Part shown: positions 1-64,000 of the stretch, piece after piece
How positions within the stretch are numbered: position 1 is the first letter of the stretch
Layout: each line of letters starts with the position of its first letter
Assembly (NCBI GenBank): GCA_963703285.1
Contig: OY969807.1
Coordinates: forward strand, 1-64,000
DNA: 64,000 nt
Direction of reading: 5' to 3'
Source: an uncultured Nitrososphaerota archaeon
Lineage (GTDB): Archaea > Thermoproteota > Nitrososphaeria > Nitrososphaerales > Gagatemarchaeaceae
Translations under genes and position numbers: made by a program
The notes under the pieces: model-generated
The model's input: the letters and a program-made list of their open reading frames with translations, nothing else
Databases searched by the model: none
Told to the model about the DNA's origin: nothing

Positions 1-93
1 CCGCCACACCCTCCAGCGATGGCAGGGTAATACTTACTGACCATCCCGGGCGCCCCGATGGCGCTCTTGTCACGGGACGGATGCCCGCGTCGC

Positions 94-489
94 TCACTTG
101 ACGCCGACTTTCTGACCGCTGAGAATCTTGTTCAATCGCTCCGAGAGGTCTGCAATCGTCATCGGCTTCTTGAAGAGCGCTGCCACGTGAACTTCGGGGA
201 ACATCCTTCTGAATTCGTTCTCGTAGACGTCGAAGGCGGTGAAGAAGCACACTTGCGTCTCTCCGTCAAGCCTCCTGAACCGCCTGTACAGCTCGAAGCC
301 GTCTATCCCTGGCATCCGGATGTCAAAGATGGCGAGGTCGTAATCCTTGCTGTCTATCTCGTCGAGAGCCACCAGAGGGTCGTTGTAGACGTCCACATCA
401 AATCCGTGGCGCTCGAGGCCGAGCTTGAGGGCAGAGGTTATGTCGCGCTCGTCGTCAACTATGAGAATCTTCTTACTGTTGTCAGGCAC
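94..489 (-). CDS. Response regulator receiver domain protein (CheY-like)
   Basis: KILIVDDE, DLAIFDIRMPGIDG, FFTA, FKKP receiver motifs. Confidence 0.9.
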   Translation of the reverse strand: MPDNSKKILIVDDERDITSALKLGLERHGFDVDVYNDPLVALDEIDSKDYDLAIFDIRMPGIDGFELYRRFRRLDGETQVCFFTAFDVYENEFRRMFPEVHVAALFKKPMTIADLSERLNKILSGQKVGVK

Positions 490-668
490 TGCGCCACCGA
501 AAAAACATATGTTATATCCAAGCTAAATGTAGTGTGTCCGGTTACCGTCCAACATCGGTCAAAACATGCTGGTGCGCCGATGCTCATCGACGCGAAAATC
601 CAAAATACAACCTGACTTGTATACAATCTTTGGCAAGCAGACTTCATAGATTCGTCGCGCGCACCCGA

Positions 669-1163
669 TCAAAGCCTTTCGAGGACGCTGGCGGGGACGG
701 ACCTCTTCTTCCCGACCTCCCTGACGACCTCCGACCAGATGACGTCCTTTACACCTTCCATCCCTTTCACCGACTCCATCAGGTCGAGCAGCTCGGCGTT
801 GTCTTTGATCACGACCTCCGCCCTGAGGTCTATCGTCTGCTGGCCCACACTCGCGCCCACGCGCACTACGGGTTCTAGGTTCAGCAACTTTTTCGCCAGA
901 GAGAAGGTCCTTCCTCGTTCGGTCGCAATGAGCAGGTCGACACGCCGGAATCCGAGCCCATCGAGCTTGAGGTTGTACTGGAATTCAAGAAAACGCTTCT
1001 CGAGATAGGAACGCCTGCGTTGAACCGTCGTCCTAGGGAGCTCAGTCCTCTTCGACAACTCGTATGTGGTGATCCTGCCGTTAGGAATCAGAAGCACACT
1101 CAGTATCTTCTTGTCTACGGCTGATAGCAGCCGTCCGCCGCCTCCCTTAGTCGTAACGGCCAT
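669..1163 (-). CDS. Lrp/AsnC family transcriptional regulator
   Basis: VDKKILSVL...ELSKRTELPRTTVQRR HTH plus RAM-like C-terminus; start trimmed to ATG at 1163. Confidence 0.75.
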   Translation of the reverse strand: MAVTTKGGGGRLLSAVDKKILSVLLIPNGRITTYELSKRTELPRTTVQRRRSYLEKRFLEFQYNLKLDGLGFRRVDLLIATERGRTFSLAKKLLNLEPVVRVGASVGQQTIDLRAEVVIKDNAELLDLMESVKGMEGVKDVIWSEVVREVGKKRSVPASVLERL

Positions 1164-1327
1164 TTTTTCCGCCTTGGCTTTTAAGGATATTCGCACTATA
1201 TACAGGTTGTGGCACTGGATAGCACCAGATAGCACGAAACATAAATCATATGCACTATGATGCACGAGTCCCAAGGCGAGCAACCCCAGACGTTGTGTAT
1301 CGTCGCGACCGCTGCGTCTATCCTCGT

Positions 1328-2089
1328 CTAGGTTGCCCTTCGTCCTACGAAGATGGTATCCTTGAAGGGAGCCGTGTTGATTCTCCTCCTGAAGGTCCAA
1401 TCCGAATATGCCTCTACGTGCTCGAACCCTACTTCCCCCATCACACGGAGGAAATCTTCGGGGGCGAACAGGCCGAGGCGGTGGATGTCGTTCCTCAGGG
1501 TTATGACCTTGGGCCCGTCCTTTATCAGGTACGTGAACGAGATCTCCCCCACGCCTCGCCTGCGTATCGACGTGCTCAACCTCGCTCCTATCACCCTCCC
1601 GTCGTCGAAAATATCCTCGCCGCGGTAGCCGTCGATGAACCCCTTCTTGGTGAAGTGGGTGTCGAAGGCGACGACCCCTCCAGGCTTGACGTGTTCATGG
1701 AACCCTCGAAGAGTCTTCCTAAGCTCAGACTCCGTGAGGTTGTAGGATATCGTGCTGAACAGGCAGACCACGGCATCGAACTGACCTTCCACAGCTTCGT
1801 CCAAATCCCTCATGTCACCCCTGACGAACCTGGCGCCGTGACTCACCTTCTTCGCCGCGATCCTCAGAACGTCCTCGCTGAGGTCGAGGGCCGTGACCCG
1901 GTACCCCCTCGACACGAACAGTCTCGTGTGGTTTCCTGTCCCGCACCCGACCTCGAGGATTTCTCTTCCCGTAACACCCAGACGATGGAAGAGGCTGACA
2001 AGGAAGTCCACCTCGCGTCCATAGTCCTTGTTCCAGTATATCCTGTCGTAGTACTTCGCCAGCTGCCGGTACAACGCTCGCCGGAACAC
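1328..2089 (-). CDS. Class I SAM-dependent methyltransferase
   Basis: ILEVGCGTG motif I, ALDLS, GDMRD, FDAVVC. Confidence 0.9.
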   Translation of the reverse strand: MFRRALYRQLAKYYDRIYWNKDYGREVDFLVSLFHRLGVTGREILEVGCGTGNHTRLFVSRGYRVTALDLSEDVLRIAAKKVSHGARFVRGDMRDLDEAVEGQFDAVVCLFSTISYNLTESELRKTLRGFHEHVKPGGVVAFDTHFTKKGFIDGYRGEDIFDDGRVIGARLSTSIRRRGVGEISFTYLIKDGPKVITLRNDIHRLGLFAPEDFLRVMGEVGFEHVEAYSDWTFRRRINTAPFKDTIFVGRRAT

Positions 2090-2176
2090 ACTGAGACACC
2101 GTCAATCGTGAGATATAATCCTGCCCGGTCCCCTCACGGGAAGGCCGGTCGATTCGCCGCCGAATCCGCCAAACTC

Positions 2177-2632
2177 TCACTTTCCGAGCAAGAACCTCGA
2201 GACGCAGGCGCCGTACCTGCCCTTCAGCTCCGGGCTCAGATACTTGTAGCTCCTCACCACCCTCCTGCACGCCTGAGAGCCGCAGCTGCACTCCATGATG
2301 AATCCGTCCCAGCCGACGTTCGTCGAGTAGTCGAAAGTGACCTCGGCCCCCGGCTCGATGGCGCTGAGGGCCACCACCCTGGTCCTGCCCAGTATCACGC
2401 AGTTCGGCTCGCACGAGTGGTTGAGGTACCATCCCACGGACCCCTTCTCTGGCAAGACGTACCGGTCGTAGTCCACCTGGAAGGTGTACGGCCAGAACTC
2501 CTCGGGTATGTCCGATATCCACCTCTCCTCACCGGAGTAATCCCAGACGAGCTCGCCGGGCTCTATTCTCGCGACCGCAAACACGCCCCTCCCCTTCGGC
2601 CCGGCGTCCCCCACTCGAAGCTTATCGACCAA
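2177..2632 (-). CDS. SET domain protein-lysine methyltransferase with post-SET zinc motif
   Basis: KGRGVFA, YLNHSCEPN, EVTFDY, CSCGSQACR. Confidence 0.9.
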   Translation of the reverse strand: MVDKLRVGDAGPKGRGVFAVARIEPGELVWDYSGEERWISDIPEEFWPYTFQVDYDRYVLPEKGSVGWYLNHSCEPNCVILGRTRVVALSAIEPGAEVTFDYSTNVGWDGFIMECSCGSQACRRVVRSYKYLSPELKGRYGACVSRFLLGK

Positions 2633-2703
2633 AAGGTTCGGCGGGCCGCGAGCCCGTCTCGTATGTAACGTTTATTAGAGCTGTCTGGATTATCCAGCCG
2701 GCC

Positions 2704-3219
2704 ATGGCATCTACGAGGACGCTTAACGCGATCATCGTGGTTCTGGTAGCGGGAATCCTGATCTCCTCAACCTTCGCTGCCTTCTACCTCTTCCAATACG
2801 ACCAGGCCCAGAGCAACGCGAACACGTACCTTACGGAGCTCAAGAGCGTCCAGCCCACCCAGGAGACAAACATCCTCTTCGACTTCGGCAACGGGACGCT
2901 CCTCTGGACCAACGGCACTGAGGTGCCGACGGGGGCGAACGCCTTCGTGGCCACGGTGATAGCGGCCCACGGCATGGTCAACGCGACGCTCTACCCGCCG
3001 CTGGCCCCGGGGGAGAGCGCCGAGCACTTCGTCACGGGAATAGACAACATGGCGCAGACCCCGCAGCAGTACTGGTTCTTCTGGACCTACAACACCACGG
3101 CCCGATGGCAGGTCGCGCAGGTCGGTCCGGACGACCTGGTCGTCAGCAACGGCTCGATCTTCGCCTGGACCTTCTGCGGCTTCAACCCCGCGACCTACGT
3201 CCCCAACTGTACGCCCTGA
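2704..3219 (+). CDS. Membrane-anchored protein, DUF4430-like
   Basis: N-terminal TM helix; FVTGID...YWFFW...VG pattern. Confidence 0.6.
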   Translation: MASTRTLNAIIVVLVAGILISSTFAAFYLFQYDQAQSNANTYLTELKSVQPTQETNILFDFGNGTLLWTNGTEVPTGANAFVATVIAAHGMVNATLYPPLAPGESAEHFVTGIDNMAQTPQQYWFFWTYNTTARWQVAQVGPDDLVVSNGSIFAWTFCGFNPATYVPNCTP

Positions 3220-3282
3220 TGACCGACAGACGCCGGGACGGCTGCAAAAGGACAAATATCTCGAAATGGCGAAGTAACCGAG

Positions 3283-3897
3283 ATGGTCCTGGAGACTCTC
3301 AGAGACGTTCTTGAGACGGACTACAGGGGACCCAGGGCAGTCTTCACCCAGGTGCACGTCCTCAAGGCGCTGGTGGCGATAGGCAGGGCGGGGTCGGTCG
3401 GGCGAGGGAGGCTGGGCACCTTGACCGGGCTCGGCCAGGGGGAGGTCAGGACGCTGATCAAGAGGCTGAAGGATGCCGGGTTCATCGAGATAGAGCCCAA
3501 CGGGTGCACCCTGAGCAAGAGGGGAGAGAAGGAGTTCGCCAAGATATCGTCAATCCTCCTCTTCTCCGCTGCGGTGGAGGCACAGACCCTCGACCTAGGA
3601 AAGCGGTGCTGGGCCATCGCGGTGGCGGGAGCCGCCCGGAAGGTCCGCTACGGGATAGAGCAGAGAGACGCAGCGATCAAAGAGGGAGCTGACGGGGCGT
3701 TCACGGTGGTCCTCAAGGGCGATCGCTTCACGGTGCCGGGGGAGGGGACGGACTGCGAGAGGGGGGGACCCAGCGAGCCGTGGAAGACGATCCGTAGGGC
3801 CGGTCTCCACGATGGGGACGCGGTGGTGGTCACGGGGTCTCCGTACGACGAGGTCTCCGAGAACGGCGCCCTGGCCGCGGCCATCACGCTGATGTGA
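3283..3897 (+). CDS. Winged-HTH protein (DUF4443/DUF2111-like)
   Basis: GRGRLGTLTGLGQGEVRTLIKRL wHTH; GIEQRDAAIKEGADGA. Confidence 0.7.
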   Translation: MVLETLRDVLETDYRGPRAVFTQVHVLKALVAIGRAGSVGRGRLGTLTGLGQGEVRTLIKRLKDAGFIEIEPNGCTLSKRGEKEFAKISSILLFSAAVEAQTLDLGKRCWAIAVAGAARKVRYGIEQRDAAIKEGADGAFTVVLKGDRFTVPGEGTDCERGGPSEPWKTIRRAGLHDGDAVVVTGSPYDEVSENGALAAAITLM

Positions 3898-3942
3898 GAT
3901 TCATCGTTTAGGTTATATCGCTCCGGAATCGGAGCCGCGAAC

Positions 3943-4452
3943 GTGTACACGACCACCGTCGTCGACGATGAACGCCACTGCCTCGCCGTAATGAAGCAGA
4001 TGGAGGAGGAGTACGAGAAGAAGAACGAGCAGTTCTTCATAGAAGTCCTCAGGAGGGAGCCCAGCCTCGTCCTTCGCGTCCACGCGGTCACGATTCTTGC
4101 GGAGCTGGGGGGCGAGGCCGCAGTGCCGGTTCTCTCTGACGTCGTGCTCCGCGACCCCGACCCTCTCGTGAAGCACGAGGCGGCGTTCACCCTCGGCCAG
4201 ATGGGACTCGCGTCCGGAGTCCCAGCCCTCGAGGAAGCGGTCAGGCACGACAGGGAGCCCATCGTGCGCCACGAGTCAGCCGCAGCGCTGGGGTCGATCG
4301 GGAACCAGTCGGCGAGAGCCACCCTCGAGGCCGCGCTCAAAGACGAGGACGAGCTCGTGAGGAACTCGGCGGCTGCCTCTCTCTTCAACCTCAAGTTCCT
4401 GAGGGAGTATTCCATCGGCGGGACGGCCAGGGACAGGATGCCGAGGCCCTAG
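3943..4452 (+). CDS. HEAT-repeat protein resembling one half of deoxyhypusine hydroxylase
   Basis: LVKHEAAFTLGQMG and EPIVRHESAAALGSIG His-Glu HEAT motifs. Confidence 0.8.
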   Translation: MYTTTVVDDERHCLAVMKQMEEEYEKKNEQFFIEVLRREPSLVLRVHAVTILAELGGEAAVPVLSDVVLRDPDPLVKHEAAFTLGQMGLASGVPALEEAVRHDREPIVRHESAAALGSIGNQSARATLEAALKDEDELVRNSAAASLFNLKFLREYSIGGTARDRMPRP

Positions 4453-4497
4453 GGCCCCAGTCCAAACCTTAAGTGAAGGGCGTGCGCCCAAGGTCCG

Positions 4498-5250
4498 ATG
4501 AGTCTCAGAGGAAAGCGCGCGCTGGTCACCGGATCCAGCCGCGGGATTGGCGCCGCGATGGCGAGGAAGTTCGCGAGAGAGGGCGCCGTCGTGGTGATAA
4601 ACCACCGCAACAGCGAGAGCGAGGCCCAGGAGGTGGCGGGATCGGTGAAGTCGGAGGGGGGGAAGGCTCTGGTCATCCAGGCGGACGTCTCCGAGGCCTC
4701 GAGCGTGGATTCCATGTTCGAGAGGATAAGGGGAGAGTTGGGCGGCCTAGACATACTCGTTAACAACGCCGGAATGGCGGACCCCAAGATTTGGAACTCC
4801 GGATTCGGAGAAATCACCGCCGACATGTGGAAGAAGGTCTTCGCGGTGGACCTCATAGGCACCTTCCTCTGCGCTCAGCGGGCCGCTCCCCTGATGAAGC
4901 CTCACGGCGGTAGGATCCTGAACATCGCGTCGACCCCGGTGCTCACGGGCGATGTCGACGGATTGGTGTACGCCCCGGTGAAGGCGTCGGTGCTGACCCT
5001 CACCAAGATGCTGGCGAGGACCCTCGCGCCAAAGATCAACGTCAACTGCATGATCCTCGGCTCGATAGAGACGGGGTGGGTCGAGTGGCTGACCAAGGAG
5101 CAGAGGCGGGACTACCGGAGGGGCATACCGATGAGGCGGTTCGGCTCGCCTGAGGAGGTTGCGAGCGTCGCGGCGTTCTTCGCAAGCGAAGCCTCGAGCT
5201 TCGTCACGGGCCAGAGCCTCGTCGTCGACGGAGGGGAGGTCATGGATTGA
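4498..5250 (+). CDS. SDR family oxidoreductase (FabG-like)
   Basis: TGSSRGIG, LVNNAG, YAPVK (YxxxK), VVDGG. Confidence 0.9.
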   Translation: MSLRGKRALVTGSSRGIGAAMARKFAREGAVVVINHRNSESEAQEVAGSVKSEGGKALVIQADVSEASSVDSMFERIRGELGGLDILVNNAGMADPKIWNSGFGEITADMWKKVFAVDLIGTFLCAQRAAPLMKPHGGRILNIASTPVLTGDVDGLVYAPVKASVLTLTKMLARTLAPKINVNCMILGSIETGWVEWLTKEQRRDYRRGIPMRRFGSPEEVASVAAFFASEASSFVTGQSLVVDGGEVMD

Positions 5251-5254
5251 CGGT

Positions 5255-5470
5255 TCAGTCGCCAGCGGCCCTGTAGAGGCCGCCGTTCGCGTCGACCTTT
5301 CTCAACGCCTCGTCCATCCTGTCGTCGGGGCGCACCGTCCCCTTCTCCAACACCCTCTCCCAGAGCCGGATGTAGATCTCGAGCGCCTCCTTGATCTCTT
5401 CGGGCTTGTCCTTCTTCGTCCGCCTCAGCTCCTTGACGTACCAGCTTACCACCCTCGATCTCTCGGGCAA
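5255..5470 (-). CDS. Small hypothetical protein
   Basis: 71-aa ORF with host codon usage filling an intergenic gap. Confidence 0.6.
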   Translation of the reverse strand: MPERSRVVSWYVKELRRTKKDKPEEIKEALEIYIRLWERVLEKGTVRPDDRMDEALRKVDANGGLYRAAGD

Positions 5471-5515
5471 ACCTCTCCGTCCGTTATCTCCCGAGCCCTA
5501 TTAAGCCCAGATGTC

Positions 5516-6463
5516 CTAGCCGCGCTTCAGCCTGGCCTGTCTTCCGACCGACGAGACGAGGGTCCGATACCCCATCTTGTTCATCGCCCTCCTCACCTTC
5601 GGCACGCTCACTTCATTCGTGTTGATGAAGACCGACGGGCCTGTCTGCATTGAGAAGTACGCCTGCACGCTGTTCGCCCTGAGCTCCCTGACCTTCGTGA
5701 TCACGTTGATGGTGTCTGCGCTCATGACGATCATCCTGTTCTTGCCGGTCATGGTAACGCTGTGAAGTTCCATCGTGTCTTGCTCCACCAGCTCCCCGAG
5801 GCTGGCAAGGTCCCCGCCCTTGATCGCCTTCTCTACGAGGTCGCATCTCTTGTCCGCCGACTCTATCCTCGCGGCGAAGAAAGGCGAAGTCTCGACCTCC
5901 TCGTGGGCCACCTCTGTCCTCACGGTTGAGGGCAGCGGGACGATGACCGTCCTCAGCGGCAGGTCCCTCTCGTCTGCGAACCTCACCGAGTAGGTGTCCT
6001 CGTCGCCCTTGCCGGCGTAGAGTCTGGAGAACCCCCCGACCATCGTCCTGGAGGCCGAGGCCGCGAACAGACGCGAAACCCTGGAGAGCTCCTTGAGGTC
6101 GGTGGGCCCGCCGATGGCGCGGTTGATGGCGAAGGTCAGCGCGGAGCCGGCGGACGAGGAGAAGCCTAGCCCCTTCCCATCCACAGCGGGCACGTTCTTG
6201 GACTCGAGACGGAGGTCGAGGTCGTCGAACGGCTTGTTCGCCAGCCTCTTGCACACGGGCTGAAGCCTGCGTAAGGCGTCCTCGTTCTCTCGTCCCCCGA
6301 CGAGGAGCCTCGACCTCTCCCCCGTCCTGACGGTCACCTCCGAGAAGAGCGCCGTCGTGTTGACGGAGATGCTGTCGTGGTAGGGTATCCTGAGCTTCCA
6401 GTCCTTGAGTCCGTGGTACTTCACGAGCGCCTGCATGGTGTTGGCTATGACCGTGTAGGTCAT
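5516..6463 (-). CDS. mvaD: GHMP-family (di)phosphomevalonate decarboxylase
   Basis: [36 protein letters not shown]. Confidence 0.85.
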   Translation of the reverse strand: MTYTVIANTMQALVKYHGLKDWKLRIPYHDSISVNTTALFSEVTVRTGERSRLLVGGRENEDALRRLQPVCKRLANKPFDDLDLRLESKNVPAVDGKGLGFSSSAGSALTFAINRAIGGPTDLKELSRVSRLFAASASRTMVGGFSRLYAGKGDEDTYSVRFADERDLPLRTVIVPLPSTVRTEVAHEEVETSPFFAARIESADKRCDLVEKAIKGGDLASLGELVEQDTMELHSVTMTGKNRMIVMSADTINVITKVRELRANSVQAYFSMQTGPSVFINTNEVSVPKVRRAMNKMGYRTLVSSVGRQARLKRG

Positions 6464-6897
6464 CGCAACCGCACCTCGATCCTGAGAAGCCCGCGTCGCG
6501 CAGGGTCCCTCAGAGCTTCCACCATCCTCCTGGGGATGTCCTTCGCGGCGGCGTCCGCCCTTATGGCGAGCGTCCTCGCCGAGACGAACTCGCTCCTCCT
6601 CACGACCATCTCATGAGCATCCGTGAGCGACAGTCCGCTGCTCCCGACCGCCCTCACCAGGAACTCCTCTGGCTCGACCTGGATCGTCAGGAGGACCTCG
6701 CTCCTGTCGTCCATGATGCATTCGCGGACGACCCTGGCGAGATCTGCCGGACCCTTATCCGCCCGGACACCGATGATGCAGTCGCCCCTGGCGGTAAGGT
6801 CAGCGGCCTTGGTCACCTCGATCGTGTTTCTGTGCGCGGACCTCACCATGGGATGGCCGAAGAATTCTACCTCTTCCCTGTGGGTTTGCACTGCCAT
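6460..6897 (-). CDS. DUF371 family protein
   Basis: GHPMVRSAHRNTIEVTK, LTARGDCIIGV, ADAAAKD. Confidence 0.85.
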   Translation of the reverse strand: MAVQTHREEVEFFGHPMVRSAHRNTIEVTKAADLTARGDCIIGVRADKGPADLARVVRECIMDDRSEVLLTIQVEPEEFLVRAVGSSGLSLTDAHEMVVRRSEFVSARTLAIRADAAAKDIPRRMVEALRDPARRGLLRIEVRLR

Positions 6898-6967
6898 CTG
6901 CCCTGTGGACCTCGGTTAATAGTCTTCGACCCGTCTGATCCGTTCGGGCCCGCCATTCGAATTCTCT

Positions 6968-9136
<2,169 letters not shown>

Positions 9137-9465
9137 TCAAACCCCACTTGATTAAACGGCGCCGTTGTCCGGCGATATTTAGGTTTGCACAGTTAAGAAT
9201 CCAGATTCAGTTCATGAACAAAGCGCCGCGCAAAGCTTCGTGTCTTTGGGCCGCGATTTACTCTCTTGATTCCTGCTAGCCTGAGGTCTTGAAATCATCT
9301 TCCCGCGCCGTTTTCCGAATCCCGCGAGGAGCTCGGCTCCGCCGTGGTCTCGCTCCTCTTCTGCACGACCCCGCTCTCGTGGTACTGGCCGTTCGCGATT
9401 GGACCTGTACCCGGAGCGCCGGTGGCCGCTATGCTCTTCAAGTGGATGTTATAGGGCAAGCCGCG

Positions 9466-9942
9466 ATGAAGAACGGAACCCGGATCGACAGGGAGAGGGC
9501 GAAGGAGCTGTTCGGGCAGGTCGAGGAGGCGTCGGCCTTGGCCAGCGGCGCCGAGGTGAGGCAGAAGGTAGTGAAGATACTGAACCAGGTCCCGACGTAC
9601 AACTGGGTTGGCATCTACCTCGTCCGTGGGAGCGACCTCCACCTGAGCGCTTGGGCGGGACCCGCCGCTACCGTCCACACGGTGATACCTGTCGGTAAGG
9701 GTGTCTGCGGCTACGCGGCAAAGTCGGGACGAACCGAGATAGTCTCGGACGTGAGCAAGGACCCGAGATACCTCGAGTGTTTCGCCAAAACCCGGTCGGA
9801 GATAGTCGTACCGATCATCCACGAGGGGAAGGTCGTCGGAGAGATCGACATCGACAGTGATGAGCTCAACGCACACTCGTCCATCGACAGGGAGTTCCTC
9901 GAGGCGGTCGCCTCGAAGATAGCCCGCTACTGCCTCAGCTGA
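9466..9942 (+). CDS. GAF-domain free methionine-R-sulfoxide reductase-like protein
   Basis: NWVGIY, GKGVCG, YLECF, SEIVVP, EIDIDS; start trimmed to ATG 9466. Confidence 0.8.
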   Translation: MKNGTRIDRERAKELFGQVEEASALASGAEVRQKVVKILNQVPTYNWVGIYLVRGSDLHLSAWAGPAATVHTVIPVGKGVCGYAAKSGRTEIVSDVSKDPRYLECFAKTRSEIVVPIIHEGKVVGEIDIDSDELNAHSSIDREFLEAVASKIARYCLS

Positions 9943-10021
9943 CGGCTTCGAGGTCCTGCGGAGCATTATAACTACGGTTATAAGCTCGGCCTTTAAGACC
10001 CGCCAGTCTAGGGGCTCTCAG

Positions 10022-10786
10022 ATGTCAAAGCTCGAAATCCGCGACCTCCACGTTTCCGTGGAAGGCAAGGAGATCCTCAAGGGGGTCAACCTTTCAGTAA
10101 ACCAGGGCGAGGTGCACGCGCTGATGGGCCCCAATGGGTCTGGGAAGAGCACGCTCGCTTTCACCCTGCTCGGCCATTCGAAGTACAAGGTCACCAAGGG
10201 CGACGTCCTCGTCGACGGACAGAGCATCCTCACCCTCCCCCCGGACAAGAGGGCGAAGATCGGGCTCTTCCTCGCCTTCCAGTACCCCGTGACCGTCCCC
10301 GGAGTCACGATGTTCTCCTTCCTCAGGGCTGCCTACAACTCGGTCCACACCGATGAGAAGAACCAGGCGCCGACGCTCTTCGAGTTCCGGGAGGCGATGA
10401 ACGAGAAGATGAAGCTGCTGGGTGTCGACGAATCCTTCATGAACAGATACCTCAACGAGGGATTCTCGGGTGGCGAGAAGAAGAGGGCGGAGATACTCCA
10501 GCTCGCCCTGATGAAACCGAAGTTTGCGATCCTCGACGAGACCGACTCGGGCCTGGACATCGACGCCCTCCGCGTCGTCGCCGAAGGAGTTGGAAAGATA
10601 GCCGGCAACGACCTCGGGGTCCTGATAATAACTCACTACCAGCGGATTCTGAAATACATCAAGCCGACCTTCGTGCACGTCCTCTACGACGGGGTGATAA
10701 CGGCGTCCGGCGGGGAGGAGCTCTCTCTGAAGCTCGAGGAGAAGGGCTACAGCTGGCTGAAGGAGCAGTCGGGGGTCGTCGCCTAA
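10022..10786 (+). CDS. sufC: Fe-S cluster assembly ATPase SufC
   Basis: GPNGSGKST, FSGGEKKR, LDETDSGLDID, ITHYQR. Confidence 0.95.
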   Translation: MSKLEIRDLHVSVEGKEILKGVNLSVNQGEVHALMGPNGSGKSTLAFTLLGHSKYKVTKGDVLVDGQSILTLPPDKRAKIGLFLAFQYPVTVPGVTMFSFLRAAYNSVHTDEKNQAPTLFEFREAMNEKMKLLGVDESFMNRYLNEGFSGGEKKRAEILQLALMKPKFAILDETDSGLDIDALRVVAEGVGKIAGNDLGVLIITHYQRILKYIKPTFVHVLYDGVITASGGEELSLKLEEKGYSWLKEQSGVVA

Positions 10787-10910
10787 TGGGGCTCTGTTGT
10801 CCAAAGGAAAGAGCGAGAGGGATGAGGCATCCCCTAGCCGTTCGACGAACCGACCATCGGCACGTAGGAATGGATAAATACTATAACATAAGTAATAATG
10901 TGAGTACTCA

Positions 10911-12317
10911 ATGACCTCTGCTTCAGAGATAGTAACTGACGATTACCAATCGAAGTACGGATTCGCCGATTCGACCCAGTACCTCGAGCACAGCCACAAG
11001 GGGATAAACGAAGACGTCGTGAAGGAGATCTCGCGCATCAGAGACGAGCCCATCTGGATGGAGGAGTTCAGGCTCAGGGCGCTCAAGAACTTCCTAGCAA
11101 GACCGGTTCCCACTTGGGGGGTAGACCTCTCACCAGTGCACTTCCAGGACTTCTACTACTACGCGCAGCCCGCGAAGGAGACGGCGAAGAAGTGGGAGGA
11201 CGTCCCCCCGGAGATCCGCAACACCTTCGAGAAGCTGGGCATCCCCGAGGCCGAGAGGAAGTTCCTGGCGGGCGTGGGGGCGATATACGAGAGCCAGGAG
11301 GTCTACAACAGCCTGCAGAAGGACCTCGCCTCGCAGGGCGTGATATTCACGAGCGTCGGGAACGCGGTCAAGGAATATCCCGATCTCATCAAGAAGTACA
11401 TGGGATCGATCGTACCGGCCAGCGACAACAAGTTCGCGGCCCTAAACAGCGCGGTCTGGAGCGACGGCCCGTTCATCTACATCCCCGAGGGCGTGAAGAT
11501 CCAGATGCCCCTGCAGTCCTACTTCCGAATAAACGCTCAGGGGATGGGACAGTTCGAGAGGACGCTCATCGTGGCCGAGCCGAACAGCGAGGTTCAGTAC
11601 ATCGAGGGGTGCACCGCCGCGATGTACCAGAAGTCGATGCTCCACGCAGCCGTAGTCGAGCTCCTAGCCAAGAAGGGCGCGAAGATCAAGTACATCACAA
11701 TCCAGAACTGGTCCAAGAACGTCTACAACCTCGTGACCAAACGCGCCCACGCATACGAGGACGCGAGCGTGACCTGGCTCAACGGAGAGATGGGCTCGGG
11801 GAGGAACATGAAGTACCCTTCCATCTACCTCCTCGGTCGGAACGCCAAGGCAGAGATACTCTCCATGGCCTACGCCGGGGCGAACCAGGTCCAGGACACG
11901 GGCGGGAAGGTGATCCACCTCGCCTCGGACACGTCGTCGAAGATAATCTCCAAGTCGGTCTCCAAGGACGGAGGGGTCGCGATCTACAGAGGCCTCCTGC
12001 ACATCGCCAGGGGCGCGCACAACGTGAAATCGACCGTCCGCTGCGACGCCCTCCTTCTTGACGTCCAGTCGAAGACCTCGACCTTTCCCTACATGGAGGT
12101 GATGGCGGACGACGCAACGGTCACGCACGAGGCGAGCGTCGGCAAGGTCGGAGAGGACCAGCTCTTCTACCTGATGGCCAGGGGCATCAACGAGAGGGAC
12201 GCGCTCAGCATGATTGTCAACGGCTTCGTCGAGCCCTTCACCAAGGAGCTTCCGATGATCTACGCCATCGAGCTGAACAGGCTCATGGCCCTCGAGATGA
12301 CGGGCGCGGTAGGTTAA
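10911..12317 (+). CDS. sufB: Fe-S cluster assembly protein SufB
   Basis: GQFERTL, YIEGCTA, LHAAVVE, HEASVGK. Confidence 0.95.
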   Translation: MTSASEIVTDDYQSKYGFADSTQYLEHSHKGINEDVVKEISRIRDEPIWMEEFRLRALKNFLARPVPTWGVDLSPVHFQDFYYYAQPAKETAKKWEDVPPEIRNTFEKLGIPEAERKFLAGVGAIYESQEVYNSLQKDLASQGVIFTSVGNAVKEYPDLIKKYMGSIVPASDNKFAALNSAVWSDGPFIYIPEGVKIQMPLQSYFRINAQGMGQFERTLIVAEPNSEVQYIEGCTAAMYQKSMLHAAVVELLAKKGAKIKYITIQNWSKNVYNLVTKRAHAYEDASVTWLNGEMGSGRNMKYPSIYLLGRNAKAEILSMAYAGANQVQDTGGKVIHLASDTSSKIISKSVSKDGGVAIYRGLLHIARGAHNVKSTVRCDALLLDVQSKTSTFPYMEVMADDATVTHEASVGKVGEDQLFYLMARGINERDALSMIVNGFVEPFTKELPMIYAIELNRLMALEMTGAVG

Positions 12318-12345
12318 ACACCCCCCGCCCGACAGGGGTCTATCC

Positions 12346-13762
12346 ATGGCCCAGCAAACTATGGGCGCTTTCACCGAGGAGAAGGTCGAGGCCCTCTCCC
12401 GGAGCCTGAACGAGCCCGAGTGGCTCAGGTCGTTCCGTATCGACGCCCTCGGCCAGTTCCTCAAACTCCCGCTCGAGATCTCCCCCCTCTACACGAAGTA
12501 CGCCGGAGTGTCCCAGTTCGACCCTGGCCAGTTCTCCGTCGCTCCGTCGAACGAGGCCCTGGACCTTCGCTCCCACTTCGAGGGTCATCTGACGGGCAAG
12601 GAGACAAACATAGTCCTCCAAGGCAACTCGACGACGATTCACGTCGACCTCGACGAGTCTCTCTCGAAGAGCGGGCTGGAGGTCATGACCCTCCACGAAG
12701 CAATCTCCAGGAAGGAGGGCCTCCTGCGCACCCTCTTCGAGGACAAGCTCGCAAAGTCCAGCGGAGAGAAGTTCGCCGCCTTCAACAACGCCTTCTTCAA
12801 CACGGGCACCTTCATCCACGTCCCGCGGGGCGTCGAGATACCATCGCCCCTGCGGAAGATGGTGATCGTGAGGAACCCGAGCACGAGCATAGTAGACCAG
12901 TCGATGGTCTACGCGGAGGACTCGTCCCGCCTGAACTTCCTCGAAGAGCTCTACACGGGGGCGAGCGAGACGAACTACCTTGTCAGCTCCCTCCTCGAGG
13001 TCAGGGCGGGGGGCTCCTCGCACGTCGACGCGAGCTCGAATCCAGCTCCTCGACGAGAGGGCGACCTACCTCTCGAACAAGCGGGTGGGCGCGGCGAACG
13101 ACTCCCATGTCAACATCACCTCAATCTTCCTCGGGTCGACCATCTCTAGGTCCAGGATGGACATGGTGATGACCGGGCGCGGCTCGACCGTCGAGGGTTT
13201 CGAGGTCTTCTTCTGCAACGGCAGGCAGCGGTTCGACCTGGAATCCAACCTGGTCCACAACGCCCCGGACACGACCGCCGCGCTGCACGCGCGGGGCGTC
13301 CTGAAGGACCAGTCCCAGTCGATATTCAAGGGGATGATCAAGATAAACCAGGTGGCGAAGAACTCCAACTCCTATCTGGCGCACCACGCCATGCTGCTCG
13401 ACAAGGGCGCCCGCTCGGACGGCATACCCGGGTTGGACATCGAGACGAACGAAGTCAAGGCCACCCATTCGGCCTCGGTCGCGCAGGTCGACGAGGACCA
13501 AGTGTTCTACCTGAGGGCGAGGGGGCTCCCGGAGGACGAGGCGAAGAAGATGATCATCCTCGGGTTCTTCGAGCCCGTCGTCTCCAGGATCCCCGTGGAG
13601 ATGGCCCGCGAGGGCGCCAAGTTCATCATCGAGGGCAAGTGGTACGGCGAGAGGCGGCGGCTGATCGACAGGGAGGCGCTCATGGCGATAACGGGGGAGG
13701 CCCCGACCGAGGTCAAGCAGTCCGGGGACATCTTCGAGAGGCACTACAAGTACAGGGCGTGA
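12346..13762 (+). pseudogene. sufD: Fe-S cluster assembly protein SufD, split by a one-base insertion near 13040 (real lesion or sequencing error)
   Basis: N-half in ORF 12346..13149 and C-half (IPGLDI, VKATHSASV, FYLRARG) in ORF 12980..13762; removing one A at 13039/13040 fuses them. Confidence 0.8.
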
Positions 13763-14076
13763 GGGTCACGGGCCACTTCGTCCGCGCGATGACCCTCGCG
13801 GAGCTCCAGCCGGGCACCATGGCCGGGGTAGAGCTCGAGGGGACCAAGGTACTGCTCTCCAACCTCGGGGGCGAGGTCCACGCGGTCTCGGGCGTCTGCA
13901 CCCACGAGTACTACGACCTCTCGCAGGGCTTCATAATCGACGACGCTGTCGTCTGCGCCCTCCACCTCTCCCAGTTCGACCTAAGGACGGGCGAGGTCTA
14001 CAACCCTCCTGCGGAGGAGCCGCTGCGGGTTTTTAATGTTAAAATAGAGGATAATGCGATTTTTGTCGAGGTCTAG
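13759..14076 (+). CDS. Rieske-type ferredoxin
   Basis: CTHE...CALHLSQFDLRTG; GTG start overlaps the sufD stop. Confidence 0.9.
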   Translation: MRVTGHFVRAMTLAELQPGTMAGVELEGTKVLLSNLGGEVHAVSGVCTHEYYDLSQGFIIDDAVVCALHLSQFDLRTGEVYNPPAEEPLRVFNVKIEDNAIFVEV

Positions 14077-14094
14077 GGCGTTGGGTGTTCGCTT

Positions 14095-16785
14095 TTGTTG
14101 AGGTCGGAGTCGCTCGAGGTCGAGCAGATAAGGAAGGACTTCCCCATCCTGAAGAGGAAGATCCACGGCAAGAGACTCGCGTACCTTGACAACGCGGCCA
14201 CGACCCAGAAGCCCAGATCCGTGATAAGGTCAATCGTCGATTTCTACGGGAAGCACAACGCCAACCCCCACAGGGGCGTGCACCAGCTGAGCATAGAGGC
14301 GACGGAGGCCTTCGACGACGGGAGGAAGAAGGTCGCCTCTTTCATAAACTCCCCCGCCTTCGAGGAGGTCGTCTTCACCCGCGGGGCCACGGAGGCCATC
14401 AACCTCGTCAGGTACGCCTGGGGCCCAGGCCACGTCAAGAGAGGAGACCTGATCGTGCTCACCATCATGGAGCACCACAGCAACATCGTCCCGTGGCAGC
14501 TCCTCGCGAAGGAGGTGGGGGCGCGCATAGAGTATGTGGGCATCACCCCGGAGGGGCACCTGAGGCGCGACGAGTTCGAGAGGCTGCTGGAACAGGCTCC
14601 CGCGCTGGTGGCCTTCACCCACTGCTCGAACGTCCTCGGAACGATCAACGACGCGGCCGCGCTCTGCGCCTCCGCCCGGAGGGCCGGCGCGACGACCGTG
14701 GTGGACGCCGCCCAGTCGGTCCCGCACATGCCCGTTGACGTCCAGAAGATGGGCTGCGACTTCCTCGCCTTCTCTGTCGTAGGTGACACTCCGGTGTTGA
14801 TTGAATGCGCAGGCGAAGTCAAACTAGTCCCAATCGAAGAAGCGGTCGAACTGTACGACCGTGGCAGCGAGGTTCGCATTCTGACCCTCGGGTCGGATGC
14901 CAAAGCAAGCTTCGAACGGGTGAAGGGCACCTTGACCCATCTCGACAGAGTCTACGAAATCGACTATGAAGGCAGCGCTTTCCCTGTCCTTGCCACCGCG
15001 CACCACTCTGTCTACGTGTGGCGCGACGGCAACATGACAGAAGACAAGGTTTCCAACTTGCGGGAGGGTGACTACCTTGTAACTCTAAACAAGCAAGACA
15101 AGGCCGGCTTCGAAGGCGTGAGAAAATTCTCGCTGGAGTACAAACATGACCACAACCTTATCAGAGAGGAGGTAGAAATCACCAAGGAACTGATGCGGCT
15201 CGTTGGATACTATCTCGCAGAGGGCTCAATCGACCCGACAAACAACAGAGTGTCTTTGACGTTTGCAGAAAGCGAGGCTGAATATGTCAAGGATGCATGC
15301 GCTCTCATCGGTGGACTGAATCCAATCCAGTACTATGCTCAGGCATTTGCAAGAGTCAAGACGATGCAGGGTTCGTCATTGATGCAGATTGCTACGACGA
15401 CTGGGATTAGTCGCAAGACTGCGAAGAAATATTCGACACGAGAAGAACCAGCGGGCCTTGCAAGAACAGAAAGCCCGAGCACCCATGTTTGGTACAACCC
15501 CCGCAATCACACTGCAAACATCGCATTTAATAGCAAGAAATGGTTTGAATTCTTCAAGTCGTTCTGTGGATCAAGGGACAACAAGCATCTTCCGAGTTTC
15601 ACGTGGAAAGTCGATACTGAGTTTCTCGCCGAACTTCTGAAAGGGTACTTGCGAGGCGATGCATCCAAGAATGAAAATTACAGACTTGTAGTGAAGTCAG
15701 TTTCGAGGAGGATGATTAGCGAGCTTTCTTGGGTTCTAAAGCTGCACGGGATTTCGAACACTCTTGGGTTTGCCAAGTCGCACGTTGAACGATGGAATGA
15801 CATGTACACACTAGTGATTCAAAGGAGCGAACTCGCAGACATCAAGGAATTCCATAAGTCTACATCAAAGAAGGATTCTCCCAGAGACAAGTCGTTATGC
15901 GTTGATGGACTGAGAGATGCTTACAGGCGTACAAAGCCAAAGTATGATTCAAAGATTTCTTCGGCTCTGCGGAGCAGCGGTAAGCGAGCGTCGCGGGAAG
16001 CAGTGCTAAACATAGTAAGATGGATCGAGTCGACACACAAAGAACCAATAGATTCTGGCACACGGGAAATCTTGAACCGGTACAAACTATTTGCGAAAGG
16101 CGACTTCGGCCTCGTAAAGATACGTGCCATGAGATCTGCGGAAGAGCGACTCGTGTATGACGTTTCCGTCGAGACGAGTGAACGCTTCTTCGGGGGACTC
16201 TATCCAGTACTATTGCATAACTCGGGTCACAAGATGCTGGGCCCGACGGGCATAGGTGTACTCTACGGGAGACGGGCTCTCCTCGAGGATATGGAGCCCT
16301 TCGAGAGCGGGGGAGACATGATCAAGGAGGTGCACACCTCTGGCGCGAGATGGAATGACCTCCCTTACAAGTTCGAGGCGGGCACCCAGAACGTCGAGGG
16401 CGTCGTGGGGCTCGCAGCCGCCATCGATTACCTGAATCATCTCGGCATGGAGAGGGTCAGGAGCCACGAGCGGGAGCTGACCGCCTATGCCCTGGAACAG
16501 ATGGCGGGCGCCCCGGGGATAACGGTCTACGGCCCCAAGGACTCCGCCCAGAGGGGCGGGGTCGTCTCCTTCAACCTCGGCGACATCCACCCCCACGACC
16601 TGGCATCCATACTGGACGAGGAGGGCGTCGCCATAAGGTCCGGACAGCACTGCGCCCAGCCGCTCCTGGAGTCCCTCGGCATCATGGCAGCGACCAGGGC
16701 GAGCTTCTACGTCTACAACTCCCAAGACGACGTCGACGCGCTCATGCTGGCGCTCTCGAAGGCCAGGAGGATATTCTGTCTATGA
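14095..16785 (+). CDS. sufS: Cysteine desulfurase SufS precursor containing an intein
   Basis: YLDNAATTQKP, MEHHSN, DAAQS, SGHKMLGPTG, RSGQHCA; removing the 483-aa insert leaves 413 aa. Confidence 0.95.
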   Translation: MLRSESLEVEQIRKDFPILKRKIHGKRLAYLDNAATTQKPRSVIRSIVDFYGKHNANPHRGVHQLSIEATEAFDDGRKKVASFINSPAFEEVVFTRGATEAINLVRYAWGPGHVKRGDLIVLTIMEHHSNIVPWQLLAKEVGARIEYVGITPEGHLRRDEFERLLEQAPALVAFTHCSNVLGTINDAAALCASARRAGATTVVDAAQSVPHMPVDVQKMGCDFLAFSVVGDTPVLIECAGEVKLVPIEEAVELYDRGSEVRILTLGSDAKASFERVKGTLTHLDRVYEIDYEGSAFPVLATAHHSVYVWRDGNMTEDKVSNLREGDYLVTLNKQDKAGFEGVRKFSLEYKHDHNLIREEVEITKELMRLVGYYLAEGSIDPTNNRVSLTFAESEAEYVKDACALIGGLNPIQYYAQAFARVKTMQGSSLMQIATTTGISRKTAKKYSTREEPAGLARTESPSTHVWYNPRNHTANIAFNSKKWFEFFKSFCGSRDNKHLPSFTWKVDTEFLAELLKGYLRGDASKNENYRLVVKSVSRRMISELSWVLKLHGISNTLGFAKSHVERWNDMYTLVIQRSELADIKEFHKSTSKKDSPRDKSLCVDGLRDAYRRTKPKYDSKISSALRSSGKRASREAVLNIVRWIESTHKEPIDSGTREILNRYKLFAKGDFGLVKIRAMRSAEERLVYDVSVETSERFFGGLYPVLLHNSGHKMLGPTGIGVLYGRRALLEDMEPFESGGDMIKEVHTSGARWNDLPYKFEAGTQNVEGVVGLAAAIDYLNHLGMERVRSHERELTAYALEQMAGAPGITVYGPKDSAQRGGVVSFNLGDIHPHDLASILDEEGVAIRSGQHCAQPLLESLGIMAATRASFYVYNSQDDVDALMLALSKARRIFCL
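14773..16221 (+). mobile_element. Intein with LAGLIDADG homing endonuclease, in sufS
   Basis: Block A SVVGDT, block B TAHH, LVGYYLAEGS and LLKGYLRGDAS motifs, block F VYDVSV, block G LLHN followed by Ser; lower GC than flanks. Confidence 0.93.
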
Positions 16786-17192
16786 GCAGCAGCGACATCT
16801 ATCGGGAGCTGATACTGGACTATTACCGGAACCCCCGAAACTTCGGGAAGCTGGACCCGCACGACATCGACGCCAGGGATTCGAACCCCCTCTGTGGCGA
16901 CGAAGTCGAGATCCAGATTCGTGTGTCGCCCGACAAGAAGATCGAGGACATCAAGTTCCTCGGAAAGGGCTGCGCCATAAGCCAGGCCTCGGCTTCGATG
17001 CTGACCGAGCTCGCGAAGGGGAGGCCTCTTGAATGGGCGAAGGAGCTCTCCAAGGAGGACATCCTGAAGATGCTCGGGACGTCGGACCTTGGCCCTGCGA
17101 GGATAAAGTGCGCGCTTCTCTCGATGAAGGTGCTGAAGACCGGGGTGTACAGTTACCTCGGTGCAACCTTCGACGACCACTCCGATCACTGA
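16782..17192 (+). CDS. sufU: SufU/IscU-type scaffold protein
   Basis: NPLCGD, GCAISQAS, RIKCA. Confidence 0.9.
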   Translation: MSSSDIYRELILDYYRNPRNFGKLDPHDIDARDSNPLCGDEVEIQIRVSPDKKIEDIKFLGKGCAISQASASMLTELAKGRPLEWAKELSKEDILKMLGTSDLGPARIKCALLSMKVLKTGVYSYLGATFDDHSDH

Positions 17193-17351
17193 ACCGGACG
17201 GTCTAGGGAGGAGGGTTGGCCGCGCCTCCAGCGGCTTCTGAGTGGGCCGCCCGGACGCCTCCCCCGCGCTTCAAGCGACTGTGGTCCCGCTTCAAACCTC
17301 GCAAAGTATTTATGCCCTTCAGAATTCGAGCGTGGTTTACGGAAGCCGTTA

Positions 17352-17813
17352 GTGCCTCAATTCGCGTACAGTTTCAAGGCATTTGACCCAGCGATTCATG
17401 TCAGGGCTAGCGGGAGGGAGGTCAACATCTCCCCCAAAGCAGCCCGCGAAATCTGCAACACGCTCAGGATGATGACGCTGACCAAGGCCATAGCCCTCCT
17501 TGAGAACGTCGAGGAGATGAAGAGCCCCATCGCTTTCAGGCGCCACAAGCTAAAGGTCGGCCACAGGAGCGAGCTCGTGGGCTTTCCATCGGGTTCGTAT
17601 CCCGTCAAGCCCGCCAAGGCGATACTTTCGATACTACGGAACCTGCAGGCGAACTGCGAGTTCAAGGGGCTCGACCCAGACCGGGTCCACCTGATACACT
17701 CCTCCGCCCTCGCCGGACGCGTGCTCAAGGACTACACCCCTCGGGCGCACGGGTCCAGCTCCCCTAACTTCCACACCCTGGTACACGTCGAATTCGTCGG
17801 GAGAGAGCTCTGA
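17352..17813 (+). CDS. rpl22: 50S ribosomal protein uL22
   Basis: ISPKAAREIC, GSYPVK, PRAHG. Confidence 0.95.
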   Translation: MPQFAYSFKAFDPAIHVRASGREVNISPKAAREICNTLRMMTLTKAIALLENVEEMKSPIAFRRHKLKVGHRSELVGFPSGSYPVKPAKAILSILRNLQANCEFKGLDPDRVHLIHSSALAGRVLKDYTPRAHGSSSPNFHTLVHVEFVGREL

Positions 17814-18814
17814 TGTCCGCGTCGGAGAAGAGCGCCGTCAAGAGCATCCTAGCCATGCACCGGACCTACGCCGAGATAGACGAGTACCTTGAGAAGGAGC
17901 TCAGGGAGGCCGGCTATGCGGGCGTCGACATCCAGAAGAATCCTATCGGCTCGAGAATCACGGTCTTCGTGACGCGCCCGGGCCTCGCCATCGGAAGACG
18001 GGGCACGGGCATCAAAGACCTCACCGAGAGGGTCGCGGCGAAGTTCGCTCTCCCGAACCCTCAGATAGCCGTCTCCGAGGTCGAGGCGCCCGAGCTCAAC
18101 CCACGCATCATGGCCGCGAGGACTGCACAGATCGTCGAACGGGGGACGGCCTTCAGGAGGGCTGCGACCTGGACGATGAACTCCATCATGGCCGCGGGAG
18201 CGTCCGGGGTGGAGATAGGGGTCGCAGGAAAGCTGAGGAGCGACCGGTCGCACAGCGAGAAGTACAGGATGGGCGTCGTGCCGAAGAGCGGGGAGGCCTC
18301 AAAGGAGGTCGTCAGGGAGGCCACCACAGACGTCCTGTTGAAACTCGGGCTCTACGGGATTCAGGTCAAGATTGCGCTGAAGGACCTCATGCCACCCATG
18401 GTGGAGTACATCGAACAACCGGCCGCGCCGGCTGAGGCCGCTCCGCAGGAGCCGACCCCCGCAGCGCAGCCAACCGCCGAGCCCGCCGCGGAGAAGGCCA
18501 CTGCGCCCCAGCCCGAGGTCAAGGAGACCACCCAAGCCGAGGTCAAGCCGGCTACGCAGACCAAGCCACGGCGGAGACAACCCAAGGCTGAACCGAAGGA
18601 GGAGCCGAAGGTAGAACCCGCAGTAGAGGCCACCAAGGAACCGACGGAGACGAAGACGGAAGAGAAGACTGAAGCGAAGGTAGAGGCGGCGGTCGAGACG
18701 ACCGAGGAAGTGAAGGAGATTCCCCAGGTCGAGGCCAAGGTCGACGATACGCCGGAGTCTCCAGCCGTGGAGGCGGTGGAACAAGTTGCCGAGAGTGAAA
18801 GCAAAGAATCTTAG
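17813..18814 (+). CDS. rps3: 30S ribosomal protein uS3 with long acidic low-complexity tail
   Basis: RPGLAIGRRG KH motif, PELNP, GKLRSDR. Confidence 0.95.
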   Translation: MSASEKSAVKSILAMHRTYAEIDEYLEKELREAGYAGVDIQKNPIGSRITVFVTRPGLAIGRRGTGIKDLTERVAAKFALPNPQIAVSEVEAPELNPRIMAARTAQIVERGTAFRRAATWTMNSIMAAGASGVEIGVAGKLRSDRSHSEKYRMGVVPKSGEASKEVVREATTDVLLKLGLYGIQVKIALKDLMPPMVEYIEQPAAPAEAAPQEPTPAAQPTAEPAAEKATAPQPEVKETTQAEVKPATQTKPRRRQPKAEPKEEPKVEPAVEATKEPTETKTEEKTEAKVEAAVETTEEVKEIPQVEAKVDDTPESPAVEAVEQVAESESKES

Positions 18815-18992
18815 AGAGCAGGACTCGGACCAGCTCCGAGACCGCTTGTTCGAACTCAGGGGGGAGCTGGTGAAGCTCAGCGGCCTCTCCGAGAGGGGGA
18901 TGATCCAGAAGCAGTCCGGGAAGATTCCTCGAATCAGGAAGGACATCGCCAGGGTCCTCACCGTAATGAAGGAGAAGGGGATCTCAGAGTGA
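18786..18992 (+). CDS. rpl29: 50S ribosomal protein uL29
   Basis: LFELRGEL...IRKDIARVLT; operon position. Confidence 0.9.
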   Translation: MPRVKAKNLREQDSDQLRDRLFELRGELVKLSGLSERGMIQKQSGKIPRIRKDIARVLTVMKEKGISE

Positions 18993-19231
18993 TGCGAACG
19001 CTCGGGAGGTCCGTGACGATAATCGCGTGCTCCGACCCTAAGATGGTCGGGTTCCGGGGGACGCTGGCTCTCGAGAGCATGCGGATGATCACGATAGTCT
19101 CCGCGGAGAGAAGGGTCTCCGTCGCGAAGACGGGGACCGTCCTTCGCCTCGACGGGACGGACGGGCTGGTCGAGTGTGACGGAATGAATGGGAGAGTCGA
19201 AGACAGGCTCTCGCGGGGGTCGCGGGTATGA
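18989..19231 (+). CDS. Ribonuclease P protein subunit p29 (Rpp29)
   Basis: Position between uL29 and uS17; SDPKMVG...GRVEDRL. Confidence 0.7.
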   Translation: MMRTLGRSVTIIACSDPKMVGFRGTLALESMRMITIVSAERRVSVAKTGTVLRLDGTDGLVECDGMNGRVEDRLSRGSRV

Positions 19232-19554
19232 GCTCGGCCGGGCTCATGGTGCCGCCGCCGAAGAAGACGTGCGGCGATTCCCGCTGCCCCTTCCACGGGC
19301 ACGTCAAGGTCCGCGGCAAGCTCCTCACAGGAAAGGTGGTCTCCATCTCGGACAAGCAGACGGTGGTCATCCAGAGGGAGTTCCTCCACAGGATCCCCAA
19401 GTACAACAGGTACGAGAGAAGGCGGGGCAAGGTCCACGCGCACCTCTCGCCCTGCATCGAGGTCAAGGAAGGTGACGTGGCGACGATAGCGGAGTGCCGG
19501 CCGCTGGCGAAGACCGTCTCCTTCGTGGTCGTGCAGGCAAGGAGCCCCGAGTAG
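19228..19554 (+). CDS. rps17: 30S ribosomal protein uS17
   Basis: CPFHG, KYNRYERR, ECRPLAKT. Confidence 0.95.
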   Translation: MSSAGLMVPPPKKTCGDSRCPFHGHVKVRGKLLTGKVVSISDKQTVVIQREFLHRIPKYNRYERRRGKVHAHLSPCIEVKEGDVATIAECRPLAKTVSFVVVQARSPE

Positions 19555-19555
19555 G

Positions 19556-19990
19556 ATGTCGACCAAGTCAAGAGCAGTCTCGGCCAAGGGGGTCGAGGAG
19601 TTCAAGACCTACATCACCCGCGCCCTCCCCCTCAACGCTGTTATCACCTGCGCCGACAACACCGGCGCCAAGACCCTCAGGATAATCATGGTCTCCAAGG
19701 CGAAGACGAGGCTCAGCAGGTACCCGGCGGCCTCGGTCGGAGACCACATACTCTGCGTCGTGAAGAGAGGACCTCCGGACCTCAGGAAGCAGACCTTCGG
19801 GGCGGTCATAGTCAGGCAGAAGTACCCGGTCCGCCGAGTGAGCGGCCTTCGAGTCTGCTTCGAGGACAACGCGGCCGTCCTGGTGACTCCAGAGGGCGAG
19901 ATGAAGGGTACCGATATAAAGGGACCAGTGGCGAGCGAGGCAGCTGAGAAGTGGCCGCGTCTTGCCAACATCGCATCGATAGTTGTATAG
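19556..19990 (+). CDS. rpl14: 50S ribosomal protein uL14
   Basis: CADNTGAK, FEDNAAV, IKGPVA. Confidence 0.95.
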   Translation: MSTKSRAVSAKGVEEFKTYITRALPLNAVITCADNTGAKTLRIIMVSKAKTRLSRYPAASVGDHILCVVKRGPPDLRKQTFGAVIVRQKYPVRRVSGLRVCFEDNAAVLVTPEGEMKGTDIKGPVASEAAEKWPRLANIASIVV

Positions 19991-19997
19991 GTGAGCA

Positions 19998-20288
19998 TTG
20001 ACGAAATTTAGTTCTCCTTTATCAGACGAATTGCGTGAGAAGTACAAGAAGAGGAACCTCCGCCCCCGAAAGGGCGACTCGGTGAAGATAGTCCGCGGCG
20101 GGTTCAAGGGCATAGAGGGCAAGGTCTCCCGGGTCGACACGCAGAACGGCAAGCTCTTCGTCGAGGGCGTCAACAGGGAGAAGATTGCGGGAGGCACTGC
20201 CCTTGCTCCCATAGACGCGTCGAAGGTGCTCATCACGAGCATCCTCCTCGAGGACAAGCTGAGGAAGCGAAAGGTGCAGGGGGAGTAG
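19998..20288 (+). CDS. rpl24: 50S ribosomal protein uL24 (short N-terminus)
   Basis: RKGDSVKIVRGGFKG KOW motif, IDASKV. Confidence 0.9.
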   Translation: MTKFSSPLSDELREKYKKRNLRPRKGDSVKIVRGGFKGIEGKVSRVDTQNGKLFVEGVNREKIAGGTALAPIDASKVLITSILLEDKLRKRKVQGE

Positions 20289-20294
20289 ATTCCA

Positions 20295-21014
20295 GTGGCG
20301 AAGAAGAGCGGCAGCAAGACTCTCAAGCGTCTGAGCGCCCCGCGCACCTGGGACATCGAGCGCAAGTCCCAGCGCTTCATCATCAGGCCCTCGCCGGGAC
20401 CCTATTCTCTGAAGGACGGATACCCTCTCGGCGTTGTGCTCCGGGACCTGCTCCACCTCGTCCAGAACAAGAAGGAGATCGACAACGTCCTCTCCCACGC
20501 GCAGATACTCGTGGACGGCGTCCCACGTCGAGACGCCTCGTTCCCCGTAGGCCTCTTCAACGTGATAGCGGTACCGAGAGAGGGGCTCGCGTTCAGGCTC
20601 ATCCCTTCCTCCGACGGCCTGTCCGCCCGATCCATAGGCAAGGACCAGGCCAACCTGAAGCTCTGCAGGATTAGCTCGAAATCCAAGATAGCGGGCGGAC
20701 GGATACAGTACGGCCTCCACGACGGCAGGTCGATGGTCAACGATGTCCTCTCGCTCTCGCCCGGGGACGCGGTCCTGATGAAGGTCCCCGAGCAGAGCGT
20801 CGTCTCGAGCGTGAAGCTGAGCAAGGGCTCGCTCGGCCTGATCCTGTCCGGGGAGCGAGCCGGGCTGGTGGGGAAGATCTCCGATGTCAAGAAGGGAACT
20901 GTCTCGAGGGAGAGGATGGTCACGATATCGCTGCCCGCTGGAGAGACGGAGCTCCCCGCCAGGCTGATCTTCCCCGTGGGGACGGAGAGCCCCGCGATAG
21001 AGGTGCAGGCGTGA
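20295..21014 (+). CDS. rps4e: 30S ribosomal protein eS4
   Basis: LKRLSAP, PSPGP, LHDGRS. Confidence 0.95.
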   Translation: MAKKSGSKTLKRLSAPRTWDIERKSQRFIIRPSPGPYSLKDGYPLGVVLRDLLHLVQNKKEIDNVLSHAQILVDGVPRRDASFPVGLFNVIAVPREGLAFRLIPSSDGLSARSIGKDQANLKLCRISSKSKIAGGRIQYGLHDGRSMVNDVLSLSPGDAVLMKVPEQSVVSSVKLSKGSLGLILSGERAGLVGKISDVKKGTVSRERMVTISLPAGETELPARLIFPVGTESPAIEVQA

Positions 21015-21015
21015 T

Positions 21016-21543
21016 ATGAGCCAGACCGAGACCGTGGAGACCCCGATGCGGCGGATATCGGTCGGCAAGGTCGTCGTGAACATCGGTGTGGGCAAGTCGG
21101 GGGAGGCCGTCGAACGCGCAAGGCGGGTACTGGAGCAGATAACAGGCCAGAAGCCCAACTCGCGCAAGTCGAAGAAGTCGGTCAGGGAGTTCGGAATCCA
21201 CAAGGGGGAGCCAATCGGGCTCGTCGTGACGGTGAGGGGCGGCTCGACCGGGGACCTCATAACGCGACTTCTGGCGGCGCGGGAGAAGAAGCTGTCCGAG
21301 TCGAGCTTCGATGACAGGGGGAGCGTATCGTTCGGATTGAAGGAGCACATCGAGATTCCGGGGATAAGGTACGATCCGGAGATCGGGATCTGGGGGATGA
21401 ACGTCTCGGTGCTCCTCGAGAGGCCCGGCGCGAGGGTGTCTAGGCGCCTCCACAAGCCAGGGCGCATCGGGAAGGGACACGTGGTGACCAAGGCCGAAGC
21501 CATCGAGTACTTCAGGAGCAGGTTCGGGGTGGTACTTCAATGA
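21016..21543 (+). CDS. rpl5: 50S ribosomal protein uL5
   Basis: [25 protein letters not shown]. Confidence 0.95.
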
Positions 21544-21701
21544 AGGAGAGGCATCCTAAGGTCCGAAAGTACGGCAAGTCGACCCGCTACTGCAGGCGCT
21601 GCGGGCAGTACGGGGCGGTGATACGGTCCTACGACCTCATCCTCTGCAGGCAGTGCTTCCGTGAGGTGGCCGAGAAGCTGGGCTTCAGGAAGTACGACTA
21701 G
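21540..21701 (+). CDS. rps14: 30S ribosomal protein uS14 (not in the ORF track)
   Basis: Manual translation [22 protein letters not shown]...[19 protein letters not shown]. Confidence 0.95.
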
Positions 21702-21714
21702 GAGAGATGCAGAG

Positions 21715-22107
21715 ATGACAGTAACAAACATCCTCGCAAACCTCTTCGCCTCCCTGCAGAACGCCGAGATGAGGCGAAAGAAGGAGGCCGTGATCATACC
21801 AGCTTCGAAACTGGCCAGCGAGGTCATGCGCGTCCTGCAGAAGAAGCGGTACATCGGAGAGTTCGAGTTCGTCGACGACGGGGTCTCCGGGAAGCTCAGG
21901 GTCCAGCTCCTGGGGAGGATAAACAAGTGCGGTGCCATCAACCCGAGGTATCCCATCCGGGCGAAGGACTACACGAAGTGGGAGAGCCGCTATCTCCCCG
22001 CAGTCGGCGTGGGGATGCTGATCGTCTCAACGCCGGAGGGGGTCCTATCGCACGTGGAGGCCCAGGAGAAGAACGTTGGAGGGAGATTGCTTGGCTACGT
22101 CTACTAG
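21715..22107 (+). CDS. rps8: 30S ribosomal protein uS8
   Basis: GRINKCGAINPR, STPEG, GGRLLGYVY. Confidence 0.95.
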   Translation: MTVTNILANLFASLQNAEMRRKKEAVIIPASKLASEVMRVLQKKRYIGEFEFVDDGVSGKLRVQLLGRINKCGAINPRYPIRAKDYTKWESRYLPAVGVGMLIVSTPEGVLSHVEAQEKNVGGRLLGYVY

Positions 22108-22642
22108 GGAGCCAGAAGTCCACTCGGTGGGCCTAGCCGAAGGTGTAAGCGCCTCGGTCGACGGAAGAACCCTTACGGTCAAGGGGCCGCTCGGCGCCGT
22201 CAGCAAGAACCTCCACAAGATTCACGTGAACGTCGGCGTGGACTCGGGGACGATCAGGATAACGTCATTCTCCGGAAAGAAGCAGGACGTGGTCTCGTCC
22301 AACACGGTCTCCTCCATCGTGAGGAACATGGTGACGGGGGTGACGGAGGGGTACCTCTACAGGCTGAAGGTGGTGTTCGCGCACTTCCCAGTGACCGTGA
22401 AGGTCAAGGGGGATTCCGTCATCGTGGAGAACTTCATGGGCGAAAGGTCGGCGAGGACGACGAAGATAATCGGCGACTGCAGGGTGACGGTCGAGGGAGA
22501 CGATATTATTATTAAGGGAGTGTCGCTCGAGGACGTTGGACAGACTTCTGCTAATCTAGAACAGGCCACCAAGATCAAGCGCAAGGACCAGAGGATCTTC
22601 TTGGATGGCATCTACGTCTACGAGAAGAAGAAAGGCTGGTAA
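22091..22642 (+). CDS. rpl6: 50S ribosomal protein uL6
   Basis: VKGPLG, AHFPV, KDQRIFLDGIY; TTG start assumed. Confidence 0.93.
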   Translation: MATSTREPEVHSVGLAEGVSASVDGRTLTVKGPLGAVSKNLHKIHVNVGVDSGTIRITSFSGKKQDVVSSNTVSSIVRNMVTGVTEGYLYRLKVVFAHFPVTVKVKGDSVIVENFMGERSARTTKIIGDCRVTVEGDDIIIKGVSLEDVGQTSANLEQATKIKRKDQRIFLDGIYVYEKKKGW

Positions 22643-22645
22643 GAA

Positions 22646-23086
22646 ATGGCCAAGAAATCCGCCAAGAAGATGGAATCCGACACCCCGCAGCTCGAAAAAC
22701 TGCTTGAGCTGAGAAGGACCATAGCGGAGCATAGGCCGGAGTTCGTCAGACCAGAGAGCTGGAGGTACGTCAGGCTCCACCCGGAGTGGCGGAAGCCCAA
22801 GGGGCTGGACAACAAGGTCAGGAAGTCGATAAAGGGATGGCCGAGGCGGGTCAAGGTCGGGTACGGTGGGCCCCACCAGGTCAGGGGTTACCATTCGAGC
22901 GGCCACACCGAGGTCCTCGTGCATAATCCCCACGACCTGATGAAGGTCGTCCCCGAGAAGGACGTAGTCAGGATAGGGAGGACCGTGGGCTCCAGGAAGC
23001 GGAACGAGATAATCAAGAGAGCGTCCGAGCTCGGGCTGAGAGTTGTGAACCCACAGAGGTTGAGAGTAATTGAATCTTCGAAGTAA
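22646..23086 (+). CDS. rpl32e: 50S ribosomal protein eL32
   Basis: WRKPKGLDNKVR, KVGYG. Confidence 0.95.
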   Translation: MAKKSAKKMESDTPQLEKLLELRRTIAEHRPEFVRPESWRYVRLHPEWRKPKGLDNKVRKSIKGWPRRVKVGYGGPHQVRGYHSSGHTEVLVHNPHDLMKVVPEKDVVRIGRTVGSRKRNEIIKRASELGLRVVNPQRLRVIESSK

Positions 23087-23501
23087 GAGAAGGCTGGCTG
23101 CGGACGTCCTGGGCGTCGGGAAGGACAGGATAATCTTCGACCCCGAGGCTCAGGACCTGATACAGGACGCGATAACAAGGAGCACCATCCGCGGCCTCGC
23201 GGGGATGGGCGGGATCAAGGTCGCCCCCGTCCAGGGCGTCTCACGGGGAAGGGCCAGGATGAAGCACAGGAAGGGCAAGTCCCGCGGGCAGGGCTCCTTC
23301 AGGGGCGCCAAGACGGCAAGGACGACGAGGAAGGCGGCGTGGGTCCTGAAGGTCAGGGCGCTGAGGTGGCGGCTGAAGGTCTCCCTCGACAGGAACGAGA
23401 TAAGCAAGGACCAGTACAGAAAGCTCTACAGGCAGGTAAAAGGCGGCCAGGTGCGGGGCGTCAAGCACCTCATGGAGATAATGAAGGAGTCGCGAAGGTA
23501 G
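23070..23501 (+). CDS. rpl19e: 50S ribosomal protein eL19
   Basis: KRRLAADVLGVG, AITR, KGG. Confidence 0.95.
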   Translation: MNLRSKRRLAADVLGVGKDRIIFDPEAQDLIQDAITRSTIRGLAGMGGIKVAPVQGVSRGRARMKHRKGKSRGQGSFRGAKTARTTRKAAWVLKVRALRWRLKVSLDRNEISKDQYRKLYRQVKGGQVRGVKHLMEIMKESRR

Positions 23502-23503
23502 CC

Positions 23504-24079
23504 ATGAAGACGCACGTCCCGATGTACCGGAGGCGGAGGTCCGGCGCGACGAACTACAACTCGAGGAGGAAGGCCATCTCGTCCAGGGGCACCCTCCTGG
23601 CCGTCAGGATCTCCAGCAAGAACGTCAGCGCGCAGTTCCTCAAGCCGACCGTGACGGGCGACCTAGTGCTCGCGTCGGCCCATTCTCACGCCCTCCGGAA
23701 GCTCGGCTGGGCGGGCTCGCTCAAGTCCGTGCCGGCCTGCTACCTGCTCGGGCTCTGGGCCGGGAAGAACGCCAAGGGGAAGGGCATCGAGAGCGCGTAC
23801 CTCTACAACGGGGTCTCCCCCTTCGTCAAGGGCTCGAGGATCTCGGCCTTCGTCAAGGGCGTGATCGACGGCGGAGTGGAGGTCCCGTTCGCGGAAGAGG
23901 CCATGCCCTCCGAGGACCGGCTGAAGGGCGAGAACATTGCCAAGTATGCGACCGAGCTCGCCAAGGACAAGGAGGCTTACGACAGGCGCTTCTCGGCGTT
24001 GCTCAAGCACGGCTTCAGGCCGGAGGATTACGCTAAGAACTACGAGCGGACCAAGGAGACGATAGTGGGGTCCAATTGA
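23504..24079 (+). CDS. rpl18: 50S ribosomal protein uL18
   Basis: RRRRSGATNY, ACYLLGL, KGVIDGG. Confidence 0.93.
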   Translation: MKTHVPMYRRRRSGATNYNSRRKAISSRGTLLAVRISSKNVSAQFLKPTVTGDLVLASAHSHALRKLGWAGSLKSVPACYLLGLWAGKNAKGKGIESAYLYNGVSPFVKGSRISAFVKGVIDGGVEVPFAEEAMPSEDRLKGENIAKYATELAKDKEAYDRRFSALLKHGFRPEDYAKNYERTKETIVGSN

Positions 24080-24705
24080 TGTCCCAGCGCAGAAGGAGAG
24101 AGGAGAGGGAAGAGGCCCCCTGGGTCCCTCGCACCAAGCTCGGCAAGATGGTCCAGGAAGGCAAGATGACCTCCCTGGACGAGATATTCCAGCTCGGGTT
24201 GAAGCTCAGGGAGCCCGAGATTGTGAAGACTCTCGTCCCGGATCTCAAGTCCGAGGTCGTCAGCGTCGGCATAGTCCAGAAGCAGACCGACGCGGGGGAG
24301 CTGACCCGCTTCGGCGCCGTCGTAGCCGTCGGGAACGGGAACGGCTTCTTCGGGGTCGGGAAGGGGAAGGCCGCCCAGATGAAATCCGCCATAGACAAGG
24401 CGACGAACGACGCCCTCCTCAACGTCATCCCAGTCCAGATTGGCTGCGGCAGCTGGGAGTGCAGATGCGGGACCAGGCACTCTGTGCCCTACAGGATAGT
24501 CGGGAAGGCCGGGTCGGTACGGGTCGAGCTGCTACCCGCGCCAAGGTCGCTCGGGACGGTCGCGGGACCCGCCCTGGCGAGCCTCCTGGCCCTGGCCGGA
24601 ATCAAGGACGTGTGGGCGAGGACGTTCGGGTCGACGGACACGCTCTCGTCCCTCGCCAACGCGGTCTACGACGCGTTCTCCAAGTCAAGAGGCTTGAACG
24701 TGTGA
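24079..24705 (+). CDS. rps5: 30S ribosomal protein uS5
   Basis: WVPRTKLG, QKQTDAG, GCGSWEC. Confidence 0.95.
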   Translation: MSQRRRREEREEAPWVPRTKLGKMVQEGKMTSLDEIFQLGLKLREPEIVKTLVPDLKSEVVSVGIVQKQTDAGELTRFGAVVAVGNGNGFFGVGKGKAAQMKSAIDKATNDALLNVIPVQIGCGSWECRCGTRHSVPYRIVGKAGSVRVELLPAPRSLGTVAGPALASLLALAGIKDVWARTFGSTDTLSSLANAVYDAFSKSRGLNV

Positions 24706-24719
24706 GGAGAAGATAGAGA

Positions 24720-25184
24720 TTGACCAGCCTCCTAGTCGTCAACCTTCACGGCCTGATAAACACCCCATCCGAGGCCAGGACCACCCTCATCGAATTGGGA
24801 ATCGGCAAGAGGTTCGCGGCGACCGTCGTAGTCGAAGACGCCTCCACGATCGGCGCCCTTCGTCTGTGCCAGGAATACGTGGCCTGGAGCAAGGTCGAAC
24901 CCGAGTTCCTGGCGTCGCTTCTCGAGGCGAAGGGGAGGGTGAGCAACTCGAGGACGCTGGACGACGCCTCGCTAAAGTCGATGGGGTTCAAGGACTTCTC
25001 GGACCTCGCCACGAGGATAATCAAGGACGGGTCGACTCTCTCCGACGTGCAAGGGATGAAGCCCTACATCGGGCTCTCGCCGCCCCGAGGCGGCTTCAAG
25101 AGGTCCTCGAGGCGCCAATTCAGGCAGGGAGGCGTGCTCGGCGAGAATCCGACTCTCCCCGACCTGGTCCGGAGGATGATGTAG
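24720..25184 (+). CDS. rpl30: 50S ribosomal protein uL30
   Basis: LSPPRGGF, LVRRMM; operon position. Confidence 0.9.
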   Translation: MTSLLVVNLHGLINTPSEARTTLIELGIGKRFAATVVVEDASTIGALRLCQEYVAWSKVEPEFLASLLEAKGRVSNSRTLDDASLKSMGFKDFSDLATRIIKDGSTLSDVQGMKPYIGLSPPRGGFKRSSRRQFRQGGVLGENPTLPDLVRRMM

Positions 25185-25185
25185 G

Positions 25186-25593
25186 ATGCCGACGAGGCTC
25201 CGCAAGACGAGGCGGATGAGAGGCTCCAGGACGATGGGTTACGGTCAGGTGGGCCAGCACAGGCACTCGGGCAAGCAGGGGGGCCACGGTGCGGCCGGAC
25301 TCCACAAGCACAAGTGGTCCTGGATGACGATCAACGACCCCGACCACTACGGCAGGGACCCGTTCTTCATCCCGGGCGCTCACAAGGCGGAGAAGTGGCT
25401 GAACGTGGGGGACCTGGAGGGCTTGGCCGAGCAAGGTTCTGACGGGCCGATCTCACTGGACCTGGCATCGATGGGCGTGGAGAAGCTGCTGGGCTCCGGG
25501 AGCGTGAAGCGGGCCTTCAACGTGAAGGTCCTGTCTTTCACCGAGAGGGCCAAGACGAAACTTGAAAAAGCCGGTGGTACGATAGTACCCTAG
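25186..25593 (+). CDS. rpl15: 50S ribosomal protein uL15
   Basis: RGSRTMGYG, KLLGSG, KLEKAGG. Confidence 0.95.
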   Translation: MPTRLRKTRRMRGSRTMGYGQVGQHRHSGKQGGHGAAGLHKHKWSWMTINDPDHYGRDPFFIPGAHKAEKWLNVGDLEGLAEQGSDGPISLDLASMGVEKLLGSGSVKRAFNVKVLSFTERAKTKLEKAGGTIVP

Positions 25594-25606
25594 ACCGGAG
25601 TTCACA

Positions 25607-27022
25607 ATGGCTTCGATGAGAGACTTCGTCAAGAGCGTGGCGACCATCCTGCCAGAGGTCCCGAAGCCCAAGGCGAAGCCCGGACTCTCAGAGAAGTTCG
25701 TCTGGACGGCCCTCGCCCTCGTCCTCTACCTCACGATGGCGATAACCCCCCTCTACGACTACGGGGCTAGGCAGGACCAATTCGCATACCTCAGGATAAT
25801 CTTCGCGTCCAGCCAGGGCACCCTCATGGAGCTCGGGATAGGCCCGATCGTGACGGCGGGGCTCATCCTGCAGCTGCTCCAGGGAAGCGACCTGCTCAAG
25901 CTCGACCTCGGAAACCCGGACGACAGGGCCATCTTCGGGTCCGCCACGAAGATCCTGACCTTCGTCGTGATTGCGGTGGAAGCCGGGGCCTACATCCTAG
26001 GCGGCGCCCTGGGCGCGCTGGGAAGCAACCAGGCCATAGTGATATTCTTCCAGCTCCTCTTCGCGAGCATAGTGGTCCTCCTGCTCGACGAGATGATACA
26101 GAAGGGATGGGGGATAGGCAGCGGCATCAGCCTCTTCATCCTGGGCGGAGTCGCGCAGACCTTCATGTGGTATACCTTCTCACCGGAATTGGCCGCGCTC
26201 ACGAATGCCACCAACGGCCCTACGGCGATCTTCGGGTTCGTACCCGCATTCATCAGCGCCGCGTTCTCCAACACCCTCTCGTCGATCGTTCTACGGCCGA
26301 ACAACTTCCCTGACCTGGTCACGTTCGTGCTCAGCATCGCCGTGATACTGTTCATCATCTACATCGAAGGCATGAGGGTCGAGGTCCCCATCACCTCGGT
26401 CAAGTACAAGGGCTTCCAGGGTGTCTACCCCATCAAGCTGCTCTACGTCTCCAACATCCCCGTCATCCTGGTCTCGGCGCTCACGGCGAACGTCGCCTTC
26501 GTCGCCCGGCTGCTGTACAACGACGCGGGCAACGCGTCCTGGGTCCACTTCATAGTATCCGGCTACGACACTAGCGGAAACCCGACCGGCGGCCTAGTTT
26601 ACTACATTTCCTCGCCCAACGGCCTGGCTGCCACGGCTGCGGACCCCCTCAGGGCCGTGATCTTCGTCGCCTTCCTCACCACCTTCGCTCTCATCTTCGC
26701 AAGGATTTGGGTCGAGATAGGGGGGCTCTCCTCCAGGGCGGTCGCGAAGAACCTGATGAACGCCGACGTGCAGGTGCCCGGGTTCCGGCGTTCGGGACTC
26801 TCGCTCGAACAGGTGCTCAACCGCTACATCCCGCCCATCACCATAATCGGAGGTCTGATCATAGGGCTGGTGGCCTCGATTTCGGACTGCTTCGGCGTCT
26901 TCGGGACGGGGATAGGCCTCCTGCTGATGGTTGACATCATACTGCAGTACTACCAGATGCTCGTCAAGGAACAGCTCGAGGAGTTCTCGCCGAGGCTGGC
27001 CGGGGTACTAGGGCAGACCTGA
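25607..27022 (+). CDS. secY: Preprotein translocase subunit SecY
   Basis: GTLMELGIGPIVTA, GIGSGISLFI, YVSNIP, GTGIGLLL. Confidence 0.97.
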   Translation: MASMRDFVKSVATILPEVPKPKAKPGLSEKFVWTALALVLYLTMAITPLYDYGARQDQFAYLRIIFASSQGTLMELGIGPIVTAGLILQLLQGSDLLKLDLGNPDDRAIFGSATKILTFVVIAVEAGAYILGGALGALGSNQAIVIFFQLLFASIVVLLLDEMIQKGWGIGSGISLFILGGVAQTFMWYTFSPELAALTNATNGPTAIFGFVPAFISAAFSNTLSSIVLRPNNFPDLVTFVLSIAVILFIIYIEGMRVEVPITSVKYKGFQGVYPIKLLYVSNIPVILVSALTANVAFVARLLYNDAGNASWVHFIVSGYDTSGNPTGGLVYYISSPNGLAATAADPLRAVIFVAFLTTFALIFARIWVEIGGLSSRAVAKNLMNADVQVPGFRRSGLSLEQVLNRYIPPITIIGGLIIGLVASISDCFGVFGTGIGLLLMVDIILQYYQMLVKEQLEEFSPRLAGVLGQT

Positions 27023-27027
27023 TCGCC

Positions 27028-27600
27028 ATGGGTCTGAGGATAGTCGTCGTCGGGATTGCGGGCGTAGGCAAGTCCACGGTCGTCGAGAAGACCGTCGGCT
27101 CGATAGAGGGAGCGTCTCTCGAGGTCTTCGGTACGGTCATGTTTGAGGCCGCGAGGCGCCTGCGGTGGGTGAAGCACAGAGACGAGATGAGGAAGCTCCC
27201 CGTCGAGAAACAGAGGCGCCTGCAGAAGATTGCCGCCCTGAAGATCAGCCGGGGGAGGGGCAGGGTCGTCTTCGTCGACACGCACCTCTTCATAAGGACC
27301 CCCGAGGGTTTCTGGCCGGGCCTCCCGCTGGCTGTGATCCAGGCCCTGAAGCCGACCCACCTGCTGCTCATCGAGGCGAGACCGGAGGAGATTCTCTCGA
27401 GGCGGGAGAACGACAAGACCCGCTACAGGGACAAGGTGACCAACGAGGAGGTCTCGGCCGAGCTAACGCTCGCGAGGACCTTTCTCTCGGCGGCCTCTCT
27501 GGTCAGCGGGGCGCCCATATCCTTCATCCAGAACGGCGAAGGCAAAGCTGATGAGGCGGCGGAAGAGATACGGCGGCTCGTGAGGAGCGCGACAGTATGA
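27028..27600 (+). CDS. adkA: Archaeal adenylate kinase
   Basis: GIAGVGKST, RDEMRKL, VDTH, GFWPGLP. Confidence 0.93.
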   Translation: MGLRIVVVGIAGVGKSTVVEKTVGSIEGASLEVFGTVMFEAARRLRWVKHRDEMRKLPVEKQRRLQKIAALKISRGRGRVVFVDTHLFIRTPEGFWPGLPLAVIQALKPTHLLLIEARPEEILSRRENDKTRYRDKVTNEEVSAELTLARTFLSAASLVSGAPISFIQNGEGKADEAAEEIRRLVRSATV

Positions 27601-28106
27601 GCGGCGGCATACAGCCCCCCGAGGCCACCCTGATAGTATCACTCACGGCCATAGCTCTCGGCCTCATGTCCAACGTCGCGACGCGCTTCCTCGTGGACCT
27701 CAAGAGGGAGAAGAGGCTGCGGACGGAGACCCAAGCCTTCGACAAGGAGCTCCGTGAGGCCATACAGAAGAAGGACAAGGCAAAGGAGGACAAGCTCAAG
27801 AAGCTGAAGCCGCAGATGGACCAGATGAAGCTCAAGGCCTCGACGGGCCGCTTCAAAGTGCTCATCGTCACGTGGGTGCCCTTCATCATCGTGTACTACT
27901 TCATGGGCGACATAGTGAGCGGCTGCAAGTTCCCGAGCATTTGCATATCCCAAGTCGTGGCGAAATCTCCCATTCCGATACCGTTGATCGTCGGTTGGAA
28001 TGCTACACTGGGTTATGGGACGATGGTCCTCATCTGGTGGTACTTCCTCTCCTCGCTCACCTTCGGCACGCTCCTCAGCAAGCTCCTAGGCACATCCCCC
28101 ACGTGA
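27597..28106 (+). CDS. DUF106 / EMC3-TMCO1 family membrane insertase
   Basis: TM-coiled coil-TM layout, WWYFLSS; conserved position after adk. Confidence 0.85.
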   Translation: MSGGIQPPEATLIVSLTAIALGLMSNVATRFLVDLKREKRLRTETQAFDKELREAIQKKDKAKEDKLKKLKPQMDQMKLKASTGRFKVLIVTWVPFIIVYYFMGDIVSGCKFPSICISQVVAKSPIPIPLIVGWNATLGYGTMVLIWWYFLSSLTFGTLLSKLLGTSPT

Positions 28107-28112
28107 TGAATC

Positions 28113-28673
28113 GTGGAGGCTATCATAGTCTGCGGCATGCCAGCGGTGGGCAAGACGACCGTCGCCAGCCTGATAGCGTCCAGGCTCAACGTGCCCTTGG
28201 TGGGGGGCGGGGACATTCTCAAGGAGATAGCGCTCGAGCAGGGCTACCACGCCTCCGGTGACGACTGGTGGGACACCGAAGAGGGGATGAAGTTCCTCGA
28301 GAAGCGCAAAGGGTCCTCGAAGTTCGACAAGGAGGTCGACGCCCGACTCCTGAAGAAGGTGGAGAAGGGGAACGTCGTCATAACCAGCTACACCGTGCCG
28401 TGGCTCGCCAAGAGGGGCGTCAAGGTCTGGCTCTCGGGCACCCCCTCGAGCAGGTCAATCAGGATGGCTAGGAGGGACTCGACCACACCCGAGGAGTCTC
28501 TGAAGATTATCGTAAGGAGGGACGAGGAGAACTACCTGCTCTACAAGAAGCTCTACAGGATCGAGTTCGGGAGGGACCTCTCGCCGTTCCAGCTGGTGGT
28601 CGGAACCGACGGGATTGCGGCGGATAAGGTCGCCAAGGAGATACTGGACTACATCTCAGCGATAGCCTCTTGA
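28113..28673 (+). CDS. cmk: Cytidylate kinase
   Basis: GMPAVGKTT, FDKEVD, YKKLY. Confidence 0.85.
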   Translation: MEAIIVCGMPAVGKTTVASLIASRLNVPLVGGGDILKEIALEQGYHASGDDWWDTEEGMKFLEKRKGSSKFDKEVDARLLKKVEKGNVVITSYTVPWLAKRGVKVWLSGTPSSRSIRMARRDSTTPEESLKIIVRRDEENYLLYKKLYRIEFGRDLSPFQLVVGTDGIAADKVAKEILDYISAIAS

Positions 28674-29683
28674 CAGAGCAGCAACTGATCAGGGTAGCCG
28701 AGGAGCAGACCGACCCCAGGCACGGCTACGAACCGTCGAAGAGACCCATCGCCCTCTACCTGAACAACGGGCTCATCCCGCTCGACAAGACCAGGGGGCC
28801 GACCAGCCACGAGGTCGTGGCGTGGGTGAGGAGGTTGATGGGGATAGAGAAGGCCGGGCACAGCGGGACGCTCGACCCAGGCGTCTCGGGCGTCCTCCCC
28901 ATCGGGCTGGGACAGGCGACGAAGGCTCTCTCGCTCCTCCTGCTCTTCCCGAAGGAGTACATGGCCGTGATGAGGATCCATTCCTCCGTGCCCCGCGAAG
29001 AGGTCGACCGCGTCCTCCGGGAGTTCACCGACGAGATATTCCAGAAGCCGCCGCAGCGGTCATCGGTTAAACGGCAGGTCAGGAGCAGGCGGATCTACGA
29101 GATGGAGGTTCTCGAGCAGGACGGCAACCTCTACCTCCTCCGCGTCCTCTGCCAGTCCGGGACCTACATCAGGAAGCTCATCTACGACGTCGGGGAGGTT
29201 CTGGCGGTCGGCGCGACGATGGTGGAGCTCCGCCGCACCAAGGTCGGCCCGCTCACGGAGGAGGCAGGCCTGGTCTCGCTCTACGACCTCTTCGACGCCG
29301 TCAGCAGGCTCAAGGCCGGCGACGAGTCCAGGATAAGGGCTCTCGTTATGCCGGTCGAGAACGCCATCTCGGGCGTAAAGAGGGTCGTCATCAAGGACGC
29401 GGCCGTAGATGCCGTGTGCCACGGAGCTATGCTCGCGGTCCCTGGTATCCTCTCGCTCTCACCCGGCATCGAGAAGGGGGAGACGGTCGTCCTCCTCTCG
29501 GCAAAGGGTGAGTTCGTCGCCATAGCCACTGCCAAGATGAGCACCGAAGAGATACAGGGCGTGAAGAAGGGCATCGCCTTCCCGGTCAAGCGCGTCGTCA
29601 TGGACCAAGGCACCTACCCGAAGATGTGGAAGAAAGCCTCTGAGCACAAGGAAGCCGAGTCCGAGGAGTCGGAGGACTTCTGA
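28670..29683 (+). CDS. cbf5: RNA-guided pseudouridine synthase Cbf5
   Basis: GPTSHEV, GHSGTLDP, GTYIRKL, PUA domain. Confidence 0.95.
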   Translation: MTEQQLIRVAEEQTDPRHGYEPSKRPIALYLNNGLIPLDKTRGPTSHEVVAWVRRLMGIEKAGHSGTLDPGVSGVLPIGLGQATKALSLLLLFPKEYMAVMRIHSSVPREEVDRVLREFTDEIFQKPPQRSSVKRQVRSRRIYEMEVLEQDGNLYLLRVLCQSGTYIRKLIYDVGEVLAVGATMVELRRTKVGPLTEEAGLVSLYDLFDAVSRLKAGDESRIRALVMPVENAISGVKRVVIKDAAVDAVCHGAMLAVPGILSLSPGIEKGETVVLLSAKGEFVAIATAKMSTEEIQGVKKGIAFPVKRVVMDQGTYPKMWKKASEHKEAESEESEDF

Positions 29684-29912
29684 CGTTGGACCCCGGGTCA
29701 GGCTGACAGAGCCGGAATCGATTGTGAATGAACTGCGACAGCTCAAGGAGAATCGTCTTCTGGTGATGCCACGTCGGGATTCAGGGAAGCGCGCCGCCCA
29801 TGGCTAGCGGGTGCGTGTTTGGAGCAGGCATCCCAGATTCAGTACATAGCGAACTTTTCTGACCGTGGACCATAGAAATCTCATGCACGAGCGGTGAAAT
29901 TCACTGGCCTGA

Positions 29913-30473
29913 TCATGGAAAGCCAGAGGTCTGCCACATAGACACGGTCACGCTGTCTGGCCACCGTTGGTTCGACGCATTATAGTTCTGAGACACGGAG
30001 AAGTTGAACTGAAACTCCGCTGAACCGTTCGGGGGAACCTGGCACCCTTGGGCACTGAGGCTCGGTCCAGACTCATAGGCACAGTTGGGGATTGAAGTGA
30101 AGTTCACGTACCGGGCTGCGGACGAGTAGACGAGGAATGCCACACCGACGCCACCCACATATGCCCCCGACTTGACTCCCTGAAAAGTGGCGGTTACCGT
30201 CACCGTACCGGAGTCCCCTCCTACGATGTAGATAGGACAGACCGCAGTGAGCTGGGTCGTCTGGCATATGGTGGGTCCGTTCGACCCTACTTGGGCCTTG
30301 GCGCCTTGGATTGATAGTGTCGGATAAGGCCCGCAGCCGACCAGCGGAGGGCAAAAATATTGCCCGACGTAGCTAGGAAGTATTGCTACGCCTGCAATCA
30401 CGACAATTCCGACCGCCACCACGGCTAGAACTATCCGCTTTCTTCGGTTCGGATGGGGTTGGCCTTCGCTCAT
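29913..30473 (-). CDS. Hypothetical membrane-anchored/secreted protein
   Basis: N-terminal TM helix, several Cys, atypical codon usage. Confidence 0.6.
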   Translation of the reverse strand: MSEGQPHPNRRKRIVLAVVAVGIVVIAGVAILPSYVGQYFCPPLVGCGPYPTLSIQGAKAQVGSNGPTICQTTQLTAVCPIYIVGGDSGTVTVTATFQGVKSGAYVGGVGVAFLVYSSAARYVNFTSIPNCAYESGPSLSAQGCQVPPNGSAEFQFNFSVSQNYNASNQRWPDSVTVSMWQTSGFP

Positions 30474-30617
30474 GAATGATCGATCTGTGGACGCCTTCGC
30501 AGATTTAACCCTGCTGTGACCGAACGGTGTTCATTGACTTCGGCTTCTCTGATTCACCGTCACAAAAGTTCGCTATGCACTCAGATTGAGTGAGGTGCTG
30601 AAACGGGCACCAGATGC

Positions 30618-31097
30618 TCATGGACTTTGGTTGTTCGGATTGGCTGCCATCCGCTTCGAGTAATCTTCCTCGAGCACGCGGATGAACGTCCTCATTTCTG
30701 CCGCGAACACCCGTCTTACGAACGGCTTCACGAGAGGGGAGAAAGCCTTCGTAAGGAACCCCAGGGGCTCGACCCTGCTGTGGTACGAAAGGACCGTCGT
30801 GCCGTCCTCTTCCCGTCGAAGGTTGTATTCGGACCTTGCACGCGCATCCTTGCCCTCATACTCAGCGGTCCACCTGTCCGGTCTCTCCAGCGCTACCCTG
30901 ACGTCGAAGGTCATCCTCTTGAGGTACATCTCCTCCTCGTCGCGGAGCAGGATCAGTTGCGGCGTCCTTGAGATTACGCTCCTCTTCCTGAGCGGTTTCA
31001 CAAGACCGCTGTCCTCGGGCGAGAGGTCGGTCCACCAGTCAAACACAAACTCCTTGTCGGCCCTGATGCTTCTAGTAAGCGATATCTCGAAAGCCAT
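30618..31097 (-). CDS. SRPBCC (START-like) family protein
   Basis: RSIRADKEFVFDWWTD N-terminus and amphipathic C-terminal helix. Confidence 0.65.
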   Translation of the reverse strand: MAFEISLTRSIRADKEFVFDWWTDLSPEDSGLVKPLRKRSVISRTPQLILLRDEEEMYLKRMTFDVRVALERPDRWTAEYEGKDARARSEYNLRREEDGTTVLSYHSRVEPLGFLTKAFSPLVKPFVRRVFAAEMRTFIRVLEEDYSKRMAANPNNQSP

Positions 31098-31172
31098 AAC
31101 CTATTCAGAGCGGGCTACGTGAAGGCGGTATTGAGCGTTCCCCATAAAAGGTAGGGCAACTACACGTGATAC

Positions 31173-32186
31173 GTGCCATCGCCGGACGTAATCTCAGGAA
31201 GGGTCCGTTGGTATGCGCTGGTCTCCCTACTTCTCCTCGCCGCCACACTTGCCGAGTTCCTCACCGGCTCCACGCTGATCCAGAGTGCAATCGCCTTCCC
31301 TCCGGGCTTCGCGATACTGGTGGGCATGTACGGGGGCGGCGCTCTCCTGATCAGGGAGGTGGCGCTTCGCTGGGGGAAGCGATGGGGAGCGATTCTCCTG
31401 CTGGGTGGGGCCTACGCTGTGGGCGAGGAAGGGTTCGGTGCGAAGACGATGATAGACCCGACCGGCTCCAACATCGGCAATCAGCTCTATACGCACTGGG
31501 TGGGGATTAACTGGGTCCCGCTGGCTGCGCTGACTCTCTTCCACGCCGCCTTCAGCATCACCGTCCCGCTGGTCATCGTGGAGCTGCTCTTCCCGGAGGT
31601 CAGAGGCCGGTCGCTAGTCGGCAAACGAGGCCTGACCGTGACGGCGCTGGTCTACCCGCTCGCGATATTCCTTGTCTCGTTTGGAGACCCGTTTGTGCCC
31701 ACTCTGGCCGAAATGCTCTTTCTGTCGGTCTATGCCTCTGCTTTCATCATAGCCGCATATCTGGTCCCACAGCGTTTCCTCAGCGCAACGGGAGAGAGGC
31801 CTGACAGGTCAGAACGGCGATTCCTGATGCTGGGAGCCGGATTCATAGGATGCTTCTTCCTCATCGACGTGCTGGGGGCTCACTTCCTTCCCTGGCCGGT
31901 CGCCGCAGCGCTGTTCGTGCCACTTGCAATCCTGACGGGGTTATACCTCGTGAGGCACGCAGGAAGGGGCGGAAATGAAGTGGTGAAGGTCGACTTCGTC
32001 CTCGGGATGGTGCTTGTCTTCGTCCCCATCGACATCCTCCAGGAGCTGAAGGGAGACACGGGGGTGCTGCTCTATACCGGGTTCGTGGTGGCCCTGCTCT
32101 TTGGAATCAGGAGGCGCTTCGTGCGGCTCAGGCACCCCGCGATGCACACGGCGTCCGACTCGGGCCACCAGTTGTCAAGCCGATAG
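31173..32186 (+). CDS. Multi-pass membrane protein
   Basis: Many hydrophobic helices; AEFLTGST, YGGGALLIRE, EEG. Confidence 0.75.
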   Translation: MPSPDVISGRVRWYALVSLLLLAATLAEFLTGSTLIQSAIAFPPGFAILVGMYGGGALLIREVALRWGKRWGAILLLGGAYAVGEEGFGAKTMIDPTGSNIGNQLYTHWVGINWVPLAALTLFHAAFSITVPLVIVELLFPEVRGRSLVGKRGLTVTALVYPLAIFLVSFGDPFVPTLAEMLFLSVYASAFIIAAYLVPQRFLSATGERPDRSERRFLMLGAGFIGCFFLIDVLGAHFLPWPVAAALFVPLAILTGLYLVRHAGRGGNEVVKVDFVLGMVLVFVPIDILQELKGDTGVLLYTGFVVALLFGIRRRFVRLRHPAMHTASDSGHQLSSR

Positions 32187-32254
32187 CCTGCTGGGTGTGT
32201 ATAGGGTTCATTGCGCCTCCACCGCCCTTAAAACCGTCCCGCCACACGTGCTTC

Positions 32255-32485
32255 ATGAAATCGGAGAGCGCGCTTCGCACTGGCAGTGCCATAGATCTGC
32301 GGCCCCTCAAGGAGAAGCTCAGGGAGAAGCTATCCCCTGACAGCCCGGTGCTGCTCGACCTGCTTCGCGAGCCCGACTCGATGCCGGTGGAAAGTGCCGA
32401 GAGCCTGATACCCCACTACCTCCAAAGACTCGAAAGGGAGCTCGAGAGGTACGAAACGGCGGGACCGCTCGTCCTGCGCTCCTGA
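32255..32485 (+). CDS. Small hypothetical protein
   Basis: TATA-like cttaaaa about 25 nt upstream of ATG 32255; 76 aa. Confidence 0.55.
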   Translation: MKSESALRTGSAIDLRPLKEKLREKLSPDSPVLLDLLREPDSMPVESAESLIPHYLQRLERELERYETAGPLVLRS

Positions 32486-32486
32486 C

Positions 32487-32663
32487 CTACCCTTCTCTCG
32501 GCCCTATCACGGCCTTGTCGTTTGGCAGGTCCCGCTTGTAGTCCCAACCCTGCTCTATCCAGCGCTCTAGCTCGGCTATCGGCACGACCTTCTGCGTCCC
32601 CTGCTTCAGCCCCAGCATATGCTTCGACTTCTCGAGGATGAGCTCCTGCAGCCGGAGGACCAC
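32487..32663 (-). pseudogene. Probable C-terminal remnant of an archaeal tyrosine integrase
   Basis: Manual translation ...QKVVPIAELERWIEQGWDYKRDLPNDKAVI resembles the C-terminal tail of archaeal integrases; adjacent to a tRNA. Confidence 0.45.
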
Positions 32664-32719
32664 CCGTCGACCTTCAGGTACCCTTCAAACCATCGCACCC
32701 CCTACTGCACCCCCCAGAC

Positions 32720-32726
32720 ATTTAAG
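32720..32726 (+). promoter_or_regulatory. TATA box of the tRNA-Ser gene
   Basis: atttaag about 25-30 nt upstream of the tRNA 5' end. Confidence 0.6.
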
Positions 32727-32749
32727 CCGAGGTTCGTAGGGGGCCTCCT

Positions 32750-32867
32750 GCCGGGGTCGCCTAGCCTGGAAGGGCGCAGTTCCGCAGGGTGCGTAGGCCT
32801 GGAAACTTTCGAGCTAGCAAGCCTGTCTCCTTTAGTGGGGTCGTGGGTTCAAATCCCACTCCCGGCG
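32750..32867 (+). tRNA. tRNA-Ser(GGA) with two introns (32780-32796 at 29/30; 32805-32819 at 37/38)
   Basis: Acceptor GCCGGGG/TCCCGGC+G, T-arm GTGGG-TTCAAAT-CCCAC, long variable arm; spliced anticodon arm CAGGC-CTGGAAA-GCCTG; BHB-like motifs. Confidence 0.88.
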
Positions 32868-32915
32868 CTTATGCCCTAGCTCAGGGAGAGGCTCCGGACT
32901 TCCCAACGGCCCAAA

Positions 32916-33040
32916 CTACTCGGGCGGGGTCGTTTTGAATGCAAGACCCATGTCGATGCCGTGGGACTTGTTCCTGAAGTGGGCGATCGCGTATACGATT
33001 ATCGGGAGGCTTATGGAGACCGCGATGGCCTCGTAGACCG
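32916..33040 (-). pseudogene. C-terminal remnant of an APC-family amino acid permease
   Basis: Manual translation IIVYAIAHFRNKSHGIDMGLAFKTTPPE* matches the GID..LAF...PPE end of archaeal APC permeases. Confidence 0.5.
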
Positions 33041-33106
33041 GGGTCTCCGGCCCGGATGCCGAGACCGGCAAAGGTTTATCCGAAATCCGGGGCAGACGGG
33101 AGAAGA

Positions 33107-33931
33107 TTGCCCCGCATCATCGACGCCCACGTTCACCTCTCCGGGCTACAGGATGACGAGCTCATCCCCTACGCCGCGCTCAACGGACTGAGCTACAACC
33201 TCGACGAACTGCTCGGGCTGATGAAGGCGAGCGGCGTCACGCGGGGGCTGCTTCTGAGCCCTCCACTCAAGGGAGGGGTGCCTCTCCCCAACGAACGGGT
33301 CCTCCAGATTTGCAGGTCGAGCGAAGGCGTGCTCTCCCCCGTCCTGACGGCCGAGCCGGCGCGGGAGAAGGTGGCGGATGCCGTGGCCCTCGCGAAGGAG
33401 CACCGCTCCGAGGCGAAGGGGTTCAAGATCAGGCTCGGATACCTGAAGGTCTCCGCCGACAATCCAGTGTACAACGACCTCTACGCCTACGCGGAGGCGG
33501 AGGACCTTCCGGTCATGTTCCACACCGGGGACACGGCTTCATCCACGGGGAGCCTGGAGCATTCTCATCCGCTCACCCTCGACCGTCTGGCGAACTCCCG
33601 GCCTGGCTTGAAGATCGTGGCATGCCACTTCGGAAACCCCTGGTTCGCCGACGTCGCCGAGCTGATCTACAAGCATCCCAACGTCTTCGCGGACATCTCG
33701 GGCCTTATTGTGGGCGGCGGCAAGTACCTGGAGGGTTACCTAGATTCGACGGCTGAACAGGTCCGGAGGGCCATCTACTACGCCGGCGGGGCGGAGAAGG
33801 TAATCTTTGGGACGGACTACCCTGTCTCCACCCTCTCGCTCGCCCTCGCCCTCATGGAGAAGCTCGGGATCGAGGACGAGGACTCGGAGAGGATTCTCTG
33901 GAAGAACGCAGCGAGGGTCTTCCACCTATGA
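33107..33931 (+). CDS. Amidohydrolase family protein
   Basis: IIDAHVH, FHTG, ACHFG, FGTDYP; TATA-like tttatc near 33075 supports a TTG start at 33107. Confidence 0.88.
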   Translation: MPRIIDAHVHLSGLQDDELIPYAALNGLSYNLDELLGLMKASGVTRGLLLSPPLKGGVPLPNERVLQICRSSEGVLSPVLTAEPAREKVADAVALAKEHRSEAKGFKIRLGYLKVSADNPVYNDLYAYAEAEDLPVMFHTGDTASSTGSLEHSHPLTLDRLANSRPGLKIVACHFGNPWFADVAELIYKHPNVFADISGLIVGGGKYLEGYLDSTAEQVRRAIYYAGGAEKVIFGTDYPVSTLSLALALMEKLGIEDEDSERILWKNAARVFHL

Positions 33932-34455
33932 GCTCAGCGGCGGAGGGCTTCGAGGTGGTCGAGGCGGACCCGACGGAGAGGGCCTCGCTCGAGCCCATCC
34001 TCGAGGAGAGCTTCACGGGGATCTACCTGAGGCACGCCAAGAGGACGTTACACGACGTCGAGACCGTCCGGGTGGCCCGGGTCGGCGGGGCGGCCGTAGG
34101 CCTGGCGATGCTCAAGCTCCTCACGAAGGGGGCCGGGTACGTCTACTACATCGCGGTCCTCCCGTCGTCCCGCATGAAGGGTCTTGGCTCGAGGCTCCTC
34201 CTAGACTCGCTGGATTACTTCGCGCGCTCCGGCGCGACCGAGGTCTACGCCAGCGTCGGAGAGGACAACGTCGAGTCCAAGGCCCTCTTCTTTGGCAGGG
34301 GGTTCAGGAGGACGGACTTCTCGGAGGTCTCCAAGAAATACGGGACGATCAGGGCGCTCGCGATGTACAGGGGCATGTGGGTCGTTCCGGGCGAGATGCT
34401 CCTCGTCAAGGACACGGCGACCCTCCCCGATGGCGTCGCGCCCGGCGGCGCGTGA
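33928..34455 (+). CDS. GNAT family N-acetyltransferase
   Basis: IAVLPSSRMKGLGSRLL, N..S..LF...GF. Confidence 0.85.
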   Translation: MSSAAEGFEVVEADPTERASLEPILEESFTGIYLRHAKRTLHDVETVRVARVGGAAVGLAMLKLLTKGAGYVYYIAVLPSSRMKGLGSRLLLDSLDYFARSGATEVYASVGEDNVESKALFFGRGFRRTDFSEVSKKYGTIRALAMYRGMWVVPGEMLLVKDTATLPDGVAPGGA

Positions 34456-34461
34456 AGCTCC

Positions 34462-34938
34462 TCAGTCCTTGCGCGGTGCCTTCCTCGCAAGGTCCGCGAG
34501 GAGGGCGTTCCCCTCGATGAACTTGAGATTGAACCTGAAGGCGTCTATCCTCCAGCCGTCCTCCTCCCTCACAAGATGGAAGTCGTAGGTCCCGACGTAG
34601 GTGCACGTGTCCCTCCCCGTCGGGTTCGGGAAGTAGTGCGTGGCCGTGCCGTAGCAGAACGCGCTCGCCTCCTCACCCTCGACCTTCACGAGTGTATTGC
34701 CTATCTGGTGATGGACCGCGGCGAGCCCCCTCAGCCCCGACTCCCACTGGTCTGTTATCCTCTTCGAACTCACCCTGGAGGGCCTGTTCCCGTTCAGGGA
34801 GGACGTGTCGAAGAGAACCTTCGCTGCGAAACACTGGGTCACGCCCTGCCAGTTCCTCTCGTCGGTGTTGACAAACAACCTGGTCACCGTGTCCTCGACC
34901 TCCGCCCTCTCGGCCAGCGGTCCCCCCTTGGTCTCCAT
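34462..34938 (-). CDS. SnoaL-like / NTF2 family protein
   Basis: DERNW, HHQIGN, GTYDFHLVREEDGWRI. Confidence 0.8.
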   Translation of the reverse strand: METKGGPLAERAEVEDTVTRLFVNTDERNWQGVTQCFAAKVLFDTSSLNGNRPSRVSSKRITDQWESGLRGLAAVHHQIGNTLVKVEGEEASAFCYGTATHYFPNPTGRDTCTYVGTYDFHLVREEDGWRIDAFRFNLKFIEGNALLADLARKAPRKD

Positions 34939-34993
34939 GGTTCCCGTCCGCGGAGGTACTCTCAATAAACCTTGGTCGCTGCGACCGGCTCCG

Positions 34994-35602
34994 CTAACGG
35001 GTAGGCCCGCTCGCCCGGAGGCGGCCAGAGTCGACTCCCGGGCTCGTCTCGTGGGACTTCCTGATGTCGTCCCTGAGCTTCTTGAAGTAGTAGAATCCTT
35101 CTCCCCCGAGTTTTGCATTGACCCCGTCCAGGAAGGGTTTCATCGCGTCCCAGGCCGTCTCGGTGAGGAACATGTCCTCGACCGTCTCGAGGGTCACTAT
35201 CTTCCGGTTCGCCAGGACGCCGAGCGACTCGAAGAGGGAGGCAATCTGGTAGAAGGAGACCTGCTCATCCTTGGGCAGCTTCTCGAACTCCTCGAACGAC
35301 TTCAGGTTGGAGTTCAAGACGGTCAACCAGGAAGTCTGGACCTCCCTCGTATTCGCGAACTCGTAGAGGCGCATTATCATGTCCATGTCGGCGATTTCGT
35401 TCGTCAGCTTCATCTGGTCGGAGCTCACCTTGGCCTGAATCCCGGCCGCCCTTGCCTGCTCGTTCGCGGCCTCGAGCATCCTCTTGTTGTCCCTCAGCTC
35501 GAACACCACGAAGAGGGCGCCGAGAATGATGGCCATCGAGCTGACGAAGGTGACCGCCGAGTCAGCCTCTCCGAAGCTGAAGCTGAGGACCTGGGCGATC
35601 AT
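34994..35602 (-). CDS. Hypothetical membrane-anchored protein (DUF4760-like)
   Basis: N-terminal TM helix, FESLGVL, YFKKL. Confidence 0.6.
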   Translation of the reverse strand: MIAQVLSFSFGEADSAVTFVSSMAIILGALFVVFELRDNKRMLEAANEQARAAGIQAKVSSDQMKLTNEIADMDMIMRLYEFANTREVQTSWLTVLNSNLKSFEEFEKLPKDEQVSFYQIASLFESLGVLANRKIVTLETVEDMFLTETAWDAMKPFLDGVNAKLGGEGFYYFKKLRDDIRKSHETSPGVDSGRLRASGPTR

Positions 35603-35680
35603 CCGGTCGAAGTCCTCCCCAGCCCTACTTAAGAGCGCGGCCGCCCTACATCTGTCCGGACCCCAGACCAGACGGGGGCT

Positions 35681-37129
35681 CTAGCCATGCTCGTGCTCAC
35701 CCGCGGACTGCTCCAGCCCCAGGTGCCCCAGCATGTGGTGGTACTCCGGGGGCGTCATGAGCGAGAGGAAGGCCCGCTCGACGACCTCGCTCAGCGCAGG
35801 GTGGATGTGCATGGCGTGGGTTATCGTCGAGACGCTTTGGGCGGGCGTGTACATGACGTCGATGATCTCCTGAATCAAGATTGACGCGTGCGGCCCCACT
35901 ATCTGAGCCCCCAGGATCTTCATGCTGCTCCCCTGTACGACGGCCTTCACGAAGTAGCCCTTCGCGCCCATGGCCTCTCCCTTCGCCGTCTTCTCGTACT
36001 CGTAGAACCCTATGAGGACGTCCCCCTCCCCGTACCGACCCACGGCCTCCTTCTCGGTCAGTCCGACGCCGGCCACCTCAGGGTAGGTGAAGACCGCGTG
36101 GGGGACGGCGTGGTAGTCCACCGTCATTGGCCTCTTCAGCACCGCGTTGTAGTAGACCACCTGCGACTCGTAGTTGGCGACGTGCTTGAAGAGGTGCTTC
36201 CCGTCAGCGTCACCCAGGGCCCAGACGTTGGGCTGGGTCGTCTCTAGGTACTCGTTGACCTCAATCCAACCTTTGCTGTCCGTCTTGATCCCCGACATCT
36301 CGGGATGGAGGATGTCCGTGAGGGGCTCTCTCCCGCAGGCTAGCATCACCTGCTCCGCGGTGACCTCCGAGGTCTCGCCAGAAACCCCGTCCCTCGTGGT
36401 CAGGACCTTCGCCCCGTCTCTCTCGACTATCCCGACCACCTCCCGGTTCGTCGCGATCGTCATGTGCTTCTCGAGCTCCCTCCTCGCGACGAGCGCGACC
36501 TCGGGCTCGTAGCCGGGGAGGAACTGCGGGTTCCTGCCCAGGATGGTGACCTTTGATCCCAGGCTGGAGAAGAAGTGGCCGTACTCGGCCGCGATGTAGC
36601 CTCCGCCCACGATCGCCAAGCTCCCGGGCAGCTTCGAGAGCCTCAGGACGCTGTCGCTCGTTAGGTAGTCCAACTTCTCGAGGTTCTTGATCTGCGGGAT
36701 GGCTGTCCGGGAACCCGTGCAGAGGAAAATCTGCTTCGCCCTGACGGTCTCGTCTCCAATCCTCATCGTGTAGGGGGAGACGAACTCGGCGGAGGCATGG
36801 TAGTAGTCGATGTTCGGGCTGCTGGAGAGCCCCTCCCTGATTGCGTCAATGTCAGTGTCGATGATGGTCCGCATCCGCCTCATCACCTGGCCGAAGTCCA
36901 CGTTCACGACGGCGGAGACGCCGAGGTCCCTCCCGTCCTCGACCGTCCGTACGAGTTCGGCCGGATAGAGCAGCAGTTTTGAGGGTATGCACCCCCTAGT
37001 AAGGCAGATGCCCCCGGGTTCGTCCTTGTCTATCACTGCTATCCTGATCTTCGGGTTCTCCTGAATCATCGGGTCCAGCAGGTTCGTCGCTGAACCCGTG
37101 CCGACGACTATGAGGTCGTAGTCCTTCAT
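35681..37129 (-). CDS. Flavoprotein disulfide reductase (dihydrolipoamide dehydrogenase-like)
   Basis: GGICLTRGCIPSK, GGGYIAAE, HIHPALSE. Confidence 0.9.
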   Translation of the reverse strand: MKDYDLIVVGTGSATNLLDPMIQENPKIRIAVIDKDEPGGICLTRGCIPSKLLLYPAELVRTVEDGRDLGVSAVVNVDFGQVMRRMRTIIDTDIDAIREGLSSSPNIDYYHASAEFVSPYTMRIGDETVRAKQIFLCTGSRTAIPQIKNLEKLDYLTSDSVLRLSKLPGSLAIVGGGYIAAEYGHFFSSLGSKVTILGRNPQFLPGYEPEVALVARRELEKHMTIATNREVVGIVERDGAKVLTTRDGVSGETSEVTAEQVMLACGREPLTDILHPEMSGIKTDSKGWIEVNEYLETTQPNVWALGDADGKHLFKHVANYESQVVYYNAVLKRPMTVDYHAVPHAVFTYPEVAGVGLTEKEAVGRYGEGDVLIGFYEYEKTAKGEAMGAKGYFVKAVVQGSSMKILGAQIVGPHASILIQEIIDVMYTPAQSVSTITHAMHIHPALSEVVERAFLSLMTPPEYHHMLGHLGLEQSAGEHEHG

Positions 37130-37265
37130 CGGAGAGTGCCGGCGCTTTGAAAAGTTAAGCTCTGCGGTCCGCCCGGTCAAGCCCGGTTGACCAGCTAAGC
37201 TCAGCCGTACTTACTTAGTAGCTGACGACTGCTCGGTATATTAGCCGAGGGCGAGGCGGTCCACC

Positions 37266-37622
37266 ATGGCCGTCCAGGTCGAGCCCTGCGCCCTCACCGA
37301 GAGGGAGTCCCTCTACCTGTGCAGAGGGGGCCTCGGCAGGGTCGCTACGGTCTCGCCCGATGGCCAGCCGCACGTCGTCCCCGTCGTCTTCGAATTCGAC
37401 GGTAGGTACGTCTACTTCAGCGGGAGGGCCCTCGCCAGAAGCCTGAAGCTCCGTCACCTTCTCAGCAACCCCAGGGTGGCGTTCGTGGTCGACGACCTGG
37501 TCTCTGTAAGCCCCTGGTATCCACGCGGGATCGAGATCAGGGGGTTCGCGGAGGTCTTCTCGGAGCGAGGGGTCCCCTACGTGAGGATAACCCCGGTCAC
37601 CAAGGTGAGCTGGGGCCTCTAG
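37266..37622 (+). CDS. PPOX-class (pyridoxamine phosphate oxidase-like) oxidoreductase
   Basis: GRVATVSPDGQPHVVPV, NPRVAFVVDD, GIEIRG. Confidence 0.85.
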   Translation: MAVQVEPCALTERESLYLCRGGLGRVATVSPDGQPHVVPVVFEFDGRYVYFSGRALARSLKLRHLLSNPRVAFVVDDLVSVSPWYPRGIEIRGFAEVFSERGVPYVRITPVTKVSWGL

Positions 37623-37709
37623 CGGAGACGTGCCCGCTACAGCTTTGACGCCAATTTGACTCGAACGCGTAGCATAGGGTTAAATCCACACAGGCTGAAC
37701 TGACGTTAT

Positions 37710-38948
37710 GTGCGCAATCTCTGCATCGTAGGCCTTCAGTGGGGGGATGAAGGCAAGGGCAAGATTGTCGACTACTACGCCGACGGTTTCAAGGCCGTTG
37801 TGAGGTACAACGGGGGGAGCAACGCCGGCCACACCATCGTCATCGGCGGGAGAACGTTCGTCTTCCACCTCCTGCCCTCCGGGTCGCTCAAGCGGAAGAA
37901 GCTCCTGATAGGCCCGGGGGTCGCTCTCGACCCGATCACGCTCGAGGAGGAGCTGGCGATGGTCTCGAAGGAGGGCGGCGAGGCAGACCTGATGGTGGAC
38001 GAGCGCTGCACGCTCGTCACGCCCCTCGAGAAGGAGATGGACTCCTTTGTAGAGGGCCTGAGAGGCGTCGGCGCAATCGGGACGACCAAGCGGGGCATCG
38101 GTCCGTCCTACGCGATGAGGGCGCTCCGGCTCACGCCGCGCGCGGGGGACCTGGCGGAGGGAGACTTCGAGCTGGACTCGGCGGTCAAGTTCTACCGGTC
38201 GTTCCTCAAGGAGATCCCCGACCTTTCCGCTTGGAAGGAGAGGTCGAGGCGGACCCTCGCGGGCAGGACAGGAGACGTCGGGGGCAAGGTGATGGAGCTG
38301 AACGACGCCGGGCACTCTGTCATCTTTGAGGGTGCGCAGGGCACCCTACTGGACCTCGTCTTCGGCACCTATCCATACGTGACCGGCGCTCACACCATCG
38401 CGAGCTACGTCCCAGCAGGCCTCGGGATACCCAACGCCTCCCTCGGCGACGTGATGGGAGTTGCGAAGGCCTACACCACGAGGGTGGGAGGCGGCCCCTT
38501 CCCCACCGAGATAACGGAAGTCACGGGGGAGCAGATCAGGACAGAGGGAAAGGAGTACGGCGCCACGACGGGTCGTCCCCGTCGCATCGGGTGGCTCGAC
38601 CTGGTCGGGCTGAAGTACGCGGTGAGGCTCAACGGCGTCTCAGAGCTCGCGCTCACGAAGATGGACATCCTCACCAAGGTGAGGGGGATGAAGGTCTGCG
38701 TAGGATACTCGATCGACGGCGCGGAGACCGGCGACTTCTCCCGGGCCCTGCCACGGCTCTCCGAGGTCAAGCCCGTCTACCAGATGATGCCGTCGCTCTT
38801 CGGCGTTGAGTTGAGGGAGAACCACCTGCCTCAGGCCGCCGAGCAGCTGGTCGAATTCCTCGAGGACGAGCTCAGGGTGAAGGTGAGCCTCGTCTCGACC
38901 GGAGAGGAGAGGTCGGCCACGATGCAGAGGAACCTAGCAAAAGTTTGA
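37710..38948 (+). CDS. purA: Adenylosuccinate synthetase
   Basis: GLQWGDEGKGK, GGSNAGHT, EYGATTGRPRR. Confidence 0.96.
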   Translation: MRNLCIVGLQWGDEGKGKIVDYYADGFKAVVRYNGGSNAGHTIVIGGRTFVFHLLPSGSLKRKKLLIGPGVALDPITLEEELAMVSKEGGEADLMVDERCTLVTPLEKEMDSFVEGLRGVGAIGTTKRGIGPSYAMRALRLTPRAGDLAEGDFELDSAVKFYRSFLKEIPDLSAWKERSRRTLAGRTGDVGGKVMELNDAGHSVIFEGAQGTLLDLVFGTYPYVTGAHTIASYVPAGLGIPNASLGDVMGVAKAYTTRVGGGPFPTEITEVTGEQIRTEGKEYGATTGRPRRIGWLDLVGLKYAVRLNGVSELALTKMDILTKVRGMKVCVGYSIDGAETGDFSRALPRLSEVKPVYQMMPSLFGVELRENHLPQAAEQLVEFLEDELRVKVSLVSTGEERSATMQRNLAKV

Positions 38949-38962
38949 TAACGTAGCTACGG

Positions 38963-41347
38963 GTGCGCCGCCCGATGAAATCAGTTCAGGTGACCGTCCA
39001 GGAGACAAGACGGCTGGTCGGACAATCTCTCAGGCGCTCCGAGGACCCCAAGTTCGTGACGGGTTCGGGCGGTTTTCTTGACGACCTTAGGTTTCCAGAC
39101 ACGCTCTATGCGGTCTTCGTGCGCTCCCCCTATGCGCACGCCAAGATCCTGGGCATCAGGACGGCGCCCGCACTGGCCTCTCCGGGGGTTTTCGGGGTCC
39201 TCACCGGGAGGGACTTGGAAGGGAAGGTCGAACTGATGCCGACCGTCGACAGCGGCGGCTCCGAGGGAGAGGGCGGCGGAGCCTCGGGGAAGGCGAAGAG
39301 GGCGACCGTTAGGAAGCCCCAGGCGGTCGGCGAGGTGAACTTCGCGGGGGAGGCGGTGGCCGCCGTCTTCGCGTCGAGCTACTATCAGGCCGAGGACGCT
39401 GCCGAGCTGGTCGAGGTGGATTACGAGCAGCTCGACGCAGTCGTAGACGCGGTGGCGGCGATGGTTCCCGGCTCTCCAAGGGTCCACGAGAACCTCCCGG
39501 ACAACGTAGCCTACCACTATGTGCACAGGTTCGGGGACGTCAAGGAGGCCTTCCGCAGCGCCGACAGGGTGGTCAAGGTCGAGCTCGTCAACCAGCGCGT
39601 CCACCCCGTCTCCATGGAGCCCCGAGGCATCGCAGCGAACTACGACGCCGGGAACGACGCGCTCACCATCTGGCTCTCCACGCAGGACCCCCACAGCATG
39701 AGGGACAGCCTGGCGGACCTCCTCAAGATGCGCCCCACGAACGTGCGCGTCGTAGCCCCTGACGTCGGGGGAGGGTTCGGGGGCAAGTCGGCTGCCTACC
39801 AGGAGGACGTCGTCGTCTGCTTCGCCGCGAGGCGCTTCAGGCGCCCCGTGAAGTGGGAGGAGAACAGGCGCGAACACATGCTCACGATGACCCACGGAAG
39901 GGGCCAGCACCAGTGGGCCGAGATGGCTGTGCGCAGCGACGGCAAGATACTCGGCTACAGGATAAAGATCGTCTCAGACGGAGGCGCCTACTCGGACGGC
40001 GCGACCACCGGGCTCCCCGAGCTGACGGCCAAGATGGGCACCGGCGTCTACGACATCCCGGCGTACGAGGCCGATATCTACTCCGTCTTCACGAACAAGG
40101 TCCCTCACGGCGCCTACAGGGGAGCGGGCCGCCCGGAGGCCGCGTTCCTCCTGGAGCGGACCGTCAACGTCCTCGCCACCCAGCTGAAGCTCGATCCGGT
40201 CAAGGTCCGCCGGCTGAACTACATCCGGAAGGAGAAGTTCCCCTTCAAGACCCCCGGAGGATACACCTACGACTCGGCCGACTACGACAAGAACATGACC
40301 AAGGCGCTCGAGGTTGCGGGTTACGAGGAGCTCCTGCGCGAGAGGCGGGACGCCAGGAGGGAGGGCCGTCTCCTTGGGATAGGCATCGCGACATGGACGG
40401 AGATCTGCGGGTTCGGCCCCGGCTTCCCTCAGACCGCGGCGGTGACTGTGCACAAGGAGGGGAGGGTCGTGATCACCATCGGCGGACAGCCCCACGGACA
40501 GGGGCACGCGATAGCCATGACACAGGTCGCCGCGGACGAGCTGGGACTGGGCGTCGACATGTTTCTCGTCCAGCACGGAGACACTAACATGCTGCCCTGG
40601 TCGACGGTGACAGCTGGAAGCCGGTCGGGGGCGTTGCTCGGTTCCGCCGTCCTGCTCTCCGCCCGCAAGATCAGGGAGAAGATGGCCCGGATAGCAGCGC
40701 ACGCCCTCCACGTGCCCGACCCGTCCAGGATGGTCTTCCAGGACGGCAGAATCTCCGCGAGGGGCGACCCCGAGAGGTCGCTGAAGTTCGAGGACGTCGC
40801 GGCGCTGGCCTACGACGCCGAGGCCATCCCCGAGGGGATGGAGCCCACACTCTTCGAGTACACCGCCTTCGCTCCCCCCAACTACACCTTCCCGTTCGGG
40901 ACGCACATCGCGGTCGTCGAGGTCGACAGGGACACGGGCAAGGTCAAGCTCCAGAAGTACTTCGGGATCGACGATTGCGGGAGGCTGATCAACCCCATGC
41001 TCGTCGAGGGACAGTTCCAGGGCGGCGTGGTGCAGGGTGCCGGTCAGGCGCTGATGGAGGAGATAGTCTACGACGACAACGGCCAACTCCTCACCTCGAC
41101 GCTAGCGGACTACGCCATACCGGCCTGCGACACGATGCCGAAGATGGTCTGGGCGAGGACGGAGACTCCGACCTACGCAAACCCTTTAGGCGTCAAGGGG
41201 ATAGGTGAGGCCGGCTCGATTGCAGCCACCCCTGTCATCATGAACGCGGTCGAGGACGCGCTCTCCGAGTACGGGGTGGTCGTGGAGAAGATGCCCGTCA
41301 GACCCGACTACGTCCTATCGCTCATCGCGAAAGCGGAGAAAGGCTAG
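38963..41347 (+). CDS. Molybdopterin hydroxylase large subunit (CoxL form II-like)
   Basis: VGGGFGGK, AYRGAGRPEA, KGIGEAG. Confidence 0.92.
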   Translation: MRRPMKSVQVTVQETRRLVGQSLRRSEDPKFVTGSGGFLDDLRFPDTLYAVFVRSPYAHAKILGIRTAPALASPGVFGVLTGRDLEGKVELMPTVDSGGSEGEGGGASGKAKRATVRKPQAVGEVNFAGEAVAAVFASSYYQAEDAAELVEVDYEQLDAVVDAVAAMVPGSPRVHENLPDNVAYHYVHRFGDVKEAFRSADRVVKVELVNQRVHPVSMEPRGIAANYDAGNDALTIWLSTQDPHSMRDSLADLLKMRPTNVRVVAPDVGGGFGGKSAAYQEDVVVCFAARRFRRPVKWEENRREHMLTMTHGRGQHQWAEMAVRSDGKILGYRIKIVSDGGAYSDGATTGLPELTAKMGTGVYDIPAYEADIYSVFTNKVPHGAYRGAGRPEAAFLLERTVNVLATQLKLDPVKVRRLNYIRKEKFPFKTPGGYTYDSADYDKNMTKALEVAGYEELLRERRDARREGRLLGIGIATWTEICGFGPGFPQTAAVTVHKEGRVVITIGGQPHGQGHAIAMTQVAADELGLGVDMFLVQHGDTNMLPWSTVTAGSRSGALLGSAVLLSARKIREKMARIAAHALHVPDPSRMVFQDGRISARGDPERSLKFEDVAALAYDAEAIPEGMEPTLFEYTAFAPPNYTFPFGTHIAVVEVDRDTGKVKLQKYFGIDDCGRLINPMLVEGQFQGGVVQGAGQALMEEIVYDDNGQLLTSTLADYAIPACDTMPKMVWARTETPTYANPLGVKGIGEAGSIAATPVIMNAVEDALSEYGVVVEKMPVRPDYVLSLIAKAEKG

Positions 41348-41781
41348 GCCAGCCTCTTCTCGAGCCGGCCTATGATCTGCTTCACGTACCTGTCTGCGGC
41401 GGAATCGATAAGCCTGGAGCCGACGTTGGCAAGCATCCCGCCGACCTTGGCCTCGGCGGCCCAGCTCACGTGGGTGCCTCCCGACGGCGCGTCCTCGAAG
41501 GTGAAGCTGCTCTCTAGGTCGACGGTGCTGTTCAGCCCCGTCCCGTTGGCCCTCAGCTTCGTGAAGGTCGGCCTCCTGTTGTCCAAGAGCGCCAGCTTGA
41601 CGTCCATCACGCCCTTGATGAAGGACATCCCGACCTGCGCCTTGACGGCGAAGTTGTTCGGGTCGATGACCTTGACGGACAGTACGTGGGGGAATATCGT
41701 CGTGACCTTGTTGGGGTCCGTCACGAAGTCATAGACCTTCTCCCTCGGGGCCGCCACGTCGAACGAACCTTCGTAGTGCAT
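41344..41781 (-). CDS. coxG: CoxG-like SRPBCC protein
   Basis: APREKVYDFVTDP, VGGMLANVGSRLI. Confidence 0.8.
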   Translation of the reverse strand: MHYEGSFDVAAPREKVYDFVTDPNKVTTIFPHVLSVKVIDPNNFAVKAQVGMSFIKGVMDVKLALLDNRRPTFTKLRANGTGLNSTVDLESSFTFEDAPSGGTHVSWAAEAKVGGMLANVGSRLIDSAADRYVKQIIGRLEKRLA

Positions 41782-41787
41782 CTGACT

Positions 41788-42774
41788 TCACGCCCCCTCG
41801 ATGACCTCGGGATTTAACAGGTTGGGAGGCTTCTCTCCCTTGAGTCCGGCCACGAGGTTCCGAGCCGCCAGGACCGCCATCCCTGTCCTGCTCTCTATGC
41901 TCGCGCTGCCTATGTGTGGCGTCAGCACCACGTTCTTCATCGTCAGGAGAGGGCTGTCCATCGATATCGGCTCCCTCTCGAAGACGTCGAACGCCGCGCC
42001 CGCGATGGTCCCGGCACTCAGCGCCTCGGCTAGGGACTTCTCGTCCACGACGCCTCCCCTAGAGGTGTTCACGAGGAAGGCAGTCTTCTTCATCATCGCC
42101 AGCTCCCCGGCACCTATGCTGTTCCTGGTCTCCTCTGTCAGCGGGACGTGGACCGTCAGGAAGTCGCTCTCTCTCAGCAGATCTTCCTTCGACCTGTATT
42201 CGGCTCCGTACTCCTGCTCGACCTTGGGATCCCTCCGCCTGTTGTGGTAGATTACCTTCATCCCGAATCCGCGGGCTCGTCTGGCGACGGAGGAGCCGAT
42301 CCTCCCCATGCCGTATATCCCGAGAACCTTCCCGTGCACGTCACGCCCGACCATCATCATCGGGCTCCACTTCAGCCTCCACTCCCCTCCCCTGAGGTAC
42401 CCGTCCCCCTCGACGACCCGGCGAGCGACGGCCAGCATGAGCCCGAACGTCGCGTCCGCGACGGCCTCGGTTAGGACGCCAGGCGTGTTCGTCACCATGA
42501 CCCCCCTCGCGGTCGCCGCGGCAAGGTCAACGTGGTCGTATCCCACCGACATGCTCGAGACGATCTTCAGGCTCTTGCCGGCGTCCAGCAGCTCCCCGTC
42601 GACCCGCTCCGTGAGCAGACAGTAGAGACCGTCCACGTCCCTGACCTCGCGGAGGAGCTCCGCCCGGAACGGCGGACCATCGGTCTCGCGAATCCTGATT
42701 TCGGCGGCGCGCCTGATCATCTCGAGCGCAGGCTCGGGAACCTCGTTGCTCGTGACGTACACGCGCTTCGTCAT
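41788..42774 (-). CDS. D-glycerate dehydrogenase / glyoxylate reductase
   Basis: VGYDHVD, GMGRIG, NTSRG, TPHIGSA. Confidence 0.92.
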   Translation of the reverse strand: MTKRVYVTSNEVPEPALEMIRRAAEIRIRETDGPPFRAELLREVRDVDGLYCLLTERVDGELLDAGKSLKIVSSMSVGYDHVDLAAATARGVMVTNTPGVLTEAVADATFGLMLAVARRVVEGDGYLRGGEWRLKWSPMMMVGRDVHGKVLGIYGMGRIGSSVARRARGFGMKVIYHNRRRDPKVEQEYGAEYRSKEDLLRESDFLTVHVPLTEETRNSIGAGELAMMKKTAFLVNTSRGGVVDEKSLAEALSAGTIAGAAFDVFEREPISMDSPLLTMKNVVLTPHIGSASIESRTGMAVLAARNLVAGLKGEKPPNLLNPEVIEGA

Positions 42775-43232
42775 TGGCGTAGTCTTTTGGCTTTCGGACC
42801 CGCGTCGATGCGGACCTGCTTGCCCTCCCGCAGCCTGGGCAGCTTCACGACCACGATTCCGTTCCTGAATTTGGCCTTGCCCTGGTCGGGGTCGACCCTG
42901 ACTGGAAGCAGGACCTTCTTCGAGTACTGCACGAACTCGTCGCCCTCGCGGCGACCGCTGGCGACCCTCAGCCTCACCGGTCTCGTCATCTTCGCCTCCA
43001 CGCTGATCGTGTCCTCGGTACAGGTTATCGCGATTTCGTCCCGGCTCGCCCCGGGAAGGTCGAAGGTCGCCGTGACGGCGTCGTCGCCCACCTGGACGTT
43101 GAAGAGCGGCTGGAGGCTCCTGGACGCGATGTCGAAGAGCGTCCCTTCCATCGAGCCGAACATCTCCGAGAAGATGTTCTCTATCCCCCTGCCGAAGCTG
43201 TCGAACTCGTCGTCGCCACTCGTGGCCATCAC
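42771..43232 (-). CDS. Small heat shock protein (Hsp20)
   Basis: FDLPG, AKFRNGIVVVKLP. Confidence 0.88.
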   Translation of the reverse strand: MMATSGDDEFDSFGRGIENIFSEMFGSMEGTLFDIASRSLQPLFNVQVGDDAVTATFDLPGASRDEIAITCTEDTISVEAKMTRPVRLRVASGRREGDEFVQYSKKVLLPVRVDPDQGKAKFRNGIVVVKLPRLREGKQVRIDAGPKAKRLRQ

Positions 43233-43982
43233 CTACCTGTACGCGCCCGGAGCCTGGCTCCCGGACTGCGTCGCCTGACGGGTCTGCTGCATCAGCTCCC
43301 TGGACTTCATCCTGATCTCCTCCGATTCTTTCATCAGCTCCTTCGTGTCGAGGTCGAGCGAGAGTAGCTTCCCGAGGACGTCAATGAGGGAGGCCGCCGC
43401 GGCCGGGTCGGGAAACTGCGTCAGTGACTCCGCGAGCAGCGTCAGGGCCGGCACCGCGCCGGAGCTGCAGTGCTTGAGGAGGCTTGCGTAGAACCCCGAG
43501 ACCACCCCATCCTCGAACGGCGAGGCGCCGCTCTTCTTCAGCGCTTCGACCACCTGTCCCGAGTTGCCCACCCCCACGACCGCGGGCTTGCCTTCACCCT
43601 GGGACTCGTCCCTCGCCTGGGAAGGCGCTCCCGTGACTCCGATCACCATCTTCGCCTTCAGTGACTTCGCCCATGAGGCTATCTTCTTCGCCACCTCGAG
43701 GGACGCGAAGGGCGGGAGCGGGACCTCGGAGAGGACCACGAGGAGGCTGCCCTTGCCGAAGATGTGGATGGGGTACGTCGCTGCCGAGTTGTGCACGATC
43801 ATGACCTGGGGAAGGAGGTCCGAGTCGATGAATCCCCTGTCGGACATCTTCAGCTGTTCCACCAGGTAGGAGCACGTGATTGTCCCGACCAGCCCCGCCT
43901 CGGGCACGCCGACGACTATGTTCGGCTTGGAGACCCTGGGACCCGTGTCGTTTATCTCGACGCGCAGTTCCTCGTCCGCCAT
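43233..43982 (-). CDS. Proteasome assembly chaperone (PAC2 family)
   Basis: GVPEAGLVG, FPDPAAAA. Confidence 0.88.
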   Translation of the reverse strand: MADEELRVEINDTGPRVSKPNIVVGVPEAGLVGTITCSYLVEQLKMSDRGFIDSDLLPQVMIVHNSAATYPIHIFGKGSLLVVLSEVPLPPFASLEVAKKIASWAKSLKAKMVIGVTGAPSQARDESQGEGKPAVVGVGNSGQVVEALKKSGASPFEDGVVSGFYASLLKHCSSGAVPALTLLAESLTQFPDPAAAASLIDVLGKLLSLDLDTKELMKESEEIRMKSRELMQQTRQATQSGSQAPGAYR

Positions 43983-44023
43983 GTCGCTCCCTCAGAGTTC
44001 CGGGGTCCGATAAAATCCTTCCC

Positions 44024-45052
44024 TCATTTGTTCTTGAAGACCCAGCTCAGGTCCGGGACCTCCTTCCTCTTCAAGACCTTCTCGCTCATGGCGTGGGTTA
44101 TGAGGGGAAGCGCGATGGTGGCGTCGCAGTAGACGACCGACCTCGTCGAGTCTGGGGCGATCTTACCCCAGCTGATGGCCTCCTCGAGGGTGCACCCCGA
44201 GAGCCCGCCCCACTGCGGGCTGTCCGTGGTGATCTGAATCGCATACTCGTGGGGCGTCGGCTCCTCGCCGCCCTTCGAGAGCGACTTTATGATGGTGGCG
44301 AGCTGGATCGTGTCCTTGGGCACCCCTCCCCCCACGTATACGACCGCGGTCCTCTTCGTCTTGTCCGCTATCTGGCCGAGCTCCTCCATGTCCTGGGTCT
44401 GATCCAGCCTTACCAACTTCCCCTCCTCCCTCTTGAGGAGGCTGAGCGCAACCCCGTACCCGCTGTCGATCAGACCCGGCGAGTACACAGGCACGCCGTA
44501 CTTCCACGCCGTCGCGGTGATGGACCTGATGCCCTTCTTCCACTGGTACTCCCCGAACCTGCTGAGGAACTCCCTGGTCGGGTAGGCGCGCTTCGTGTCG
44601 AGCGTGCTAGCGAACTTTCGGATGAGCCCCTCGAGCTCCCTGTAGTCGTATTCGTCGGCGTAGATGTCGTAGAACCTGTCGATCTTGGCCTCGAGCAGCT
44701 CCTCGTCGTTGGCCAGCCAGGTCCCCTGGTAGTACTTGTAGCCCATGGCCTCGAGGATGTCCTCCGAGATGTTCGCCCCCGTGCTGACCAGGACGTCTAT
44801 GTAGCGGTTTTCGATTAGCCACCTCACCATCTTCCACTGCCCCGTCGTGCTCAGCGACCCCGAGTAACCCATGAATATCGTGAGGCCCTTCTGCTGGGTC
44901 ATCTCCGACCATATCCTTGCGGCTTCTCCCAGCCTCTTCCCCTGGAATCCGGTCTGGGCCATCTCGTCCAAGAGGGCCGAGATTGACTTCTTCCCAACCT
45001 CGATTGATTTTTCAGGAGTGGTAAGGTACCGTTTCCTATCTTGCACGACCAA
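44024..45052 (-). CDS. dys: Deoxyhypusine synthase family protein
   Basis: GGGVPK, GGLSGCTLEEAISWGK with the catalytic Lys, DATIALP. Confidence 0.9.
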   Translation of the reverse strand: MVVQDRKRYLTTPEKSIEVGKKSISALLDEMAQTGFQGKRLGEAARIWSEMTQQKGLTIFMGYSGSLSTTGQWKMVRWLIENRYIDVLVSTGANISEDILEAMGYKYYQGTWLANDEELLEAKIDRFYDIYADEYDYRELEGLIRKFASTLDTKRAYPTREFLSRFGEYQWKKGIRSITATAWKYGVPVYSPGLIDSGYGVALSLLKREEGKLVRLDQTQDMEELGQIADKTKRTAVVYVGGGVPKDTIQLATIIKSLSKGGEEPTPHEYAIQITTDSPQWGGLSGCTLEEAISWGKIAPDSTRSVVYCDATIALPLITHAMSEKVLKRKEVPDLSWVFKNK

Positions 45053-45109
45053 CCGTCGAGCGGCTCGATATTAATTTTGTCTGTCTCGAGCCGGCGCCTG
45101 ACGGGGCTA

Positions 45110-46877
45110 TCACCGCACTGTGACCGACTTCGCAAGGTTGCGGGGATAATCGGGGTCGTACTTCCTCTCGGTTGCGATGAAGTAGGCAAGAAGCTGGAGG
45201 GGAACCACCTCGACAACGGGGGAGATGCTCTCGTCGGAGGGCGGAATCTGAATAAGGTGCCTGAAGACGGGGTGCTCCTTGTCCGATATCCCGATGATCT
45301 CGGCCCCCCTTGCCTGAAGCTCGAGGGCGTTGGAGATCGTGCTGTTGAATCCCTCTCCCCCCGGAGCTATGACGACGACCGGGGTCCCCTTCTCGATCAG
45401 GGCCAGGGTGCCGTGCTTCAGCTCGCTCGCGGGCATCCCCTCAGCGTGGACGTACGCGAGCTCCTTGAGCTTCAGGGCCCCCTCCTGGGCGATCGGGTAG
45501 TGATGCCCCCGTGCTATGAAGTAGAAGTCTGGCCTGTCGCTGAAGAGCTTCGCCAGCTCCCTCACCTTCCCCTCCGCGCGAGCGTGCCCCTGACGAAGTC
45601 GCCTATCCTCTTCGGATCCTCCGCGGCTTCCCTGCCGGAGAGCGCGTCCGCAATGGAGTTGCCGACCATCACCTGGGCCGTGAAGCTCTTCGTCGCCGCC
45701 ACCCCTATCTCGGGCCCGCAGTTCAGGGGCAGCACCTCGCTGGACTCGCGCGCAAGCGAAGAGCCGGCTGCGTTCACGACCGAGACTACGGTTGCGCCGC
45801 GTCGACTTCGCGACCCTGACTGCGTTGAGGAGGTCTGCTGTCTCCCCGCTCTGGCTGAAGGCGATCAACACCGTCCCTCTGTCGACGAAGTGAGCCTGGT
45901 CCTCGAACTCTCCCGCGAGGACCGCGTCGCATCTGCACCTTGAGCTCGCGGCTCAGCCTGTCCTTCAGAAGGAGCGAAGCGTGGAAGCTCGACCCCGAAG
46001 CTGTCAGCACAAGAGAGTCTGCGCCCCTTATCGCTCGGACGAAGGACTCGAGCCTCTTCGGGTCCTGGAGGAACGCTCTCTGGACCGTCTCGGGCTGCTC
46101 GTGGATCTCTTTGAGCGTGTAGTGGGCGTAGTCCAGCTTCGAGAGGTCGGAGAGCTCCCAGGCCAGCTGCGTGGGCTTCTTCCTGACCTCAATCCCATCC
46201 ATGCCAAAGACCCTGTACCCGCCGGCGGTGATGGAGACGACCTCCATGTTGTCTAGGAAGACCGCCCTGTCGGTCCTGGAGATGAACGCAAGGACGTCGC
46301 TGGCGAGGAACGTCTCCCTCTCGCCCACCCCGACTACCAGGGGAGCGTCGTTCCTCGCACCGGTGATGACGTCCGGGCGGTCCCGGAACGCAGCCACCAC
46401 TGCGAACTGGCCCCTGAGCTGTCTCGCGGCGCTGAGCGTGGCGTGGAGCGGGTCGTTCCCTCGCTTGCGCTCCTCCTCGATCAGGTGAGGGATGACCTCG
46501 GTGTCGGTCTCGCTCCTGAAGGCGTGCCCGCTCCTGGTCAGCCTCTCCTTCAGTTCGAGGTAGTTCTCGATTATGCCATTGTGAACCACCGCGACGGAGC
46601 CATCGCAGGAGAGCTGGGGGTGCGCGTTCTCCATGGTGACGCCTCCATGGGTCGCCCACCTCGTGTGGCCGATTCCAGTCCGCCCCGCCATCATCGAAAC
46701 ATGAGAACCGCTCTCGAGGTCGTCGATCCTCCCCACCGCCTTCCTCACCTCCAGTCTACCATCGTGGACCGTGGCGACGCCCGCAGAGTCGTACCCCCTG
46801 TACTCGACCCGTCTGAGCCCCTCGATCAGCAATGGAGCAATCTCTTCGTCAGAGATGCCCGCTATTATCCCGCACAT
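45110..46877 (-). pseudogene. glmS: Glutamine-fructose-6-phosphate transaminase GlmS with three indels (lesions or sequencing errors)
   Basis: MCGII, GHTRWATHG, SQSGET, AATKSF, RNLAKSVTV spread over several frames; breaks near 45936, 45802 and 45578. Confidence 0.85.
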
Positions 46878-47040
46878 CCTGCGGCCGCAAATCTCACGCG
46901 GTAATAACATCAGTATCGTCGCTCGTTCATACATGCAAACAGCAGTTTGCAGGCCCGCCGGTCTCCGGGCCCGCCGGTCTCCCCAGAGTACTACCGACCA
47001 TGCATAACCATTTAATAATAGTCGGGGCAGAAGGGCTTCC

Positions 47041-47991
47041 ATGGTGAAGGAGAACCTCCTGGTGGACACGGACGCCGCGACGAGCAAGAGGGTCTCGGTC
47101 GCGGACGACCCGTCCCGCTTCTTCCCTGCCGCCATGGGGATGGGCAGCAGGATACTGAGGCTCCTCTCGAAGGGCCCGGCGTACCCCTCGGCGATAGCTC
47201 GCGAGTTGCGGGTCTACCACCAGACGGTCTACTACCACATGCGCAAGCTCGAGAAGGCCGGCCTCGTCAGGAAGGTCGGGCGGGAGGTCGTGAGGGGAGG
47301 GAGGGCCGACCTGTATGCGCTCGCTGTCGATGGGTTCGCCGTCGAATTTCCGGTCGAATCGGTCCCCTTCAGGGGTCCCTCGGCCGCCTCGACCTCCCCG
47401 CACCTCAGGGCTTTCCTCCGCGAGTTCATAAGCTCCGGAAGCTTCGACGGCTGGGTCGTGGTCGGTTCGCCCGAGCCGCACGGGCCCAACAAGACTCAGG
47501 GGAGGGACGGGCACTATGCGATCCAGCTCGGATTCGCCATCGGTCAGTTCGTCGGCGTTCCCCGCTCATTCCCGGTGAAGCTCGACGTGGACCTCAAGAA
47601 CGAGAAGCTTGAGGGCTCCAACCTCATAATCGTCGGAGGACCGCGAACCAACGTAATCTCGGCGGAGATCAACCCGCGCCTCCCCATCAGGTTTTCCGAG
47701 GAGGGGTTCTGGGGCGCCATCGTGGACGAGAGGGGGACGAAGTACCCCTCGGAGTGGGAGGCCGTTCTGGCGAAGGTGCGAAACCCCTGGAACGCGGATC
47801 GCTTCTGCATCGTGGCCGCCGGGCTCAGCGGCGCGGGGACCAAGGCCGCGATAATCGGGATGACCAACTTCGCCGACCAGGTCCTCAGGGGGTACTCGGG
47901 CGGCGAGTACGCGCTCGTTCTCCGCGGTTCCGACCTCGACGGCGACGGCAAGATCGATAGCGTGGAGGTCCTGCACACCGCAACCGGCTGA
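47041..47991 (+). CDS. ArsR-like HTH regulator with C-terminal alpha/beta domain
   Basis: YPSAIAREL...VYYHMRKLEKAGLV; NLIIVGGP; terminal DLDGDGKID. Confidence 0.75.
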   Translation: MVKENLLVDTDAATSKRVSVADDPSRFFPAAMGMGSRILRLLSKGPAYPSAIARELRVYHQTVYYHMRKLEKAGLVRKVGREVVRGGRADLYALAVDGFAVEFPVESVPFRGPSAASTSPHLRAFLREFISSGSFDGWVVVGSPEPHGPNKTQGRDGHYAIQLGFAIGQFVGVPRSFPVKLDVDLKNEKLEGSNLIIVGGPRTNVISAEINPRLPIRFSEEGFWGAIVDERGTKYPSEWEAVLAKVRNPWNADRFCIVAAGLSGAGTKAAIIGMTNFADQVLRGYSGGEYALVLRGSDLDGDGKIDSVEVLHTATG

Positions 47992-48095
47992 GCAACTCGC
48001 TGGAACTGCCCCGAGCTTGCCCTCCCAGCTGGCTGAGGGTAGTTTGAACCCATAATTCTTATAATCCAAGCGTTGAGGGCTGACCAGTCGCTCAT

Positions 48096-48593
48096 TTGTC
48101 GTCGGAGTTCAGGTATCTGGTAAGGATCAGGGGGAAGGACCTAGAGGGGAGGAAGAAGCTGATACCGGCGATAGCGGACCTCAAGGGAGTCGGAGACAAC
48201 TTTGCCCAGGCTGTGGTCAACAGCTTGGGGCTGGACCCGAAGCTGAGGCTCGGAACGCTGAGCGAGTCCCAGCTCAAGGAGCTCGAGAGGGCCCTGATCG
48301 ACGGGTCCTCGCTGAAGGTCCCGCAGTGGGCACTCAACCGGAGGAGGGACCCCGAGACGGGGGAGACGAAGCAACTCGTCGGGTCGGACCTCGACATGGC
48401 GCTCAAGACGGACCTCGACAGGGAGAAGAACGTACAGAGCTGGCGAGGCGTGAGGCATGGCCTCGGGCTGAAGGTCAGGGGTCAGAGGACGCGGACGACC
48501 GGGAGGAAGGGACGGACCGTCGGCGTCAGGAAGTCCGCGCTCCAGGCCGCGGCGGCCGCTGCCAGGACCGCCGAGGACAAGGAGAAGAAGTAG
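48096..48593 (+). CDS. rps13: 30S ribosomal protein uS13
   Basis: LKGVG, WRGVRH, KVRGQRTRTTGR. Confidence 0.96.
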   Translation: MSSEFRYLVRIRGKDLEGRKKLIPAIADLKGVGDNFAQAVVNSLGLDPKLRLGTLSESQLKELERALIDGSSLKVPQWALNRRRDPETGETKQLVGSDLDMALKTDLDREKNVQSWRGVRHGLGLKVRGQRTRTTGRKGRTVGVRKSALQAAAAAARTAEDKEKK

Positions 48594-48602
48594 GTGCCAT
48601 AG

Positions 48603-49166
48603 ATGGGAGACCCTAGGAGACCACGAAGGACCTACTCGACGCCCAGGAGTCCCTGGCGGAGCGACCAGCTCGCCCAAGAGCTCTACCTTCTCGGGACCTA
48701 CGGCCTCAGGAACAAGCGCGAGCTCTGGAAGGCGTACACTCAGCTCAGCTCGATACGCAAGCAGGCGAGGCACCTGCTGGCAGCGTCCCCCGCGGTCCGG
48801 AGCCGCGACGAGGGGAAGCTCATTGACAGCCTCCTGAAGAAGGGCCTCCTCTCGACCGGGATGATCCTCGACGACGTGCTCAGCCTCAGCGTCGAGGACA
48901 TGCTTTCCAGGAGGCTGCAGTCGGTTATCTACAGGCGCGGGAGCGCGGTCTCGCCGTTGCAGGCGCGGCAGCTGATAGTCCACAGGCACGTGAAGATCGG
49001 AGAAAGAATAGTCACCGTGCCGGGCTACCATGTCACCGCGGAGGACGAGAAGAAGATCCAGCTCACGGGAGGCATCGGGACACCAAAGGTTCCCGAGCCC
49101 GCGAACGCCGCTCCTCAGGCGGGCCAGCAGGGTGCCGAACCGACGGAGCCGGCGCAGGGCCAGTGA
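48603..49166 (+). CDS. rps4: 30S ribosomal protein uS4
   Basis: MGDP, YGLRNKRELW, RRLQS, ARQLIVHRH. Confidence 0.96.
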   Translation: MGDPRRPRRTYSTPRSPWRSDQLAQELYLLGTYGLRNKRELWKAYTQLSSIRKQARHLLAASPAVRSRDEGKLIDSLLKKGLLSTGMILDDVLSLSVEDMLSRRLQSVIYRRGSAVSPLQARQLIVHRHVKIGERIVTVPGYHVTAEDEKKIQLTGGIGTPKVPEPANAAPQAGQQGAEPTEPAQGQ

Positions 49167-49172
49167 TAGCGC

Positions 49173-49208
49173 ATGTCTGAGGAAGAGTTTCTCAGAGACA
49201 AGTGGGCT
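49173..49208 (+). pseudogene. Stranded original 5' end of rps11 (MSEEEFLRDKWA)
   Basis: ATG 6 nt after the rps4 stop; aligns with [13 protein letters not shown] at 50115; frame then runs into the insert and stops at 49241. Confidence 0.8.
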
Positions 49209-49926
49209 ACTTCTGCCGCGCTCCTAGTACCCGCTCGATAACTAATCTGCCGTAGCCGAAATCTATTGCTAGTTTGACTATCGGTACCCGGTCGGTGTTG
49301 TAACGGTAGCGAATCATTGATTGCTCTTCTTCGGTCACGCAAATCCTTGTCGCGGCGTGAGCTTTTTCGAGATTTAGGGCAACCTTCAGTCTCAGCCCCT
49401 CAGACCGTGTGTATGGAATCTTCGCTGTCTTTAGTATCCCCACCTTATTTCCAATTTCTACTTCGTGGTTCACACAGCGTACTAGTTCATCCCCCGTAGT
49501 TCTGTCTTCTAGATAATCAACTATGGCTTGCAGTTCCGCTCTTTTCTTATACACGTACGGCAGCATTTCTTTCGATGCGAGGAGTACTCCGTCGAGGTTG
49601 GGAATTCTAATCTGCCATGCCGATAACCGATGTTCGAATTTCTTTTTCGTGAGACCACCTGCCCGAATGCCCTTCAGACTTAGAAAATTTCCCACTGCGA
49701 TTAGCTGCCTGTCCCAATTGTCAGTGAATCCGATCTTGACATTGATTGTGAATTGGCCAAGTTTCTCTTCCACATTTCCGTCCCCATCGAAAAAACCGGC
49801 TACGACGGGCCAGCCTTTGTATCCATCATCCAATATCCCACAGGTTCTTGAATAAAGGTCCGGCGGTATCGGAAAATTCATTGGCGCGTTTTTCCGCGGC
49901 CTCCCAGGCCTCGGTTTGCTCTCCAT
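49207..49926 (-). CDS. Free-standing single-motif LAGLIDADG homing endonuclease
   Basis: VVAGFFDGDGN motif, N-terminal RPGRPRK, C-terminal HTH-like helices, low GC. Confidence 0.85.
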   Translation of the reverse strand: MESKPRPGRPRKNAPMNFPIPPDLYSRTCGILDDGYKGWPVVAGFFDGDGNVEEKLGQFTINVKIGFTDNWDRQLIAVGNFLSLKGIRAGGLTKKKFEHRLSAWQIRIPNLDGVLLASKEMLPYVYKKRAELQAIVDYLEDRTTGDELVRCVNHEVEIGNKVGILKTAKIPYTRSEGLRLKVALNLEKAHAATRICVTEEEQSMIRYRYNTDRVPIVKLAIDFGYGRLVIERVLGARQK

Positions 49927-50153
49927 GATTGTGTAGGATGACCTTACTTATCATCACCACCCTCAGGAGTATCTCACACGACTAGGGAAAGCGATAACCA
50001 GGCAGTCTTCGGTCGCCGAAGCGGTCTTGAGTGTAGGTCATAGGCAGTTCGAGTATCGGGTGACTTGGGGAAGTTTCTTAAGGAGGTGGTAGACGGGCTC
50101 AACGATTCAAAGACTTGAGTTCTGACGAGGAGCTGTTGCGGGATCGTTGGGCT
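49209..50153. mobile_element. 945-bp homing endonuclease cassette inserted in rps11, carrying a replacement gene start
   Basis: TGGGCT at both junctions (49203-49208 and 50148-50153); exact removal restores a continuous rps11. Confidence 0.75.
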
Positions 50154-50522
50154 GTCGTGCACATCTACAGCTCCTACAACAACACCATAGTCCACATCAC
50201 CGACCTGACTGGTGCGGAGACCATCTCCTTCTCCTCGGGCGGGAGGCACGTGAAGGCCGACAGGTTCGAGGCCTCGCCCTACGCGGCGATGCGGTCGGCG
50301 TCCGCGGCGTCCGACGTCGCCAAGGGGAAGGGAATCACCGCCGTCCACATCAAGGTGAGAGCGGTTGGTGGCACGGGTCCGAGGACACCAGGTCCCGGCG
50401 CTCAGGCGGCGATCAGGGCCATCGCCCGCTCTGGCTTCAGGATAGGACGAATAGAGGACGCCACCCCCATACCTCACGACACGACCAGGAAGAAGGGTGG
50501 GCGCAGAGGAAGAAGGGCGTAA
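50115..50522 (+). CDS. rps11: 30S ribosomal protein uS11
   Basis: [35 protein letters not shown]. Confidence 0.96.
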
Positions 50523-50651
50523 GAAGACCTCACGACTTTACTGCGGCTAGTCTCCCGCCCAACTAGGCCTGAGAACCTGATGGCGTGTGAATGCTTTTAA
50601 ACCCCACACCCGCCCGCGTTAAAACTTAGCCCGCCGGAGTGATTGTTGGGA

Positions 50652-51296
50652 ATGGTTATCGCCAAGGTCAAAGTGCTCGAGGAGAGCGACGAGAAGGTCT
50701 CGTTACAGCTAGAGGGCGTAGACCGGTCCTACGCCAACGCCATCCGGCGCTTCTGCATCTCCGAGGTCCCCGCCATGGCCATCGACGACATCGTGATCCT
50801 CGAGAACTCCTCGGTGCTCTACGACGAGATCCTCGCCCACAGGCTTGGGATGATCCCCCTCCGCACCGACCTTGAGCGCTACGTCCTCCCCGAGAAGTGC
50901 GACTGCGGCAACCCGCTCGGGTGCCAGAAGTGCAGGGTGCTCATCGTCCTCGACGCCGTCGCGACCGACAAGCCGCGCACCGTCCTCTCCGGAGACCTGG
51001 TCTCCGAGGACAGGGAGATACGGCCCGTAAGCCCGAACATACCGATAGTCAAGCTGGCCGCTGGCCAGTCCGTGAAGCTCGAGGCGTACGCCAGGCTCGG
51101 GAGGGCCAAGGAGCACGCCAAGTGGCAGCCCTCGACCACGTCGGTGTTACTGGAGGGCAAGCCGGAGGGCTCGTTCATACTGAAGGTGGAGAGCTCGGGC
51201 TCGATGCCAGCCAAGGAGATTGTGACACGGGCTATCCAGAAGCTGGAGGAGAAGCTGCAGGACCTGCACACCGAAGTGAGTAGTAAGACAGAATGA
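50652..51296 (+). CDS. rpoD: DNA-directed RNA polymerase subunit D (Rpo3)
   Basis: ANAIRR, DEILAHRLGMIPL, HAKWQP. Confidence 0.95.
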   Translation: MVIAKVKVLEESDEKVSLQLEGVDRSYANAIRRFCISEVPAMAIDDIVILENSSVLYDEILAHRLGMIPLRTDLERYVLPEKCDCGNPLGCQKCRVLIVLDAVATDKPRTVLSGDLVSEDREIRPVSPNIPIVKLAAGQSVKLEAYARLGRAKEHAKWQPSTTSVLLEGKPEGSFILKVESSGSMPAKEIVTRAIQKLEEKLQDLHTEVSSKTE

Positions 51297-51643
51297 AGTC
51301 CAACACAGTCCTCAGGACACAGGCAATAATGCTCGAGAGGCTCGGAAGGAAGCAGAAGATCGGCGTCTGGAGGGACGCCGCGGCCTACCTGAGCGCGCCG
51401 ACCCGCAACGAGACGATCGTCAACGTGACGAGGCTCGCCCGCGCAGAGGAGGGCGACGCACCGCTCTTCGTCCCGGGCAAGGTGCTGGGAGGGGGGGCGC
51501 TGGAGAAGAAGGTGGTCGTCGGCGCGTTCTCGTTCTCCTCCGCCGCTAGGAAGAAGATAGAGACCGCCGGGGGCGAGGCGCTGGGGATAGATGAGTTCGT
51601 GAAGCGGTTCCCAGACGGGAGTGGTGTCAGACTTGTCAAGTGA
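51293..51643 (+). CDS. rpl18e: 50S ribosomal protein eL18
   Basis: VPGKVLGGG, FSSAARKKI. Confidence 0.93.
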   Translation: MKSNTVLRTQAIMLERLGRKQKIGVWRDAAAYLSAPTRNETIVNVTRLARAEEGDAPLFVPGKVLGGGALEKKVVVGAFSFSSAARKKIETAGGEALGIDEFVKRFPDGSGVRLVK

Positions 51644-52076
51644 ACAGAACACGATCTACGTGGACGCCTCGGGGCAGATAGCGGGGCGCATGTGCTCCAA
51701 GGTCGCCCTCGAGCTGCTGTCCGGCAAGCGGGTCGTCGTCCTCAACGCGGAGAACGCCCTGGTCTCGGGCAGGGCCAGCAGCGTCTACCGGCAGTGGCAG
51801 GCGAGGCTTGAGATATACAGCCACGTGAACCCGATATACGGGCCCATCCATCCGCGGAGGCCCGACAACATCCTCCGAAGGATGGTCCGCGGCATGGTCC
51901 CGAAGACCAAGGCCAAGGGTGTGAGCGCCATGTCCCGGCTCCGTGTCTACATGGGAGTCCCGACCAAGTACGCAGGCGTCAAGGCGAGCAAGTTCGACGA
52001 CGCCCTTGCGACGAGGCCGCTCCCGAGCTACACGACGATCGCCGAGATAGCGAAGAACATAGGATGGAATGGTTAA
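51621..52076 (+). CDS. rpl13: 50S ribosomal protein uL13
   Basis: GRMCSKVA, RMVRGMVP, LRVYMGVP. Confidence 0.95.
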   Translation: MVSDLSSEQNTIYVDASGQIAGRMCSKVALELLSGKRVVVLNAENALVSGRASSVYRQWQARLEIYSHVNPIYGPIHPRRPDNILRRMVRGMVPKTKAKGVSAMSRLRVYMGVPTKYAGVKASKFDDALATRPLPSYTTIAEIAKNIGWNG

Positions 52077-52500
52077 GATGGTATCCCAATCCAAGCAGAA
52101 GACGAAGCCCAAGCTCTATCCCGGCTCGAGGAAGACGTCCAGGGCGACGGCGGCGATACACGCAGGGCAGGGGCGGATACGCGTCAACGGGGTGCCGCTC
52201 GAACTCTGCGAGCCGGAGGTGGCCAGGCTGCACATGCTCTCCCCCGTCGCGGTCGTCGGGGACCTGAGGGAGAAGTACGACATCGACGTAAACGTCTCCG
52301 GCGGCGGATTCATGAGCCAGGCCGACGCGGTCGCCATGTCCCTTGCGAGGGCCTACGTCGACCAGGTGAAGGGGGCCGAGCTCCGGGAGAGGATGAACGC
52401 CTTCAGCAAGTACCTCCTGTCGGGCGACCCCAGGCAGACGGAGCCCAAGAAGTTCGGCGGCCCCGGGGCCAGGCGCAAGAGGCAGAAATCATACCGGTGA
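52069..52500 (+). CDS. rps9: 30S ribosomal protein uS9
   Basis: [30 protein letters not shown]. Confidence 0.96.
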
Positions 52501-52507
52501 GAATGAT

Positions 52508-52720
52508 ATGTTAGTACCCATCCGATGCTTCACGTGCGGGAAGCTCATAGGCGACAAGTTCTCCGAGCTCGAGGTCCGCGTCAAGGCCGGCGAGGACCCG
52601 GGGAAGGTCCTCGACGAGCTCCAGGTCACGAGGTACTGCTGCAGAAGGATGATGATAACATCAGTCGACCTGATCGACCAGGTCCTCCCCTACTACCAGC
52701 AGAAGAACCCCGGACCCTGA
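52508..52720 (+). CDS. rpoN: DNA-directed RNA polymerase subunit N (Rpo10)
   Basis: [16 protein letters not shown]. Confidence 0.96.
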
Positions 52721-52728
52721 GCTGAAGG

Positions 52729-53964
52729 ATGCAGATTCAGGACGTCCGGCTGAGAATCTGTTTCAACGGCCGTGGAGACCTCGGAATCGAGGCGGACGTC
52801 AGGGTGGGCGGGAAGCTCGGGCGAGCGCTCTCCCCCTCGGGGGCCAGCCGCGGTTCGAACGAGGCGCTCCCCTTCGCCGGAGGCAGCGCTGACAGAACGG
52901 TGGCGGAGTTCGAGACCTACAAGCGCAGGATCGTCGGCTTCGACGCCGCCGACATCGACGGGCTGGGCCGTCTCCTGAGGGAGATAGACGGGACGACGGA
53001 CTACTCCCGCATCGGCGGCTCGCTGGCCTACTCCGTGAGCGTCGCTGCGGCCGAGGCCGAGGCGAACGCAAGGGGCATCCCCCTCTGCAGGGTGATCGAC
53101 CCCGATTCTTCGGTGATCGCATTCCCCCTCGGGAACGTGATCGGTGGAGGCAAGCACGCCAGCGACCTCTCCCCGTCAGTCCAGGAGATACTCGTCACGG
53201 CGGTGGGCGCGGGGTCAGTGAGCGAGGCCGAGCAGCTGAACTTCGAGGTGCACAGGGCCGTTGGAAAGCGGCTCTCCAAGATGCTCTCCTACCCGCTCGG
53301 GAGGGGGGACGAGGGTGGCTGGGCCCCCGGGATAACGGACGAGCAGGCTCTGCTCGTGGTCTCCGAGGAGGCGGCGCGGGTCCAGGACGAGCGTGGCAGG
53401 AGGATCCGCGTGGGGGTCGACGTCGCAGCCGACAGCCTGCACGACGATAAGAAGGGCGGATACTTTTACCGGTCGACGGGGAAAACACTCTCGAGGGAGG
53501 AGCAGATCGCTTTCATCGGGGAGATCGTGGACAGGTTCGGCCTCTTCTACGTCGAGGACCCCCTCTACGAGGACGACTTCGAAGGCTACGCGAAGCTCCA
53601 CTCGTCGCTCGGCAGGACCCTGATAGTGGGCGACGACCTCTACACGACAGACCCCGAACGCCTCAGGACGGGGATTGAGAGGAAGAGCACCAACGGCGTG
53701 ATCGTCAAGGTGAACCAGATAGGGACGCTGGGAGAGGCCGCGCGCTTCTCCAAGCTCGCCCGCGAGCACGGCCAGCTCCTGGCGGCCTCCCACCGGTCGG
53801 GCGACAACGAGGGCGGCCACCTGGCCCACTTCGCCGTCGGGTTCGGCTGCGCCCTGATGAAGTGCGGCGTGGTCGGCGGCGAGAGGACGGCGAAGGTGAA
53901 CGAGCTTATCCGCATCTCGGAGACCCTCGGCGCGAACCCCGACCCGTCGTGGGCCGGTCCGTGA
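52729..53964 (+). CDS. eno: Enolase
   Basis: PSGAS, GDEGG, VEDP, GDDL, KVNQIG, SHRSG. Confidence 0.92.
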   Translation: MQIQDVRLRICFNGRGDLGIEADVRVGGKLGRALSPSGASRGSNEALPFAGGSADRTVAEFETYKRRIVGFDAADIDGLGRLLREIDGTTDYSRIGGSLAYSVSVAAAEAEANARGIPLCRVIDPDSSVIAFPLGNVIGGGKHASDLSPSVQEILVTAVGAGSVSEAEQLNFEVHRAVGKRLSKMLSYPLGRGDEGGWAPGITDEQALLVVSEEAARVQDERGRRIRVGVDVAADSLHDDKKGGYFYRSTGKTLSREEQIAFIGEIVDRFGLFYVEDPLYEDDFEGYAKLHSSLGRTLIVGDDLYTTDPERLRTGIERKSTNGVIVKVNQIGTLGEAARFSKLAREHGQLLAASHRSGDNEGGHLAHFAVGFGCALMKCGVVGGERTAKVNELIRISETLGANPDPSWAGP

Positions 53965-54105
53965 CGGTGGCGTGCAACTCTTCGACCTCAATACGCTTAA
54001 AAGACGTTACCCGGGAAGCCGAAAGGCTCGAGACAGCAACATTGGTGAACTGGAATAAGTAACATTGCGGAACACGGCGATGACGAGGGCGGGTCTGAGG
54101 AGAAG

Positions 54106-54735
54106 ATGGTCATCCCCCAGCTCTCTGAGAAGGCCCTCCTGGCTACGGGCATCAGGATAGGGACCCAGGTCCGCACCAAGACAATGGAGCAGTTCACGAC
54201 AAGGCCGAGGCCTGACGGGCTCCACCTCATCGATTACTCCAAGACGCTCCACAGGATCGACGTCGCGGGCAGGTTCATCGCGTTCATGGGCGCTGCAAAC
54301 ACGGTGGTCTACGCGTCCAAGGACTACGGCAGGGTCCCGGTCGAGAAGTTCTGCGAGGTGACCGGGGCGATCGCGGTCACCGGTAGGTTCATGCCGGGGA
54401 CGTTCACCAACCCGCTCTACCCAGGCCACCTCGATGCCGAGCTGGTGGTCGTGGCCGACCCGGCCTCCGACACCCAGGCGATCATCGAGGCCGCGAAGAT
54501 GGGCATCCCGGTCATCGCCGTCTGCGACACAGACAACATCACCGACGACGTCGACGTCGTCATCCCTGGGAACAACAGGGGAAGGAAGGCGCTCGCGGCG
54601 ATATTCTGGCTCCTCGCCAGGTCGGTGCAGACCCACTCTGGGGCCCTAGCGGGGGACCAGCAGATGAAGTACACCATCGACGACTTCGAGACCAAGCTCC
54701 TCGAGTCCGACCTCGAGGGCGAGGAAGAAGAGTAA
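54106..54735 (+). CDS. rps2: 30S ribosomal protein uS2 (true start may lie slightly upstream)
   Basis: GIRIGT, GRFMPGTFTNP, IPGNNRG. Confidence 0.95.
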   Translation: MVIPQLSEKALLATGIRIGTQVRTKTMEQFTTRPRPDGLHLIDYSKTLHRIDVAGRFIAFMGAANTVVYASKDYGRVPVEKFCEVTGAIAVTGRFMPGTFTNPLYPGHLDAELVVVADPASDTQAIIEAAKMGIPVIAVCDTDNITDDVDVVIPGNNRGRKALAAIFWLLARSVQTHSGALAGDQQMKYTIDDFETKLLESDLEGEEEE

Positions 54736-54778
54736 GCTCCAAATCTCTTAAATCAAGACCACCGCCTCGGTATCCCCA

Positions 54779-55618
54779 ATGATTGCAAGGAGGCCTGTGG
54801 TCGCGGGTAGCTTCTACCCCGAGGATCCGGCGGAGCTGAGGTCTCTTATACGCAAGTCCTACAAGCACCCGCTCGGTCCGGGGTCGCTCCCACCGTCGAA
54901 GGTCGCCGCGGAGGGGGTCATGGCCTGCGTCTGCCCCCACGCCGGATACATCTACTCCGGCCCCGTCGCCGCCCACAGCTTCCTCTGGCTCTCGTCGCTT
55001 CGCCGGCCGGAGCTCGTCGTGATATTCGGTCCGAACCACTACGGCCTAGGGAGCGGCATCTCCACATTCCGGGAGGGAGCGTGGGCGACGCCGCTCGGCA
55101 ACCTCCAGGTCGACACCGAGGCGGCCGCGAGGATCGTCGAACTCACGGGGCTCGTCGACTACGACCCGGAGTCCCAGAGGAGGGAGCACTCGATAGAGGT
55201 CCAGCTGCCCTTCCTGCAGGAGATCTACACCTCCTTCAAGTTCCTCCCCATCTGCCTCTCGTTCCAGGACATCGAGACCGCCAGAGAGCTCGGCAGGGGC
55301 GTCTCCCGCCTCCTGAAGGGCCGCAACGCGATACTCATCGCCTCCTCCGACCTCACCCACTACGAGCCCGCCGCGGTCGCCAGGGAGAAGGACGCGGCCC
55401 TCCTCGAGACAGTGATGCGGCTCGACGTCGAAGCCTTCTACGGGGTCCTCGAGGCCCGGGGCGTGACGGCCTGCGGCTACGGGGCCATCGCAACCGTGAT
55501 GGAGGCGAGCCGTCTGCTCGGCTTCGGGCGCGGCGTACTGCAGAAATACGCAACCAGCGGGGAGACGACCGGAGACAACGATGCCGTCGTGGGCTATCCC
55601 TCCGTCGTATTCCGGTGA
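54779..55618 (+). CDS. MEMO1 family protein (AmmeMemoRadiSam B)
   Basis: VAGSFYP, PHAGYIYSG, EHSIEVQLPFLQ, SSDLTHY, CGYG. Confidence 0.92.
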   Translation: MIARRPVVAGSFYPEDPAELRSLIRKSYKHPLGPGSLPPSKVAAEGVMACVCPHAGYIYSGPVAAHSFLWLSSLRRPELVVIFGPNHYGLGSGISTFREGAWATPLGNLQVDTEAAARIVELTGLVDYDPESQRREHSIEVQLPFLQEIYTSFKFLPICLSFQDIETARELGRGVSRLLKGRNAILIASSDLTHYEPAAVAREKDAALLETVMRLDVEAFYGVLEARGVTACGYGAIATVMEASRLLGFGRGVLQKYATSGETTGDNDAVVGYPSVVFR

Positions 55619-55624
55619 CCCTGC

Positions 55625-56557
55625 TTGAAGGTCGTCGCCGAGGCTCCCGGAAAGGTCATCATAACCGGGGAACACTTCGTGGTGCACGGGGCGCTCGCCC
55701 TCGCGGCTGCCCTCGGCCAGAGGACAAGAGTGGAGGCCTCCCAGTCGGCCGGCCTCGTGGTGGAGACACCCGTCACCGGAGGCAGGCCCGCCGGTTCCGC
55801 GCCACTGCCCGTCGAGAAGGTGGTCAGGGAGATGTACAGGGAGAGGTCGATCGAGCCCCGGGTGAGGGTGGCGGTCAGCTCCGAGCTCCCCCCGGGGGCG
55901 GGTCTCGGTTCGTCAGCATCGACGATGGTCGCGGCCGTCGCCGCGGTCAGCAGGCTCGAGGGATGGAACATGGACCTCACCTCGATCATAGAGACGGCGA
56001 TGCTGGGGGAGAGGGCCATCCACGGCCAGCCCTCGGGGATCGACGTCGCGGTCTCCGCGATCGGCGGTGTCATCCAGTTCAGGGTCGGCGAAGAGCCAAG
56101 GAGGATCGACGTCCCGGCGCCCGTCAGGCTGCTTGTCGTCAACTCCGGGGAGAGGCGGTCGTCCAAGCGGCTCATCAGCAAGGTCTCCTCGATGAAGGGC
56201 GTCTACCCGCACCTCTTCTCGAAGCTCTGCGAGTCTGCCTCTCTCGTCACTCAGCTAGCCACCGAGCGCTTCCTAGACGGGAGGCTCGACGAGCTGGGCA
56301 GGATCATGACCTACAACCACGCGGTCCTCGCGACCGTCGGAGCCTCCAACTCGAGGCTCGACCGCCTCGTCGACCGCTGCATAGAGTTAGGGTGCTACGG
56401 GGCAAAGCTGACGGGAGCGGGAGGGGGCGGGAGCGTACTTGCGGTCGCGCCCCGAGCGATCGAGGAGAAGGTCGTGGCCCAGCTCGCGGGGCGGGGCTTC
56501 GCATGCTTTCCCACGGAGGTGCCGTCAGGAGGGGTCAAGGTGTGGACGACAGAATAG
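55625..56557 (+). CDS. mvk: Mevalonate kinase
   Basis: APGKVIITGEHFVVHG, GLGSSA, PSGID, KLTGAGGGG. Confidence 0.93.
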   Translation: MKVVAEAPGKVIITGEHFVVHGALALAAALGQRTRVEASQSAGLVVETPVTGGRPAGSAPLPVEKVVREMYRERSIEPRVRVAVSSELPPGAGLGSSASTMVAAVAAVSRLEGWNMDLTSIIETAMLGERAIHGQPSGIDVAVSAIGGVIQFRVGEEPRRIDVPAPVRLLVVNSGERRSSKRLISKVSSMKGVYPHLFSKLCESASLVTQLATERFLDGRLDELGRIMTYNHAVLATVGASNSRLDRLVDRCIELGCYGAKLTGAGGGGSVLAVAPRAIEEKVVAQLAGRGFACFPTEVPSGGVKVWTTE

Positions 56558-57315
56558 TCGTGGTCAAGATCGGCGGCTCGCTCATGGGCAAGGAGCCCGA
56601 GTTTTCCTACAGGGCAGAGGCGGTCGCTCCCGTGGCGAGGGCGATAGCCCGCTCCGGCGTCAAGGTGGTCGTCGTCCACGGAGGCGGGGCGTTCGGCCAC
56701 CCCGTCGCGAAGAGATACGGCCTCTCTTCGAGCTCGACAAGCCGCTCATCGAGGGGCGTAAGCGAGACGCGGCGCGCCATGTTCGACCTCAACATCCGCG
56801 TCTGCGACTCGCTGATGGCCGAGGGGCTCCGCCCCTACGCCTTCTCGCCCTTCCCCCTACTCGCCTCCGCGGGGAGGAGGGGCGAGGCCTGGCTCCGCTG
56901 GCTGCTCTCCGAGTCGCTCACCCCGGTCACCTTCGGTGACGTCGTCCGCGACGGGGAGGGGTTCAGGGTACTTTCGGGAGACTCCATCGCCCGCCAGCTC
57001 TCGACGCTCCTGCGCGCGGAGCGCTGCGTCTTCGCGGTGGACGTCGAGGGCGTCATGGGGCCCCGCGGGCTCCTGAGCACCATCGACGCGAAGACCCTCG
57101 CCGAGCTGGAGTTCGCGGAGTCCCGCGACGCGACCGGAGGGATGCGGCAGAAGCTGAGGGAGGCGCTCGAGATCGCCAGCGCCGGGACCGAGGTCGCGAT
57201 CGTCTCCGGTCTCAGACCTGCAGAATTCTCCAAAGCCTTAAAGGGTCTCAGCTTTCACGGCACCACAGTCGAGGTTCCTTCCCGTGACCAAGAGCGAAGA
57301 CGCGAGCGTTCGTGA
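56542..57315 (+). CDS. ipk: Isopentenyl phosphate kinase
   Basis: KIGGS, VHGGGAFGH, SGDS, DATGGM; 3' part of ORF 55081..57315. Confidence 0.9.
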   Translation: MDDRIVVVKIGGSLMGKEPEFSYRAEAVAPVARAIARSGVKVVVVHGGGAFGHPVAKRYGLSSSSTSRSSRGVSETRRAMFDLNIRVCDSLMAEGLRPYAFSPFPLLASAGRRGEAWLRWLLSESLTPVTFGDVVRDGEGFRVLSGDSIARQLSTLLRAERCVFAVDVEGVMGPRGLLSTIDAKTLAELEFAESRDATGGMRQKLREALEIASAGTEVAIVSGLRPAEFSKALKGLSFHGTTVEVPSRDQERRRERS

Positions 57316-58363
57316 AGTAGTCCGCAGGAAGGAAGAAGGGATCGACGTGGTCCTGGGGAAGGACGTCCAGGCTAGGGAGGTGACTACGCTGCTCGAGTGC
57401 GTCCACCTGATACACTGCGCGCTCCCGGAGATGGACATGGCCGAGATAGACCTCTCGACGGACTTCCTCGGAAAGAAGCTCCTCTCCCCGATCGTGGTGG
57501 ACTCGATGACCGGCGGCGCCCCCAAGGCGGAGGAGATCAACGGGACGCTCGCCGAGGTCGCCGAGGAGATGGGGTTCGCGATGGGGCTCGGGAGCCAGAG
57601 GGCCGGTCTGATCTCCGAGGAGATGGCCAGGACCTACTCCATCGCGAGGAAGAAGGCCCCCTCCGCCTTCCTCTTCGCGAACATCGGCGGTGCCCAGCTC
57701 GCCAAGGGGTTCACCGTCAAGGACGCAGAGAGGCTCGTCGCGATGATACAGGCAGACGCCCTCGCCGTCCACCTAAACCCGCTCCAGGAGGTCATCCAGC
57801 CGGAGGGCGAGGCCTCGTTCAAGGGTGTCCTCGCCTCGATAGCGCACCTCTGCGCGGAGATATCGGTCCCCGTCATCGTCAAGGAGGTCGGGGCGGGGAT
57901 AAGCAAGGACGTGGCCCTGGAGCTCGAGGGCGCCGGCGTGAAGGCCATCAACGTCTCGGGCGCAGGCGGGACGAGCTGGGCCGGCGTCGAGGCGATAAGG
58001 GCCGCCGAGAAGAGGAACTCGTCCAAGGCCTCCCTGGGGGCCCTCTTCTGGGACTGGGGGATACCGACCGCAGCCGCGCTCATCGAGGTAAGGGACGCCG
58101 TCTCCGTCCCCGTGATAGCCTCCGGCGGCCTGAGGAACGGCCTCGAGGTCGCCAAGTGCCTCTCCCTCGGCGCAGACCTCTGCGGGATGGCGAGGCCGAT
58201 GCTCGAGAGCGCGACCAGGGGGCGGAGGGCCCTCGAGGAGTTCGCGGAGCAGACCCTCCTGGAGCTGCGGACGTCGATGTTCGTCTCGGGCGCCAGGACA
58301 CCCGCCGAGCTCAGAGAGGTCAGGAAGATAATCACGCCCCCGCTGACCTACTGGGTTGACTGA
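57284..58363 (+). CDS. fni: Type 2 isopentenyl-diphosphate isomerase
   Basis: SMTGG, GSQR, HLNPLQE, KEVGAG, GGTSW. Confidence 0.95.
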   Translation: MTKSEDASVREVVRRKEEGIDVVLGKDVQAREVTTLLECVHLIHCALPEMDMAEIDLSTDFLGKKLLSPIVVDSMTGGAPKAEEINGTLAEVAEEMGFAMGLGSQRAGLISEEMARTYSIARKKAPSAFLFANIGGAQLAKGFTVKDAERLVAMIQADALAVHLNPLQEVIQPEGEASFKGVLASIAHLCAEISVPVIVKEVGAGISKDVALELEGAGVKAINVSGAGGTSWAGVEAIRAAEKRNSSKASLGALFWDWGIPTAAALIEVRDAVSVPVIASGGLRNGLEVAKCLSLGADLCGMARPMLESATRGRRALEEFAEQTLLELRTSMFVSGARTPAELREVRKIITPPLTYWVD

Positions 58364-58365
58364 CA

Positions 58366-59400
58366 ATGGTCGACTACGCGCCGATGCTCGACGAGATGAA
58401 GCGGTTCAAGGCGAGGGTCGACCGCCTCGTCCTGGACGAGATACTCCCGGGCTCCCACGCCATACCAGAGGTCGAGCTCCTCTACAGGATGATGAGGGAC
58501 TACCCCGAGCGGGGCGGAAAGGGCATGAGGCCCTACATCTGCGTCACCAGCTGCAGGGCCTTCGGCGGGTCGGAGGAGGACGTCCTGCTCACCGCCTCCT
58601 GCCTGGAGCTCTTCCAGAACTGGATACTCATCCACGACGACATCGAGGACGGGTCCGAGCTCAGGCGCGGGTTGCCGGCGCTCCACAAGAAGTACGACTG
58701 GACCCTCGCCCTCAACGCGGGCGACGCTCTCCACGGGCGGATGTGGCAGGCTCTCCTCGGCAACAAGGAGAGGCTGGGCGGGGAGAGGACGCTCGAGATA
58801 ATGCGAGAGTTCGGGCGAATGATCAACGAGACAACCGAGGGGCAGCAGATGGAGCTCAGCTGGGTCGTCAACAGGACCTGGAAGCTCTCTGAGCACGACT
58901 ACTTCCGGATGTGCACGAAGAAGACCTCCTGGTATACGGCGATAAGCCCCATGCGGCTCGGCGGCCTGGCGGCCGGCGCCGACCGAGACGCCCTAGAGAC
59001 CCTGATAGGCGCCGGGACGAACCTGGGCGTCGCCTTCCAGATACACGACGACGTCCTCAACCTCTCCGCCGGCGCCAAGTACGGCAAGCAGTACGCTGAC
59101 GACCTCCTCGAGGGCAAGCGCACCCTCATCCTGATCCGCCTGCTGGAGGTGTGCAGCCGTGAGGAGAGGCAGAGAGTGGTCGAGCTCTTCGGCCTGTCCA
59201 GGGAGGAGCGCAAGCCGAGGCTCGACGAGCTGCTGGACTTGATAGACAAGTACAAGGTCCTGCCCTTCGCGAACGCGCGGGCCAACCAGCTCCTGGACGA
59301 CGCCCTCGCGACCCTCGGGAAGGTCCGCTGGCCGGGCGACGCGCAGGCGGTCCGGAGGCTCGAAGAGGTGGCGCGCTACTCTGTAGAGCGGGACTGGTAG
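58366..59400 (+). CDS. Geranylgeranyl diphosphate synthase (polyprenyl synthetase)
   Basis: GGKGMRP, LIHDDIED..RRG, FQIHDD, EGKRT. Confidence 0.92.
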   Translation: MVDYAPMLDEMKRFKARVDRLVLDEILPGSHAIPEVELLYRMMRDYPERGGKGMRPYICVTSCRAFGGSEEDVLLTASCLELFQNWILIHDDIEDGSELRRGLPALHKKYDWTLALNAGDALHGRMWQALLGNKERLGGERTLEIMREFGRMINETTEGQQMELSWVVNRTWKLSEHDYFRMCTKKTSWYTAISPMRLGGLAAGADRDALETLIGAGTNLGVAFQIHDDVLNLSAGAKYGKQYADDLLEGKRTLILIRLLEVCSREERQRVVELFGLSREERKPRLDELLDLIDKYKVLPFANARANQLLDDALATLGKVRWPGDAQAVRRLEEVARYSVERDW

Positions 59401-61121
59401 TGACCTTGTCCATCAGCGAGCAGGACCGTTCATCGATGGAGAAGTACGCGCTGCAGAACGCCGTACGGCACGGCGGGAGGGCGGAGACGGGCGCGGTCGT
59501 CTCGAAGGTCCTGGGGGACTCCGCCTCCCTGAGGTCGATCGCGAAGGACGTCGCCCGGGAGTCGGCGGAGGTCGTGGCGGCCGTCAACAAACTCACCCCC
59601 GAGCAGCAGGAGCGGGCGCTTCGGGAGAAGTACCCCGAGGCGCTGGAGGAGCGGAAGCAGGAGCAGAGGGTCGGGCTCCCCCCGCTGCAGGACGCGGTGA
59701 AGGGCGAGTTCGTCGTGAGGCTCCCCCCCGAGCCGTCCGGGTTCATGCACATCGGGCACGCCATGGCCGCCACCATAAACGACGTCTACAGGCAGATGTA
59801 CGACGGGAAGCTCTGGCTGAGGTTCGAGGACACCAACCCGAGGAAGGTGCAGGAGCGCTACTACGAGAGCTTCCGAAGGGGCTACTCCTGGCTTGGGATA
59901 AAGTGGGACCACGAGAAGAACGTCTCCAGCGACGTCGAGCTCATCTACGAGCACGTCCAGGACCTCATCGAGGCGGGGTCCGCCTACGCCTGCTCGTGCG
60001 CCCCGGACGTCATGAAGAAGATGAGGTTCGAGGGCGTCCCCTGCGAGCACCGGTCGAATAGCGTCGAGAGGAACGTCGCCATCTGGGACGAGATGCTCGC
60101 GAGGAAGCACAAGGAGGGGACCTACGTCATCAGGCTCAAGGGGGACCTCTCCAGCCTCGACTACTCCCTCCGCGACCCGAACATCGCCAGGATAATCGAC
60201 TACCCGCACCCCCTCACCGGCGACAAGTACGTCGTCTGGCCGACCTACGACTTCGAGGTCGTCGTCGAGGACCAGGTCTGCTCCGTCACACACGTCCTCC
60301 GGTCCTCCGAGTTCCACGTCGGACTGCAGGAGCTCGTCAGGAAGCTCCTCGGGTTCCCCGAGGTCAGCGTGATCCAGTTCTCGAGATACAACTTCAAGGG
60401 GACGCCGGTCCACAAGAGGTACCTCAGGCCGCTCGTCGAGCAGAAGCTCGTCTCGGGGTGGGACGACCCGAGGATGCCCACCATCGAGGGGGTGATCCGC
60501 CGCGGGATACTCCCCGAGTCCATACGCCAGTTCACGATGGACGTGGGGTACAGCAAGTCGGAGCACACCTTCGACTGGTCGCTCCTATTCGCCGTGAACA
60601 GGAAGCTTCTCGACCCCGTCACAAGGAGGTACTACTTCGTCCCCGACCCCGTCAGGCTCTCGATAGACAACGCGCCCATCAAGGACACCACGATCCCGTA
60701 CCATCCCCTCGAGAACCTCGGTTCGCGTACGGTGAGGTCCGCGGGCGAGTTCTACATCCCGGCGAGCGACCTCGCCGCGGCCGCCCCGGGCCAGGTCATC
60801 AGGCTGATGGAGCTCTTCAACTTCCAGCTCGTCTTCAAGAGCGCCGACCGCGCTCTCGGGCGCTTCACCGACGACGACCTGGTCCAGGGCAGCAAGAAGG
60901 TCCAGTGGGTCGTGGCCGGCCGTTCGCTCGAGATCGAGGTCCTGGAGCCCTCTGAGCTCTACAGGGACGACGGGACCTTCAACCCCGACAGCCTGAAGAC
61001 ACGGAGGGGCTTCGTTGAGGAGTCCTTCAAGGACCTGAAGGTGGGCGACATCGTCCAGTTCCCGCGCTATGGGTTCGTAAGGCTGGACGCGCCGGGACGC
61101 TGCGTGCTCGCACACGGCTAG
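59400..61121 (+). CDS. gltX: Glutamate--tRNA ligase
   Basis: PPEPSGFMHIGH, RFEDTNP, WDDPRMPT, QFPRYGF. Confidence 0.95.
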   Translation: MTLSISEQDRSSMEKYALQNAVRHGGRAETGAVVSKVLGDSASLRSIAKDVARESAEVVAAVNKLTPEQQERALREKYPEALEERKQEQRVGLPPLQDAVKGEFVVRLPPEPSGFMHIGHAMAATINDVYRQMYDGKLWLRFEDTNPRKVQERYYESFRRGYSWLGIKWDHEKNVSSDVELIYEHVQDLIEAGSAYACSCAPDVMKKMRFEGVPCEHRSNSVERNVAIWDEMLARKHKEGTYVIRLKGDLSSLDYSLRDPNIARIIDYPHPLTGDKYVVWPTYDFEVVVEDQVCSVTHVLRSSEFHVGLQELVRKLLGFPEVSVIQFSRYNFKGTPVHKRYLRPLVEQKLVSGWDDPRMPTIEGVIRRGILPESIRQFTMDVGYSKSEHTFDWSLLFAVNRKLLDPVTRRYYFVPDPVRLSIDNAPIKDTTIPYHPLENLGSRTVRSAGEFYIPASDLAAAAPGQVIRLMELFNFQLVFKSADRALGRFTDDDLVQGSKKVQWVVAGRSLEIEVLEPSELYRDDGTFNPDSLKTRRGFVEESFKDLKVGDIVQFPRYGFVRLDAPGRCVLAHG

Positions 61122-61286
61122 GACGCGGTCGGACGGGCGGTCGGCCGCAATCCCGGGTCACCGAGAGCAAGCCGAGATTGCCCGTGGAGCCCCCAAAGCG
61201 GCCTCAGGGCATCCTCGACTGGAGCGCGCTACCGACCAAGCTTATATGCACCCCGAAAACTGAGCCTGTGGGCGATATAGTTCGAG

Positions 61287-61667
61287 ATGACCCCGAAAGC
61301 CTATTTCGTAAAGTTCGAGACACCCAAGGAGGTATCGGAGGCTGCGTACGAGGTCCTGAGGCAGGCTTCCCGCTCCGGGAAGGTCCGGAAGGGGACCAAC
61401 GAGACGACCAAGGCGATAGAGCGCGGCCTGGCCAAGCTCGTCGTCATAGCCGAGGACACCGAGCCCCCCGAGGTCGTCGCGCACCTTCCTCTGCTATGCG
61501 ATGAGAGGAAGATCCCCTACGTCTTCGTCCCCTCCAAGGACCAGATCGGGCCGGCGATCGGCATAGACGTCCCGACGGCGGCCGCGGCCGTCATCGAAGC
61601 CGGTGAGGGGCAGCAGATCCTCGACCAGGTCACGCAGGAGCTGACCCGGGTGAGGTCCAAGCAATGA
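61287..61667 (+). CDS. rpl7ae: 50S ribosomal protein eL8/L7Ae
   Basis: [27 protein letters not shown]. Confidence 0.97.
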
Positions 61668-61879
61668 GCAAGCAGGCCGCCGAGGACGTCACCCCCGCCG
61701 AGGTCGTCCAGATAGTCGGGCGGACCGGGGTCGCCGGGGAGATAACTCAGGTCAGGGTCAAGATCCTCGAGGGCAAGGAGAAGGGCAGGATCCTCACCAG
61801 GAACGTCAAGGGGCCCATAAGGCTGGCAGATGTGCTATTATTGCGAGATACGGAGCGCGAAGCTCGCAAGATAAAATAG
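61664..61879 (+). CDS. rps28e: 30S ribosomal protein eS28
   Basis: [20 protein letters not shown]. Confidence 0.96.
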
Positions 61880-61908
61880 AAATCTTTCATCATTTTGATG
61901 CTATTATC

Positions 61909-63186
61909 CTAAGACTTTCGTGTTGCCGCTTTTTTTCTGGATATACTCTCGCTTGGCATTGTCACCTTTCTGCTCCATCTTTGGACAGCCTCGAAGGAAA
62001 TGAGCAGGCCCATTGTTTCCGCAACTTCCTCGACAATGGCAGGAACGGATAGTCCTCGCCTCGTCAACTCGGCGATTCGATCTCGAATGTTCGCGGGCAG
62101 ACGTTCTTCCCGTCTGAGACGTCTGGTCGTGGCTAGAAGCTTCAGCTTCTGATAGCGGACCGTGTTCAGATGTGGCGCTAGAATTGGCGTCTGGAACGAC
62201 TTTACAGCTTGACTCTTTACGAGGTCGATTGCTTCTCTGCAGCGAAACGCCTTGAGACCGAAAGTCGCCAGGAAGCGAATCATAAGTTCCCAGTTTGGCC
62301 CAAGCCAGAGCTCCATCGATTGGGAGGCAACGTTGGGAGACCCATCTGACTCCGCAAGCCCCTGGAGAAGTCCAACTCTGAAGTCCTCAGGCGCAGACAG
62401 AATCCATTCCGATTTGATCGGGTGGTAAGTCGTGACTTCGCCGTCGCGCAATCCTAGCCCGACGCCGTAGAGCCAATCGATTAGCGGCGAGGATTGCGAA
62501 ATCCATTCGAAGAAGCCATTCGGTTTGCTCTCGGGCTTTGACAGGTCTGCCGCCCTATGCATTCGTAACCCCACACTCCACGCACAGACGCAAGTGAAAT
62601 CCCCGAGGGCGAGGTTTGTATCGTACTTCATGCTGAGCACCAGCCCAATATGTCTGTGGCCTGACTTCTGTTTGGATTTTGAACCATCGCCAATAATCAT
62701 TCCGTACAGAAAGCCGAGTAGGTATCTCCGGCTAAACGTCCTGTAATCAAGGGCCAAGGGCCTGAGTTGAAAGAGCACTTCCTCGACGTCGCTCCATGTC
62801 CTAACTTGGAGAGGAACTTGTACAAACTGACCGATGGGGATGGCGTACCCATGCGAACACTCAGTGTTAAGCCAGACTAGTCCCTGTCTCGCCATCCCCA
62901 ATTCAATGAATGCCTTAAGGTAATGCCCCAGCTTCGGCATTGTCTCGAGTAAGGACCATGAACGCACGGTTGTGTTGGAGGCCTTCAGACCCCAGCCGAT
63001 TGAGAATGGATTCTCGCCCCGGCATTTCGCCTGCATCACCCTCGCGAATTGGTGGTAACCAGTTACGTCTCTTTCTAGGGGTTCGCACCCTTTCCAGAAG
63101 CATTTCGTGAAATCTAGGCTGTCGCCATGCTCTGAGATATACGACCGGAGCGCATCCTTCCAGGGTTCCTCAGGCTGTCCTTCCAC
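61909..63186 (-). CDS. Free-standing double-motif LAGLIDADG homing endonuclease with C-terminal HTH
   Basis: LLGFLYGMIIGDGS and LLQGLAESDGS motifs; GLSVPAIVEEV...ISFEAVQRW HTH; low GC; TATA-like cttaaat (minus strand) at 63207-63213. Confidence 0.85.
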   Translation of the reverse strand: MEGQPEEPWKDALRSYISEHGDSLDFTKCFWKGCEPLERDVTGYHQFARVMQAKCRGENPFSIGWGLKASNTTVRSWSLLETMPKLGHYLKAFIELGMARQGLVWLNTECSHGYAIPIGQFVQVPLQVRTWSDVEEVLFQLRPLALDYRTFSRRYLLGFLYGMIIGDGSKSKQKSGHRHIGLVLSMKYDTNLALGDFTCVCAWSVGLRMHRAADLSKPESKPNGFFEWISQSSPLIDWLYGVGLGLRDGEVTTYHPIKSEWILSAPEDFRVGLLQGLAESDGSPNVASQSMELWLGPNWELMIRFLATFGLKAFRCREAIDLVKSQAVKSFQTPILAPHLNTVRYQKLKLLATTRRLRREERLPANIRDRIAELTRRGLSVPAIVEEVAETMGLLISFEAVQRWSRKVTMPSESISRKKAATRKS

Positions 63187-63270
63187 GCAATCCTATTCCA
63201 CGGTGCATTTAAGCGGCGAGGATCCAATTCGAACTAACTGTAATCGAACTGCGTCCTTCTCGAAAATGCA

Positions 63271-64000
63271 CTACCTCCGGCCCGGTGGTCTTCCCTTGAC
63301 GGTGTAACCTGCCGTCAGTCCTATGATTAGCAGCACCGCCATCGCCGCGTATGCCCACGATGGTGTCGCCGAAGCTGCGGGGGTCGCCGTTGAGGTTATC
63401 GTCTGTGTAGTCACGGTCGTCGGTTGCACGCTCGACGTGGATGCGGGTAGTGTCACAGTTACGGTCGGACCCGTAACCGTTATCGTGGGCCCGGTCGCGA
63501 TCTGAGTAATTGTCGCTGTCATGGATTCGGAAACCGTGGCCGTCACGGTCTGGGTAACAGTCACGAGGTTGGTAGTAGTCGTGGTCGTAGTGACCGTGGA
63601 CGCCGAGGGCTGCTGGCTAGAAGACGCCGTCTGCGTGGGCGACTGGGTCGCGCTCGACGAGGACGTGACGGCTGAGGACGAGGTGAAGGTGGACGACTGG
63701 CTGGGGTTGGACGCGGTCACCGACGGGTTGAGGGCGTCGAGAAGGTTGTAGGCGCTGCAGTCGTCGTGCATGCACGGCAAGCCGAATATCGACTCGATAA
63801 CCGTCGGGATTGAGTAGTGGCTCGCCAGATTGTGGTCGATTATCCCATTGGGCCCGTAGGGGGCGAGCATGATCATCGGGACCCGGTACCCGAACTGGCC
63901 CGGCGGCGTAACGTGGTCGTACCAACCGCCGGAGTCGTCCCAGGTGAGAAGCACCACCGTCGATTTCAGGTAGCCTGAGGAGTTGAGGTCGTCGATGACC
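63271..64000 (-). CDS. Phosphoesterase-family (phospholipase C/acid phosphatase-like) surface protein, 5' part outside the window
   Basis: TWDDSGGWYDHV, GYRVP, Ser/Thr-rich linker, C-terminal TM helix with basic tail. Confidence 0.8.
   Translation of the reverse strand, partial: VIDDLNSSGYLKSTVVLLTWDDSGGWYDHVTPPGQFGYRVPMIMLAPYGPNGIIDHNLASHYSIPTVIESIFGLPCMHDDCSAYNLLDALNPSVTASNPSQSSTFTSSSAVTSSSSATQSPTQTASSSQQPSASTVTTTTTTTNLVTVTQTVTATVSESMTATITQIATGPTITVTGPTVTVTLPASTSSVQPTTVTTQTITSTATPAASATPSWAYAAMAVLLIIGLTAGYTVKGRPPGRR

Follow-up and report, generated by a model that had tools for sequence, protein, structure and literature searches.

In fungal mitochondria, free-standing LAGLIDADG and GIY-YIG endonuclease genes lie beside partial copies of atp6, cob, cox1 or atp9, as described in passages of PMC6279837 and PMC7487136, and a passage of PMC7315562 reports 'introns with N-terminal duplication' from the mitochondria of Tremella. 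T4-like phages carry free-standing homing endonucleases of the Seg and Mob types, and mobE fragments the nrdA gene of phage Aeh1 (see PMC3045599 and PMC2790892). Free-standing LAGLIDADG_2 genes are also in print for the glycosylation islands of Haloferax, where the cited passages of PMC5867893 describe neither a split host gene nor a donated gene end. A preliminary description of the locus studied here had stated that no archaeal chromosomal example was known, and our literature search likewise found no described archaeal case; the supplementary files of the cited papers, which lie outside its coverage, may list more cases of partial duplication. We analyzed the rps4-rps11 locus in a window of 64,000 nucleotides from an uncultured Nitrososphaerota archaeon of soil (contig OY969807.1; genome G000 in our comparisons), and we conclude that it very probably harbors a free-standing homing endonuclease cassette that was inserted at codon 12 of rps11 and supplies a replacement start for the gene, with no splicing involved.

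The operon gene upstream is rps4 (uS4; 48603-49166, + strand), an open reading frame matching Pfam S4 (E 2.9e-13) and Ribosomal_S4. Six bases downstream of its stop codon (49164-49166), a 12-codon start, MSEEEFLRDKWA, opens with the ATG at 49173. This stretch (49173-49208, + strand), which comprises the ATG and the 11 codons for SEEEFLRDKWA, continues in frame as TSAALLVPAR and terminates at a stop codon at 49239-49241. A second start of a TTG and 12 codons follows at 50115-50153 (+ strand), and the reading frame initiated by this TTG enters the uS11 body (50154-50522, + strand), with residues 14-131 matching Pfam Ribosomal_S11 (E 2.4e-42). The uS11 gene is single copy, with one match in the whole of G000. 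Since the hexamer TGGGCT is common to both junctions (49203-49208 and 50148-50153), the cassette boundaries can be shifted by as much as 6 nt. Removal of the 945 nt between the junctions (49209-50153; G+C 0.493) yields the arrangement found in the eight native alleles of the genus in which rps11 begins directly after rps4, in agreement with the earlier claim that this deletion restores rps11. The G+C content of this segment (0.49) is lower than that of rps4 (0.65) and of the rps11 body (0.645). On the - strand, the segment encodes a protein of 239 amino acids (49207-49926) with one LAGLIDADG motif, AGFFDGDG (residues 43-50; 49777-49800), and this gene ends in a stop codon (+ strand CTA, 49207-49209) that shares bases with the GCT at the left junction. 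The endonuclease start is separated from the new start of rps11 by a divergent spacer (49927-50114), which was aligned across four cassettes. The layout given in the preliminary description, i.e. an ATG start 6 nt after rps4 that runs into low-GC DNA, a recoded start about 940 bp further on that leads into uS11, the hexamer at both junctions and the antisense frame with its stop at the left one, thus stands in all its parts.

The residues that follow the ATG at 49173 are identical to those of the native uS11 starts of two congeners, G009 and G002. Because native starts of relatives show it, the upstream match to a uS11 start is more than chance, which speaks against the coincidence that the preliminary description had considered. 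At the nucleotide level, this remnant differs from G009 at 8 and from G002 at 7 positions, and the changed codons are synonymous throughout (8/8 and 6/6, respectively), with only 17 of the 99 possible single-base changes in the remnant being synonymous. The remnant in the window, which differs from both congeners only synonymously, hence appears to be of recent origin. Between the cassette-borne start and the remnant, 12 of the 33 aligned nucleotides differ. All seven starts of the cassette type consist of a TTG and 12 codons and have the same conserved box upstream, and they are one codon longer than the eight native starts situated directly after rps4, which have 11 codons after the start codon; on these sequence comparisons, the new start belongs to the cassette. 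The two gene starts form direct repeats of 33-36 nt. No consistent difference between cassette copies and native sites was found among the alleles compared. The cassette copy in the metagenome contig L063 ends in 15 nt that are identical to the native G009 sequence, so that there is no consistent signature of resistance to cleavage. In the rps11 body, no foreign co-conversion tract was found to the right of the junction; its first 60 nt are identical at 57 positions to the empty allele of G002, and identity to G002 is highest there. The dyad GACA-N7-TGTC, to which the preliminary description had drawn attention, is present in the rebuilt site, but its arms comprise only 4 nt and it is intact in just one of the eight native congener alleles (G002). 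Being unconserved, it was rejected as a target signal.

We then compared the locus with its counterparts in relatives, among which empty alleles were indeed found at the rps4-rps11 junction. Eight of 20 other loci of the same genus possess a native rps11 start (TTG and 11 codons) 3-7 nt after the rps4 stop codon, and ten have a long N-terminal extension. One of the remaining two, G021, is occupied and has no upstream remnant; the other, G012, is without an endonuclease but retains the box and a start of the cassette type. In a further genus, g20, all 30 loci are empty. Including G021, five further occupied rps11 alleles were identified. G225, which belongs to another genus, has the remnant MSEEDALKDRWGI, and the metagenome contigs L063 and L064 are occupied with and without a remnant, respectively, while the contig of the fifth allele, L065, ends before the junction. 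The remnant is hence kept in two (G225, L063) and absent from two (G021, L064) of these five alleles. The endonuclease genes of G021 and G225 are frameshifted (2 of 5 comparable copies), whereas those of L063 and L064 give a single continuous match free of stops, as does that of L065 up to the end of its contig. The G+C content of the cassettes (0.47-0.51) lies 13-16 points below that of the flanks (0.57-0.65) in all five alleles measured. Taken together, occupied, empty, decayed and endonuclease-less alleles exist at one and the same site, also between very close hosts such as the occupied G021 and its empty relative G003, with end branches of about 0.01.

The box GTTTCTTAAGGAG (50073-50085, + strand) precedes the TTG by 30-32 nt in each of the seven alleles of the cassette type, and its pattern occurs once in the window against an expectation of 0.04. 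Genome-wide, TATA-like words are most frequent between -35 and -31 relative to the start codon, and the box begins at -38, a few bases upstream of this peak. We infer that the box represents a promoter of the TATA/BRE type for the rebuilt rps11. A scan of the region for bacterial-type promoters and terminators is uninformative for archaeal DNA. A small + strand frame that ends at the TTG was judged to be a reading of the conserved box and not a gene.

The cassette extends from the stop codon of the antisense endonuclease gene, across the spacer with its TATA-like box, to the replacement gene start, which joins the conserved uS11 core in frame. The native 12-codon start would be left behind after rps4 as a dead reading frame of 22 codons, and uS11 would be made from the putative TTG start at 50115, most likely via the cassette's own promoter. 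Since the cassette brings a spare gene start, rps11 would stay whole, and neither RNA nor protein splicing would be necessary for uS11 production. The enzyme would cut empty alleles near the junction and spread by break repair, and divergence of the two copies may protect against both re-cleavage and deletion by recombination. This reading as a splicing-independent cassette with a replacement start, already put forward in the preliminary description, is supported by the empty alleles, the five further occupied alleles, the seven cassette starts and the lack of an intron signal.

The preliminary assignment of the protein to the LAGLIDADG endonucleases draws support from its motif, its homologues, a profile match to I-CreI and a model of the dimer, but does not extend to a Pfam match of the window's own protein, which hit no Pfam family even at E<=10. 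Within an alignment of 31 family members, at least 90% of the sequences share the motif residues G44, F46, D47, G48, D49 and G50; 16 of these members match Pfam LAGLIDADG_3 (best E 6.7e-9) and three match LAGLIDADG_1. The C-terminal region of the window's protein (about residues 186-236; 49219-49371, - strand) aligns with the helix-turn-helix (HTH) of homologues, in which HTH_7 (4 members, best E 8.2e-6), HTH_11, HTH_23 and others were detected. Variants of I-CreI are hit by the family profile across the entire core (residues 13-116, E 4.2e-4). A phmmer search of PDB sequences with the window's protein returned nothing relevant, and a search of PHROGs gave only a weak match (0.011) to a family labelled HNH endonuclease. 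Modelled as a homodimer, the protein scored 0.46 versus 0.00 for the best of three controls, although this may only reflect likeness to the I-CreI-type dimers that are already solved. Proteins of solved structure attain this mark in 20 of 30 cases when they are pairs of one chain and in 1 of 23 cases when they are single chains. The runs agreed in at least 92% of contacts with a pLDDT of at least 84, and the modelled interface packs the LAGLIDADG helix against itself (residues 35-49, 69-77 and 123-127). The endonuclease is probably an I-CreI-like homodimer.

The endonuclease family occurs in 46 of the 401 genomes from the order and in 44 of the 96 from the taxonomic family, at up to six copies per genome. 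Among 1.84 billion representatives, it forms 106 clusters at E<=1e-30 and 437 at E<=1e-10. A query of genome and metagenome contigs with the single protein found no relatives, whereas a query with the alignment did find them; none were found in the phage and plasmid collections. Clades of the endonuclease follow the insertion sites, with support of 100/100 for rps11, 100/98 for enolase|uS2, 98/99 for the JAB site and 100/100 for Lrp|Tsr3, and L093 and L101 add to two further sites. The G225 endonuclease groups with the remnant-less alleles (support 92/83). Pfam searches of ten longer family members, including a protein of 882 amino acids, gave no sign of a fusion between the endonuclease and a piece of a host gene. 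Transposon-type terminal inverted repeats were looked for and not found.

Among the alternatives, the one that survives best, albeit as an improbable explanation, regards the cassette as an old, vertically inherited and immobile relic, whose protein may be kept, e.g., as an HTH DNA-binding protein and whose empty alleles reflect repeated loss by recombination of one gene start with the other. Such precise loss would indeed have a route in the direct repeats of 33-36 nt, two of the five comparable endonuclease copies are frameshifted, and the window's protein has diverged beyond recognition by Pfam. In addition, host congruence of the endonuclease clade is not rejected by an AU test (p-AU 0.389), and horizontal transfer is hence unproven by the tree. 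However, the purely synonymous differences between the G000 remnant and the two congeners are unexpected for a long-dead fragment, and the endonuclease gene of G000 is intact with its motif residues kept. The consistently lower G+C content of the cassettes and the presence of occupied alleles next to very close empty relatives, as in the pair G021 and G003, likewise argue against the relic.

We consider it very unlikely that the 945 nt are an intron, be it of group I, group II or the archaeal bulge-helix-bulge type, with the ATG at 49173 as the real start. The hexamer at both ends would permit an in-frame join, and archaeal rRNA genes are known to hold introns with LAGLIDADG genes (cf. PMC6125680). 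However, no Rfam family was found at E<=1 on either strand of 48900-50400, and pairing of the junction regions (-24.7 kcal/mol) is no better than that of shuffled sequences (-24.5 +/- 4.3 kcal/mol). An intron would moreover render needless the in-frame replacement start that is conserved in seven alleles, and it is at odds with both the complete absence of the upstream remnant from L064 and G021 and the use of the cassette start by G012 in the absence of any insert. An intein was rejected, as the endonuclease gene is located on the strand opposite to rps11. The genome comes from a metagenome-type source, and the region is covered only by short, low-depth contigs of one study. Misassembly, which the preliminary description had also considered, or a chimera is nevertheless hardly credible, given that the same layout recurs in the separate records G225, L063, L064 and G021, that a contig of 343 nt (X1 record 3) bridges the right junction and that one of 154 nt (X2 record 5) crosses 49208 from rps4, if by only 23 letters, below the 31 required; contig cover of the region is incomplete, with parts of the stretch lacking it, and the contig runs may stem from the source sample and would then not be independent of the assembly.

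Since homologues of the endonuclease might sit beside duplicated gene starts elsewhere, as the preliminary description had suggested, about 70 occupied family loci were scanned. This held for rps11 and two more genes, uS2 and MPG, but for no others in these scans, which detect short repeats only crudely. They were done with short windows and BLASTP, since local alignment of whole flanks of the G+C-rich DNA gave an excess of off-frame matches of low complexity. At uS2 in G021, the remnant MSEHEEDEAGSDEKM is followed by the endonuclease gene and a new start, MQDEEVDQGSDEKQ. At the methylpurine glycosylase gene (MPG) in L089, a 5' fragment corresponding to Pfam positions 2-71 of 181 precedes the endonuclease gene and the full gene, and the two copies share 54% identity over 74 amino acids.

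When compared to the described systems, the rps11 cassette resembles the fungal mitochondrial elements, as portrayed in the passages cited above, in that a conserved gene has an endonuclease-type element within it or next to it, along with a diverged partial copy of itself, one copy being functional and the other a fragment, which leads to an exchange of gene fragments. The fungal cases in these passages are organellar, involve mostly 3' ends or intron contexts and concern respiratory genes, whereas the cassette resides on an archaeal chromosome, has ribosomal protein targets, replaces a 5' end, apparently together with a promoter, and encodes an enzyme with an extra HTH. With the T4-like phage endonucleases, it shares homing without an intron, an insertion site between or inside conserved genes and maintenance of host function without splicing, and with the Haloferax LAGLIDADG_2 genes, as the passages cited above describe them, it shares the location of an endonuclease gene on an archaeal chromosome outside an intron or intein. 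Like the I-CreI-type homodimers, the enzyme has one LAGLIDADG motif with conserved acidic residues, a profile match across the core and a predicted symmetric dimer of motif helices. The gene for I-CreI resides in a group I intron, while the family described here is free-standing and has a C-terminal HTH, with the window's copy too diverged for Pfam. Enzymes of the Seg/Mob type are GIY-YIG or HNH proteins of phage genomes; in phage Aeh1, both nrdA pieces reportedly make protein and assemble, whereas at rps11 the short gene end is simply replaced.

The locus shows a route by which a homing endonuclease may occupy an essential single-copy archaeal gene without splicing, namely by donating a replacement gene end. 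Its empty, occupied (with and without remnant), decayed and endonuclease-less alleles form a comparative series for bench tests, and the family, with its 106 clusters at E<=1e-30, offers small single-motif meganucleases with an additional HTH that have yet to be explored. For annotation, split or mis-started uS11 and uS2 genes are easily called pseudogenes, and for phylogenomics, both are universal markers whose 5' ends can be foreign. As to operon evolution, rps11 would have gained its own, putative promoter in alleles of the cassette type. For the Nitrososphaerota family to which the organism belongs, it may be, in an assessment that we regard as evenly balanced, that the LAGLIDADG-HTH lineage inhabits essential genes by a third route in addition to introns and inteins, whereby a spare 5' piece of the target's coding sequence (uS11, uS2 or MPG) travels with every cassette, accompanied at rps11 by a promoter of the cassette's own. 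After decay of the endonuclease, as in G012, the host would keep the foreign N-terminus and promoter, and if this is true, gene starts would therefore have been repeatedly rewritten and operons broken in universal marker genes.

In the window, rps4 ends with a TGA (49164-49166) and is followed on the same strand by an ATG at 49173 that opens MSEEEFLRDKWA, after which ten unrelated codons follow in frame up to the stop at 49239-49241. At 49209 the G+C content drops from ~0.65 to 0.45-0.53, and it comes back up after ~50150. The intervening 945-nt cassette (49209-50153) harbors an endonuclease ORF of 239 aa with an AGFFDGDG motif on the reverse strand (49207-49926), which ends in a stop codon that shares bases with the GCT of the Trp-Ala pair. 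On the forward strand, a replacement rps11 start opens with the TTG at 50115 and is continuous with the uS11 body; residues 14-131 of this ORF match Pfam Ribosomal_S11 (E 2.4e-42). These coordinates and ORFs agree with the preliminary description of rps4, cassette and rps11. Since the genome (G000; one contig, 2.25 Mb) has no uS11 match besides this ORF, rps11 must work in its cassette-split form.

We took the rps11 loci of 29 relatives, 20 of them from the window's genus, and read the junctions by script. The empty rps4-rps11 junction postulated at the outset exists in eight of the 20 congeners (G009, G010, G002, G005, G014, G001, G003, G015) and in all 30 rps11 loci of a second genus (g20), where the start lies 0-9 nt past rps4. 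In the eight congeners the native start lies 3-7 nt past the rps4 stop and consists of TTG and 11 codons, which in G009 and G002 read SEEEFLRDKWA and exactly match the upstream fragment of the window. The remnant differs from these two starts at 8 (G009) and 7 nt (G002), every change being synonymous. As just 17 of the 99 possible single-base changes in the remnant would be synonymous, we conclude that this fragment was a working gene start until recently. Compared with the other six congeners, 1-4 codons differ nonsynonymously, which is inside the natural variation of those congeners. Ten further congeners (L012, L013, L014, L016-L018, L021-L023, L025) possess a uS11 with an acidic N-terminal extension of 45-60 aa that begins ~20 nt past rps4. 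The remaining two are G021, which is occupied, and G012, which has a cassette-type start and no endonuclease. The rps4 match of G009 (L005) is split in three pieces and the rps11 match at G022:C12:22165-22559 consists of two overlapping pieces; both may represent frameshifts or assembly errors.

The cassette recurs in other records. G225 (L034), a member of another genus, shows the full layout of rps4, ATG-SEEDALKDRWGI, antisense endonuclease and TTG-SADEDSLRDRWGI-VHIY, its endonuclease being frameshifted with the stop codon directly at the junction. G021 (L015) carries a frameshifted endonuclease relative between rps4 and rps11 without a remnant. An alignment query yielded 42 metagenome and 6 genome loci, and rps11 adjoins the endonuclease in five; L105 and L107 are apparently the G225 and G021 records, because their match statistics are equal. 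The metagenome locus L063 has the remnant TTG-SEEDFLKDKWA, and L064 has none, its rps4 stop being followed by five bases and the endonuclease stop; both endonucleases match in one piece without a stop. We thus count six distinct occupied rps11 alleles: three with the remnant, two without it, and L065, whose contig ends inside an endonuclease that is unbroken up to there.

That the split gene is an assembly artefact is disfavored by the repetition of the layout in separate records and by short contigs from one soil-metagenome study, possibly derived from the source sample, which bridge the right junction and extend 23 nt beyond the left one. Against removal of the insert as an intron, no Rfam family matches the cassette region (48900-50400), and the two junctions pair no better than shuffled sequences. 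An intein is ruled out because the endonuclease is antisense to rps11. Terminal inverted repeats were not found at the cassette.

The window endonuclease lacks any match among Pfam models up to E 10 and among PDB sequences, but belongs to a clear protein family. This family is present in 46 of the 401 genomes of the order and 44 of the 96 of the window's family, single genomes carrying as many as six copies; among 1.84 billion representatives it forms 106 (E<=1e-30) or 437 (E<=1e-10) clusters. Of the 31 members aligned, 16 hit LAGLIDADG_3 (best E 6.7e-9), three hit LAGLIDADG_1, and several show C-terminal matches to HTH families. Conserved positions include the motif residues and the lysines K127 and K128. 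A PDB search with the family profile ranked I-CreI variants first (E 4.2e-4), with the whole core aligned. A two-copy model scored 0.46 versus 0.00 for the best of three controls, a mark met by 20 of 30 solved one-chain pairs and 1 of 23 solved single chains, counts that hold only roughly here as we supplied our own alignment. At least 92% of contacts agree between runs with pLDDT of at least 84, and the model supports a symmetric dimer via the motif helix; as such dimers are already solved, this reflects likeness, not binding. A same-genome paralogue (35% identity, E 1e-25; G000:C1:1389113-1389556; L002:1456-1998, reverse strand) of 180 aa lacks the C-terminal HTH part and is probably decayed; it adjoins a Tsr3-like ribosome biogenesis gene. 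In the representative protein P0023 (882 aa), the endonuclease module (residues 675-875) lies behind a long N-terminal part without a Pfam match, which may be a fusion or gene-calling read-through.

In a tree of 36 sequences, endonuclease clades track insertion sites: rps11 (six sequences, support 100/100), enolase/uS2 (L040 and L044, 100/98), a JAB-domain gene (98/99) and Lrp/Tsr3 (100/100). L093 and L101 belong to the aRF1/Obg and E2/E1-beta sites. The occupied alleles spread over three subclades of the host tree, and in every one of these, close relatives have empty alleles; over rps4 and rps11, G021 and G003 are near-identical. In all five alleles measured, the cassette G+C is 0.47-0.51 versus 0.57-0.65 in the flanks. 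As a host-congruent endonuclease tree is not rejected by the data (p-AU 0.389), we base mobility on patchy distribution, on composition and on the remnant's condition, not on the tree test. A foreign tract is not visible in the rps11 body, the first 60 nt of which are identical to G002 at 57 positions.

The uS2 start of the window (~54030-54110) is the empty site of a second endonuclease clade. In G021 this site is occupied (L040:1432-2204): the native promoter-like box precedes the remnant MSEHEEDEAGSDEKM, whose frame stops after two more codons, and a same-strand endonuclease and then the new start MQDEEVDQGSDEKQ, joined to ILPQLSEKALL, come next; in G006 (L044) the endonuclease is present and the remnant absent. 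The two family members of G021 lie ~5 kb apart in one ribosomal protein cluster (contig C7, 51097-57028; L040, L015), at uS2 and uS11, the latter copy being frameshifted. At the metagenome locus L089 (571-2341), the gene for a methylpurine-DNA glycosylase is divided likewise: a 74-aa 5′ fragment (E 3.1e-25 to Pfam positions 2-71 of 181) comes first, then a member of the endonuclease family matching LAGLIDADG_3 (E 2.7e-6) and then a full-length glycosylase gene (positions 2-181, E 5.4e-66); the two 5′ parts share 54% identity across 74 aa. The proposed check for duplicated gene starts beside homologues was thus positive at uS2 and the glycosylase gene, and not at the other loci: among ~70 occupied loci scanned, in which short or very diverged repeats would escape, duplications were found at these two genes and rps11 only. 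The remaining members resemble simple insertions between genes.

The dyad proposed for the rebuilt empty site has its 4-nt arms, but by junction reading is intact in only one of eight native congener alleles. Across the alleles compared, no consistent sequence difference separates cassette copies from native sites, and cleavage resistance, if it exists, must be particular to each enzyme/host pair. The two copies of the rps11 start differ at 9-12 of 33 nt, a divergence by which recombinational deletion would be slowed as well. Elements carrying part of a host gene are described for fungal mitochondria (PMC7315562, PMC6279837, PMC7487136), free-standing endonucleases sitting in or splitting genes for T4-like phages (PMC3045599, PMC2790892), and free-standing LAGLIDADG genes for Haloferax (PMC5867893). 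In line with the preliminary description, which knew of no archaeal chromosomal example, full-text searches of the articles themselves yielded no case of an archaeal chromosomal gene start replaced by a cassette of this kind.

The new rps11 start belongs to the cassette. It consists of TTG and 12 codons in all seven cassette-type alleles (the six occupied ones and G012), in contrast to the TTG and 11 codons of the eight native starts directly after rps4. In each of the seven, a common box (consensus AGAAGATTTCTTAAGGAGG) precedes the TTG by 30-32 nt; its pattern occurs once in the 64-kb window versus 0.04 expected. Upstream of 933 crude gene starts in G000, TATA-like words peak at -35 to -31 and no Shine-Dalgarno signal was detected. 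The CTTAAG of the box begins at -38, a position that would fit a promoter with a short leader. G012, which adjoins L064 in the host tree, retains box and cassette-type start in a 109-nt spacer without the endonuclease, and we read it as a cassette that has lost its endonuclease and whose foreign start the host has retained.
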